Shown one piece after another: positions 1-64,000 of a stretch of 64,000 nt of DNA. Origin of the DNA: Octopus sinensis (taxonomy: Eukaryota); contig NC_042997.1 in NCBI RefSeq assembly GCF_006345805.1, positions 29,698,001 through 29,762,000 of the forward strand. Direction: 5' to 3'. The number at the start of each line of letters is the position of its first letter. Within the stretch, counting starts at the first letter, position 1. The position numbers and the translations under genes are program-made. The notes under the pieces are model-generated. The model was not told the DNA's origin. It saw nothing but the letters and a program-made list of their open reading frames with translations, and made no database searches.

Positions 1-1770
1 TAACCAAAACTCAGTTATAAATTCATTTGCGATCATTACCCATGTCTTGAAACTTTTAATAGAAATCTGTTTCATAATTTCGTCATGTTATTTTAATCGA
101 AACCGCAACACATGGTCCTTATTTCAGCAAAATCATCTGGAAAAATATTCATAAACCTAGCCCCTGGTTGCTGAAGTATTAATCAACTTCGTGAATGAAT
201 TATGTACTTTGTTTTTTTTTTATATAGAGAGTGCAATATCCTGTTTAAAATTATACTTTATATATTCTTAATGTTTTTTCAGTTCGTACATAGCAATCTA
301 ACATAATAGACGCGAGAAAAGAGTGCTTGTCACTTTGCTTTTTCCTTTAAATTATACGAGACATTAAAGTAAGCATCTTCTAATTCAATATATTTTGCTT
401 GTATATGTATGTAACCATCTACAATTCCTGTTGCAATAATTGATAAAACAATGTATACACGTACACTCTAATGTATATTGGTCTTCTGAAAATTATTCAG
501 CTTGCCTTGTTTTACTTGTAAAATAATCTAATATATCGGTACTGATTTTGTGCGACATGTCAACTTGCTTTGTCATATTCCCACTTTTTTAGCTACCTTT
601 GTGAGAATTTGTGCCATTATTTATTTTTCATATATATTAATAGCTCTAGATGAGAAAGGGAAAGTTTTTCACCCTTAAATCACATATATTCGAGGATAAA
701 TTTTTTATTTCTATTTTTACGCTAACAACTTACTTTCTACATGAAGTTTTTGCTAAGTGATTGACGCAAGTTTAGTTGGAAACTTACTAAATGATTTGAA
801 AGGATTCAACTGAAAAGGTACACCAAAGTAATTCTTAAAAGAATTTTATTGATTGTCACTGGAAGTGCTTCGCGTGCAAAAAGGTTTTGGATAAACTGTA
901 ATCTTCGGTGATTTGACTAAAATTAAACCTACAATTAAAAATAGAAATCTTTGAACTTATATAAAACAAACATATTTAGTTAATTTTAGACGTATCCTAA
1001 ACTAAAGTGCATTATAAGTACATTTCTGTTTGTATTTGTTGGTGCTGTCAAAAAATTATTCTTAGCTAAAGATTTATGCTTATAAGTATATAACTATTCC
1101 CACGACAAAACACAAATGCACACACACATATATATATATATATACATCTATATTTATGTATAAATACTGACGTACACATATATACAAACACACACAGATT
1201 CATACACATATGCATATGTGCACAGATATATAGACAGAGAGAGAAAGAGAGAGAGTCACACACGCTTGTGTGGATACACACACGCAAAAACACACATATA
1301 TATGCATATGTGTTACTGTCTTTATGCATGCAAATTCTACTTCAATTATTTGTGTTTACATATATAATCGTTGAAAATAACAATGCATTTTAATTTGTTT
1401 AGTTATAAAGAATGTTGCTGTAGTTTGTTATGAAGTTTCCTTCATACCTCAGAATTCCTGTAGCAATGAAGACTGATTAACCATCAACAGTTTGGGTGCG
1501 AGAAGGGAATATCTAAATTTCATCATATATGTTTCCATAGAGTACAGAGTATCAACAACGGGTGCAGTTCATAAACTCGTATACTGTAGTTCAACAGAAC
1601 TGTGGTTTGGTTTAAATACATGTGTGCATGTTTTTGGGATACAAAAGATTCCTGCCTCTACGCAGCTGAAATTAAGCCTCACCTCAATCAACCTGAAATG
1701 CTTCAAAATGTGTTTCATATCGTTAAGGAGAGGTTTTGAAGTATGCTCACACTCGCATATGCATACATAG

Positions 1771-1772
<2 letters not shown>

Positions 1773-1821
<49 letters not shown>

Positions 1822-1954
1822 ATATATATTATATATATATATATATGAAAATAGTAATGCAATACGAGAGCACTGCTTGCCAGTAAAGGATAGCCCGTGA
1901 GGGTAAAATTATATTTTCCAGTAAATATCGGTGCTTCGTTGTACCATTTATTTA

Positions 1955-2007
<53 letters not shown>

Positions 2008-2130
2008 GTGTGTATATGCATATAAATATATATATACGTATATATATATATTATATATATATATATATAATATATATATATATATAGTAGTAGTAGTATA
2101 GTAGTAGTAGTAGTAGGAGTAGTAGTAGTA
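1773..2130. repeat. (TA)n and (TAG)n microsatellites
   Basis: Directly visible. Confidence 0.95.
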
Positions 2131-3362
2131 ACAGAAAAGAGGAATTTCGATTATCCGCACGTGGTGAGTTGTAATGTATATGAGAAATTAAAAAAGGAAA
2201 ATACGCACACTTACATAGTTTTAATATAATTTTTGATATATCGACCAGTTTCGTTATCGTTATTCATATGTTTTACTTATTTGAATATGGTTTTTCTTAA
2301 GAAGAAATTTTGTCCCTGTTGTGTGTGATGAAATTCACCACTGAATGTCTTCACAAGTAGATAAATAAAGGGAGGTAATTGGTTATCGTTATTATTGTTA
2401 TTATTGTCGGCAAGGGAAATAACTGTTCAGCTTTCGATAATGGGAGGGGATATATATGTGTACAGACAAAGACAAGTTTCGAAAACCTTGTTTAGTGAGG
2501 GGATTTATGTACAGTGATGTAATCATGAATCGAAATATGTAAAAGGATAAAAGTTGGTTATGCGTGCATATTAAGACGTATTCTGTATATTTCAATGAAA
2601 AAATGTGTCTTTATTTAAACGTTCTAGTGGAGAGATTGTGTCTTTGCACTGGTAGAAGTGGAAGACTGTGAAATTTTGTTTGATGTTATCAGCACATTTT
2701 TCTATATGTTCAGTAAGAGGAATTTGCCTGTATGGCGGGAATCGGATTTGCTCTTTATGTGGAGAGGTTCTCTTTCTCAAAGTTATACTCGTTTGTCCAA
2801 TATAGTTGTATCAGCAACTCGAGCAATTTATTACATAAATTAGATTCTCAGAGGCAAAGTGAAACTACTTTTTGAAAAAGGAATCCGAGCCTTCAAGCAG
2901 GTTGGGGCAGGTTCCACAGTTTGGGCGTCCACATTTTTCAACCGTTGGTTTCGTGGTTGTTTTGTAAAGCTTCGCATTTGTTATTAGTCTCTTTAGCGAT
3001 TTGTCTTGTTTTTTGCATTTGATGAGTGTGTGTGATTTCAGGATGTCGTTCATTTTTGGATCTCTAGTTAGTAAAGGAAGAGTTTGCACAATACTGTTGA
3101 ATGCCTCACTGTTTCTGGGGTCGTGTGTTGATATAAATAGTACTGCTTTGAGTTGAGGTGTGGTGTTATGTTTTGTTGTTCTTAGTATTTTTGTGTCTAA
3201 TTGTTTGGCACGCTTAATTCCCTCGTCGATAAGTGAGGGTGGATATTGTCTTTCAATAAGCGTTGTTTTGAGGTCTTGAAGACGAAGGTCCCGAGTTGCT
3301 CTATCAGACATTATTTGTCCTTTTTGCTAAATTGAAAGGGATGTTTATTTTGATGTGTTTTT

Positions 3363-3365
<3 letters not shown>
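2127..3365 (-). mobile_element. Penelope-like element (PLE) 3' fragment: RT C-terminal region, GIY-YIG endonuclease and 3' repeat; decayed
   Basis: ORFs 2865-3311 (ERQYPPSLIDEGIKRA...KCGRPNCGTCP) and 2592-2780 (HKEQIRFP...HIEKC...FHFYQC), with ENLIYV/YIGQT between them. Flanked by (TA)n. Confidence 0.85.
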
Positions 3366-3417
<52 letters not shown>

Positions 3418-3538
3418 TATATATAAAGAAAATACACATCAAAATAAACATCCCTTTGAATTTAGCAAAAAGGATTTGCATAAATAGTGTCTGATAGAAC
3501 AACTATATATATATATATAATAGATCTCTGTACTAGGA

Positions 3539-3927
3539 ATAAACAAGAGCTGCTCGACAATGCGAAGTATGTTTGCCACTTAAATGTGGCTAACCACTAA
3601 GGGTAGATGCTACTGTATCTTGTAGCCCCAAGAGAACATCTTCTCCAGCTGGCTATTGACACACTTTCTGTACCCTCTCAGTATTTGCAAAGGGAAGCCA
3701 TCCTCCCTATCATCGACCTGACATGCTACGCACGGACCCGAGTTTCTGGGTATTTACCCGTCGTCAGCACACGACAATCACCGGTTTTCGATGCGAAGGG
3801 GTCCCAATTCAAACACATATATCCTTTTTCCAGTGACGAAAAATCACTGATCTCGAAAAAGTGCAAACAAGCAATAGTAAATCTATGAACGAGGTATAAA
3901 CAGTAGCTGCACGACAATGTGAAGTAT
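3539..3927. repeat. ~357-bp unit bounded by a 32-bp imperfect direct repeat, with a decayed hammerhead-like core
   Basis: ataaacaagagctgctcgacaatgcgaagtat (3539-3570) vs ataaacagtagctgcacgacaatgtgaagtat (3896-3927), 28/32 identical. GTGACGA-aaaatc-act-gatctc-GAAA at 3833-3858. Confidence 0.5.
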
Positions 3928-5279
3928 ATATAACAATACATAAGCAAAGATTGTGGTATATATTCGTTGTTTGAACTTATTATTGCCATTGAATATGATG
4001 GTCTTGGTTTGAAAATGGAATACTCAGTAATATCAGTCAACTAATGATTGGAAATAAGAGACGTTATTTTCATTTGTAGATATACTTTTATTATAATCTT
4101 GATCGTAACTGTGCTTTGCCGAACCTCTTTATGTTTTACGAGGGCTATATCGACATCAAAATTGTTAAGGACATCAAATTTGTATTTCGATAATTTAGAA
4201 AAGTCTCCTGGACAATACTTTTCAGGTTCTATTTTATTTTCAAATGAAAGGCTGTTCCCCAAATATTTTGAGTGTTATTTAGTTAAACCACAATTATATT
4301 ATTGATTTTATAGCAAAATATGTAGGTTACAGATAATTAATGTTATAGCATAATTCACGATAATTGTACTTTGATGACAAATAACTAATTCAATAGCATA
4401 ATGTGGATTTTCAATTTGTAAACTAATTAGATATTCATTGTCTCTATTTCAGAATTCAAACATCTCAATTACTAATTCTTTTTTAAATATGTGCCATTAT
4501 CTCTGAATAGCAACTATTATAATGATGTCCCATTAACAATAAAACGCATCAATTAATAACAACGTAGTGTAAAGTGATATTTCCTCACTACAAAAGAATC
4601 AAGACTGTCTCCCCTTGTCGGAAAGAAACAGAATTACTGAAGATGTTTGCCAAATAGATCTCTAAAAAACATTATAGTAATTATTCCATTAATTATGTCT
4701 TTTTATATCGCTGTACAATTCATTTTCTTGTAATGATACAAAAAAATCAGTTATTTATTTACACTAGCATTTCCTCTGCCTGAAGCAGAAATAAAGCGGA
4801 ACTCTACGCGCTCTAAAATCAGAAAAGCACCCTTCTTTAGCTGATACATTATTACAAAGAAATAAATAGAGGATCCCTGGAATATATCATTTCACTCTTA
4901 ACATAATATTGGTTTCATTTGTCACTTTTCAAATCTACTCGTTCCAGTTCTTAATAATGTAAAATAGGCTTTTTGGTACAGAGATGAAGTCTTGTTAGAC
5001 GGACTGAATCTGTCATTGGTACTCATAATACTAATCACACAGAGAGATTAAACTATGCTGATCAAGGTTGAATTTAATTCAAAACCAAAATATGACACAA
5101 AAAAGGGGAAAACAACTTATTACAAATCCAAACAGTATCTATGCTGCTAGCAGAAGTAGTCAAAACTTCCTTGAGATTTACCCTGATTAGCTGAAATATA
5201 ATATATAACTTATTTAATGCAATCCACTGACTGAAGATACATAACAGGTTGGCTGGTAGTGACTGACATGATTTAGATT

Positions 5280-5477
5280 CTTTTCTGATCCCGAAATTTT
5301 GGGGGAGGGCGGCCAATCGATTAGACCCCAGGACGCAACTGATACTTACTTTATCGACTCGAAAAGGATGAAAAGTAAAGACGAATTCGGCTGAATTGAA
5401 CTGAGAACGTACAGACAGACGAGATACCGCTGAGCATTTTGCCCGGTGTCCTAAAGAGTCTGCTAGCTCGCCGCCTT
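5280..5477 (-). mobile_element. tRNA-related SINE (aaggcggcgagctggcaga family) with 16-bp TSD
   Basis: Homologous to the copies at 49441, 53650 and 55181. TSD tgacatgatttagatt at 5264-5279 and 5478-5493. Confidence 0.88.
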
Positions 5478-8049
5478 TGACATGATTTAGATTATTACTA
5501 TGATGAAACAGATGACTTCCATTTAACCTATTTCTGTTCTATGTTCTTCCATTTCTGCTAACGTGCGAAATTTTAACAGTGTACTGTTGCTGGGTATTAA
5601 ATGTAGTACACAAAAGACAAATATCTGCATATCATAATATTAATTATCTTCTAGTACTTTTTATTATGTAATACTAAAAACAATGGACAACAAAATGTAT
5701 CTGAGAAGTAATTGGACTTAAGAAACGGGTAGGTAAAAATTGCACTATGTGACATTCAAATGGTACAATCGTCCACAGAAAACTATGTTTCATATGTTGC
5801 ATATTTCATTTCACTGCTAACATTATTTATCTCTGCAATGTATTGCAATAAAAAAATATTCGTGATACAGAAATACCTGGAACCATGCCTGTTATATGTT
5901 CTATTATTTTTCAATTTTAAAACAATACTTTATATAAAACTACATAATGTCAATCGTTTTCTAAATATTTCTATAGTGTCTTCACTTTTGCTACCAAATT
6001 AAGTAGGTTTCCTTTTAAAACTTAACATCCCAATATGAACGTTTTTAAAGCAGAACATTTGAAACATTATAACAAGAAGGAAATTATTGTAGATTCAGTA
6101 AGAATGAAAATAGATTCATCGTATATAAACTATTACACTCATAAATGAGTTTTTTTTTATATTTGTGTAGCTTTTTCATATCTGTACATCGAATGGACCA
6201 ATACGTATCTGGTTCTTGTTATTTTATCTCTTCCTTCATGAGAGGTTATATTTTCAAAATTTTGTTATATTTTCAAGATTTTTATTTCAGATTGTAAGTT
6301 GGCGTTTGACTGAATGCTGTAACGGTACTCAAAGCCAGATTCAACAAAAATAATAACAGTAGGTTGAGAAAATGATAAACTTGATTCTATAATAAAATAA
6401 AACAAACCTAATTGAACAGAAAGTAGTTTCAATTCCATTTAATAAAAAGTTAACAGTTTAATAATTTACTTTTCTAAAGATGTGCACAAAAGAAAATGTA
6501 TAAATTAGTCATACATGCACATATACACACACAAAAGTAGGCACACACACATATAAATATAATTGGTGGGACGACCATTTTCAAACAATAAATAATTTCC
6601 GCTCAAGCCACACACTACTGTATTTAAAAAAAGATCTTCAAGTTAGTGTGTGACTCAATAAAGTTTAGCTTAATCATGGATGACCAATCAGGCCCTGCTC
6701 TAGACTCAATATAAATAACAGTATAATCAAAATATTGTACAGCTTTTCGTAATATATATGGGAGGAATTATTACCTAGGCTAGACTATGCTAAATTCCTC
6801 TATTCATTTTCATTTTGATTAGTTCCCTTTTGTTTGCTATGATGTTGTCTAACTAATATCTTTATATTTAGAATAACATCTACACATTATATCAAAATTT
6901 TTATATAATGATTGGGTCCTATTCATAAAGTATATACCCATGTATTATATTGTAACATCATCACTGAATTAAATTTATATATTAACTGTCAGCTGAATTA
7001 AATTCAACCGGAACATATTTCTAAAATGATTAAAACACATAAATCAGGTGAAGTTACAAAAATAGCCCTTATCAATATTTTTATTGACAGATATTAATTC
7101 TTTTATCCATAATGAATAATTCAGTTACAGTATTGTAATGAATTTTGAGCACAAACAATGACGTAGAGCAGGGATGCAAACAGAATGCAATTAACCGCAA
7201 TCTGTTTTCACCCTATCTATTCAACGTTCAAGTTTACATTCAAACCATATAAATGTACACTTTGAATAATTTATCTCAAAATGGAATTAATGAGAAAAAT
7301 CAATATATACGCATTTAAATGCAAATATATCAACAGAATAAAATAGTTAATTATAAGACAAATAATGAACAAAGTTCGTCTTTTCACGGTTTGTTATCAA
7401 ACGGGAGAGAAAACCGTGTGTGGTTCTACTTTTTATGACACTGGAAACAAAACTTAGCTAGTGATCTGTTTGTTATTAGTATTGCTTTTGTGATAATTGT
7501 TATCATGTAACTTTTGTATTTCTGTATAATGCTATAGAAGTATATTTGTAGTTTGAGGTATTTTATATTTGAAATTTCGTGAGTAACAAGGGAATAAATA
7601 TATATATTTTGCATCAGTTATTCTCTCTTCGAAATCATTAGCGAAATCTATTGAAACGTGTGTATCTGTATCTACCCACTATCATCTTCCTACAATCGTT
7701 AACTGAGTAAAACGTATATTTTCTTTATGTACAAGAGAATGTTATCTAAAAATAATGCAGAAACGATGAAATGGGATAAAATTAATCTGCTGAGATGAAC
7801 GTGCGGAATAGAAAAAATACAATACAAAGTCAGCATATATAGAATTGGAACACAGATTGTAGGGATATAAAATAATCTTAAATTTTGACTTTACCGGTGT
7901 CCGACGTGTTCACTCTATTATACAGTCCTTACTATTTTCAAATTAGTCCTGAGGAAGATACATTGAGAATTTTAATCTCTATCCATACGATAATCAGTGA
8001 AAATAATATGAGTGCGACTCAGTTTTGCAACGTGTACTTAAATAAACAC

Positions 8050-8550
8050 TAACTTACTCTGGTGCCTCTCTTCAGTCTGAATCCATCATTCATTCATGTA
8101 TCAAAATCTTTACACCTACTGGATACTCCTGGCAATATCTAATAGCATTACATTGAATAGATGTGTAAAGAAACCCACGGGCTTTTATACACACGCGCTC
8201 TCAAGGAATAGTCTGCAAAAATAACAGGACAAAGCAAAAGATTAACTTCATGTATCATAGTGCCTTGAAACCTCTACATCGGTCAAGGTTATAACAGAGC
8301 CCGCTTGTCCGTTATCAAAAATGTTTCTAAAACTTTTCAGATTTTCCAGTCCAACATCCCTCTACAAATACGGTACTCAGAGCAATGCTTGCTGCTAACA
8401 ATGACGTCTTACACCAGCATTTCATTTATCCCCCATGTCACTCGGCACACATTCAGAAACTTTCCACCCGGAGCCCACCTCTAGATGCCTTTACATTTAG
8501 CACCAAATAAACTGAGTTGCTAAATCTAAAATGTCATCTTCTCCCAATGT
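8050..8550 (-). pseudogene. Possible highly decayed L1/Tx1-like RT fragment
   Basis: The minus-strand peptide GFRLKRGTR resembles the RT F.L.RG.RQG motif. The rest is broken by many stops. Confidence 0.25.
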
Positions 8551-11500
8551 AATAAGAAACTTCGACTAGAAGAGATTAAATTTTAACGCTATGAGATCCG
8601 ATTTAATGGGTGACACAACATTTGATGAAATGTTGGTGCAATTAAAATAATGTAGAAAATTATGAAATTCTGTGGTCCCACTGTAAGCTTCCGATCTAAT
8701 ATATGAAGGATATATATTGAGGATAGAAAGGTATGCAATATCTGATATTCAATTAAACCTACATACAAAGATTAGTTATCCTTTTTGTGAATATCAGCAT
8801 AATTTCGTGAATTAATTCTTCCTTTCTTGGAATAATCCATTCTCCTTCAAAGTTACAAATAATTTGCAGCTTTTTTTTTATATCTCGGATTTAGTGAGAA
8901 ATTTACTATCTAAATAAGTTCCTATAAACATCAATAACTAATTTATTGTGTATAGTATTCATTATCCCCTTTATTTATACATGCACACTTACACACTCGC
9001 GCATACACCTACAGATACAAGTGTAAATCCATGCCTATAAATGTATATATATATACACATAGACAAACAAAAAATGATTGATGGAGAAAGAGAGGTATCG
9101 AAGCGGATATGTACTGGTAGACATGAATATAGGGGTCGAAGAAAGAAATAGAAGGAAGGAGCAGTGCGTATATTGTTTTAAGTTATAGTAACAGCGCAAA
9201 ACGTGCGCATCATACTTGCAAATATGAAAACTATTAGTGCCAAGGGATATATACTCACTTTGGAGTATTCGGTAATAATGTATATGTGAAAAACAATTGA
9301 ACCAAAATAAGAATTCGAGAGATCTCCATTTTTGGATTGTTGAAGTGTTAGAGAAATGTGTTTTTGAATGTATTAGATATATATTCTTCTATTGTCGCAT
9401 TCGGTTGGTTTGTAGGAAGGATCTGTTTTCTTGCAAGTTACTGGATCATGGTGACTGGTAACTTCTCAGATATATGTTTAAAGTTATATGTTTAAACTCT
9501 AGTTAAATAACGCGCAAACGAACACAAGACCTCGTAGTGCACTTCTTATTCATGGAATCAGTTAGCCGGCCTTAACTGATTACATATTGTGCGGGTAATA
9601 TTTATCATAACTTCTTCAACCAAAGTGTTAGGATTTAAATTGGGTTGACAGGAACAATGAAAAAAGCCATCAGCTGCATTGTAAATATAATTAATGCCAC
9701 GCTTGTTTCAGTCTGCCGGAGAATGTTATAAAGAATTTTCCCACCTGCAGAATATTCTGCCACATTCATTTTAATTCAATATGTAGTTCATTTGCTAACT
9801 CAAATAACCGAATACACCTAGTTAAAATTGATGGATATCATGTTTAGCTTACAGTTTTTAAATATGAATATCTTCACTGTTAGCGTTCTTGAGCAATGGC
9901 GATGTGAGCGATGTAGGAAAACATAACCAGTACTGAAATTACAGAGGACCTACCTGATTAGTACGATGTCTGTGGAGACACAGTTTCTGGGATGTGAGTA
10001 GGAAAAATGAACGTTTCTGCTAAGCCTCTTTTGGAGATGACGCGATACATGCCAGCTCCGAGTAGACGAGATCACCGTAATCGTAACAACAGATATAGAC
10101 CGAAGAAAGCGTATGAGTGAGGGCTTAATATTCACATATAGAAACGACGGGATGTAATTAGTCAGAAGAGATATTTTGTTTGTTGTTCCGAGAATCAGTG
10201 TCAGTTGCTCACCAGTCTGGTACTATGTTATTATAAGTATTTTATGGCTCAAAATACAATTGGGATGCAATTTGTTCAATGTTACTTGCGAAGATTCATT
10301 GGGAGTTGGATATAGATTATCATGAGTAGCATATGTAAGACTTTACACATATATGGATATATGTCAAAATTGAATGTATCTGAATGATATATTTACTGAA
10401 TAAGTCAGTACACGGCAGAATAAAATTAGCTTTCTAATTCTGAGTAGAGCACTCCCAAGGCACATTATTCAAAGTAGCGTGATTCTGCACTATAATAATA
10501 AGTAAAATATTACTACAACTAGCACTAAAACACAGCGTTGCCGGGTCTAGTGCTAGTTTTGTACTAAATCTCTTTCTTTGCTTTCAGAAATTATGTTTGC
10601 CTTTCCAACGCATATGTTTTGTAACGCGTTTGACTGAGTCTCTGCAGATTCTCAGCCCAACCAGAGGTGCAGCTACACTGGGTAATTAATCATCGCAAAT
10701 TTGGCGGCTTTGTTGAAGATGAAGGGGAAGCATGTTAGAAAATCGATAAATACCACCATGAAAGCAAACTTTCACCAACAAAATGAAATGAATAATCAGT
10801 GCTGACAAAGTTTTCAAATTTCCTAGCGAAAATGTGACTGGAAATTAATTAGCATCTCAATTTTCACTCGTATCTCAAAACACAAAAGCATGAAGTTTCG
10901 CTTAAGAAAATCTTTGTATATTAGGTCTTTCGTACCTCAACTTAGGGCTAAAAGAAGAAGGTTGCAGTCAATTTAAATGCGGAATAGTTTTATTGAGTTT
11001 CCACTGATTAATTGGCAATTTTGGTAAATTAAGATTTCTTGCACCAAAAGGATCACCTTGATAATCCTATGCCCCTGCTGTGTAGGTAGCAAATGATTCG
11101 ATCTTAGGCTGAATGCAAACAAATAAATGTTGTTTTTAATGAAAATCCCTTGCGAGGGTGAACTTAACCATTTTTCATTTTTAATCCTACATGAATATAA
11201 CATCCTGGGCTCTCCCTGGATAACTTAAATCAACTGAAAGCATAAAAGTAAAGCTCTTCCTAAATAGATTCATTGAATAGGCTCCAACTCTTTTATGGCA
11301 TACTTAAGGAATGATAGAATATCAAGCATATTTGGTCTCTCATGAAAATTCCGCTCTCTTGTCATTCACTTGGTCTAACTCGTTGATTATTCCCTGCATT
11401 TCTCAAATTAAAAAACAGCGTGCAGGTTTGAAAGTCAAAACACATGATAACGCGTTTTCGCAAAACACAAAAATGTGCTGAGTCTTACAGACTGTTTTCA

Positions 11501-11579
11501 AACGCGAAAGTGCATTCATCTGTCAAGAGTAAAATTATCTCCGTCCAATCAAAACACTGCTGACAGTCTATTGATGTGT

Positions 11580-11849
11580 CTAGCTGTACGCACGCACCTC
11601 GTACAGATTTCTATGTTATAGCGATTTTGAATAGATATGCCCATGACTTATCCGCATAAGGGCTGGTTTATCGATTGTTTTAATGGCTTTCTGGGGTGAC
11701 TGGGGATTTGAAAAGATCTTCACGACCACCTTCAGACAGTGTTGAAAGCCCATAGAAAATGCGAGCGTTTCACGTGAAAAACTGTGGATTTGTATAAAGG
11801 ACACACAGACACACAGAAACAGACATTTTACCGTTTATAGATATAGAGA
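11580..11849 (-). mobile_element. Non-autonomous Helitron (family B)
   Basis: The minus strand starts TC(TCTATATCTATAAACGG) and ends with the hairpin CTGTACG-n9-CGTACAG followed by CTAG. The 5' end is shared with the element at 29430. Confidence 0.6.
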
Positions 11850-12879
11850 TGATAATTTATTCTTCAATATGTTTTAAGATTTTAACTGATATTTGTTTTA
11901 AATATCTTGTCTACATCAAAATTACCGTTGCTAGTAAAAAACATAGTTATAATTTTGTATATTGTATACATAATATACTGTTTTACTAATATCACAGTCA
12001 ATTTCATAATGCTCAAAAGATGTAGAAAATAAGAATACATTATGAAGACACATAGTTTGAAATAAAGCAGCCATGTTGAAAATCATATTATAAATTCAGA
12101 TATTCATCATAATTAACGTGCATAAAATATTTTAGAGTTTATCTCCAACTTTAATAAGCAGAACGTTCAGAAGAGAAGAAACCGGCAGCTAAATTATTCT
12201 GCTTTTGACTTGTTTATAATTATTAATTACTGAGGTTCAGCTGCACTGGTCTCTCGATGTCTTGTGTTTACTATAATAAATATAATTTAATTATATGAAC
12301 TTCAGAATATAAGAAATTTAAAAATAAATTAGATGATATTTTCCTCTCGAAAGAGATCACAAAGTATTCATAAATATACAAAGAATGGAAATATAATTAA
12401 AGGATGAGAAAACAAAGTAATAAATGAAAATGCGAACGTAAACAGAATGAATCAAACAAAAATTTCTTCAAAACGATATCGAAGATCTATAGAAACCAAA
12501 ATGGGCACTGTGCAACCTAATCTTTGAAATATTTTGCTTTGTCGCCTGATATAACTCGCCATTGTAATGTATATCTATTGTTCATTGTGTAGAGTAACTA
12601 GACGTGGAGACAAAGTTATGGTAGCCTTCTTATAAATATTTTGTTCTTTATACTTATTCGAAATTTAGCTCTAACTTTACAAACATAAGAAGTATTCCTA
12701 CTATATTCGTCTGTGAATATATTCAACCGAGTAGACATAAAGATCATTCTGTCTACTATAGAAACTAAAAGTTAATCGCAAGAGAAAATGTCTATAGAGA
12801 CTTCATTGCCAAAGAAAAGACCGACATATCACCATCCCTAACATTTATGAATAAACCATAGCTTTGCATCATATACATC

Positions 12880-12911
<32 letters not shown>

Positions 12912-13443
12912 TGTTATACAGACTGAATCATGTCTTAGAATGAGATAGGGGAGTGAGAGCGAAAGAAAGAAAGAGAGAGAAAGAGATAACATGAAGTACA
13001 TCCCAAACTTTGGAGATACAATAAGTAAAACTCAAGCAGTATATAGGATAATCACAGAGTGATACATTGCTGACCTGGCAGTATGGCAACATATCGGTAT
13101 ATGACTATGGGTCAAAATTTTCGAACATCAGTTTCCAGTTTTGACATCAATTGAAGTACCATTACTATAAATTAATGTATGAATGGCCGAGAATTTTTCT
13201 GAAAGCTTAATCCTCAGAGTAATCGTGAGACAGCCTGTCGTAGCAAATAGAAAGCACTCGTTGTGCTTCTTAACAGATAATAATTTCTTTTAAAATGCAA
13301 TGGTAAATAGATATATACATCATGTGCTACTTAACTAACAAAGAATGCACATGCTATCGAAACAAACTTCATAATAATGCACCTTATGAGGATTATATGT
13401 GAAAACATTCATGCATGAACTTTTAAAATCATTTTATACTAAA

Positions 13444-13832
13444 CCAGCAGTATCGCCCGGCGTTGCTCGGGTTTGTAAGGGAAATAACTATATAAGCATT
13501 TTTAGAGATGTAAAGTATAATAGCCATCTCATTATGGCTAACCACAAAGGGGGGTGTTACTGTAGCTTTTTACGTTCTGAGATTTAATAATACATTTTTA
13601 GAGAGTTCCTTCCCTTATATAATAGCAAAAAATGCATTAAAAATGGGAAAAAATGATGGTGATTTTTAAGTCGTAGACTCATCGTAGACGCGCGCTAATA
13701 CCCAGAAGGGCTCGATATGAATCACGACTATAAGATACCCGCTTTTGGTTACACTGCACCGCAAAATGTGGGAGTAGTTAGGAATCTAAATCGCAGGAGA
13801 CAGACACACAACTTCACTTTTATATATAAAGA
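13444..13832 (-). mobile_element. Non-autonomous Helitron (family A)
   Basis: 5' TC, 3' hairpin CCCGAGCAACGCCGGG then CTGG (CTRR). Near-identical ends to the copies at 19396 and 39173. Confidence 0.8.
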
Positions 13833-15289
13833 TAAACACATATATGCTATTTTACAAAATACATAATATGCAAAAATATCCATGAATTTTTGTAACAATT
13901 TCTTTCATTAATCCATGTAGGTAGCTTATCAGCTTGTCATAACCGTTCGACGTTTTGTGAAAATGGAGTTAAGGTATAAAACAATATATGAAACCAATTT
14001 CCTAACACTTGACACGGAAAATATTTTCCACTTATTCCAGATATAATGTAGAATTCTGTCAAAAAGGTAATATTACACAATTTACGGATAGAAATATGAA
14101 CTAATATACAAGTCAATATATTTTCTCTGTTGTTATTCTGTTCAAAACTACGTGACTCCATCTCATGTAGTCTTCTGCCGTCTCGAATATTTTATACTTG
14201 TGTTTACTTTGCATATGAAACATTAGATATTCGGCAATTGTTACTACCGTGTGTGATAGAAATACAATGAATCAAAGAAGAGAGGAATAACTGATTGAAT
14301 GAATGAAGGAAGGAAGGAAGTATGTAAGGACGGAAGAAAGGAAAGAGGGGGGTGGAAGGCGGGAAGTAAGTAAATAGGTGAGCAAGGAAGGAAGAAATCA
14401 TGGAATGTGATACAAAAGTGAATAAAAGTATCGTTAAAAAGTAAGCGTAGAGTCAAATTAGCAAACCACCATATGGTGCGAAACTCTCATTCAACTGATT
14501 CTAAGAGCATCCAGTTTGAGTCGATCCTCATTAGAGCCGATCTTTCGTCGTTCCCGCTTAAAATAAATAAAATTAAAATTTTAAGGTAACGACCAAACTT
14601 CAGTAACTTTATTGGCTTTCGTTTCGTTTTTTGTTTAGGCGATTTGAATATTCGAGACAAGTGTAACATTAAGTATATCTTCCCTCATTTATCGTCTACT
14701 TGTTTCAGTCGTTGGACAGCATCATTCTAGGACACTGAACTGAAGGGTTTTGTGGAGAAACTCGGCAGCAGAACATACGTTATATGTTTCGTATTATTTT
14801 GTCGTGCTCTCCCTTCCAAGAGCAAAGTTATGGGTACATAATCAAACCAAACAACAAACCTATACTCATTATCTAGGTTCCGCATAGTGGGAATGAGCCT
14901 GAAAACCGAGTTCTTAAGCACACAACAAACAGAAAATGTAACAAATAACAGAAATAACACAGGAGCGAGATATATATGTGCTATGTATATTTGCACTTGA
15001 TATCCTCGCATTTTTTCACAATTACATGCACAACCACACGTTGCACACAACTCATATAGCGGATAAATATAAAAGGCAAAAGCCTAAATCTAGCTGTAAA
15101 ATATTGATAGGCTAGGATGTAATATTCTTAACCATTTTAAGGTAGCGGATCTAACTCAGGCATATTTGTCTATGTTATACCGCATAAATCTCAAGTGCAT
15201 AAACTTCATATACGCATACATATAATATATGAATATATACATACATGTATGTACATACCTACATATATATGTATATATGCATGCACATA

Positions 15290-15930
15290 TGGGTACAGAA
15301 CATTAAAAAAAACGCAGACAAAATGAGAAACAAGAGCATAAAGAACAAAAACATACTAAACGAAATTTTCGAACAACCAAAGAAACACACAAACAGAAAC
15401 GAGACAGGCAACATTAAAAAAATCCCCTTCATCAGTTGTCCACTATTTTATCCACTCCGCGTTCGGAAGGTAGGGACAAGACGCGACTTCGTTAAAACAG
15501 TCCTTCCCGCAAAGCAAATTAAATAATTTTTTTGCGGAGGGCGAAAGTGGTAATAAACACAGGACAGTGAGAAAAAAACAATAAAAACAAACGGTGAGGG
15601 CTGTTAAGCCAAGACGATGTGAAGTGGTGAACGCTGGAAAAACAGGCTTTGAGAAGAAACAGGTAAAAGCACGTCTTGTCTTTAGGAAGGAAGTGGTAGA
15701 AAGAAAGACGGATAGCCGTTGGTCACGTGTGAGCAACGAGAGAATCAAGGAGGAAGAGTGAGAGAGGGGGAACGGTGAAGGGGAGAGAAGAGGGATAGAG
15801 AAAGGGTGGGAGAGAAAAATTGAAAGGTAGAAGAACAAGAGAGGGTGATAGATATAAAAAAATAGAAATAGAATAAGTGTGCGCATCGTCATTATTAAGA
15901 TAAAACTTACTTGCAAATGGATGCGTGGCG
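15290..15930 (-). mobile_element. Unclassified interspersed repeat inserted in TA/CA microsatellite, probably PLE-derived
   Basis: Composition differs sharply from the flanks and the block is bounded by microsatellite. It contains CTGATGA on the minus strand (15429-15435) and has no coding homology I recognise. Confidence 0.35.
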
Positions 15931-16234
15931 TTCAATCTTTTATAATATAAATAATATATAAATATATGCCTATATACATATATGTACATACCTACACAGG
16001 TAAAAGAACGTCTTATTTATATGTGTGTGTGTGTGCGCGCGCGCATAAATGAAGCAGAAAATGGAGAAATCTTCATCAACATTTCACTACCATCGATTAC
16101 CATTTTTTAATACAAACTTTTGTCCCATCTAATAGCCGTTTCTGCTTCCAATGCCCCACACCGTTGCTAAAGAAAATTCTGAGAATAATATTCGTCACAT
16201 TTTGTAATACATCCGGTTTGGAACATGGAGCTTC

Positions 16235-16591
16235 ATCTATTTACTGTCAATTATGGGAGACACCTTTCGGTCATGAATGACCATGGGATTGCACCTAGAA
16301 AGGTACCCTCCGCGGTACAAGTCCGGGCAAGATTGTTTATGGAAGGCCAGCAGTCGCCCATGCATACCGGCCTCCCCTCTCCACACTACTGATGTTATCC
16401 AAGGAAAAGGCAAAGGCCGAAATAGCTTGGCACCAGTGATGTCGCAACTCATTTCTACCGCTGAGTTAAGGGAGCAACGTGAAATAAAGTGTCTTGCTCA
16501 AGAACACAATACGCAGCCCGGTCCGGGAATCGAACTCACGACCTCACGATCGTAAGTTTGCCGCTCTAACCACTGATCCATGCGCCTTCAC
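16235..16591 (-). mobile_element. tRNA-derived SINE with CORE-like middle domain, 9-bp TSD
   Basis: The minus-strand head has an A box (TGGATCAGTGG) and a B box (GTTCGATTCC), followed by TGTGTTCTTGAGCAAGACACTTTA. TSD tggagcttc at 16226-16234 and 16592-16600. Confidence 0.88.
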
Positions 16592-17499
16592 TGGAGCTTC
16601 TTCATAGTAAAGACAAATACATAAAGTAAAAGAAAGGAAAAGAAGAGCCTGGAGAGGAGGAATGAAGGCTTAATGTATTTGAATCATCATTTTGCAGTGT
16701 AGAGCTTCAGACCATTGAGTAAATGGCTAAACTAGAAAATTAATTAGTGGATTGATATTTCTTCAGGGGTAACAGGGTGTATCAATAATAAAAGGTAAAA
16801 TAAGCACTTTAGCATAACTGTATACGCCAATAGGTTTAGAAAAAAAAGGGAGTGATATTGCCATAACCTTTAGAAGTAATCATAATAGTTCTTAAGATTA
16901 TGTGAATTGTACTAACTGATATTTATCCAAATAACATGCCCATAAATTGATTAAATTTTGTTCCTCACTGATATATTTTAAAGGCCAAACACCTATTTTT
17001 TCCGTCATGGCTTTGGCCAAATTTCAACTGTTAATATAATTGGTCAGTTAAATTTTAAAATAAAAGGCAAGCTATTAAGACCGTTATACGGGTATATGTA
17101 AAAAAAAAAGAAGTAAATAAAAAGTATAAGTATGGAGAAGTAGCATGTGTTAGGACATTGTAGATAAAATACCCAAACATGTAAACAAGCACCATGCGAA
17201 GGAAGGAACTACGGTTAGGAGGAGACTACCGACAAGGGGAGGTAATGGCAAGGGTATTGACCTTCAATTATAGAATTATATTGTCTATCTTCTGAAATAA
17301 CAACCACAGTACACAAGCGGTGATCTTAGTAGACAAGCAGTAAATTGTCTAAACATTCCTAAATACATTCAGCCTAGTGGACCTATGAAAAATTATAAGT
17401 ACAAATCCCCAAATTAATTAAATGTTTACAATTAAATCACTTGCTAATTACTATTATAGCCACAGATAAAGTATCCAACTGCAGTTTGCTAAATCATAG

Positions 17500-17935
17500 C
17501 GTCTATTTCTTACGGTGCATAGTGAAGCATAAAACCGATCCCTTGTTATAATTATGTATATAATCATTAAATACTTCATAAAATTTACCATAAAGGATTT
17601 TATTTCCTCACTGGCTACCAATTATTATTGACTTTGCCCTTTATTATTAAAATTAAGTTTAAATAAGTTCACTCCGTTATCGAAATTTTTAAAATAGTCT
17701 TGAACTTATACGGTGTACTATTCTGATGAGAGACAGTAAGTAAAATTATTTATTTCTTTAAGTTCGAAACCCGTTCATAGTTAACCAGCCTTATTAATTC
17801 ATTATTTCTCTTTTGCTTACCTACAATAAAGTATTTTTATTCTCGGAGATTCTAAGGTAGCAAAAAGGACGTCTATTTCTTACGGTACATCTATTTCTTA
17901 TGGTGCGTGGTGAGACATTAAGCCTATCCCTTATT
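17500..17935 (+). repeat. ~370-390 bp unit with terminal direct repeat and a type I hammerhead-like motif (retrozyme or PLE pLTR-like)
   Basis: cgtctatttcttacggt at 17500 and 17870, with extended similarity to 17935. actat-t-CTGATGA-G...TTC-GAAAC-cc-GTT-c-atagt at 17717-17781. Confidence 0.55.
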
Positions 17936-18798
17936 CCAAAACATTACACACACATATATATATATATATATTTAAGTAGTTGAATGAATTATCTTAGTAT
18001 GGATAATTCGGTTAACCGATACCTGGGTAGCAAAGGCGGCATAATGCACCACTTATTCCTTCGAAATTAGGAATATGCAACCTTCGAAACATATGTCGAG
18101 AATAAAGGAATTTTGTTAAATCGTCGTTCAACTCCATTCTTTCATTTATTTGCATATATATATATATATATATATGTCTGTGTGTGTCTATGTGTGTATG
18201 TGTGTGTGTGTATAAATAGGTATATATATGTATGTATATCAAGCTAAAATATAGGAGGAATGAGAGGTGAAAATATTTATTTACTTATCATTCTTATGAA
18301 TATGGCTGTTTCGCAACTTTCACCATGTAGGCATATTTTCAGCATATAATACATTATGGTTGCGTTTCTGCACTAATATGTATACTATGAGCTGTACAAT
18401 ACATTTGTATATTATTCATAAATCGGTGCAGATAAAGAAATTTACGTCACCTGATCAACAGAACATCATTGTTAAACATATGCTTTAATGCTATATATAC
18501 ATATCAGATGTTTTCTTTTTATATGTAGATCGTGAGACCGATACTAGATAGAATTTACATAATATGCTCATGAAAAATAGAAATATTTTATTTCATTAGA
18601 TTTAAGCGCATTTAATGTTGAAAACAAAAACAGGAATGTTTAAAAGAGCAAGTAATAATAAATAAAAAATATGAAAAATCATACAATAGCATATACGAAA
18701 ATATAAACGAATTCAACAGATTAAACTAAAAGTTAGTGTTGAACAACAGTAGATTTCAAACAGAGGCAAATATTCGGACGACCACGCGTAAAGGCACA

Positions 18799-18887
18799 TT
18801 GATTGATTGATTCTAGTTTCAGCTTATGAGCTGTGGCCATGCTGGGGCACCGCCATTTTTCTTTCTTCTTCTCTTTTTTTTTTCTTT
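18799..18887 (-). mobile_element. A-rich linker plus LINE/SINE-type 3' tail ending in (TCAA)3, fused to the 7SL copy
   Basis: The minus strand reads AAAGAAAAAAAAAAGAGAAGAAGAAAGAAAAA-TGGCGGTGCCCCAGCATGGCCACAGCTCATAAGCTGAAACTAGAA-TCAATCAATCAA. Degenerate tails of the same type occur at ~14685-14745 (-) and ~24315-24370 (+). Confidence 0.7.
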
Positions 18888-19175
18888 AAAGGTTGGAGTT
18901 CAATTATATCGAACAGGCTGCCAGCCGACGACTATTCACAGGCGCGATCCCACTACTGCTCGACACGGGGCCTTTTGCCTGCTGCGTTTCCGCCCTGGAC
19001 TGAAGCGACCCTCCTTAGACAACCTGGTCCTGATGAGCTCCCTCTCCAGCACCATATTGATGCCGAGCTTAGCGCGGACACCCGATCGCCATAGAAGACC
19101 GACTACCAGGACTCCCATCCTCAAACCGGTCAACCAACCAAGCCTCCGAGTAGCTGGATTACAGGAGCACGCCAC
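18888..19175 (-). ncRNA. RN7SL: 7SL / SRP RNA copy, 5'-truncated by ~10 nt (probable retrocopy)
   Basis: The reverse complement reads GTGGCGTGCTCCTGTAATCCAGCTACTCGGAGGCT...CTATGGCGATCGGGTGTCCGCGCTAAGCTCGGCATCAATATGGTG...ACCAGGTTGTCTAAGGAGGG...CCAGGGCGGAAACGCAGCAGG...CAGTAGTGGGATCGCGCCTGTGAATAG...TTT, colinear with metazoan 7SL. It has the Alu-domain UGUAA motif, the helix 6 GGAG loop and the helix 8 GCG-GAAA-CGC with CAGG/AGCAG. The usual 5' GCCGGGCGCG-like start is absent. Confidence 0.93.
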
Positions 19176-19395
19176 AATTTAATCGTATTTTCTAACTACA
19201 CCTCAAAATATTTCCTATCTTCATAAACTGTAGAGAATGCAAAACATTACACACGCCTACATAAAAAAAAAGCTTACATATAAGTACTAACATATTAAAA
19301 ACTACACAGTCACGCTCAAACAGAAGTATACCCTTACACCCATTAGAATACATACAGGCAATAGGAAGACAAAAACACACAAATATATATGTATA

Positions 19396-19908
19396 CTAGC
19401 AGTATCGCCCGGCGTTGCTCGGGTTTGTAAGGGAAATAACTATATAAGCATTTTTAGAGAGTTACTTCCCTTATAGATGCCAATTCGGGCTTTCTTAGCC
19501 ATTTCTGTTTTGGTGTCTTCAAGCCATGAAGTCGTTGTTCTAAAAGAACGCTGGTCTCCTTGACAACGCTTTACGACGTTGATTTCCTTACACTCCCTTC
19601 CCCACAGCTTCACGAGGGAGGGAAGAAGGGGGAGAAGCAAACAGGTGCAGGTGTGACCATGGACGCCAACTCCGCCGCCATCGACACACGAAAAATTATG
19701 CATTAAAATGGAATAAAAAATGATGTTAAGTTATTTTTAAAATCGTAGACTCATCGTAGACCCGCGCTAATACTCAGACGGGCTCGATATGAATCGCGAC
19801 TATAAGATACCCGAATTTGGTTGAACTGCACCGCAAAATGTGGGAGTAGTTAGGAATCTAAATCGAAGGGGACAGACACTCACACAACTACAGTTTTATA
19901 TATATAGA
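19396..19908 (-). mobile_element. Non-autonomous Helitron (family A) with a distinct internal segment
   Basis: CTAG end with the CCCGAGCAACGCCGGG hairpin, TC start and an A/T insertion site. Internal ~19475-19700 is absent from the other copies. Confidence 0.82.
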
Positions 19909-20584
19909 TATACACATAATTATAAATGCATACGCACATGAAAATTCATACAAAATCGCATATACATACACACACAATACAAATACACACACTTATGACT
20001 TTTAAGAGATGCGTCCCTTTCATCCCCTCGAATCAGACATAATATGGCTGATGAGATTCAATCCACGGAGAGAAGGTCGAACTTTTAGAGACTCCGTGAT
20101 TAATTCGGAGATGTAAGTATTTACCATTTCAATAAAAGAAACTTCTCCATTTGCTTATATTTCAGAATTTTGTAAGTCAGTTATGTTTCATTTAAAAAAA
20201 ACCATATGAGATTTTTCGGCGAAACAAAGGCTACATCTTTTGATCCTTTAATATATAGTGTGGATCGTGTCACAGTGTTCCGCATGAGACTGTGTGTTGT
20301 GTAGTTGGCCTTCCGATACCAGATATGGCTGACTAGTCTCATTCTTAATTATTGTATACATATCGGAAAACAGAATGTCGATTAGGCTATCTTTTTTTTT
20401 CATCACGAGAGAGAGAGAGAGAGAGAGAGGGAGATCTACGAAAAGGTTTAGTGAGTAGTGGAAGTGATTTTGAAAGTACACTTGATTTTTTAAAAAATTG
20501 TGAAGTGTACGTTCATCACAGCCTTAAGATATTCCTAAGGTGTCGTCAAACTATAGACTAATATTGGATGGAAACATAGATCTT

Positions 20585-20786
20585 ACCTGTAGAAATGAGT
20601 TACAATGTCATTTTACGATGTATCGGTCATTGCTTTTCCCTTTGAAAACATCTGTGGCGTAGAGAGGGTAGACTTGTATGTATGGGTGACTGCTGGTCTT
20701 CCATAAGCAACCTTGCCCGGACATGTGCCTTGGAAGGGCAATTTCCAGATGCGATCTTTTGGACATTCACAACCGAAGGAAGTCCT
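20585..20786 (+). mobile_element. 5'-truncated copy of the 16235-16591 SINE family
   Basis: Colinear with the reverse complement of 16260-16460 (gtagaaatgagtt...ttccataa...cttgcccggac...ccgaagg). Confidence 0.65.
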
Positions 20787-20839
20787 TTGCATATGAGTTT
20801 CGGTAAAGATAGAAAAATAGGTGGATAGATGCATACATA

Positions 20840-20901
<62 letters not shown>

Positions 20902-20902
20902 C

Positions 20903-21200
20903 AAGTTAATCCAAACAAGAAAACACAAAGAAACACAACAACGCGAGGACGTGGAACAAATATAGTATTATTGGACGCTCAGGAAAGAGGGGAAGAAGGA
21001 GGGATTAACGTTTCGAGCGGAGCTCTTCGTTGGAAACATAGGAGAAGGAAAGATCCAGAGAGGGGAAGAAAAAGGAAAAAAAAATCACCAACGGTACACA
21101 CGAGGTCACATTATGAAAGACCGGAAGTAGAAAGGATGAAGAAATATGTTTTCAAAGACAGAAGAATTATGGTCAAAGACAAGGAATGTAGAAGGGGGAA
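20903..21200 (-). mobile_element. PLE-type non-coding terminal repeat with a minimal hammerhead-like motif
   Basis: The minus strand at 21005-21037 reads tttcCAACGA-A-GAGC-tcc-GCTC-GAAACG-TTA. The element is inserted next to (TA)n. Confidence 0.5.
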
Positions 21201-22770
21201 TGTGTGTGGATGTGTGCGTGTGCGCGTGTGTGTGTGTATGTGTGCAATGATGGCACATGTGTGCGTGTGTGTGTGCATGTGCGTATGGTCGTGGCTGTAA
21301 ACAACAGGCTAGTAGCTGGCTAGTTTGTAAGAATAAGGTGTGGTGTTTTTTGTGTCCCCGCCACATGTCAGGATATTGAAGTATGTGTGTGTGTGTGCGT
21401 GTATGTATATGTATCGTGTGTGTGTTTTGTTTGTAGTGTGTGTGTGTATGTGTATGTTGGTGTGTGTATGCGTAGAGTTTGGATGTGTGGCGAATAACTG
21501 TGCTTTACTTAGTGTATGTGTGCGTGTATGCTTGTACGTGCGTATATGTGTATATATATGTATATATAATTGTGTGCCGTGTGTATGGGATGTATGTGTG
21601 GGTTCATTTGTGTGTGTGTGTGTGTGTATGTATGTGCGTGTATGTATGCGTTTGTATGTGTATGTAAGCGTATATGGATGTATATGCGTGTATCCGTGGG
21701 GTTGTGAGTTTTGGGTGTGTACATTGGTGTGCGTGTGTGTGTGCGTATGTGTGCGCATGTTTTTGTGTGCGTATGTGTGTGTGTCTGTGCCTGTATGTGT
21801 GTAAGTATGTGTGTGTGTGTGTGCCCGTGTAGGTATATATTGTGAGTATGTATATGTATCGGTGTGTATGTGAATTTGTGTATGCGTGTGTGTGTGTGGG
21901 GGGGGTAGGAATTGTGTAGACGTAATGTGCGTGTGCTTCAGTGCGTGTATGCGCTTACGTGCGTGTATGTGTGTGTGTGTCTGTGCCCATGTATGTATGA
22001 ATGTGTGCCTATCTGTATGAATATTGTTTGTTGGAGGTATATGTGGGCATCTGTGCTGGTGTGTGTGTTTGTACGTGTGTATGTGTGTGCGTGTATTGTA
22101 TATATATGCATATGTGTGTGTGTGCGTGTGTGTGTACGTGCGTGCGAGTGAATGTATGTATACATGTGCGTGTGTGTACAAAAGTAGAGGTTTATATGTG
22201 TGTATATATATGTATGCAAGCACACACTTTATAATTGAAAGATTGATGGAAAAAAAATTGATGTGGGTGTATGTGAATCACATATACACACACTGACGCA
22301 CGCCTGTAATACAGCCGACCCCATATGTATGTGTGCATGTATGTATGTGTGTGTGTATATGTATGTATGTAAGTATGTATGTGTGTGTATGTGTGTATGT
22401 ATGTATGTATGTGTGTGTGTATGTATGTGTGTGTATGTGTGTATGTATGTATGTATGTGTGTGTGTATGTATGTATGTATGTGTGTGTATGTGTGTATGT
22501 ATGTATGTATGTATGTATGTGCGTGTGTATGTATGTATGTATGTATGTATGTATGTGTGTGTGAATGTATGCGTGTGTGGGAGGGGGGTTGGAGTTGTGT
22601 GGGCGTAATGTACATGCGTGTGCTTGTGTGCGTGTGTGCGCTTACGTGCGCGTATGTGTGTGTGTGTGTCTCTCTATATATATACGTGTGTAAAAATATA
22701 CGTAGGTACGAATGTATGCATTTTTGTATGTTTCTAAGTAGGTAAGTAGTAGGTAGTTAGGTAGGTAGGT
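21200..22770. repeat. Long compound (GT)/(GTAT)-rich low-complexity tract
   Basis: Directly visible. It generates many spurious H/T/Y/C/V ORFs. Confidence 0.95.
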
Positions 22771-23920
22771 AAGGATTTTGGTAGCTAGGTTGTTCGGGAG
22801 GTATTTTTCAGGGACAAATTGTACATGACACTTTACAGTGTCTCTGGAACTGATATAAATGAGGTATGATCAAACCGGAAACGTAGCCCAACTGCTTGCA
22901 ACGCAAACGTCTTCATTGAAGGTGCAGTAGATACCACAAAATAGTATTAAACTAGGTGACATTTTACGTATACCACCAAAATTAAATCTGTTATATATGT
23001 ATACCCACAAGCTGCTCACTATACGTAAACACACACACACACACGCACATAAACACAAATGCATATATTTATATTATCAACCTCTATATAGATTTCCTTG
23101 GTCAGTTATTGCTTTATAAATCTATTCCGAGCTATGTAGGCGTGTGATACTCAGATATGAAAATTTCATTTTAGCTAACTAAGATCTTTATTATTTTCAA
23201 TAAAAGCCATTGTAAAATTGACATTTATGAAATTATAATGGTAAGCGGAATCTGAGTGTCTTTTCAGTGTATTAATCACAAAATTAAAGTGAAATGTATA
23301 CATTGAAGCTATTATCCGTAGTTGCTCATTCTATGAATTGTGAAATAATATATTTTCATAGTAGCTTCTTCTTAAATATTTTGATCAGAGTAAACAATCT
23401 AATAAGTATATATATATATATATATATATATAGATATCATCTTTCCATTCTATCAGTGTGCCATTGGAACACCAACACAAGTTAGATCAAATAAAGAAAC
23501 TTACTTCATTGAAAAATATAAGCCAAATCTTAACCATTTCTAATATTCTATTCTTTCTAAAGCGAATCGTGTTAAATTAATAAAACCTAGTCATTCCCAT
23601 CATTTTTGATTATATCCTTTATACCGAAAAAATCCGATTACCTTCCCGTGTCTGGAACTCTAATACTTCACTTCATAGCGAAGAGATGACACAATGTCGG
23701 TGAAGAAATTTGAGTAATTTCAAAAGAATATACGAAACTGGTTATTTCTCCGCAAACAATGTTACTTTACACATAGGTTTATACCATTTCACTAACATAG
23801 CGATTTAAATATATTCTTTAACCACATAACACAAGTCTTCTGTAGTTTTTCCCTCTATTTTGTCTTTTATACATCCAACAACGTGCTTTCAAATACCAAC
23901 TCCCTCACCTATACACTTTT

Positions 23921-24162
23921 GACACCAGCATCGGTTGTCAAGCAATGCTAGGGGGACAAACACAGACACACAAACACACACATACATATATATATACGAC
24001 GGGCTTCTTTCAGTTTCCGTCTACCAAATCCACTCACAAGGATTTGGTCGGCCCGAGGCTATAGTAGAAGACACCTACCCAAGGTGCCACGCAGTGGGAA
24101 TGAACCCGGAACCATGTGGTTTGTAAGCAAGCTACTTACCACACAGCCACTCCTACGCCTAT
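23921..24162 (-). mobile_element. tRNA-derived SINE (ataggcgtaggagtggctgtgtggtaag family), partial
   Basis: The minus-strand head has an A box (TGGCTGTGTGG) and a B-like box (GGTTCATTCCC), followed by GGCACCTTGGGTAGGTGTCTTCTACTATAGCC and an internal CA/TA tract. Confidence 0.8.
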
Positions 24163-24769
24163 ATATATATATATATACGTATATACACATACACACGCAC
24201 GTATGCACGCACGCACACACATGTATATTTATATATACGTATATACATGTATATGTAATATGTATATATAATAAGTGTTGAGATCAATTCATTCGACACT
24301 AAAAATTCTTCGAGATGATGCCCAAGTTGGGTCTCAGTCTAAAGACTGAAATAAATATAACATAAAGATAAAGATATTTATACCTGAATTTTAACACGTG
24401 GGTGTAGAAAGAACAGACTTTATTACAACATCGTTACTACTGCTTCAGTGCATCATTATCAGCTGGTAATTGCTGAATATTACATATATTATACGCATGA
24501 TTACATTACTTTTATTCAATAATAGCTATATACATGTTAGTCGTTAGGTTAGTAGCAACAAAAGCACTTAATCGTAAATATAAGCATCCACCCAATGAAA
24601 CATTAAGATAAATTGGAATGGTTTGGAAATAGAAACACAGCGGGAAGTAGAGGATAGAACAAAAGCTTATACACCTAGGAAACACTGAATTAATCTTAAT
24701 AACTGTACGTAGAGAAAATCCAAAATATTGAATTTTCTTCTATCCCTCTAGTGTAAGTTCAACCTAGTA

Positions 24770-24915
24770 ATTGCAAACACAGTCTTCAAACGCGAAGACC
24801 GCCAACTGACCATTTGCATGAATCTTCGTTCCAGCCATTGGCACTTGTCAGACTACGTAATTACCTAGAGAAAAGATCGGAACGGCGTATTGTATACAAG
24901 GGCCACGAGAAGGCT
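24770..24915 (+). pseudogene. RTE-clade LINE AP-endonuclease fragment
   Basis: Translates as ANTVFKREDRQLTICMNLRSSHWHLSDYVIT*RKDRNGVLYTRATR, matching the RTE NT.F......TW.HPRSKHWHLIDYVITR pattern. Confidence 0.7.
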
Positions 24916-25137
24916 CTTGTCTACTCTACCGATAACCATACGGTAATTGTAGAAATACTTTACAATCTTGGTGTGTTGTAAACATTGGCCTTACTTGAAA
25001 ATGCGCACATACTGCGTGAAGTATTGTCTATCTGAGCTGCTTCTTGTGACTTGACAGGAAATAATACAAATCTCAGATATACACAACATCGTCATTCTAC
25101 AACATCACAAAGTTGAATATTGTGCGACATCTTCAGA

Positions 25138-25180
25138 AATAATAATAATAATAATGATAATAATAATAGTAATAATAATA

Positions 25181-25236
<56 letters not shown>

Positions 25237-25260
25237 GATGATGATGATGATAATAATGAT

Positions 25261-25323
<63 letters not shown>
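25138..25323. repeat. (TAA)n/(TGA)n microsatellite
   Basis: Directly visible. Confidence 0.97.
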
Positions 25324-25324
25324 C

Positions 25325-25655
25325 GAAATAAGTTGTCCTGGGGATAATAGATTCGAAGAGAAAGAAGGGAAACTGAACATCTGTAATGAACTAAAGTGAG
25401 AAATATGCTATGAAGACAGTGGCCGTCATGGCGATAGCGATTGTTGCGCTTGGAATTATCAGCAACGGGGTACAAGAAGATTGGTAGAAATGTAATGATA
25501 GAACACCCTACAAAAATCATCATCGCTTGGAACTGAAAGTGTTCTCCGTAGAGTTCTACAGGCATGATCCGTAATCAAGTGTCAACCTAATCTCCTGGCT
25601 ATGGGTAGCTCTTTCCATCACTCCCAGCGAAATAAGCTGAAAGTTTAAAAAAGAA
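25325..25655 (+). mobile_element. Decayed R4/Dong-type LINE 3' end (REL endonuclease C-terminus) next to (TAA)n
   Basis: Peptides DNRFEEKEGKL..EL and VMAIAIVALGII resemble REL C-terminal K..KY..L and PIVIGALG. Confidence 0.55.
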
Positions 25656-26888
25656 AAAAATGATAATAAATTAGCGTAGTATTCTTTAAATTATGGTATG
25701 TACGTTTCGATAGCATCGGTGTATTTTTATTCACAGTGTATCGAATAATATGAACGCCTATAACATTAATTATGTTATATTAATTATACAAGCAACCAAC
25801 TATTCCGGCATTTTGAAGTGTTTACAGATCGGTGTAAGAAAATTTCAATCCCAATTCCAGGAAGTATATGGGAAGATTCAAGGTAATCACTATAAAGTGG
25901 AGGAATGGGTTAAATTGGATATACAGTCGATCACATTAATCTGGTGCTTTGCCTTATGACCATCTTATGAAAACATTGCATGCTAAAATTGTTTTCTTTT
26001 ATAGCATTTCACTTCGGATTTCTAATGTTGTTTTCACATGCTTATAAACTTGAGTTCTAATTTTTCAAATTTGAAGTTCTCGGAATTCTGCAGCACGTAA
26101 CAGAAAGCCATTAAAAGCGAAAGGGAGATTAAAAAGCAACCCGAAATACAGACAGCGGTAAAGGGAGAGAGAGAATTAGGTGCAAATAAATACATAGATA
26201 TAAAAGATAGACAGATACCTAATCAGAAAATAGTTATTTTTAGAAAAATAGGTTAAATGGGAATGTTTTATAAGTGCGAAGACATTGGCAGTTGGATGGA
26301 TATGTGCATTATATATCTAGAGAAAAATAAGTGACAGATTGTCAGACCGAGATATAGACAAATAGATAGATAGGTAGATAGAGAGAGAGGGAAAGTGAGA
26401 GAGAGGAAGGAAGCAAGGAAGAGTGAAAGAAGGAGAGAATGATTTACGTTATGCAGTGTGTTCTTATCTGGAGTATGACAAGATAAATATTTAATTGATA
26501 TTTCAATGCTGTTGAGTGCCTACGTATAAGCTATCTCACCGTCCATCAAAATTAACTTTACGTTAGTCTTCCGACTTAGAAATAAGAAATAGTAGAAAAT
26601 TTAAGTCTTAGCGTATCAAATGAATAATTATAGCAGCCAGTAGATCACGAGAAACTGACATACATACGTTAGTGTAGGTATGGAAAATAAGGAATATTTC
26701 GCGATAACTTATCTCATTGAAATGCATATATACCGTTGCTTGGACCACATAATTTATGAACTTTATTTTAGAAAAAGACAAATGAAAATGACACAAATGA
26801 AAAGCAACATCAGTTTGATTTTTACTATTTTGCTACCGTGTTCATAAATATCTAATGCGAATATATATATATATATAGAAATTCGGGG

Positions 26889-26927
<39 letters not shown>

Positions 26928-27742
26928 AGTTTACCATAAAACTGACAAATAGATATTATTCATGAAGTTTGTCACTTGTCACCATAATTAATACTTATTT
27001 CAGATATCCAATAATGTATGCAATATCAAAGTATGATAAAGACATCAAATATAATGGAATATTCTGCTCACCGTGTGATATAATTTATATTTATGTATTA
27101 AGTTGTTGCAATTGGCGTTATAAATTGAATGCGTTATAGCATGGATGGTTATAGTTTTCCATTTCTGGCAAACATAAAAGATCAGGGGGCGATTCCACTC
27201 CGTTTTATTCGAAACTACTCTCCTAGCACTGATGGAACCGCGAAAGAGGAGCTTGGGAAATGCATTGACAACTGTTACGTGGTCACAGCTGTCATCCACA
27301 TTTACAGCACATAACTTGATAGCTGACTTACGAACGTTGAGAATCTGGGTTTCGTTATCGGGTTATGTTTTATGTGTCAGCCCTCCATTCAGCTTGGGTT
27401 TTGTGTGCAATCTGTTAATACATGAACTACGGAAAGCCTGGAGAAATAGTTTATCAGTGTTCGGGGAGGATGTTGCTTGGCTAACCAAAGAACCTAGCGG
27501 TTTCAATCTCCATAGGACCATAAACATCGCACGGCTATCCTGCAGCAACTTCTTAGATACATCTGTGGTGAAACGAATAATAGAAACTGTGCATTACAAA
27601 CGTTCAGTCGTTCAATCCTGTAGAGAAATCGGCACACAGACTAATCGTATTATTTTACCTTTTAATGTACTCCGTGGGCGCCGCCTACTTAGAGCAATCC
27701 ACCTTTTTGGTAATTCCACTCTTTTCCAGACTGATCAACTCT

Positions 27743-28005
27743 TTATAGATAGTAGCGGTCTGACACAGTAGGCATTTCGTAGTTTAGTCTTTTTTCTGTT
27801 TGATGAGTAGAAGTATAATTCTTGTTTAAAGTTACTGTTTGAAAACACAGTTTTGTGCTGCTTCAGCAGCGGTTTCTAATTGTGCTTTCTCTCAATAAAA
27901 TCGAGAGAAAGCACAACTTTAAACAAGAATTATACTTCAACTCATCAGACAGAAAAAAGACCAAACTACGAAATGCCTACTGTGTCAGACCGCTACTATC
28001 TATAA
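27743..28005. repeat. Long inverted repeat (91-bp arms, ~3 mismatches) with nested hairpins in the loop
   Basis: Arms are 27743-27833 and 27915-28005. There is an inner perfect 14-bp stem, ttgtgctttctctc/gagagaaagcacaa. Confidence 0.93.
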
Positions 28006-28218
28006 GTAGTGGTCCCGTCTATTCTCGTCAGAGGTATCGTACTCTCGCAACTACAATTTCCTCTCAAGGTTTTTCGTAATTTCGAAATATTTGAAAATAT
28101 TCGGAAAATTCACCGTGAATTTTATATCACTGCTTTTATAATTCATTTTATTTTTAACTCACTCACTATTTTATCACACATTAGAATATAAACTAATCGT
28201 CATGTGTTATATATTTTA

Positions 28219-28629
28219 CTGGCTGATGTACCCGGTAATTCCCGGAAAAGCGGGGCTTCTCCCTTGGTTCAGCTCTCATATTTGCTTCATTATCCAATAG
28301 CAACAATACAAAGTATGTAGCCCTTAAAACGGTTTTTAAGCATTTACAGACAATACCGAACTGTCTTGCACAAGATCTTGTTTTAGGAATTCATAATAAG
28401 ATATGAATACTCAAATTGTGAAGTTAGTTATGTAACAACCAAATGTGGAATCAACTTGACATCCTATAGCTTTTATCGATTTTTGCAACAATCTGAGTAT
28501 GACATGAGGTTTTTCAGATTTGAGTTCTACACAGGTGTCGATAAAACGATAAAACGATGTAGGCGGAGTTAGCTGACAACTCCGCAAACAAACACACCCA
28601 CAGACATAATTTCCCACATATGTAGTAGA
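28219..28629 (-). mobile_element. Possible older non-autonomous Helitron (family C)
   Basis: The minus-strand 5' end is TCTACTAC followed by a gtgtg-rich segment. The 3' end has a ccgg...ccgg hairpin and a CCAG terminus (degenerate CTRR). Confidence 0.4.
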
Positions 28630-28769
28630 TTTTGACATATATTGATTTTATCCCATGCTGCCTCCAATATTTCTAGTTATATTTAAATGTCATTAATAGC
28701 ATCAGTGATATTGATATTCTTATCACTATATTATCATTATTGTGGTTGTTGATGTTGTTGTTGTTTTAT

Positions 28770-29050
28770 TTCTCAGAGCTCTTGGACTTTCTTGCTCTGA
28801 TTGATCCTGAGAGCGTGGAGAGCAACCTGTTGTCAGAGTACTTGCAGGATCTCTTTCCACAAATTATAAGCTCTGGTACTTAGACGTGTTAACTTATTCT
28901 GGATGAGATTCAATATACAAGCATCAATCTCAGAATCCTAACTGTCCAGAATAGAGCAGTTTCTTGAGGCTTCCTCTGTCCTCATATCAATTCCAATTTC
29001 CCCATTATATTTCTTGAACCTGGTTGTTAGTGCTCCGAGTACCCCTACAT
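28770..29050 (-). mobile_element. Decayed R4/Dong-type LINE 3' end
   Basis: Minus-strand peptides VGVLGALTTRFKK and QETALFWTVRILRLML match the REL C-terminal GALG...QK.ALLGT.RILR pattern. Confidence 0.65.
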
Positions 29051-29099
29051 CTGTTGTGTTCTTTGTGTTGTGTGTTCACATCCTACTAGGCTTAACTCT

Positions 29100-29235
29100 G
29101 CATTTCAACCGGGATCGACTTTGCCTTTCATTCTGACAAGGTCGATAAATGAAGAATCAGTGAAACACTGGGGTCGATGTAATCGACACATCCCCGTTCC
29201 CAAAATGGCTGCCCTTGTGGCAATATTTGAAACCA
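29100..29235 (+). mobile_element. SINE fragment
   Basis: tcgactttgcctttca...ggtcgataaat...ctggggtcgatgtaatcgac is shared with the copies at 53650 and 55181. Confidence 0.75.
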
Positions 29236-29289
29236 TTGTTGTTGTTGTTATTATTATTATTATTATTATTAGTAGTAGTAGTAGTAGTC

Positions 29290-29326
<37 letters not shown>

Positions 29327-29429
29327 CAGTAGCAGCAGCAGCAGCAGTAGTAACAGTAGTAGTAGTATCAATGCTTTCATAATTAATATGATTGTTATAT
29401 TTTGTGAGATATTTTTCTTGAATATGTAA

Positions 29430-29801
29430 TCTCTCTCTATATAAACGGCAGTTTGTCTGTGTGTGTTTCTGTGTGTCTGTTTGCTTGTACCCTCACTCTG
29501 ACCACGGCTTTCAACCGATTCTGATGAAACTTGACACAACATAGCCCAATGTCATAATTCAAAACTAACGCAGCGAAAATTTGAAAAGTTCCCCCAGTTC
29601 TGAAAAAGATCGATAATTCGACATGGGGTCGACAATCAGAAACACAAACCACAGATGGTCTAGGGGACGCAACTCGATAACTATCAAAAATTTACCATCA
29701 TTTTTTCCCCATTTTTTTGCTATTTTTTGGCTATAACTCTCTAAAAATGCTTTATAGTTATTTCCCTTACAAACCCGAGCAACGCCGGGCGATACTGCTA
29801 G
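29430..29801 (+). mobile_element. Non-autonomous Helitron, mosaic (family B-type 5' end, family A 3' end)
   Basis: A|TC...CCCGAGCAACGCCGGG-cgatactg-CTAG|T, canonical Helitron termini with no TSD. Confidence 0.85.
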
Positions 29802-30228
29802 TATTAAATATATGAAATACATGAAAGACAAATGAATTACACATGAGAGAATGCAAGAGGTGGAAACTTTCAAGTGATGAATTTTTATGTATAAATATAT
29901 AAATATTTATATTAACAGGTTCAACTTACACAGGCTACAAACGGCAGAGAAAATTAAACGGTTGAAAGAAAGGGGTTATGGATTTATAACGCCTAGCTTA
30001 TCAAGATTGTTACTAAGACATTTATTCATAAAATACGTATGCGTGCATGCAAGCATGCATTATGTATGTATATGTACGAATTAATATTGTGATCACAAGC
30101 TTAACATCCCTAACAGCTAGGCCGTGTCCCTACGCACAATTTCTATCGTTTAAATTCTACCCACAACCTATTCATTTATCGGATTTCAAGCAACAAATTG
30201 GCTTTACAAAGGAATTTTGCGACAAATA

Positions 30229-30401
<173 letters not shown>

Positions 30402-32246
30402 CTATGTTGGGAGGAAATCAATTCGTTGAATATACTTATATGCTGTGACACCATTTTAGTATTCTTGCTAATAGAGCAGGTGAATATTAAGAAAAATTAT
30501 GATGCAGGGATACAGCTAGGCAAAGATGTTATTGGATTGGAACTTAAACAAATCAGTGAATCCTTATATGACAATACGGGCTCAATTATAAATGAACTCC
30601 TTTGATTAGGAAACGGGAGAAGTAAACGCTTAAGATGCCAGAAGTATGTGATGAAGAACATATAGCCTTTCTTCAAAAAAATAGGGAATTAAAATATTAC
30701 AGAAACTTCTACAAGGTTTTCGAACAAGAAAGTACGGTGAATTTCTTGGAATTTCAAAACGTTTGGAAACTTCTTACAAAGAGTTAGTAATTGCGAAAAA
30801 TTTGTACGAAGAAAGTGCAAGAAATATGATTGGTTATCATTAGAAACTGTAAATAGATTTGCAATAATTGAATCAAATATAATCGTCCACTTTGAAAAAT
30901 TTCACAGAACAAAGATTACCGATATAGTGAAGTGTACAAGCAATTTAGCTGGATAGAATTAAAAATGGGAAATAGATAAAGTCGCGATAAAAATATCAGT
31001 AAATTATTCACCTTCTAGTTGCTAATATATTCCACACAAACATTGACTGAGAAAAATAGTATTAGGAAGTTTAGAGTTCTCAAATTATATGGGATATATA
31101 TATATGTGACGGTCAAAATGTGACACGTTTATTGAATAACAATGAAATAAATTGGCTGGCAAGACGATATAACAGAAACATATAATAATACTGATAGTAC
31201 TGCATGGATTCAATCGGACATTATCGAGGAACTTTAGTATATGATGAAAAGATAAGTAGTATTCAGAGTTATCAATCGGACAAAATAGTGACTAAAAGAA
31301 TACTTATTTCAGCTTTCAATATTTAATATGCATATATGGTAATGAATAGGAGAAATACGTAGTCGTAGTTGAAAATCTGGCATGGTTAGTAACATTTATC
31401 GAACATCAATTCCCAATGTTATAAAATATTGGATTAAGGAATATTGAACACTACCGACATGTCAAGCATTAAATTATTGCCTGGAAGTTACTAAAATGAT
31501 CTATGTGATAACATCGAAGGTTAGGATTTTCGGAATTGTGACTAATGAATGAGTTGTAAAAGCATTCAAGAAACTAATTTGATATGTAAAGATATACAAT
31601 AGCATTTCAGACTAAAGAAATGAGATATCAAAATATTTAAGATAATCCAAAACTCATCTATATTCATTATAAACCATAAAATTTATTTTTAGATAAATAC
31701 AAAAGCTAGCAATTAGCAAGTAATGTCTATGATGAATAACTCATTGACACACGGCTAACAAATTTATGAATATCTACTACATTCAATTGATTTTACAGTC
31801 ATTTATCCCCACTCCGAGAGAAGAAGGAAAAGTCTACCTACTCTGTCTTTGCTTTACATGAATATTAATTTAAAAATTTATAAAGAAACAAGATTGTACC
31901 CTGTTCCCCACCCTCTAAAAGATCTACTGTACCTATAGTTGTTAATATGCATAGTGAATTTTACAATCTGAAAAACATTTGAACATAATACGCTTATTCT
32001 CAAAAACCAGCACGGAAACGTATCATTTTCCTTTTAATACTGTGTACACATTGTTTACGAGCAAGGCGACATGAAAGCATGCAAAATTGTTTGTTTTGCA
32101 CGCCTCTCAAATTGAGTTTATCTAGAAGCAGCAATAGCTCAATTCCAATGATAGCACCAAAAGACCAGAGATTTCGGCATACTATTCACGGGCGATAGAT
32201 TGAAAGATCTCCAAGATAGACCAATCAGATGCTGTCATTGACACCG

Positions 32247-32870
<624 letters not shown>

Positions 32871-33449
32871 CATACATTTGTCTTTTGCTTTGTAGTTATA
32901 CAAGTTGACTCACCCTCTGAGTTAAGAGACAACAAGTTCGAGTTGGTGCTATTTGGTTTTGCTCACTTATTTATGAACAAGTTAATTATTCCCCCATTTG
33001 CTCAGTATGTGCAATGTTCGGGATTATGGATATTCTTCACTTTCTTTCTTCTGCTACTCTTTATATATTATATGCAATAGTTTTGTCTCTCATGTCTCTT
33101 ATCTATACATCGTGCGCATTTACATTAACACTATCATCATTGTGTTTACCACATCATTCATCTCGAACTAACATGTGGTGACCTCATATAATTATACCTT
33201 GTGTCTAGCAGACACTATTTGCACAATATATAAAGATATAAAATGCTCACAGACATACTGTATTTTCCAAGTGAACGCAAAAATATAGCTGTCGCTCAGC
33301 TGTTTCACAATTCTCTGATCGGTAAATTAAGCGAAAGAAACAACTTTCAATTAACTACAATTGGCTTTGTAAATCCGAAAACATAGTACTGTTAAATAGT
33401 ATTTCTATTTGGCTCTCGCCAAAACATATCGAATAATGATAATTTTAAT

Positions 33450-33500
<51 letters not shown>

Positions 33501-33544
33501 TAGTAGTAGTAGTAGTAAATAAAGAATAGAAAGTGCCAGATAAT

Positions 33545-33900
33545 TGATTTTACAGTCCCAAATGATGAAAAAAATTAATATGAGAAGTATAGAAAAAATA
33601 GCAAAGTACCAGGACCTAGCATTTGAATTACAGAGAATCTGGAAAGTGCGGGTAAAATGTATCGCTGTAGTTAAAGGTCCATTGGAAACTATCCCTAAAG
33701 ATCTGAACAGATGGACAGAGGAAATAGGCATAAAACCCGGTTTAGTACAGCTGTAGAAAACAGTGTTATTAGGGACAGCTAGCATACGTAGGCAGGCCCT
33801 TGACATTTAACATTTCTTGCTGTAATCCAATAGGAGGGTTTTTGGCACTTAAGGCTACCTGTTGTAGTCCGATGTTAGGACACTTTTCTTTTCCAACAGT
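33545..33900 (+). mobile_element. Decayed R4/Dong-type LINE 3' end
   Basis: EKIAKYQDLAFELQRIWKVRVKCIAVVKGPLETIPKDL...KTVLLGTASI. Confidence 0.8.
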
Positions 33901-34149
33901 ATATTCTGTTGAGTATATATGAAAAATAACAATAATAATGTGACAAATAAACAAGTGACACCATGGTCTACTGGCTGTTAACAGCTGACACTGTCCATCA
34001 TAGCAATATATGCTGACAATTTTCCTCAAGTAGTTGTAATAATAACAATGATGATGATGATGATGATGAGGAGGAGGAGGAGGAGAGGAGGTGGAGGAGG
34101 ATAATGATGACGATGATGATGATTTCTTTTATTGTCTACTAGGGCCAAC

Positions 34150-35749
34150 AAATATTTGAAGAAACAGATGAATCAAGAAATTATAGCCCCTTAAGGTGCT
34201 TAACAACAATCTATAAAATACTAACATCTGTGTTGACTGAATACAGCTATAGTGTTTTTTTTAATAGAAAGTGCCATATTCCCTAATGAACAAAAAGGAT
34301 GTAAACGTGGGTCTTATGATTGTAAAGATCAGCTACTCATCAATAAGATTATTTTGAAAGATTGGCAGAAACAACGAAAGGATTTGTCGAGAGCCTCGAT
34401 AGACTATAAAAAAAGCTTCCGATAGTCTACCACATAGCTGGATTAAGAAATGTTTGGAAATTTATAAAGTATCAGCTACTCTGCGAAACGTCTTGTCTGT
34501 AAGTATGAGATCATGGAGGACCACACTGGCTTTGAACGGTGGCACGGTGGCAATGACTCTTTCAATGCAGGGGATGTAAGAATTTCCTGTGGCATTTTCC
34601 AGTTTGACTCTCTATCACGACTCCTCTTTTGTCTAGCTTCTCGAAATTGCTCGATAATGTAAAATATGGCTATAAGATCTTTGATAAAAGTATAAATCAC
34701 CTCTTTGACATGAATGATTTAAAGCTCTTTGCAAGAAATGACCAACAACTACATATATTACTAGTAATTGTTAAACAGTTCAATGATGACATCATGATGC
34801 AATTTGGCTTCGATAAACGTGCAAAAGCCATTTTTATCAGAGGAAAAATAATAGAAACATGAAACATTAATCATGACCAAGAAAATGTCACAAAGGAGTT
34901 AGAAACAGCGGAGGGCTACAAATACCTAGAGGTATTTGAAGGTGATGGAATCAAACATTCAATGATGATGGACAAAGTCAGAACAGAATGTTATCGTGGG
35001 GTAAGAGCAATCCTCAATACAGAGCTGAATGCAGGAAACAGGATCAAAGCGATCACTACTTTAGCCATACCAGTCGTGACTTACAGTTTCAATATTATCA
35101 ACTGGACAATTATTGAAATATGCAACCTTGACAGTATCTTCACTGGTCAATTGGCCCTGCGACATGACAAAAAAATACTGGTGGGAATACAAACTACCAC
35201 CAATGCTTGAAAATGACCACATTTCACTCCTTTTGAACTTCACTGTTGAAACTGAGTGAAAGATAGATACGAATACGCCAGACATTATATTGAAGGACTT
35301 CAGACAAAGCTCATGCCACTTCATCGATATGACTACGCCAATCGACATAAATCTATCTGTCAAGTCCTACAAAAAACTGAGCAAGTATAAAGATCGTGAA
35401 ATAGAAATTGGCTAAATGTGGAAACTCAATCACCTGTGTCATAGGTGCCTAGGAATGATAGCAAAAGGGGCTGATTTCTACCTAGCTCAGATAACAAGAT
35501 ATCCCAAAATGGGAGAAATTCTAAAAGTAGTGCTCATATGCAAGGTCATATATTGTCTATGTGGTCCCCAAAATACTTTAATACGTGACCCGTGTCAAAA
35601 TACTTTTAAATGTACAAAACAGCAAATACCTTTTACTGTCTTCTTCACAACAGACTATCATCTTACCAAATTTAGTTTAGCACAACATTCTAATTTACCT
35701 ATGTTTTGATAGGCATTCTCTAACACAATACTCTATGCAAAAGCATATA
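34150..35749 (+). mobile_element. R4/Dong-type LINE, RT plus REL endonuclease, decayed; 3' UTR interrupted by a Tc1 element
   Basis: RT motifs NY.PLRCLTTIYKIL, EQKGCKRGS..CKDQLLI, IDYKKASDS.PHSW, GIFQ.DSLS and INHLFDMNDLKLFA. REL motifs PDIILKD...ID...KKLSKYKD. Confidence 0.88.
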
Positions 35750-36984
35750 CAGGGGTTGGACAAAATAATGGAAATGCCATAAAATTTCAAACAAATTTAT
35801 TTTAATATGTGGTAAGACCACCTTTGGGAGTAATTACAGCTTGAATTCTACGAGGTATGGACTCGTACAAAGTTTGAATTGTTTCCATAGGAATTTTTGT
35901 CCGTTCTTCAGCTAAAACTATCTCCAGTTCTTGTAGTGATGATGGTGGCGGATATCGACTCCTTACTTGTGTTTCTAAAATGTACCATAAATGTTCAATA
36001 ATATTGAGATTTGGGGGCTGTGGTGGCCAGATAAGATGTTCAACTTCACTAGAATGTTCCTCGCCCCATTCAGTAACAACTTTAGTTGTATGAATTGGTG
36101 CATTAGCATCCTGAAAGATTGCGTTTCCTTCCGGAAATAGTTCCGCAACCATTGAATGAATTTGATCAGATAAAATACTTAAATAGTCTTGACTATTAAT
36201 TCTGCCATAAAGAGAAACCAATGGGCCGTCGGATTTCTTGTATATAGCCCTCCAGATCATCACAGATTCTCCTCCATGTTTAACAGTTGGAAGAAGGCAG
36301 TCTGGGTCAAATACTTCTTTGGGCTGTCTCCACCTTATACTCGGCCGGTGGTCGGAAATAAGTTAAAGGATGACTCTAGGGACCAATTCTGTAGGTTTCT
36401 TACTCCACTCTAAACGCTTTACAACGTTTGTTTTTGAAAGTTATGGTTTTCTGATAGCAACCCGCCCGTGAAATCCGGCTTTGTGCAGCTACCGGAGAAC
36501 AGTTTTGTAGAAACTGGGTTCTCCAGGTAGTCATTAAGCTCTGCAGTAATTTTGGTAGCTGTACTTATGTGATCTTTTCTAACCATTTGCGTAAGATTTC
36601 GACGGTCCCTATCTGAAAGTTTTGATTTCCTTCCGGACTTTTGTTTCGACGAGGAGGTTTTTCCTTTTTTCTCAAATTCTGTCATATCTTTCGAGACAGT
36701 ACTTCTTGATACACCAAATATTTCGGCTGTTTTTGTTACGCTAGCGCCTGCCATACGAGCACCAACAATTTGACCTCTTTGAAAGTCCGATTGATCTGTC
36801 ACTTTACAGAATTTTAATTAACTCTTTCTGATGATATCTGAAACGAAAACAGCAATTTTAGCAAAACATATTAAGCATCACTAATAATAAATCCAAAAAT
36901 AAACAAGTTTTTGACGATTTTATAGATATTTCAAAATTACGATGCTTTGATGATAGGCGTTTCTATTCTTTTGTCCAACTCCTG
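35750..36984 (-). mobile_element. Tc1-family DNA transposon, full length (~1235 bp), frameshifted transposase
   Basis: TIRs caggggttggacaaaataatggaaa / tttctattcttttgtccaactcctg with TA duplications (35748-49, 36985-86). ORFs 36419-36802 (paired-like HTH, RGQIVGARMAGASV) and 35802-36263 (FQDANAPIH...NLNIIEHLW, DD34E region). Confidence 0.95.
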
Positions 36985-36986
36985 TA

Positions 36987-37095
36987 TATGGCACCATAGT
37001 CATAATCCAAATTTGAACTTGTAACTGTTTTTCGTCTTGAGGTCTCTGGATGAGACTTGGTGTCAACTTGTACAAATAAAAGATATAATCAAGGA
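36987..37095 (+). mobile_element. Remainder of the R4-type LINE 3' UTR
   Basis: Similar to the reverse complement of 32872-32946 (ccaa.t.gaacttgt...gtcaacttgta). Confidence 0.5.
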
Positions 37096-37694
37096 TATAT
37101 TACTAAAAATAATTTAATACACACAAAATATCATAGATTTTCAAGTTTATTTTTGAAAAGAAAATTTCAGCTGAACATCTAGAATGGAATATATATCTGC
37201 TTTTTCAGCTACTGACTGCCTGGAGCTGTGAAAAACTTGTATAATCGGAAAGGCAGCCTCCGGCTCTTTCGAATTCTAAAATCTCTCAGCTGATATCTAA
37301 ATTAAATATCGTTATCGTTCTAAGTAAATTTTAAATGTGTGTCACGCTCTTTGAGAATAAATTTTTTCCTAATTTGTGAACGCGCAAACATTTCTCAACA
37401 CAACCGAAGCCTCTTTAAAACTCGGCACACACTTCTGAACTGATAACAAATGCAGACGATGCGCAATTGGAATATATAGTAACTGCATAGATATTAAAGC
37501 TATAATGCACAGTCGACAATCTCACAACCGCTACAGGGGAATAATTGAAATATTAATATCTAGAAGCTTCACAAATAAGAAATCTGCAAATTCTTGTCGA
37601 TGCTTTAACCAGAAACACTGTTAATTCATACTCATCAAAACCTCATTACGTATTATAAAAATTAACGAGTCAAATATATATATATATATTATAT

Positions 37695-37729
<35 letters not shown>

Positions 37730-39172
37730 TTATGGAACTGTAATTCAAACAGACCAAATTTGTCAGGTTTCTTCAGAATCTGCCGTCATTCCCATGCAGT
37801 AGTGTTCACTACAGCTTCTACTAATACATATTTCCCCTTTGCTAAGTGACCAATACTAACTCTGTCAAAGAGAAAACAACGTTCAGTATGATGATTTTGA
37901 AATAGAACTTGTTTCTATGCTTACAAATACACGCAGTATGGTACATGTTCAGACACACGCGTATATGGAGAGGCATGTCGCTATAGGATTGTTATGGCAA
38001 ACACTTAATAAAAACGTAAAAGTAGAAAAGATAACTAGAAAATAACTGATAAGAATATGATACAAACTTCTCAGCTAATACTACTATTTTGTAGGAATAA
38101 TATATTAAGATACTGATATCAAAACGTGAAAAGTTAACGCTTCATCTGCAGAATGCGGTGGAAACAAAATTAAAAATATAGCCTGTTAAATTGAAAATCT
38201 ATATGCGCATGTGTGTGTTTGTGTGTGCGCGTTATTATAAAGTGTCGTCGCTTAGGTTTACATAAAATATGGCTTCATTGAACTATGTAAATGCATATAA
38301 GCTCATAAAACACTTATTTCTCTATGGAAAGATATATCTGTAGAGATATAAAAAAAATGACTTTATTAAAATGTGAAGAGTTTATGGAAATATAGATTCG
38401 AATCTATGATTGTGTATTTGAGATAAATTTAATACACTATATATGATGCATCCATATTTCCAAACAGCTTCAAATATATTTTATATATGTGGGGAAAATA
38501 TGTTTGGCTGAATATCATATCGTAATTCTATAATAATGAATGCTTCTATTTAGGGTACTCGCTGTTTCACCAACTCATTGATACGATGAATAATTAATAG
38601 TTACCTCAATTACTTTATCTTCTTTTCCAGCCAACCTTAGTCATTATTTTCAACTCTTTCTCTCATTATTGTAATTTCTAAATAGTTTAGGTTCTTCCTT
38701 CCTTAATCGCATAATATTATAAGTTATTCACCTTTGATTTTCCCCAGCATTTAATACAAATAACAATTCTCGAGCAATGACTATAAAGTGCTATACTCCT
38801 TTCAAGTTCTAACCTATAAAAACAAGACCGGAAAACCGGCACAATAACAGTCCATTAATTTTTCCGATGATTTAATACCAAATTTGAATATTCCAATAAA
38901 TGACTGAATAAAAATCTTTAATTACATAATATTACCAATAACGATCCATATCACTTTATGCATATTTCACTTTACTATATGAATTGGCTATTCAAAACTA
39001 TTTCAAATTATGTATGTGTCTGTGTGCGCGTTTTAAACTATACATTTGAACTGAGAATATTGTAAAGTGTTTGTTGGAGATAGCGATTATGCTAAATATT
39101 TAAGTATATACAATGACCCCAAGAAATTCACTCGTCTTCAGTCTTCATTTTGAAAAATTATTATATGAGATA

Positions 39173-39567
39173 CTAGCAGTATCGCCCGGCGTTGCTCGGG
39201 TTTGTAAGGGAAATAACTATATAAGCATTTTTAGAGAGTTATAGCCAAAAAATAGCAAAAAATGCATTAAAAATGGAAAAGAAATTATGGTAATTTTTTT
39301 TTTTAATCGTTGACTCATTGTAGACATTTTTAGAGAGTTACTTCCCTTTTTTAATAGCGAAAAAATGCATTAAAATGGAAGAAAATGATGGTAATTTTTT
39401 TTTAAATCGTAGACTCATCGTAGACGCGTGCTAATACCCAGAAGGGCTCGATATGAATCACGACTATAAGATACCCGGTTTTGGTTAAACTGCACTGCAA
39501 AATGTGGGAGTAGTTAGGAATCTAAATCGTAGGAGACAGACACACAACTTGACTTTTATATATGAGA
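39173..39567 (-). mobile_element. Non-autonomous Helitron (family A) with an internal tandem duplication
   Basis: Same termini as the copies at 13444 and 19396. The segment catttttagagagtt...gactcat.gtagac is present twice. Confidence 0.82.
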
Positions 39568-40289
39568 TACATATACACATTTATTTCAAACTGCTTTAAA
39601 AATTTCTTTTGAAGAAAAAGTAAATATTTCTTCAACTTATTTGTTTCATTTGGTTTGCATATAATAGTTCTCTTTAGTATCATTGTTATAATATAGAACG
39701 CATATTATAGATGCGCGTTTTGAAATCACATATTTATTTCCAAAAGTACTTTAGCTATAGCATAGCCCACTCCTCTCTAAGTAGAGTATTTATAAGTGCC
39801 AGATAAATTATAATATTGCACAGCGGTATTGAAAATGCTAATTCCTTTTAAAGTGTACGTAAGCTGCTAATGGCTGTTATATTTCTGTGTGAGTATTACA
39901 TAGTTCTCAGAACTTATATCGGTATTAAATGCATTGGCATTATCGTCTTAAATTTTAGTCATTTCAATGTGTTGATGGGCAAATTCTGCAAATTTAGAAG
40001 AAAATTGTAGTGGTTCTAGCACAGTCTATGTAGTAGGGATTTTTGCTAAAACAATAGAATTTAAGCATAACTAAATCTTTGATAGGCATTCATTGAAAGG
40101 TTCTTACAGCTGCTGCCTCAACATAAAAAATGTTATTATACATGAACTATACGACTCGCTTACTCCAAAATATAACTCCAGAGACTCAGACATGCCTACT
40201 TGACCAGGCAGGCATAGTTAGCTATGAGGTTTTCAAAGCTGAGGATACTTAACTTCTACAATAGGGAAAGGATATTGGTTTATACAAGG

Positions 40290-40940
40290 GAAAGCTTAGA
40301 CTGTTATACGTGACATCACAAGGCAAACAAAAATTGCTGTGTACCATGAATGTGTACCATGAATATTGCTCCTTTACGCATGTGAGACATGGACCCTTTA
40401 CAAACGTCATGTAAATGTCCATGAACGCTTCCATCAGAGATGTCTGAGACACATTCTAAATGTTGGCTGGACCTTGAAAACTCCAGATGCACAGGACTTG
40501 AGGAAAGCTTTTACCTTGAGTATTGAGCGATGGTGCACAAGCACCGGTTACGTCGGACTGGAAACATTGTTATAATAAATGATTGCAGAATTCCTAAACA
40601 GACGCTATATGAGGAACTTGTTAGTGGAAAGCGACCCTGGCAGATGCCAAGACTGCTATTTAAGGACTGTGTAAAGTCCTTATTAAAGGCCTGTGAAATG
40701 TGGGAGGTTGACTGGGAGAGCAATGCTGGCCACCACCAGGGATGGAGGAAATAAGTAAAGGAGGGGTACTGATATCTTTGAAAGAGCACGTATTCTTCAT
40801 GAAGAATTTAAGCGTGCTGCTAGAAAACGCACGGCTAGTGTAGTGAATGGGAAGCTTTGTCTGCCTACAATGTTTGGAGTCGTGTATGTTTGTCAACAGC
40901 ATGGTTCGTTAGTCACCAATGGAACCGTAAGTGTAGACTT
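40290..40940 (+). pseudogene. RTE-clade LINE ORF C-terminal part
   Basis: LLYACETWTLYKRHVNVHERFHQRCLRHILNVGW and RLRRTGNI...RIPKQTLYEELVSGKR...FKDCVK. Confidence 0.88.
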
Positions 40941-41050
40941 GAGCGTACAATCTTCGTAAAGCTCAGTAACGGTTTTCTGCGGTCACGAATGTGCGGCCAC
41001 CGTATACATGCGTCTACATACATACATGCATACATACATACATACATACA

Positions 41051-41127
<77 letters not shown>

Positions 41128-41129
41128 AC

Positions 41130-41958
41130 TTCGTTTTGGGATTTGGTTTGCGGGATTCTTTATGTGAGTTCGCGTGTTGAATCATATTATGTTTGGCGGT
41201 TGTATACCACGTGTTCAACCTGTTTGCTTTGTCACAGGCTCTTTGTATATTATGCCAGTCTTTGTTTCTATATTTAGAGCAGGTACCTTTGGTTTCATTA
41301 GGTATGATGTTATCTAACTTCTTTCTAGCACCCCTGTGTACTCGAATACTATCTTTCTGATCATATCCAGGGAATTGCATGAGGTGCATGAAGTTTTGTA
41401 CATGTCTCTTTTTTTCATAGGCTTTGCCTAAAGGAGACACATTTTTCATTACCCTAACTAAGTCTGCTATCAGTATCTTAATTTCCATGTTGCGTGACAA
41501 AGCTGAGTTCTTGTGAACAACATATTTTGAACCTATGGGTTTCATGTAATAGGCGTGGTGGAGCTGCACTCTGTTTTTTGCAATCTCTAACCCAATTTCA
41601 GTATCAAGGATGGGTAGTCTATTGTTGGAGTGTCTAGTTGGGTAATCTATAGTACTCTTGATACTTTGGTGGATGGAGTTAGCTACTTGCAGGATGCTCT
41701 TCATTATGTCCCTCTCATTAATGTTAATAGAGTTGATTTTAACTATGATATGTCATCTACGTACCTACTGTAAAGTAGAGGAGTTGTGGACTGTTCTGTT
41801 TTGCTAAGGATTGATTAAGTTTTCTGTCCCATCAGGTCATGAAGAAGCCGGCCACATATCCAACTACACCGACACCAATGGCTGCACCTTGAGCCTGCAA
41901 GTATAGTTTCTTGTTAAACTTTACTATGTGGCTCTTCGCGGTGGTTCTTATGCTAATC
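41130..41958 (-). mobile_element. Penelope-like element RT fragment (second PLE family)
   Basis: The minus strand encodes KLYLQAQGAAIG, LYSRYVDDI (~41748-41776) and IDYPTRHSNNRLPILDTE...YYMKPIGSKYVVHKNSAL. Confidence 0.85.
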
Positions 41959-42554
41959 ATAGATTACCCCACTAGGAACCCTAACAACAGAATCCCTGTC
42001 CTTGATACTGAACTTTGCTTAGAGACTGTTAACAATAGAGAGATAAATTACCAAGACCTATGACGAAAAAGAAATGATGTATTCTTGTCAAAAGCAGAAT
42101 GCTCTATCATGCACAATGACAGAAATTGTTTAAAAAATGGCTTTCTTTCTTTTCTAATTCTTGTTGTTCTTTTAAAACATTCATCCTAACTAATTGCTGC
42201 TATAATTTGATGTTACTGAACTTTCAATCCTGTATGACTGTCATGGACCGTTTGAAATTTTATGCTGTGCAACATTGAACCACATGCTTGTGACATAACC
42301 GATCTCTCTTTTCAGCTGTTAGCATTCTTCTAGCAGCAAAACCTCAAAGGATTAGAATAAATTGGAATGTTCTTCTGAAGTAATCTTATATGCATTACGA
42401 CAGTGATGCTAATAAGACAATATTGTTTAAGGAATGACATTTGCAGGCCAAGATTTGACTGGGGAAAAAGATAAGCAGAGGTTAGTGATCGCACGAATGA
42501 TGACTGTGTACAAGTGAGGTTGGCGCCAATAAGCAGTTAACTTTATAAGAGATT

Positions 42555-42573
42555 ATATATATATACATCTATT

Positions 42574-42621
<48 letters not shown>

Positions 42622-42637
42622 TATGTATATATATATA

Positions 42638-42680
<43 letters not shown>

Positions 42681-43011
42681 ATACATATATAAATAAATAT
42701 TGATATATTTTTATTAGAGTCTTGAAGAATTAAGAACCGGGACAAAAGAAACGAAACAATCAACTGTTCAATATTAAATGGTTTTCTCAACATTTTTATT
42801 GTTCAGTCGTCTTTAAATGATGGCCGCCTTTGGTTATGTTTCATATTTTTGTCGCCAACTTATTGTTCATGACCGACAGTCTACGAGCATCAATAGGAAA
42901 TCAATTGATAAAGGAGTCCTATATTTGAAATAGGAACCTTTTCTTCTTACGCAAAACGTAATATACAATACTATATGCACGCATATATGTCTGCGCGGAA
43001 ATAGGTATATG

Positions 43012-43067
<56 letters not shown>

Positions 43068-43186
43068 GATAAATGCATACGTGCATACATACACATATAT
43101 GCATATATGTATATATATAAATACTTATATTTATATATATGGACATACATATATGTATGTATATGTACGTATGCATATATGTATAC

Positions 43187-43251
<65 letters not shown>

Positions 43252-43305
43252 CATACATGTATATATGTGTATGTATGCATGTAAGTAGCTCTCTCTATAT
43301 ATAAG

Positions 43306-43384
<79 letters not shown>

Positions 43385-43550
43385 AGAGAGAGAGGGGCGA
43401 TAGAAAAAACGATATCATAGCATATTAATAATGTATTGGGAACAACGTTTTGTGAATATATTCTTTTTGATGTAAATGTATGCTAGATGAATATACGGGT
43501 GAATACATTTATAGTCAACATACTCTCTTGTGTATGTGTATGTATGTATG

Positions 43551-43587
<37 letters not shown>

Positions 43588-43643
43588 TTATATATTCTTC
43601 CCTTTTCTTTTTGTTACTATACCCCCATATATATATGTATATA

Positions 43644-43676
<33 letters not shown>

Positions 43677-43677
43677 T

Positions 43678-43725
<48 letters not shown>
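42555..43725. repeat. Cluster of (TA)n/(GA)n/(TATG)n microsatellites
   Basis: Directly visible. Confidence 0.93.
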
Positions 43726-43726
<1 letters not shown>

Positions 43727-44058
43727 GGGTATAGTAACAAAAAGAAAAGGGAAGAATTTTGATTATCCCCACGTGGTGATTTGCTATATATGTAAGAAAT
43801 TACAGAAGGAAAATGCACACACTTTACATACTTTTTATACAATTTTTAATATTATATTGTTTGTCCGTCGGTTTCGCATTCGCTATTCATGACATTACTT
43901 AAATACGTATTTTCTGAAGTAAAATGTTTTGACCATTTTTTGTGTGGAGTTTATGAATGAAGGATTCAACAAATTATAAACATCTAAGTGGAGGTAATTG
44001 GCTATCGTTATTATTATGTACAGGGGTGATAACTGTTCATATTCCAGTAAGGTGTGGG

Positions 44059-44089
<31 letters not shown>

Positions 44090-44765
44090 AAAATTCAAAA
44101 ACTAGAGTAATGTGGAGAAATATATACAGTGATAGGTATGTAATCGTGAATTAAAATATGTACAGAGATCAGAGTTGGTTATGCGTACATATTTAGACAT
44201 GTTCTGTTCTTTTCGATGAATCAATTTTCTTTATTTAATCGTTCTTGTAATGAAATTGTATCTTTGCACTGGGAGAAGAGGAAGACTGTGAAATTTGGTT
44301 GATGTTGCCTGCACATCACTCTATGTGTTCACTTAAAGGAATCCCTCCGTATTGCGGGAACCGAAACTGCTCTTTATTTAGAGTGGTTCTCCGTCTCAGT
44401 GACATACTCGTCTGTCCTATATATGTATATCCACCACCCGAGTAGGTTATTACATAAATTAGATTCTCAGTGAAGTTGATTTTAATTGTTCACCTCTCTC
44501 CTTTTTGAAAAGGAATATCTGAACCTTGAAGTAGGTTGGGGCATGTTCCACTCTTTGGGCGTCCACATTTTTAACCGCAATTGTTAGAAGTCTCTTTAAT
44601 GATTTGTATTGCTTTTTGCGTTTGAGGAATCTATGTCCTTTCAATATGCTGTTTATTTTTGGGTCTCTAGTTTGTAAAGGAATTTTCCCCAATAGTATTG
44701 TATGACTCATTGTTTTTAGGGTTCTGAGTTGATACATACAGTAGTGCTTTGAGATGAGGTGTAGT
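43724..44765 (-). mobile_element. Penelope-like element 3' fragment (GIY-YIG region and 3' repeat), same family as 2127-3365
   Basis: Colinear nucleotide similarity to 2127-3165. Peptide LQTRDPKINSILKGHRFLKRKKQYKSLKRLL. Confidence 0.85.
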
Positions 44766-45525
44766 AGTACTGTTTTGAGGTTTCTCTTAAATGAATCAAT
44801 GAATAAGCGCCATTCAGCTGGAACATGCTCTTGGAATAAACAGCGAAATAACTCATCAGTGTTATTACTGAAATAAAGTGGTCTATCAACAGAGAAGCAT
44901 GAAGTGAGATTCCTATATCTCTTCCTGAAATGAGCAATACAAGCATCTTTCTTAAGCAGACACCTTTCTTGGAGACGAGATGCCAATAGTTCAGCTTTAT
45001 CCTTCGACAATGACAACTCTCTAACTAAATCATTTAACTCGCCTTGAGAAAATTTCTGTGGTACGTCTTCATATTCAATCAGGAAATATGCATCCACAGC
45101 AGTAGTATTTTCTTCAGGAAATACATCTTCGTCAGATATCTGAAGGCCAATTTCTGATTGTATTGGAATAGGAATATCATCATCGTTGTGTGTCTTTTTG
45201 CTGATTCCAAGTTGGTCTTTACAGTAAACCCACATACATTAACGTTGCAGAAATAACAGTCCATGAAATGATCCTTTGGCTCTCTCCATATCATAAGTAT
45301 TGCAAACGGCATTGCTCTCTTCCTCTTATTTAGCCAATCCCTTAGTCTATTTGAACATTCTGATCAGATGATGTGCAGGGCCCAACTCTTATCTTGATCC
45401 CTGAGAGAACAGCCAAAGTATAACTGGCAGATCTTCTTGATTTCATTTGTGATGGCACGTTGCTGAGCTTTGGCGGTAAATGAACCACAGACATAACAAA
45501 ATAAGGACTTTTCTTGCAATGCCTG
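44759..45525 (-). pseudogene. DNA-transposase N-terminal half, CMC-Chapaev3-like, frameshifted
   Basis: CKKSP..CYVCG...YFGCSLRDQDKSWALHI...MPFAILMIWREPKDHFMDCYFC...FSQGELNDLVRELSLSKDKAELLASRLQE...EWRLFIDSFKRNLKTVLLH. The family name is assigned from memory of these motifs. Confidence 0.75.
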
Positions 45526-46072
45526 AAAACGCACAAACTCATCAAAGGCAAAAAGCAGCGCGAATCGCTAAAGAGACTGCTAAGAAATGCGAAGCTTTAC
45601 AAAACAACCACGAAACCAACGGTAAAACAAAATGTGGACGCCCAAGCTGTGGAATCTACCCCAACTTACTTAAAGGCTCAGATTTCCTTTTCAAACAGAG
45701 GTTCACAATTAAAACTAGTTTCGCTTTTGCTTCTGAGAACTTAATTTATGTAGTAACCTGCACTGGTTGCGTACACAACTACATTGGACAGACGAGTATG
45801 TCCTTTAGACGGAGAACCAGACTACATAAAGAGAAAATCCGTTTCCCTAAATATAGTCAAATTCCTCTCGGCGAACATATAGAAAAATGTGCAGTTAACA
45901 TCAAACCACATTTCACAATCTTCCCCTTCTACCAATGCAAAGACACAATTTCCCCACGAGAACATTTAAATAAATAAACTTTTTTCATTGAAAAATACAG
46001 AACACGTCTTAATATGAACGCATAACAAACTTTTATCTTTTTACATGTTTCAATTCACGATTATATCACTGT
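45522..46072 (+). mobile_element. Penelope-like element GIY-YIG fragment, inverted relative to 43724-44765
   Basis: KCGRPSCGIYP...SENLIYVVTCTGCVHNYIGQTSMSFRRRTRLHKEKI...HIEKC. Confidence 0.9.
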
Positions 46073-47896
46073 TCAAATTGATTTGATAAACCGTTCAATT
46101 TGATAAAGTGTACCATTATATTTAATTTGCCTAACTCAGATTTTGTTAAATTTTGATGTTGGTTTAAACTATAGAATTTGTATTGGTATGTAAAATCAAA
46201 AATCTTTCGTATTTTTGTCTTACAGCTGATAATATACAGCACTTATTTTATTGAACCATACCGCAAATTGACGTTTGAACAGATGAAAGCTCAACGAAAC
46301 ACATTCTGAGATCTTTCTTGATTTAATTCACAATTCTGTTGCGCCGATCGTTCGTGTTATTACTTATAAAACATTCCTTTTACTCCAGCTCACACACACT
46401 CTCACACGCATATATGTGTGTATGTGCTTGCGTGTATATATGTGAGTGTGTGAGAGAGAGAGACAGATAGAGAATCTACGTTGGTATTTACATGAATGCC
46501 TCTTATATTGGAAACTATTTACACTTGATTATTCTAAACTGTATCATTCATACATGGCGCATATAGCACGCATATAATGTTTCTATATTCATGTAACTCC
46601 ATGATAAAGACAGTTTCATTTGCGGAATGCATTCCACAATTTGCCGTAAAGTTACTGCTTGATTATATTAAATGAAATCTTACATTGTATTATCTATTGA
46701 ATTCCATCATTAAAATGTAAATCAGAATTTTGTGTATATTTCTTTTGCATTGTCAAAACTGGGGCAACATAGAGAGTATAATTTTGTATACTGATGAGCA
46801 GATTCAATATTTTTCGGAAAGATACAGTTGGATGTGGTTAGGTCAAGTATCTAAAAAAAATGTTCAGATCAGTCAAGTTCTGCCTCTGCACTTTACTCTA
46901 AATACTGTATTTTAAGTTAACTAGCATTTTCCTATTAAAAAATTCGACGATTCGATACTTCGTTAATTATTTTGACTTTTTCAAACTTATGTCACAATTT
47001 TACTCACGTATTGATTGGAAATCCATGAATAATCTCCGAAACCATTTCCTACGTTCCTATGAACCCACTTAATGTTGCTTTATAAAATTTCTTCTCGATC
47101 TAGAATATAAAAATAAACCGAATTGAATTGACAAAAATTGCAAATTATCCACTCAGAACTGAAAGCATTTTCGAAATTTTTCTCGCAATTTGTCATTACT
47201 TCATATTCACTCCAAATCGACTTATCGATATCATTTATGTTATAACAATTTATGGTAGTTAGCAAATGATACAGTTATTGACAAGTTCAAAGAATTTTCT
47301 TTTTTTTGCAATACTTGTATTGTTTGATTCCCGCTAACAACATATATTAGAATTTTCATGCAGAGTTTTCCATAGCTAATGGCTCTACAATGAATTGCGC
47401 AGCACGTATTAATTAATATATATGGAGCATCCACTTGTATTGATTTCGAATATTAATTATAGGTTTGGGATTATTTCAGCGAATCAAAAGTCCGCCGGAT
47501 TAATGTAGTTATACTATTAGCATTTATCTTATGTATTTCCACGATCTGCTGTACCGGTGTGTTAGATAACATTCTGGTTTGGTTAATATAGAATACCAAG
47601 AGAATCTCTTGGTTGATTAACTCATTCTCTCTCTCTTTCTGAAGAATTAGCTATGAAGTTCATATATAAATGTTTATTAGTTTACACATTTCCTGAAATA
47701 TTCAGCATACTATTGTCGAAACCATATAGCTACTTGAAATTACTGAAGTTGAAGTAATGTTCCTAATTAACTGAATAAGTATTGCTTTAATAATGTAATG
47801 GCTACAGTTTGCACGTTCCAATCTATTGTAGAATTCCTTATAATTATTCTCATGTAACCAAATTTATATAATTAAGATTCATTTACTACAAAATAT

Positions 47897-48104
47897 CGGT
47901 TCCAAATTTTGGCACAAGGCAAGCGGTTTCGGGGTAGATCTATTACATAGACCCCACAGCTCAACTGGTAGTTATTTTATAAACCTCGAAATGATGAATA
48001 ACAAAATCAACCTTGACGGAATTCAAACTCTGAACATAAAGACAGAGGGAATGCCGCTTAGCAATTTGCCAGGAGTGATAACGATTCGGACAGTTCACTG
48101 CCTT
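47897..48104 (-). mobile_element. Older SINE copy (aaggcggcgagctggcaga superfamily)
   Basis: Diverged but colinear with 5280-5477. Confidence 0.7.
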
Positions 48105-49389
48105 AATGTAATACAAACAATACTGAAGATAACTAAATATTTTAATATGTGAATAATTGTAGGGGTATTTAAAACAACTAGTAGTAGTCATTTTATAATT
48201 TTGAATGATATAAACGACTTTTGAATATATAATTAGAACAAACGTAGCACTGACATGAGCTTTGAAAAAAGACACAAAGTTAGAAAATATACAGCAAAAT
48301 ATTTGATTACAGGGCGAAACAACAGATTTTTACTTCTACATGCTCTTTCTTAAAACACATATAAAAAAAGATTTGAAAATCGTCTGATACTTGAAAAATA
48401 GTGGAATCCTCATTGGTATAAATTATAAGCGTAAATTTCTATTTGAACAAGCTTAGACTTCACAGTAGGTAAAACCCCAAATGCATTTTAAGTGTTGAGA
48501 TATGTAATGATAAACATTTCACTTTGCATAACCTATTCCAATTCTGATTTTAAACCCTACTTCATATTATACTGCAAACACTCTCCAAATTTAGAGCGAA
48601 TTTAGGTTTTAGAAGTGTAGTTTATTTATGTTGCACAAGCTTCGAATTTATAATCAAAGGAAAATATTCCTAAAGTGTATTCCTTACTGTTGCTTCCTCT
48701 CACATTATTTGTAATAGATTCTCTTTATATATATTTGTCATCGACCTGTTGTGATAACAAACACATTTTTCTCGGAGAGAAATATAAACACAGGACATAA
48801 AGAGAGAAAACTATTCTGATAACTGGAACAAGGACTAAAGGGTACGCCTTAACACTTTTGTCGTTCAGCGAAAATTGAATTTGAATTCCAATCACTTTAA
48901 CTTCATGAAAGAAATCTGTAAAATATTAAGGGCAAAATTAGACATCTGTACTAATCCCGAAAAATTATTCATTGTGTATATTGTTAAAGGAAGTAAAAGT
49001 ATCAGTCGCTTCAATAGATCCATAAATATTAGATAGTTAATATACATTGACCCTACCATCAATTCACCTGTGTAAGCCTCCCGAAATATTTTCAACTGAA
49101 GTGGATTGTCACGTTTCTTTATCAACGTCATGTGCAATAAATCCCTCAAACACAAACTTTATCAAGAATACGCTTTCTGACTAATCAAATGATGATATAT
49201 CTTCAAACGTTTGTGCATGGTTGCGGGTGCATTCTAATTGATACGGGAAGCAAAATCAGTGGACTTCTGAATAACAGTGTTAACCGTTTCTATAATTTGT
49301 ACAGATAATAAGTGTTTTAATGTCTCTTGCATGGTTGGGTTGGGTCGGTTTAAATCTGAATCGATACCGTAGGTATACTTATATATATA

Positions 49390-49431
<42 letters not shown>

Positions 49432-49440
49432 GTTGGTATA

Positions 49441-49626
49441 TATTTCTTTACTACCCACAAGAGGGGACGAACAATGAGACAAACGGATTAAGTCGATTTT
49501 ATCGACCCCGAAAGGATGAAAGGCAAAGTCGACCTCGGCGGAATTTGAACTCAGAACTTAACGGCAGACAAAATACGGCTACGCATTTTGCCCGGCGTGC
49601 TAACGTTTATGCCAGCTCGCCGCCTT
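49441..49626 (-). mobile_element. SINE with 15-bp TSD
   Basis: TSD atatacgttggtata at 49426-49440 and 49631-49645. Homologous to the 53650 copy, with internal deletions. Confidence 0.9.
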
Positions 49627-50519
49627 ATACATATACGTTGGTATAAAGGACAAAGACGAAACATCAATTCCTAATATAATACATTGAAGAGGAAAATGGT
49701 AAAACAAAAATTAATGCTATGCAGATTAATTATACTGGTTTATTTTATTAATTAATTTTTCTTAGGAAAATGTAACGGTGAATTGTTTTCTTTCGAAATG
49801 TATTATAACATATACCCTTGAACTCATAACTCATTTATAAACCAATTCTTTTGACAAAGCACAAACAGATATCCTGTTACTAAACTTCTTTTCTTTATTT
49901 AAACAGAACTGTAAATGGTGAAACCATCGGAAAATTTGAAATATATGATTTACAAAGGAATAACAAGATGAAATAATTCAAAAGATTGATTCAAACGTTC
50001 ATTCAATTCAATGTTCTTATCTATATTAGAGCCTTGAGTATTTATTCCAACAATTTGTAACAAACAAATACAATGCAATATAAAGAAATTCTATCTCAAG
50101 GATGATTAAAAGCGGAATGTTTAAAATTACAGCTTTTGAAAAAACAGATTAGTCTTAAATAAAATTAATTCATCACTAATAGGCGTCGAAAATGATTTTC
50201 TAACATCATTCAGCAGGAATTCGACAGAATTATATTCAAAGACGGGAGTTGACAATTCTGTCATTATAAAAGCTATTGTGATTGCTTGCGCCTTTTAGAA
50301 AATGGCTCAAAGCAAATGGAACATTTAAAACATTGGAAGATAAAGGAATGCAGAATTCTATAGCTGTTTTAAGTATATAATATAAGGCATCCGCAGTGCA
50401 ATATTATCAGGTAATTAGGATAATGGGAAAATGCGAGGCGAGTTTTCAAAGTCGAACAAATATGTGGTAGTGGGGAAGGAGTATTTCTGTGTAATTTAGA
50501 GTCTCTACATTTGTAATTT

Positions 50520-51800
50520 GCTTTGTGTATGTTTGTAGTCTGGTGTCATACGGTCATTTGTGTCCATTTGGGTTGTTGTGGTGTTAGCAATACTTATTAT
50601 TGGGTTGTAAATTTAGAGTCTACTGCTGTTGTTGTTCAATGTTTTCCTGCTGTTCCCTTTAGTAGCCTGTTTCTGATTCTGTTGCTCTTGGCACTGTTGC
50701 TGTTGTTGTTGGTATTGTTGATGATACTACTACTTTATTACACATGCTACTATTGTGGGGGTGTCAGCACTTCTTGTGTGAAGCATTTCCTTTTTTTGTT
50801 TCAGAATGCAAAACGGACTGAGATACTTTGCGTAGCTATATATATGGATTCTTGACCTTTTGTCCTGAACTACTATGAAACTTTGCAAGCTGTTTGTTAA
50901 GTGGATCATTTCAGGAATAGACTCTGTATTTTGGTCTATTTGGATTAATAATTTTACCCTTGGGCGTTAACAATTTTCCTTTCTCTTACCATTGACTTGT
51001 AGAAATATTAATTTCATTTTCTATGCCATATATTACAGCCTACACACGCAAGGGTTTATCTATTTCTAGTGGTACCTTGTCTACTTTTGTTTTTATCACT
51101 CTCTGAGCGAGGTCATTTAGAATCAGCAGGATTTCGTCACAACAATCTGTAAGCTTCTTTATCTGTTTGAAGCTTCATATTAACTATTCCAAGGCGTTTT
51201 CCATGGATGACATAAGTTTTATGACGCCAGTTGGCTTAAGGCACTTTGCAATCTGGACCTGCATGGCTCCAGACGATTCCTTTTGAATGCAATACATTTA
51301 TTTATATTTGAATGCAATACATTTATATATTTTTGTTTTTCTTTGAACTGTCTGTTCACTTCGTTGCATGTTTCGGTATATTCTTATGCCATTTTTGGCG
51401 AGAAGTACATTTCCATTGTTTATCTTTCTTCCGACAAATTAAAACTGCCTCTAAATGTTTGCTTGTATTTGCGAAACAGTTTTCAAAATACTTGCAAGCT
51501 TTAAGTTATATCGTTTTCATTGTATTAAAGTTTGCAGTGATGGTATAAGTGGAGGCTTTCTTTGTGTTTCAATATTGACTTTTCTTGCTTGTTGTAGTTG
51601 TTACTTTTCTAGCGGTGTGAGGTGTAGTGGCACTATTGTTTTAACCTTCCTTTTCATTTGTGTTGTTATATTTTTATTATTGCTGTTATTGTTTCCGTTG
51701 ATATGGGTATTCGTTACGTCTAGCAGCAAGTTGTGGGAAACGATTTTCGAAATGGCTTTTCTAAGCTCCATTTCCTCCCCTGAGTTGAAAAACCATATCG
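50520..51800 (-). pseudogene. Possible decayed retroelement ORF1/gag-like coding relic
   Basis: Strong strand asymmetry (A/C-rich minus strand) and long interrupted K/N/T/Q-rich frames. TACKVS**FRTKGQ near 50850-50895 may be a decayed zinc knuckle. Confidence 0.3.
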
Positions 51801-52083
51801 TTTTTGCAATAAGCTAGCTAACCCCACATGATTCTAGACAGGTTCACAACAAAATAATGCAATACAAACTAAATAGGCTTTCTTTAAAAACAGCAACATT
51901 CGATAACGACACGCTAAAGAAAAAGTGACTCCGAATATCACATTCATAAATATCACAGTGTAGGATATGCTCTGAGAAGGGGGAAGTATAAATTATATTG
52001 TTAGTGAGTGCTGTAAGCACGCACAACACGAATGAAAAAGGAGACACGAAAATGTGGCCAGATACGTTCACTGGCTGTTGTGC

Positions 52084-52084
<1 letters not shown>

Positions 52085-52164
<80 letters not shown>

Positions 52165-52220
52165 GCAAAAGTCAAACATAGAATAATAATAATAATAATA
52201 ATAATAGTAATAATAATAAG
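52085..52220. repeat. (TAA)n microsatellite with a short insertion
   Basis: Directly visible. aagcaaaagtcaaacatag interrupts it at 52163-52181. Confidence 0.95.
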
Positions 52221-52725
52221 AAGAAGATATACTGGGGACGTTTAACATGTGAAAGCGAAATCTGTCCAAAAACATCGGGAATATAGACATCACATGGTGC
52301 AAAAAGTAACAGACAAAGTGTTGGACTATATTGGAGTAAGTAATACTCCTTGAAATTTATTTCTATTTTCCAAATGAAGTTATGTATTTCAACTGTATAT
52401 CTTCTCCATTACTCGCACATCACATGTAAACACGCTTGCCACATAACGAGCCAATCAACACCGGACCAGCTCCGTCCCAGGATATCATGCACAAAAAAAA
52501 TTTTAATAAATTAATACTGGTATTATTCAACCCAAGAATACCAAAGTGGAAGTACGTTTTTAAACTTGTTACACAAAAAGTACGAGAAAGTACAGGTGCA
52601 AAACCATTTAATACCAAAAATGAACGAACCGGTACCCTACGAAAATAATGACCGTCAACATAAAGGGCCGGACGTTATTTCCCATGTCACGCAAATAAAA
52701 TTTTAAAAAGCATAAATGGACATAA

Positions 52726-52950
52726 GTGGAGGCGCGTGGCTTAGTGGTTAGGGCGTCAGCATCATGATCGTAAGATTGTGGTTTCGATTCCTGGACCGGG
52801 CGATGCGTTGTATTCCTGAGCACATTGTTCCAGTCGACTCAGCTGGCAAAAATGAGTAACGCTGCGATGGACTGCAATGGACTAGCTGGGGAAAACATAA
52901 GCTATTGAAACCGGGAAACCGGGCCTATGAGCCTGGCTTTAAAAGGGCGC
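52726..52950 (+). mobile_element. tRNA-derived SINE (same head as the 16591 family, different body)
   Basis: GTGGAGGCGCGTGGCTTAGTGGTTAGGGCG...GTTTCGATTCCTGGACCGGGCG; A and B boxes are visible. Confidence 0.82.
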
Positions 52951-52971
52951 AATTAGTTATTATATTATTAT

Positions 52972-53017
<46 letters not shown>

Positions 53018-53230
53018 CGTGTGTGTGTGTGTGTGTGTGTAAAACATGAAGACAGGCGTAACATTTCCAACAAAAGTGAAGTAAACAACGAAAGACAACA
53101 AACCCAGACCGTAGGCATGTGTAATTATTAGCAAAATGCACCAAACTAGAACACCAAATATGAACGGGAGGGAATACGAAACACATCGCACCACCTCGCA
53201 CACACTACTACTAACTAATTCCCACATATT

Positions 53231-53279
<49 letters not shown>

Positions 53280-53649
53280 TTTGTATGTATATGTATATAT
53301 CATTCAACCACTACCGTGGTTGAATAAATTCTTAAGTCCACCATTTCTTCAATCGCAGCAGCTTCCAAGCTTCACCACTAATTCAGTTCTCAACTAAATT
53401 GCAAACTGTTAATAGTTTTAAGGAGGACAGCCCCTCAGCTACACTTTAGTATAAATAGTTTGAGATTTGGTTCAGTAGATAAGTTGCATCAAAATATCTG
53501 GGGGGCAGTAAGTCACCTATTCACTTTCAATCAACGTAAAAGTATACTTTTCTTAGGTTTAAATTATAGAAAAATGTAAGAGAAAAAGGGAGTAACGGTT
53601 CAGGTATAAGGAATAAATAATATATAACTAAAATGAATGCTTACGCTCT

Positions 53650-53889
53650 AAGACGACGAGCTGGCAGAAACGTTAGCACACCGGGCGAAATGCGTAGCCG
53701 TATTTCGTCTGCCGTTACGTTCTGAGTTCGAATTCCGCCGTGGTCGACTTTGCCTTTCATCCTTACGGGGCCGATAAAATAAGTACCAATTACGGACTGG
53801 GGTCGATATAATTGACTTAATCCGTTTGTCTGTCCTTGTTTGTCCACTCTGTGTTTAGCCCCTCGTGGGTAGTAAAGAAAGAAGTATTT
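53650..53889 (+). mobile_element. SINE (aaggcggcgagctggcaga family), near full length
   Basis: gagctggcagaaacgttagca...gagttcgaattccgcc (B box)...ccctcgtgggtagtaaagaaa. Confidence 0.9.
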
Positions 53890-54349
53890 AACCTGTGTTT
53901 ATTCTTTGAGTTCAATACGTACAGATTGTTAAATTAATATTTTTTAACTAATCAATTTGAAACTTCCGATACTGGTACAATGTGTCACATTCAACATGGT
54001 TTACTCCTAACGTTTTTGACAAAATTTTGTATTTTAGAAGTTATTTCGTCGCAAGTTACAGAGTGACAATGGACAAATTCTTGTTTGATAAGTGCCAATG
54101 CACGAAACGCTCAGGTTGGTTTTGACTTACTCTCTAACTTCTGCCGATGATATATTTGCATATTATACATATATGTGTAAAACAATCTCATCACACAATG
54201 AAAGAATCATTACCTGGTCGCTCGACACGCTAAAAATTGCAGCCAATGTATTCCCCTGCCCAGTATTTTATGAGGTAAATTCCTAAATTATTAATTGACA
54301 TGTTATTAATTATCTTATAATAGCAAAGCCTGGAAAAATCATGGTTTAA

Positions 54350-54878
54350 ATGGAAAAATGTGAGCATGAAAAGTAATATTCTTAAGATAATAAACCTGGA
54401 AAAGTGCAAGACATTTTGTTACACCTGTAAAGGTATAGGACAAACTATTACTTCAGGTAAAGTAAAGAATTAGAAACCTTTTACTTAAAATATTGCAGCT
54501 ATAATTAAAATTTGAATATTAAAAATTATTTTATTATAGTTTACAAATAACACTATGAATATTTAAGTAGAATTTGGCTAATATATTACTTTAAATATAG
54601 AAAAAGGTGACTAATTAGGCAAATTTACAAATTAGCTGAACGGTTTTGTACAATAAATTTAAAAGCTGAGAATTGTAGAGTGTGATAAATTAGAAGAACT
54701 GGCATTCTTTGCTGCAATAAAAAAAAGGAAACAAAAAAAATAGTAAAACGTTTCTTATTCTTTGCTTTACTTGAAGTAATAAGTTTTCTCCTATACTTTT
54801 ACAAGTGTAATAAATTGTCCTGTACTTTTCCAGAGTTATAATCTTGAGAATATTAATTATCATGCTCGTATTTTTTCA

Positions 54879-54879
<1 letters not shown>
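54350..54879. mobile_element. MITE-like element with long degenerate inverted arms
   Basis: ~54350-54485 is the reverse complement of ~54743-54879 at roughly 80% identity (estimated by eye), around a ~255-bp AT-rich spacer. Confidence 0.7.
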
Positions 54880-55160
<281 letters not shown>

Positions 55161-55180
55161 TTAGAAATGAAAGTATATAC

Positions 55181-55445
55181 GACGAGCTGGCAGAAGTGTG
55201 AGCACGCCGGGTGAAATGCGTAGTGGTATTTCGTCTGCGTTACGTTGTGAGTTCAAATTCCGCCGAGGTCGTCTTTGCCTTTCATCCTTTCGGGGTCGAT
55301 AAATTAAGTACCAGTTACGCACTGGGGTCGATGTAATCGACTTAATACCTATGTCTGTCCTTGTTTGTCCCCTCTGTGTTTAGCCCCTTGTGGGTAATAA
55401 AGAAATAGGTATTTCGTCTGCCGTTACGTTCTGAGTTCAAATTCC
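55181..55445 (+). mobile_element. SINE with a partial tandem second unit
   Basis: Same family as the 53650 copy. After the 3' end the sequence re-enters at ggtatttcgtctgccgttacg (55408-55445). Confidence 0.88.
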
Positions 55446-56179
55446 AAGCGATTTGCTATTAAAGGAATATATGGAACGAAGTGAAGAGTGATTTTATTTG
55501 AAGCCTCTTATAGGCTTTAGCATCCAATTCGGTCCTGATAAATTAAAGAGTAAAATCTATTAATACTATAATCATCAATCTTGTAGTAACATACCAGCGA
55601 TCACCTGAAGCAATTTTAGAACATTGATCAAAAGTGTCCAAAACGTTCAGATAAAATGTTATCATTATTTACAAAATGATTTTAAAATTCATGAACATAT
55701 GATAATCAATTAATAATGAAGGAAGTGTTTCCTTAATTTTGAACGAAGTATATCTGTGTAAACCATTTGAAGGAGATGGCATGATTAGTATTTCTAATAT
55801 AGACAGTGAAAAATGCATTTTAAATATCGCCCATTATCATCTAAGGAATTATTTCTGCTTGGACTTGGAAAGCTAGGCAAAGATCATAAGGTATTAGGCC
55901 CAAATTCATATAATTTTGTAACAATTCACCTATGCATTCAAGCACACAGTAATTTCTTTAATACTGTTTGCCGGAGTACTAGCTCTCATGTTACTATTGG
56001 CGGTGTTATCCCTACAACTCAAAGGTGAATAAAATCAAAATAAGCAACAAGATATCAAGAGATGCAGTACAACCATTTGAAGCGGCTCCATTTAATTGAA
56101 CAATGCAATCGTTATATCAATTTAAATGCAAGGCTATCCTCAGCTGCATAAATAGTATTTTTAATCAGTTGGACACGTA

Positions 56180-57416
56180 CGAGGGGCGTTCAATAAGTAA
56201 TGCCCCTGACCCACTTCCCATAGCAGTAGAGCAACGAAACTTGGCACAGTTATTAGTCTTCTTCTACATAGAAACCAATCAGAGTTACGCAGTTCTCCCA
56301 TCGTTTGATGCAGTTCTGGAGACCGTTTTTGTAGAAGACCCCAGCTTGGTCCTCCAACCACGACGTGACTTCAGAAATCAAGGCTGCATCATCTGGGAAA
56401 CGCTTTCCTTTCAAAAACAACTTCATGGCTGGGAAGAAGTGAAAATCCGAGGGTGCAAGGTCAAGAGAGTAGGGGCATGGGAGAGGAGTTCATAGCCGCA
56501 CGCCTGTGCTTCTGATCTGGGGACCATCGAGTTGTGGACCGGAGGGTTGTCTTACAGGAGGAGGATGCCTTTACTGATCTTGCCCCGCCTCTTGATTTTG
56601 ATAGCTTCTCTTAATTTCATCAAAAGTGAAGCATAATAGGCTCCTGTAATTGTGGTACCCTTTGCCAGGAAATCTGTCATCACTACTCCGTCCTGGTCCC
56701 AGAAGACTGTGAGTATGACCTTGCTAGCGGAGGGATGCACCCTTGCCTTCTTTGGAGGAGGTGAGTCACGGAGCTTCCACTGCATTGACTGGGCTTTTGT
56801 CTCTGGATCATAGTGATGGACCCAGGTTTCATCCTGTGTAATCAGCCTTTTGAAAAATTTTGACTCATCTTCTTGGCACATCTCCAAATTCATCCTCGAG
56901 CACTCGACGCGTTCTTGCTTCCGGAAAGGTGTGAGCAACCTGGGAATCCATCTGGCAGACACCGTTTGCATATGCAAATGGTCATGAATGATTGGTTTCC
57001 ACAGACCCGGTACTAATCTTGACCTCATGGGCTATTTGGCGAACTTCCAAAATGGCAGCCTCAACTTGACGGACAGACGCCTCATCAATAGCAGTAGGGG
57101 GGCGACCAGATCTGGGAGCTGTTTCCACAGAGTTCCGACCATGTTTGAATTCACAATGCCAGCGTTTTACAAGGTCATATGATGGGGCATCATCACCATA
57201 AGTTACTTTCATTTCATCAAAAGTCTCCCGTGATGTGCGTCCTTTCAAATATAAAAAGCGGATCACTGCCCGACACTCAACAGGCTCCATTTCACACTTG
57301 AACTATTCTCCTCGAGAACTATTCTCCTCGAGAACTATTCTCCTCGAGAATAGTTCAGTTATCACTAATAACTTCATACATTCATCGACTGAGCCATAAA
57401 CCATTCGCGGCCCCAC
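56180..57416 (-). mobile_element. Mariner (DD34D) transposon, irritans-like, full length, with stops and frameshifts
   Basis: ORFs 56982-57290 (RAVIRFLYLKG...WHCEFKHGR...PRSGRP) and 56552-57028 (WIPRLL...ITQDETW), then L*DNPPVH and YSLDLAPSDF. Left TIR TA|cgaggggcgttcaataagt. The right TIR is degenerate and ends ccccac|TA. Confidence 0.92.
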
Positions 57417-57459
57417 TACGCACCCGACATATACAAATATACTTTTATATATATATATA

Positions 57460-58200
57460 TACATCTAAGATAGGATAAAATTTAAAAAAAAACAATTTTA
57501 TCAATGACCAGCATATTAAAAAATACCTTTTAAAGGTTAAATTTATAAATAACTTATAACACGAGGGCAAAAGAAAAAAACATTCTAATGCCAAATATGC
57601 CGGAAATAGACAAATTGTCAATAACCATTATAATTTATCACTATTAACATGCATCTCGAAACTAGCCGACAGAAATTTCTAAAAAATTCCGATATTACCG
57701 TATTGGTCCCAATTTCAAAGTTAATTCATAAGAATTTTCTCCTCGTCAGCGATAAATACGTAAGACATAAATGAAATACATACTGATACCCATTCCATGG
57801 GTATGAGTAAGTATACAGAGATTATAAGCAATGTAAGATTCTCTTAAACTTGGTCATTCCCAGGAGGGAATTTATATAGAGTGTAGAAGAGTCAAGGTTT
57901 GTATTTAAAATGACCTAAAAATAGGGAGTGTATTAGTATGGTTAAATTGAAATCAGAGAGGAATGAAATTGAGACAAAAAAGAGAGAATAAAGAGGAGAG
58001 AAAGAAAGAATGAAAGAGAAAGGAGAGAGAAGATAAGTAAAAATAACAAAATAATAAAAAAAAATAAAAGACAAAATCCCTGAAGATATGAATAAAGGGA
58101 ATAAAAAAAGAAAAAAGAAAAATTAAGATATAGATCAGTGGTGAGGCAAATATATGAAGAATTAAGGAAATAGCAGTGTTAAGTAGTCTGAGAAAATATG
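57460..58200 (-). mobile_element. PLE-type non-coding repeat with a decayed hammerhead-like motif
   Basis: The minus strand reads atttatcg-CTGACGAG...ttc-GAGA-tgcatgtta-atag-tgataaat (57633-57757). It lies adjacent to (TA)n. Confidence 0.35.
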
Positions 58201-58316
58201 TATGTGAAGATGTATATACATGTATATGGCAGAAAAGTTGCAAAAGATAAGTTACAAATACAAGCCTTATTCGCATGCGTATGCCCTCATACACGCTCAC
58301 TTATACGCTCATCCTC

Positions 58317-58334
58317 ATATATATATATATATAT

Positions 58335-58432
<98 letters not shown>

Positions 58433-58485
58433 GTATGCATGTATGTATGTATGTACGTATATATGTATGTTTGTATGTATGTATA
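58317..58485. repeat. (TA)n/(TATG)n microsatellite
   Basis: Directly visible. Confidence 0.95.
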
Positions 58486-60399
58486 TTAGAGTCTTCCGCA
58501 AAATATCCCTCCACAAATATTCATTGACAATCCATTGTTCACTCCAAATAATCCTATAGCGTACTTCTCTTGCTTTGGCATAAGGGGATCAAACACGGAC
58601 ACACTTGGTTGCGAAGCAAACTTTGTAACCACGTGAATAGCTATTTGCATTTTCCGGAAATGCAAAAGTTGAAAACAAAAGTCTTCTATTAATTCTTATA
58701 AATGCATTTACCAATGAAACTTTAGATGATTCAATGTTACTAACGATAAAATAGACGGTCTTTTAATATATCAATGCGCTTGAAACAGGCGAACCAATTA
58801 GTTACGTTACTGAAGCTATTTCTATAGGTTAATCTAAAGACGTAATGTCATTTTTGCCGTCCATTATATGTTTAGATGTAACGATTATGTGCATTTCTTA
58901 TTTATTCATTTAGAAATAAATTAGATAAAAGGATTTTAGGAATTGATACGCATTAGCAGTGATTTAATTATTATAGCTTTGGAGATTGTTTACTGAAGCA
59001 TCAGAAATAAGTTTCCTTCCAGCTTCGTTAATGATTAAAGTGTTTGTTGTTCGTTTTGTTCAGTAAACACACTTGACTTCAATCAACTTTTGCCCTGTAA
59101 GTATGTTTTATTTTATTTCTTCGTAAGAGAAGTCCGATTTCCTCGTAAATCAGTTTCTAACAGAGATTCAATGCCTAGAATATGGCATTTTCTTTTTTGG
59201 ACGTTCAACAAATCGACCCATTTTTGGCGTGACATTTATGTTTTTATTTTGGAATCTATCATTCGCCGAGTCTATGTTTAATTGGCTGTAGAAGGTGGTT
59301 ACGAAAGCCGTAGCGTTTATCTTGAAATTTTGTATGCAAGAAGCCAGAGATTATTTACCTGTTAGCATTTACATATATGCTAAATCATCTTTATAATACA
59401 ACTTATATATTGTAGTAAAATGTACATGTTCTTTGTTTTTAAACGCACTGTTTAAAACTAGCTTCACCTGAGCTAATACAAACTAGAAATGTTAAATATC
59501 TCTCAACTCGGAGAAAGTTTGTGAACAAAATATTGCAGAACATTTTGTTTGCGTATGCCCGTCCCCTGATTATATGCATATGTGAGAAACAAATTTGCTA
59601 CTTCACCGGGCCATATGTTTCAATCAGGGATTCAGAAAAAGTAGTCATTCTCAACGGATATTAATTTGGCACATAATGTGTTGTATTGAAATATCAAAAG
59701 CGAAATTGGAAAGACTTCTGCAATAGTAATTACAAGAATTGTCTCTAAACATGGCCTGAAATATAGTGGAGAGGCTAGTTAATTATATCTGCTCCAGTAT
59801 TTCATTGCAGCTCTTTGTATAATGCATAACTACAGAATATAAATTGTTTCCCACTGGTCAGGCAACATGCGACAGAAAAATACCAACCAAATCAACACAA
59901 CACCACAGTATTTTTTCACAATGTAACCACACACACATTTATTGTAAGAAATAATATTTAACATATCAGCACGTACGTTAAATGATGTTATAATTATAAT
60001 TATATGATAAACTTAGGAATTACTATTATCTTTGCAGTTTTCGAACTAATTCTGAGATAAGGCAAGTACGATGTATGCTATTGTTGACTTGTATACTTGT
60101 ACCATTCGCAAGTACTGAAATTCCATAACAGCACTTGATATTCAAGATGTAATGTTAGGTCTTAAAGCAGAATTGTGTGAAGCCTAATATAATGCTGTTT
60201 CGTCAATGTTTAGATTCGTTGCGCCGATTTCAAACATTTAAATAAAACTGACATCTAATTTGTCTTCTACTCACTGTCATTAAATGTAAATGAAACACTA
60301 GATTGTATTTAAATGACTATAATCATTCTATGTAAAATTTTTCGCTCTTATAAAGAGAAAGTGAAGGAATTTACTTCACAGAAATATTTACTGAAATTA

Positions 60400-60610
60400 A
60401 CGCAGCAAACTGAACAGGATCGTTCCCACGTTTGGCAAAATGCTTAGCAGCATTTCTTCCGGTTTTACGTTCGGAGATGAAACTCCACCGAAGTTGGCTT
60501 CGTCTTTAATCTTTTTTAAATAAGTATTGTTCGAACATTAGGGTCAAAATAATCGCCCCATCCCGTAGCCCGAAATTGCTAGCTTTATGCCAAACTTTAA
60601 AACTAATATT
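60400..60610 (+). mobile_element. Old diverged SINE copy
   Basis: ggcaaaatgcttagcagcatttc...ttacgttc...ccaccgaagttggcttcgtcttt is colinear with the SINE family. Confidence 0.6.
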
Positions 60611-61250
60611 TAATGTAATGCATTCCTGCCGAGCTGGAATATTGTTAAACTAATATTACAGTGCTTTATCCTGATATATATGTATAATGCTAATGGATGG
60701 AAGGCAGATATATAAGAGCAACTCCCAAAATATTCGTCTATTTTGCAATTCTTTTAGACGAGACCTGTAACTATGTATTATTTTCGCAGAACTCGCATAC
60801 TGCTATTACCTTAGTTCGACCTGTACATGATGGCTAATGTCTCATTTCCAGAAATAATTGCGCTTAATTGTATTTAACACCATGACTATAAGATATGAGT
60901 TGGTTCAAAGTGAAAATAGCAACAACGTGACAGAAAGCGTAAAGTCTAGAACCCTTGCCGCATCGTACTTCGTGACGTTCGTTTAACTTCTGAAGTCATG
61001 TTGTAGTAGGTATTACTAGTTAATTATTACTATCAATTTAATCATCCGTGCTTGTCTTTAGAATGTATGAGTTTTTACCGAAGCAGGGACTTAATAATGT
61101 TTTTCAGTATACAAGTCTTGTTGGAACCGTCTTAGTGATCATCAACTCATCTAGATTATTTCAAACAATCGCCAGTTAAATTGACGCTTCTTCCTCTTTA
61201 TCAACTTGAGGTTTAACTTAATGTATGAAATAGTTATTATTATTATTATT

Positions 61251-61675
61251 CAGTAGTTTTATTTTTATAGCGTGCTTTCACTTCACTACCGAGCGCAGCT
61301 CTGTGTGCCTTGGGTATGTGCTGTGATTTGTTGTGATGCTCTGATGGTTATTGTATGGAAAGTGTTCTGCGTAGGATGTGTGCAGTGCCTAGTAGTGCAA
61401 TTTTCTGTATGTTATATGTGTTTGTAAGTCCTGGTGTTTTTGTTATGTATTTGTCTGAATATTTTTTTATCATGCCTAATGCACCTACTATGATAGGAAT
61501 TGTTTCTGTTTTCAGGTTCCACATTCTGGTTACCTCTATTTCCAGGTCTTTGTATTTTGAGAGTTTCTCCATTTCTTTTAGAGACACGTTGTCATCTGCC
61601 GGTATTGATACATCAATTAGAAAGCATTTTTTTTCTTCGTGATCTCTGACAACTATATCTGGTCTGTTGGCCATT
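61251..61675 (-). mobile_element. Young R4/Dong-type LINE 3' end with an open REL endonuclease frame, inserted in (TAA)n
   Basis: ANRPDIVVRDHEEKKCFLIDVSIPADDNVSLKEMEKLSKYKDLEIEVTRMWNLKTETIPIIVGALG...LLGTAHILRRTLSIQ* (PD-(D/E)xK type). Both flanks are (TTA)n. Confidence 0.93.
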
Positions 61676-61714
61676 ATTATTATTATTGTTATTGTTATTA
61701 TTATTATTATTATT

Positions 61715-61750
<36 letters not shown>

Positions 61751-62694
61751 TCATTGAACAACTTTTAAATAGTTAATGTCTTGTTATGTTTCCTCTGATT
61801 TTCCTTTACATATTATAATAGCTTTCTTTGTGAATTTAGGCTGACTTCGTTTATAATTTTTCTATTAACATTGATTCAAAATATAAAATGTTTTGGCCAT
61901 ATTTGGTGATTCAAAATTAAGCGAATGATGTTTCATGACAATTAATTCCAAATGAAATGCAAAAAAGAGAAAAGACTAAATTAATATTACATGTTATATT
62001 TCCCAGCGTATGTAATCTTTGTGAAAATTAAATAGCATTTCTAATTAAGTTAATCGTGGTGACATGATAATATATTCCTGTGAGCAGTTTATTTGCATTA
62101 CATTATTCAGTTATTTTGAATAAATTTTTCTTCCACGATTCATACAATGTTATTTGGTTATTCTAAGAATATATCGTAGATGAGTGTTTTGCTTTTAGTT
62201 TTATTTGTTTTAAAAGCTGGAGCAAAATCCACCCACCATTCCTTTGTGCTACATAAAACAGTTCATCGTCAGAGTCGTTATATAAAAGAAATATTTAATC
62301 TAAAACTACATACAACATGAAAACAAAATTGATATAATCATAAAGTGGAATGAAACATAATTTGAATTTTTGCTATCGACTTAATTACATAATAATACAT
62401 CATGGAACTAATTAATTCAGAAATTCGTGGTATACTGGGGTTAGCTAAAAACATAATGTTTTGTAAACTATACTACACTTCGTAGATTTTCCCCAAAAGG
62501 TGTAAGGATATAATACAGTGAAAGATACTACAAATATAGAAACTGCTGCGTTACAAATCATACAAGAGATGTTATATTTGCAGTAGTCAAATACGGGATG
62601 GAATATTTTTGCCTGCTACCACTATAATTCAGAGCATTATCAGAACGCTGCCACGAGAATTATTTGAGGGGTGAATACATATACATACATATAT

Positions 62695-63110
62695 ACTGAG
62701 GGATCGGAGTTCTCTTTCAAACAGGATCAACGTTTTACAGTGATTAACAACTTCACAAGTGCATCAGAAAATCTAACTTATGTATCAACTTGCTCTGAGT
62801 GTCGAGAGCAATATATAGGCCAAATCAAACGCAGTCTACGCTCAAGGATGGCTCTACATAGATCACAGATCAAAATTCGGGAATACAGAAAAATAGAATT
62901 CAGCCAACACAACGATGTCTGCGCTACTAACAAGCAACCCAGTTTCCGAATTGTTTCCCCCTATAACTTCAGGGACGACGCAACCTGTAGTCAGCGCATT
63001 AGTAAAGAGTTTATTTTATCACAAAATATAAAGCCTTTTTGAATGTCTCCACCCCAAATAAGATTATTACAAGGGCCTTGGAATATTACCCACTGAAATA
63101 TTAAATTCGT
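62695..63110 (+). mobile_element. Penelope-like element GIY-YIG fragment
   Basis: EGSEFSFKQDQRFTV...SENLTYVSTCSECREQYIGQIKRSLRSRMALHRSQI. Confidence 0.88.
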
Positions 63111-63359
63111 TATATTCAGAATAGTCACTACTATTACAACCACAACAGGTAACTTTTAGGTCATTTGACCATTTAAAAGGATTCAACCAACATCGTACTA
63201 CTGTCATAACACACCTGCATTTTTATTGTTGTTGTTGTTGTTGTCGTTGTTGTTGTTCTTCTTCTTCTTCTTCTTCTTCTTCTTCTTCTTCACCACCCCC
63301 TTTCTCAACTATCACTGCTGCTTAAACGATCAAAACCAAGAACTCATATCAAATATTAA

Positions 63360-63557
63360 GTTTAAGTTAATTGAGTTAATTATTTGGCTCAAAAAGCAAA
63401 AAGCAAGGCCATGTAGGGGGACATGGAGTTATGAACGGGGAGGGTGTTCATGCAAAGAGTTCAGGCCATTTCTGGTCAAGAGAGACTTTGAACCGAGGGG
63501 TCGTTGGCATCTTCACTATCTCGTCCGGCAGCTTATTCCACGGATCCGCAACCCGGA
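63360..63557 (-). mobile_element. CR1-clade LINE 3' end
   Basis: The minus frame reads RVADPWNKLPDEIVKMPTTPRFKVSLDQKWPELFA*, the classic CR1 ORF2 terminus. The 3' UTR has a ccatgt-cccct-acatgg hairpin and short terminal repeats. Confidence 0.85.
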
Positions 63558-64000
63558 TGGGGCTGGATTGTGTGAGGTAGTGTTACGAGGGAGGGGTAAC
63601 GATGAAGGGAGAGGGAGAAGGGAGAAGGTGGATAGGAGTGCAGAGAAGAGAGGAGAGTAGTAGTGAAGAGAAGAGTAGGAGTCGGAGAAAGGGAGGAGAG
63701 GTGGGTGGGAGAAAGTAGGTGTGAGAGGGAGAGAGGAGTAGAGAGGTGGTTAGATAAAGAAGGGACGAGAGTTGAGCCCATGTGGCGCAAAGTAGCCGAA
63801 ACGGGAGCCCGGATGGCCCCTGTGCAAGGACAATCCGAACACACACCGGAGTAAGCAGATAAATGCGATAAAACGTGGAAAAACAGTAATCGAATACCAG
63901 AAGTAGAGTAATATGCTTTATTTAATAGCAGCAGAAATATCACAAAAACTGTTACTCAGAGTTTTACGTTCCTGTTCGTTTGACGAACGGGCACCTGAAA

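What the first reader, a model, noticed from the sequence alone, without database searches (positions are those of the whole stretch)
18799..19175. 7SL RNA fused to a LINE/SINE 3' tail: candidate 7SL-derived SINE or chimeric retrocopy in a probable cephalopod
Seen: the minus strand carries ~288 nt of 7SL ending in the Pol III-type TTT. It continues directly into ~32 nt of A-rich sequence, then a 45-nt tail (TGGCGGTGCCCCAGCATGGCCACAGCTCATAAGCTGAAACTAGAA) and (TCAA)3. Degenerate versions of this tail occur elsewhere in the window. No clear TSD is visible. Known: SINEs borrow LINE 3' tails for stringent recognition, CR1/L2-type tails end in short tandem repeats, RT template switching yields small-RNA/LINE chimeras (e.g. 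U6-L1), and 7SL-derived SINEs (Alu, B1) are taxonomically rare. Inference: either RT primed on the LINE/SINE tail and switched to 7SL, or this is a member of a full-length-7SL SINE family, which I do not know of in molluscs.
Basis: partly seen in the sequence, partly recalled or inferred. Interest (0 to 1): 0.82.

Follow-up and report, generated by a model that had tools for sequence, protein, structure and literature searches.

The report
Octopus 7SL-LINE tail chimeric retrocopy
This is a single, likely inactive DNA copy of the 7SL RNA joined to the short end piece of a jumping gene, likely formed when the copying enzyme hopped from one RNA onto the other; most scattered 7SL, U6, 5S and U2 copies examined in this probable octopus genome carry such joins, so it is not a new 7SL-derived SINE family.

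Summary
The anatomy is confirmed. A 7SL copy (Rfam 213 bits, first 8 nt missing, 2 of 290 nt different from a source gene) runs through TTT and a 29-nt purine linker into the last 60 nt of a young APE-RT LINE, likely CR1 clade. There is no TSD.

The SINE reading fails. The junction is unique in the genome. The genome holds about 50 recognisable 7SL 3' ends. Of 41 dispersed copies, 31 by script (37 by eye) are joined to a LINE-type tail or SINE, with 27 of 27 scored junctions different.

U6 (32 of 45), 5S (15 of 15) and U2 (10 of 12) show the same joins. They fall at the base of the tail hairpin, where 10 of 30 LINE copies also end, or at a SINE's 5' start. [quoted passage not shown]

Small-RNA/LINE chimeras are known in vertebrates. 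The breadth and fixed join point in a mollusc were not found in my searches. The empty-site test was not done. The 8 earlier scan notes shown (of 67) did not describe this.

The parts
18888..19177 (-). 7SL (SRP) RNA retrocopy, missing the first 8 nt of the source gene and ending in TTT
   Evidence: Rfam RF00017 213.3 bits; 2 differences in 290 nt from gene L002 on contig C5; gene-type upstream element absent
18859..18887 (-). 29-nt purine-only (A/G) linker that is not templated by the 7SL genes or the LINE copies examined; likely a copy of an added A-rich 3' tail on the 7SL RNA, or RT slippage
   Evidence: Sequence; absent from gene 3' flanks and from the LINE sequence upstream of the tail; unique in the genome; longest of 24 scored 7SL linkers
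18811..18858 (-). 3' tail of an APE-RT non-LTR retrotransposon (likely CR1 clade): AAA plus a predicted two-hairpin element
   Evidence: Identical to the 3' end of LINE copies such as L052 and L044; ORF upstream carries RVT_1 and Exo_endo_phos_2; two predicted hairpins, -18 kcal/mol, z -2.6
18799..18810 (-). (TCAA)3 terminal repeat of the LINE subfamily, the likely priming end
   Evidence: Same repeat ends the LINE copies; 2,725 exact copies of hairpin 2 plus TCAATCAA

Best explanation
The locus is a unique 7SL-LINE-tail chimera, likely made in one retrotransposition event in which the LINE reverse transcriptase copied its own 60-nt 3' end, likely ran off that template's 5' end and jumped onto the 3' end of a 7SL RNA. 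Shown: the parts, the LINE partner, the unique junction, the same sense-strand joins for U6, 5S and U2 with at least six tails and three SINE heads, and a pile-up of LINE 5' ends at the hairpin base. Inferred: priming at (TCAA)n; a template shortened to the protein-bound hairpins; end-to-end jumping; the purine linker as a copy of an A-tailed 7SL RNA; loss of the last 8 nt of cDNA at integration. The copy is likely not transcribed by Pol III because it lacks part of the A box and the upstream element.
For: Junction unique in the genome; 27 of 27 scored 7SL junctions distinct. 31 of 41 dispersed 7SL copies have a same-strand tail or SINE head within 42 nt, against 4 of 1,500 random window positions; 37 of 41 by eye. 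U6: 32 of 45, all within 19 nt. 5S: 15 of 15 dispersed copies and 29 of 30 copies of one trailer variant, by eye. U2: 10 of 12 dispersed copies by eye. In the 7SL tree the only well-supported clade joins gene L021 with tails A, B, C and a SINE head, so copies sort by source gene rather than by tail. LINE 5' ends: 10 of 30 lie 0-4 nt upstream of the hairpin, 0 of 30 at 5-54 nt. SINE partners are mostly joined at their 5' start. Both parts are young: 7SL 2 of 290 nt from a gene, tail identical to LINE copies. The pattern matches the platypus U6-L2 and U6-Mon-1 chimeras described for stringent LINEs (PMC4476161, section 10).
Against: No TSD and no empty site, so single-event insertion is not shown directly for this locus. 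The tree is poorly resolved (1 of 38 inner branches well supported; 11 of 52 loci left out as too short). DNA alone cannot separate template jumping from RNA ligation. The linker here is the longest seen and resembles a poly(A) tail. The linker-length difference between 7SL and U6 is modest (median 5.5 vs 4 nt, one-sided p 0.013) and includes one copy (L112) whose linker is a duplicated SINE piece. The CR1 assignment rests on recalled motifs, not a tree with named references. U6, LINE-tail and pattern samples were the first places listed, not random draws.
Confidence: 0.8

Rival explanations
1. The two RNAs were joined first, by an RNA ligase such as RtcB acting on a cleaved LINE tail fragment, and the fused RNA was then retrotransposed.
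For: This route is shown for human U6/L1 (PMC6789731, abstract). The sharp 5' boundary at the hairpin base fits a cleavage product. It gives the same sense orientation as template jumping (PMC13174262, section 17).
Against: RtcB joined a 2',3'-cyclic phosphate to a 5'-OH. 7SL, 5S and pre-U2 are not known to end in a cyclic phosphate, and primary Pol III SINE transcripts start with a triphosphate (both recalled). Yet joins to SINE 5' starts are among the commonest class.
Confidence: 0.1
2. Two independent insertions: an A-tailed 7SL processed pseudogene, later hit in its A-tail by a tail-only LINE copy.
For: The linker is 29-32 purines; tail-only copies are about one third of LINE copies and lie in AT-rich DNA; no TSD spans the whole.
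Against: Dispersed 7SL copies without a partner are rare (4 of 41 by eye), which leaves little pool of free targets. Background adjacency is 4 of 1,500. The 7SL and the tail are both nearly unmutated. Chimera flanks are not gene flanks, which argues against targeted insertion behind small-RNA genes.
Confidence: 0.06
3. The locus is a member or master of a full-length-7SL SINE family mobilised by the CR1-like LINE.
For: 8 of 41 dispersed 7SL copies were scored as tail A, and three of them (L008, L011, L017) have similar junctions. This copy has only three Ts, so Pol III could read into the tail.
Against: The junction is unique. No other copy has both private substitutions. L008, L011 and L017 differ in T-run and in LINE subfamily ending, and the changes they share against gene L021 are also in tail B, tail C and SINE-head copies. 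LINE copies with the same tail outnumber 7SL chimeras by over 500-fold, which Kojima's criterion reads as independent chimeras (PMC4494074, passages). Known 7SL SINEs lack the S domain (PMC7245038, part 1); this copy keeps it.
Confidence: 0.04

Closest known systems
U6-L2 and U6-Mon-1 chimeras of platypus; U6-L2, U6-RTE and U6-SINE chimeras of anole (Doucet et al. 2015, PMC4476161; passages and section 10)
   Same: Small RNA joined in sense to a short 3' piece of a stringent LINE or to its SINE; small or no TSD; short tandem repeat at the 3' end; few retrocopies without a partner.
   Different: That survey of non-L1 LINEs followed U6 in vertebrates, and in mammals it found sense template switching largely restricted to U6 and U6atac. 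Here 7SL, 5S and the Pol II RNA U2 (some copies with precursor trailers) are captured too, in a mollusc, and the join sits at a fixed hairpin base.
Human 7SL/LINE-1 and other small-RNA/LINE-1 chimeras (Law and Burns 2026, PMC13174262; abstract, sections 11 and 17)
   Same: 7SL RNA inserted together with a LINE 3' part.
   Different: L1 partner with long TSDs; rare (a few to 21 loci per newly found type); 5S and tRNA mostly antisense (twin priming). Here the partner is non-L1, the joins are sense and they make up most dispersed copies.
7SL-derived SINEs: Alu, B1 and hagfish SINE1-1_EBu (Kojima 2020, PMC7245038; part 1 of 4)
   Same: 7SL-derived 5' part; the hagfish element also has a borrowed LINE-type tail and arose as a chimera.
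   Different: Those are families of thousands of copies from master elements, with the S domain deleted and the promoter intact. This is one copy with a private junction, the full S domain and a clipped A box.
U6/L1 chimeric RNAs made by RtcB (Moldovan et al. 2019, PMC6789731; abstract and outline)
   Same: Same end product in DNA: small RNA, its U-run, then a LINE 3' piece.
   Different: Needs the U6 cyclic phosphate and a 5'-OH partner, which does not readily cover 7SL, 5S, U2 or joins to SINE 5' starts.

Membership tests
7SL-derived SINE (SINE1) | 5' part derived from 7SL RNA | tested here: met
   Rfam RF00017, 213.3 bits
7SL-derived SINE (SINE1) | Many dispersed copies sharing one head-tail junction from a master copy | tested here: not met
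   Junction unique; 27 of 27 junctions distinct; about 50 7SL 3' ends in the whole genome
7SL-derived SINE (SINE1) | Shared diagnostic changes that separate copies from the source gene | tested here: not met
   The two private changes occur together in no other of 41 aligned copies; copies sort by source gene, with weak tree support
7SL-derived SINE (SINE1) | Alu domain kept and S domain deleted | tested here: not met
   Full S domain present, 5' helix strand clipped; feature from PMC7245038
7SL-derived SINE (SINE1) | Intact internal Pol III promoter and transcription through the tail | tested here: inconclusive
   First 8 nt, covering part of the A-box region, and the upstream element are missing; no RNA data were laid on the locus
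Small-RNA/LINE chimeric retrocopy | Small RNA 3' end joined in sense to a 5'-truncated LINE 3' end | tested here: met
Small-RNA/LINE chimeric retrocopy | Independent junctions, with plain LINE copies far outnumbering chimeras | tested here: met
   5,905 exact tail copies against 8 scored 7SL-tail A chimeras
Small-RNA/LINE chimeric retrocopy | No promoter or flank of the source gene | tested here: met
   Upstream and downstream flanks differ from the C5 genes
Small-RNA/LINE chimeric retrocopy | Single insertion event shown by a spanning TSD or an empty site | tested here: inconclusive
   No TSD, which is common for L2-type chimeras; the empty site was not examined
CR1-clade LINE (partner) | APE endonuclease plus RT, structured 3' tail ending in short tandem repeats | tested here: met
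   PF14529 and PF00078 in copies of the family; two predicted hairpins and (TCAA)n
CR1-clade LINE (partner) | RT phylogeny groups with named CR1 elements | not tested
   No named references were returned; the clade call rests on recalled motifs in the translation

The most novel reading that the evidence does not exclude
Octopus LINEs release their protein-bound 3' double hairpin as a discrete RNA of about 60 nt that works as a portable handle. It integrates alone (about a third of copies) or is joined end-to-end to almost any nuclear small RNA, including unprocessed 5S and U2 precursors and A-tailed 7SL. The genome would then be a running SINE nursery in which 12 of 27 scored 7SL chimeras lack a four-T stop and could seed the first invertebrate 7SL SINE, and the 5S-SINE fusions may already be a family.
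Probability: 0.25. Interest if true: 0.65.

Novelty: new variant of a known kind. Interest (0 to 1): 0.4.

Why it matters
Template switching is the proposed way that SINEs gain LINE tails (PMC4476161), but the intermediates are rarely seen in numbers. This genome holds dozens to hundreds of them for four RNA classes and many partners, with a fixed join point that makes jumping versus ligation testable. It also shows that dozens of full-length-7SL fusions arose without founding a family, in line with the view that 7SL SINEs need the Alu-domain-only form. The single locus has no sign of function.

Tried and rejected
Other copies of the tail in the window: none. TSD: none. tRNA gene in the window: none. 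Long ORFs near the locus: only a 121-codon stop-free frame on the strand opposite the 7SL, not taken as a gene. SINE subfamily L008/L011/L017: rejected. Need for a 3' U-run: rejected, because U2 copies ending in C-rich sequence are joined too. Site-specific insertion behind small-RNA genes, as Tx1-type elements do (lead from note e1-9502757): rejected, because chimeras lack gene flanks and the partner ORF does not read as Tx1 (recalled motifs). Public runs holding the stretch were listed (20 of 24 rows, 12 studies), but none was laid on it, so they give no evidence on an empty site or on expression. The homologue search named no LINE clade. Paper searches for octopus + SINE + 7SL, cephalopod + snRNA + chimera + retrotransposon + pseudogene, octopus + CR1 + LINE + SINE and template jumping + 5S + chimera listed no description of these chimeras in cephalopods. 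The library lacks most subscription papers and Repbase, and I read no supplements.

Full report
Observation. Rfam finds one family in the window, Metazoa_SRP at 18888-19178 on the minus strand, 213.3 bits. The flanks share no direct repeat. The claim of degenerate tails elsewhere in the window failed four searches.

Source genes. A search of the own genome G000 (2.72 Gb) scored 40 of 526 candidates. An exhaustive pattern count gave 50 7SL 3' ends at up to 2 mismatches. I examined all 50 plus 2 more. Eleven lie on contig C5 with long T-runs, and ten of these have a shared type of upstream element; I treat the eleven as genes or cluster copies. The window copy differs from gene L002 at 2 of 290 nt. 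It lacks the first 8 nt and the upstream element. Human 7SL has its A box at positions 6-15 (PMC7245038, part 1 of 4), so the promoter here is likely clipped.

Partner. The tail 28-mer has 5,905 exact copies. Of the first 30, 14 continue upstream into a LINE body, 5 into a tRNA-type SINE, 10 are tail-only and 1 is a U6 fusion (read by eye). Eight LINE copies are 91-99% alike over up to 2.9 kb. Their ORFs carry RVT_1 (E 4e-29) and Exo_endo_phos_2. The motifs in the translation look like the CR1 clade by recall; I did not test this with a tree. The best named relative is from Argonauta hians, 63% identical, so the host is likely an octopod. A repeat annotation of Octopus vulgaris lists recently active CR1 families and small '5S', 'U' and 'U-L1' SINE classes, with no mention of 7SL (PMC13282606, passages and Table 1). 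The tail folds into two adjacent hairpins (-18 kcal/mol, z -2.6; 5 of 200 shuffles fold as well).

SINE family or sum of chimeras. The window's linker-tail junction occurs once in the genome at up to 2 mismatches. Of 41 dispersed 7SL copies, a script assigned 31 to a same-strand tail or SINE head within 42 nt: tail A 8, tail B 7, tail C 5, tail F 2, SINE heads 9. The background was 4 of 1,500 random window positions. Six more are clear by eye (L009, L014, L029, L113, L124, L126) and four have no partner (L108, L110, L114, L119). Under a stricter rule, 27 of 27 junctions differ. A tree of 41 rows (11 of 52 loci dropped as shorter than 240 nt) has one well-supported clade among 38 inner branches; it holds gene L021 with tails A, B, C and a SINE head. 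Tail A copies fall on both sides of the weak main split. Kojima's test, whether plain LINE copies with the same 3' end far outnumber the chimeras (PMC4494074, passages), points to independent chimeras.

Controls with other RNAs. U6 has 388 3'-end matches, including a tandem array. Of 45 dispersed places examined (the first listed, on C1-C4; two are copies of one event), 32 were assigned, all within 19 nt. For 5S, 47 matches were scored; I read 18, of which 3 are array or gene-like and 15 of 15 dispersed copies are joined. One 5S variant with a short 3' trailer has 120 matches, and 29 of 30 read are joined, 25 to one SINE head with varying T-runs. For U2, I read 46 of 48 matches. Twelve lack the gene upstream flank, and 10 of those are joined, several through the precursor trailer. 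A 3' U-run is therefore not required.

Where the join falls. In 30 LINE-tail loci picked by the 3'-most motif, 10 end 0-4 nt upstream of the first hairpin, none at 5-54 nt, 3 inside the hairpin and 17 at 55 nt or more (rough binomial p about 3e-10; one of the 10 is the U6 chimera). Chimeras use the same point, or the 5' start of a SINE; a minority join to internal SINE positions (L009, L014, L124). Both main join points read as a template's 5' end. A pause at the hairpin would be expected on entry, at its 3' side, so an end just past its 5' side fits better with an RNA trimmed back to a protein-bound structure (inference).

Mechanism. Most likely the LINE enzyme primes at (TCAA)n, copies the shortened tail, runs off it and jumps to the 3' end of a 7SL RNA. 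End-to-end jumping is described for the R2 enzyme (Bibillo and Eickbush 2004; title seen only in a reference list). The purine linker is likely a copy of an A-rich tail on the RNA. Human 7SL and other small RNAs are mono- and oligoadenylated (PMC12811392, abstract). 7SL linkers here are a little longer than U6 linkers (median 5.5 vs 4 nt, n 24 and 30, p 0.013) and richer in G (26 of 180 vs 2 of 108 nt). This support is weak, and slippage is as possible. RNA ligation by RtcB (PMC6789731, abstract) remains a rival, but its end chemistry fits U6 only. Two separate insertions are unlikely given the frequencies, though no empty site was examined.

Comparison. U6 chimeras with L2, RTE, CR1-like elements and their SINEs are described in platypus, anole, opossum and turkey (PMC4476161, passages and section 10). 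Human 7SL/L1 chimeras are described as rare (PMC13174262, sections 11 and 17). The locus is thus a known kind of object. The features I did not find in print are the mollusc setting, sense capture of 7SL, 5S and U2 by non-L1 partners in most dispersed copies, and the fixed join point. Supplements and Repbase entries that I did not see could hold some of this.

Verdict. By eye, 12 of the 27 junctions, including this one, lack four Ts, so such chimeras could in principle be read through into the tail; none has amplified. Interest 0.4.

Noticed in passing
L287-L316 (30 of 120 matches); also L233, L235, L238: A 5S rRNA variant with a short 3' trailer is joined to one tRNA-type SINE head in 25 of 30 copies. 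This is either many independent captures or an older 5S-headed SINE family. No source gene with this trailer was among the 30.
   Followed up: partly
L168-L197 and L031-L060: About one third of the LINE's copies consist of the 55-60 nt tail alone and start 0-4 nt before the first hairpin, a sharp truncation hot spot.
   Followed up: partly
L031, L034, L037, L043, L048: A tRNA-type SINE of about 220 nt shares the same tail as the LINE but ends in a different repeat, a clear SINE-LINE pair.
   Followed up: no
L278, L279, L273, L274: U2 retrocopies include the precursor trailer beyond the mature 3' end, so unprocessed U2 was likely captured.
   Followed up: partly
L076-L099 (C1, about 141.83-141.96 Mb): A tandem array of at least 28 U6 genes of a variant 5' type, which also supplies many of the U6 chimeras.
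   Followed up: no
L002-L006, L010, L012, L013, L020, L021, L147 (C5, 115-125 Mb): The 7SL genes form a cluster with two 3'-end types, and both types feed retrocopies.
   Followed up: partly
L007-L030, L070-L167: At least five related tails (A-E) share a GGCGGTG...CAGCATGGC first hairpin but differ in the second hairpin and terminal repeat, which suggests several sister LINE families. Only the partner of tail A was traced.
   Followed up: no
window 24161(-), 49625(-), 53651(+), 55177(+), 5476(-): Five tRNA-type SINE copies of two families with tails unrelated to the finding.
   Followed up: partly
window 35802-36362(-), 40913-41752(-), 44459-45238(-): Stop-free frames of 186-279 codons outside the listed microsatellites for most of their length; not identified.
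   Followed up: no
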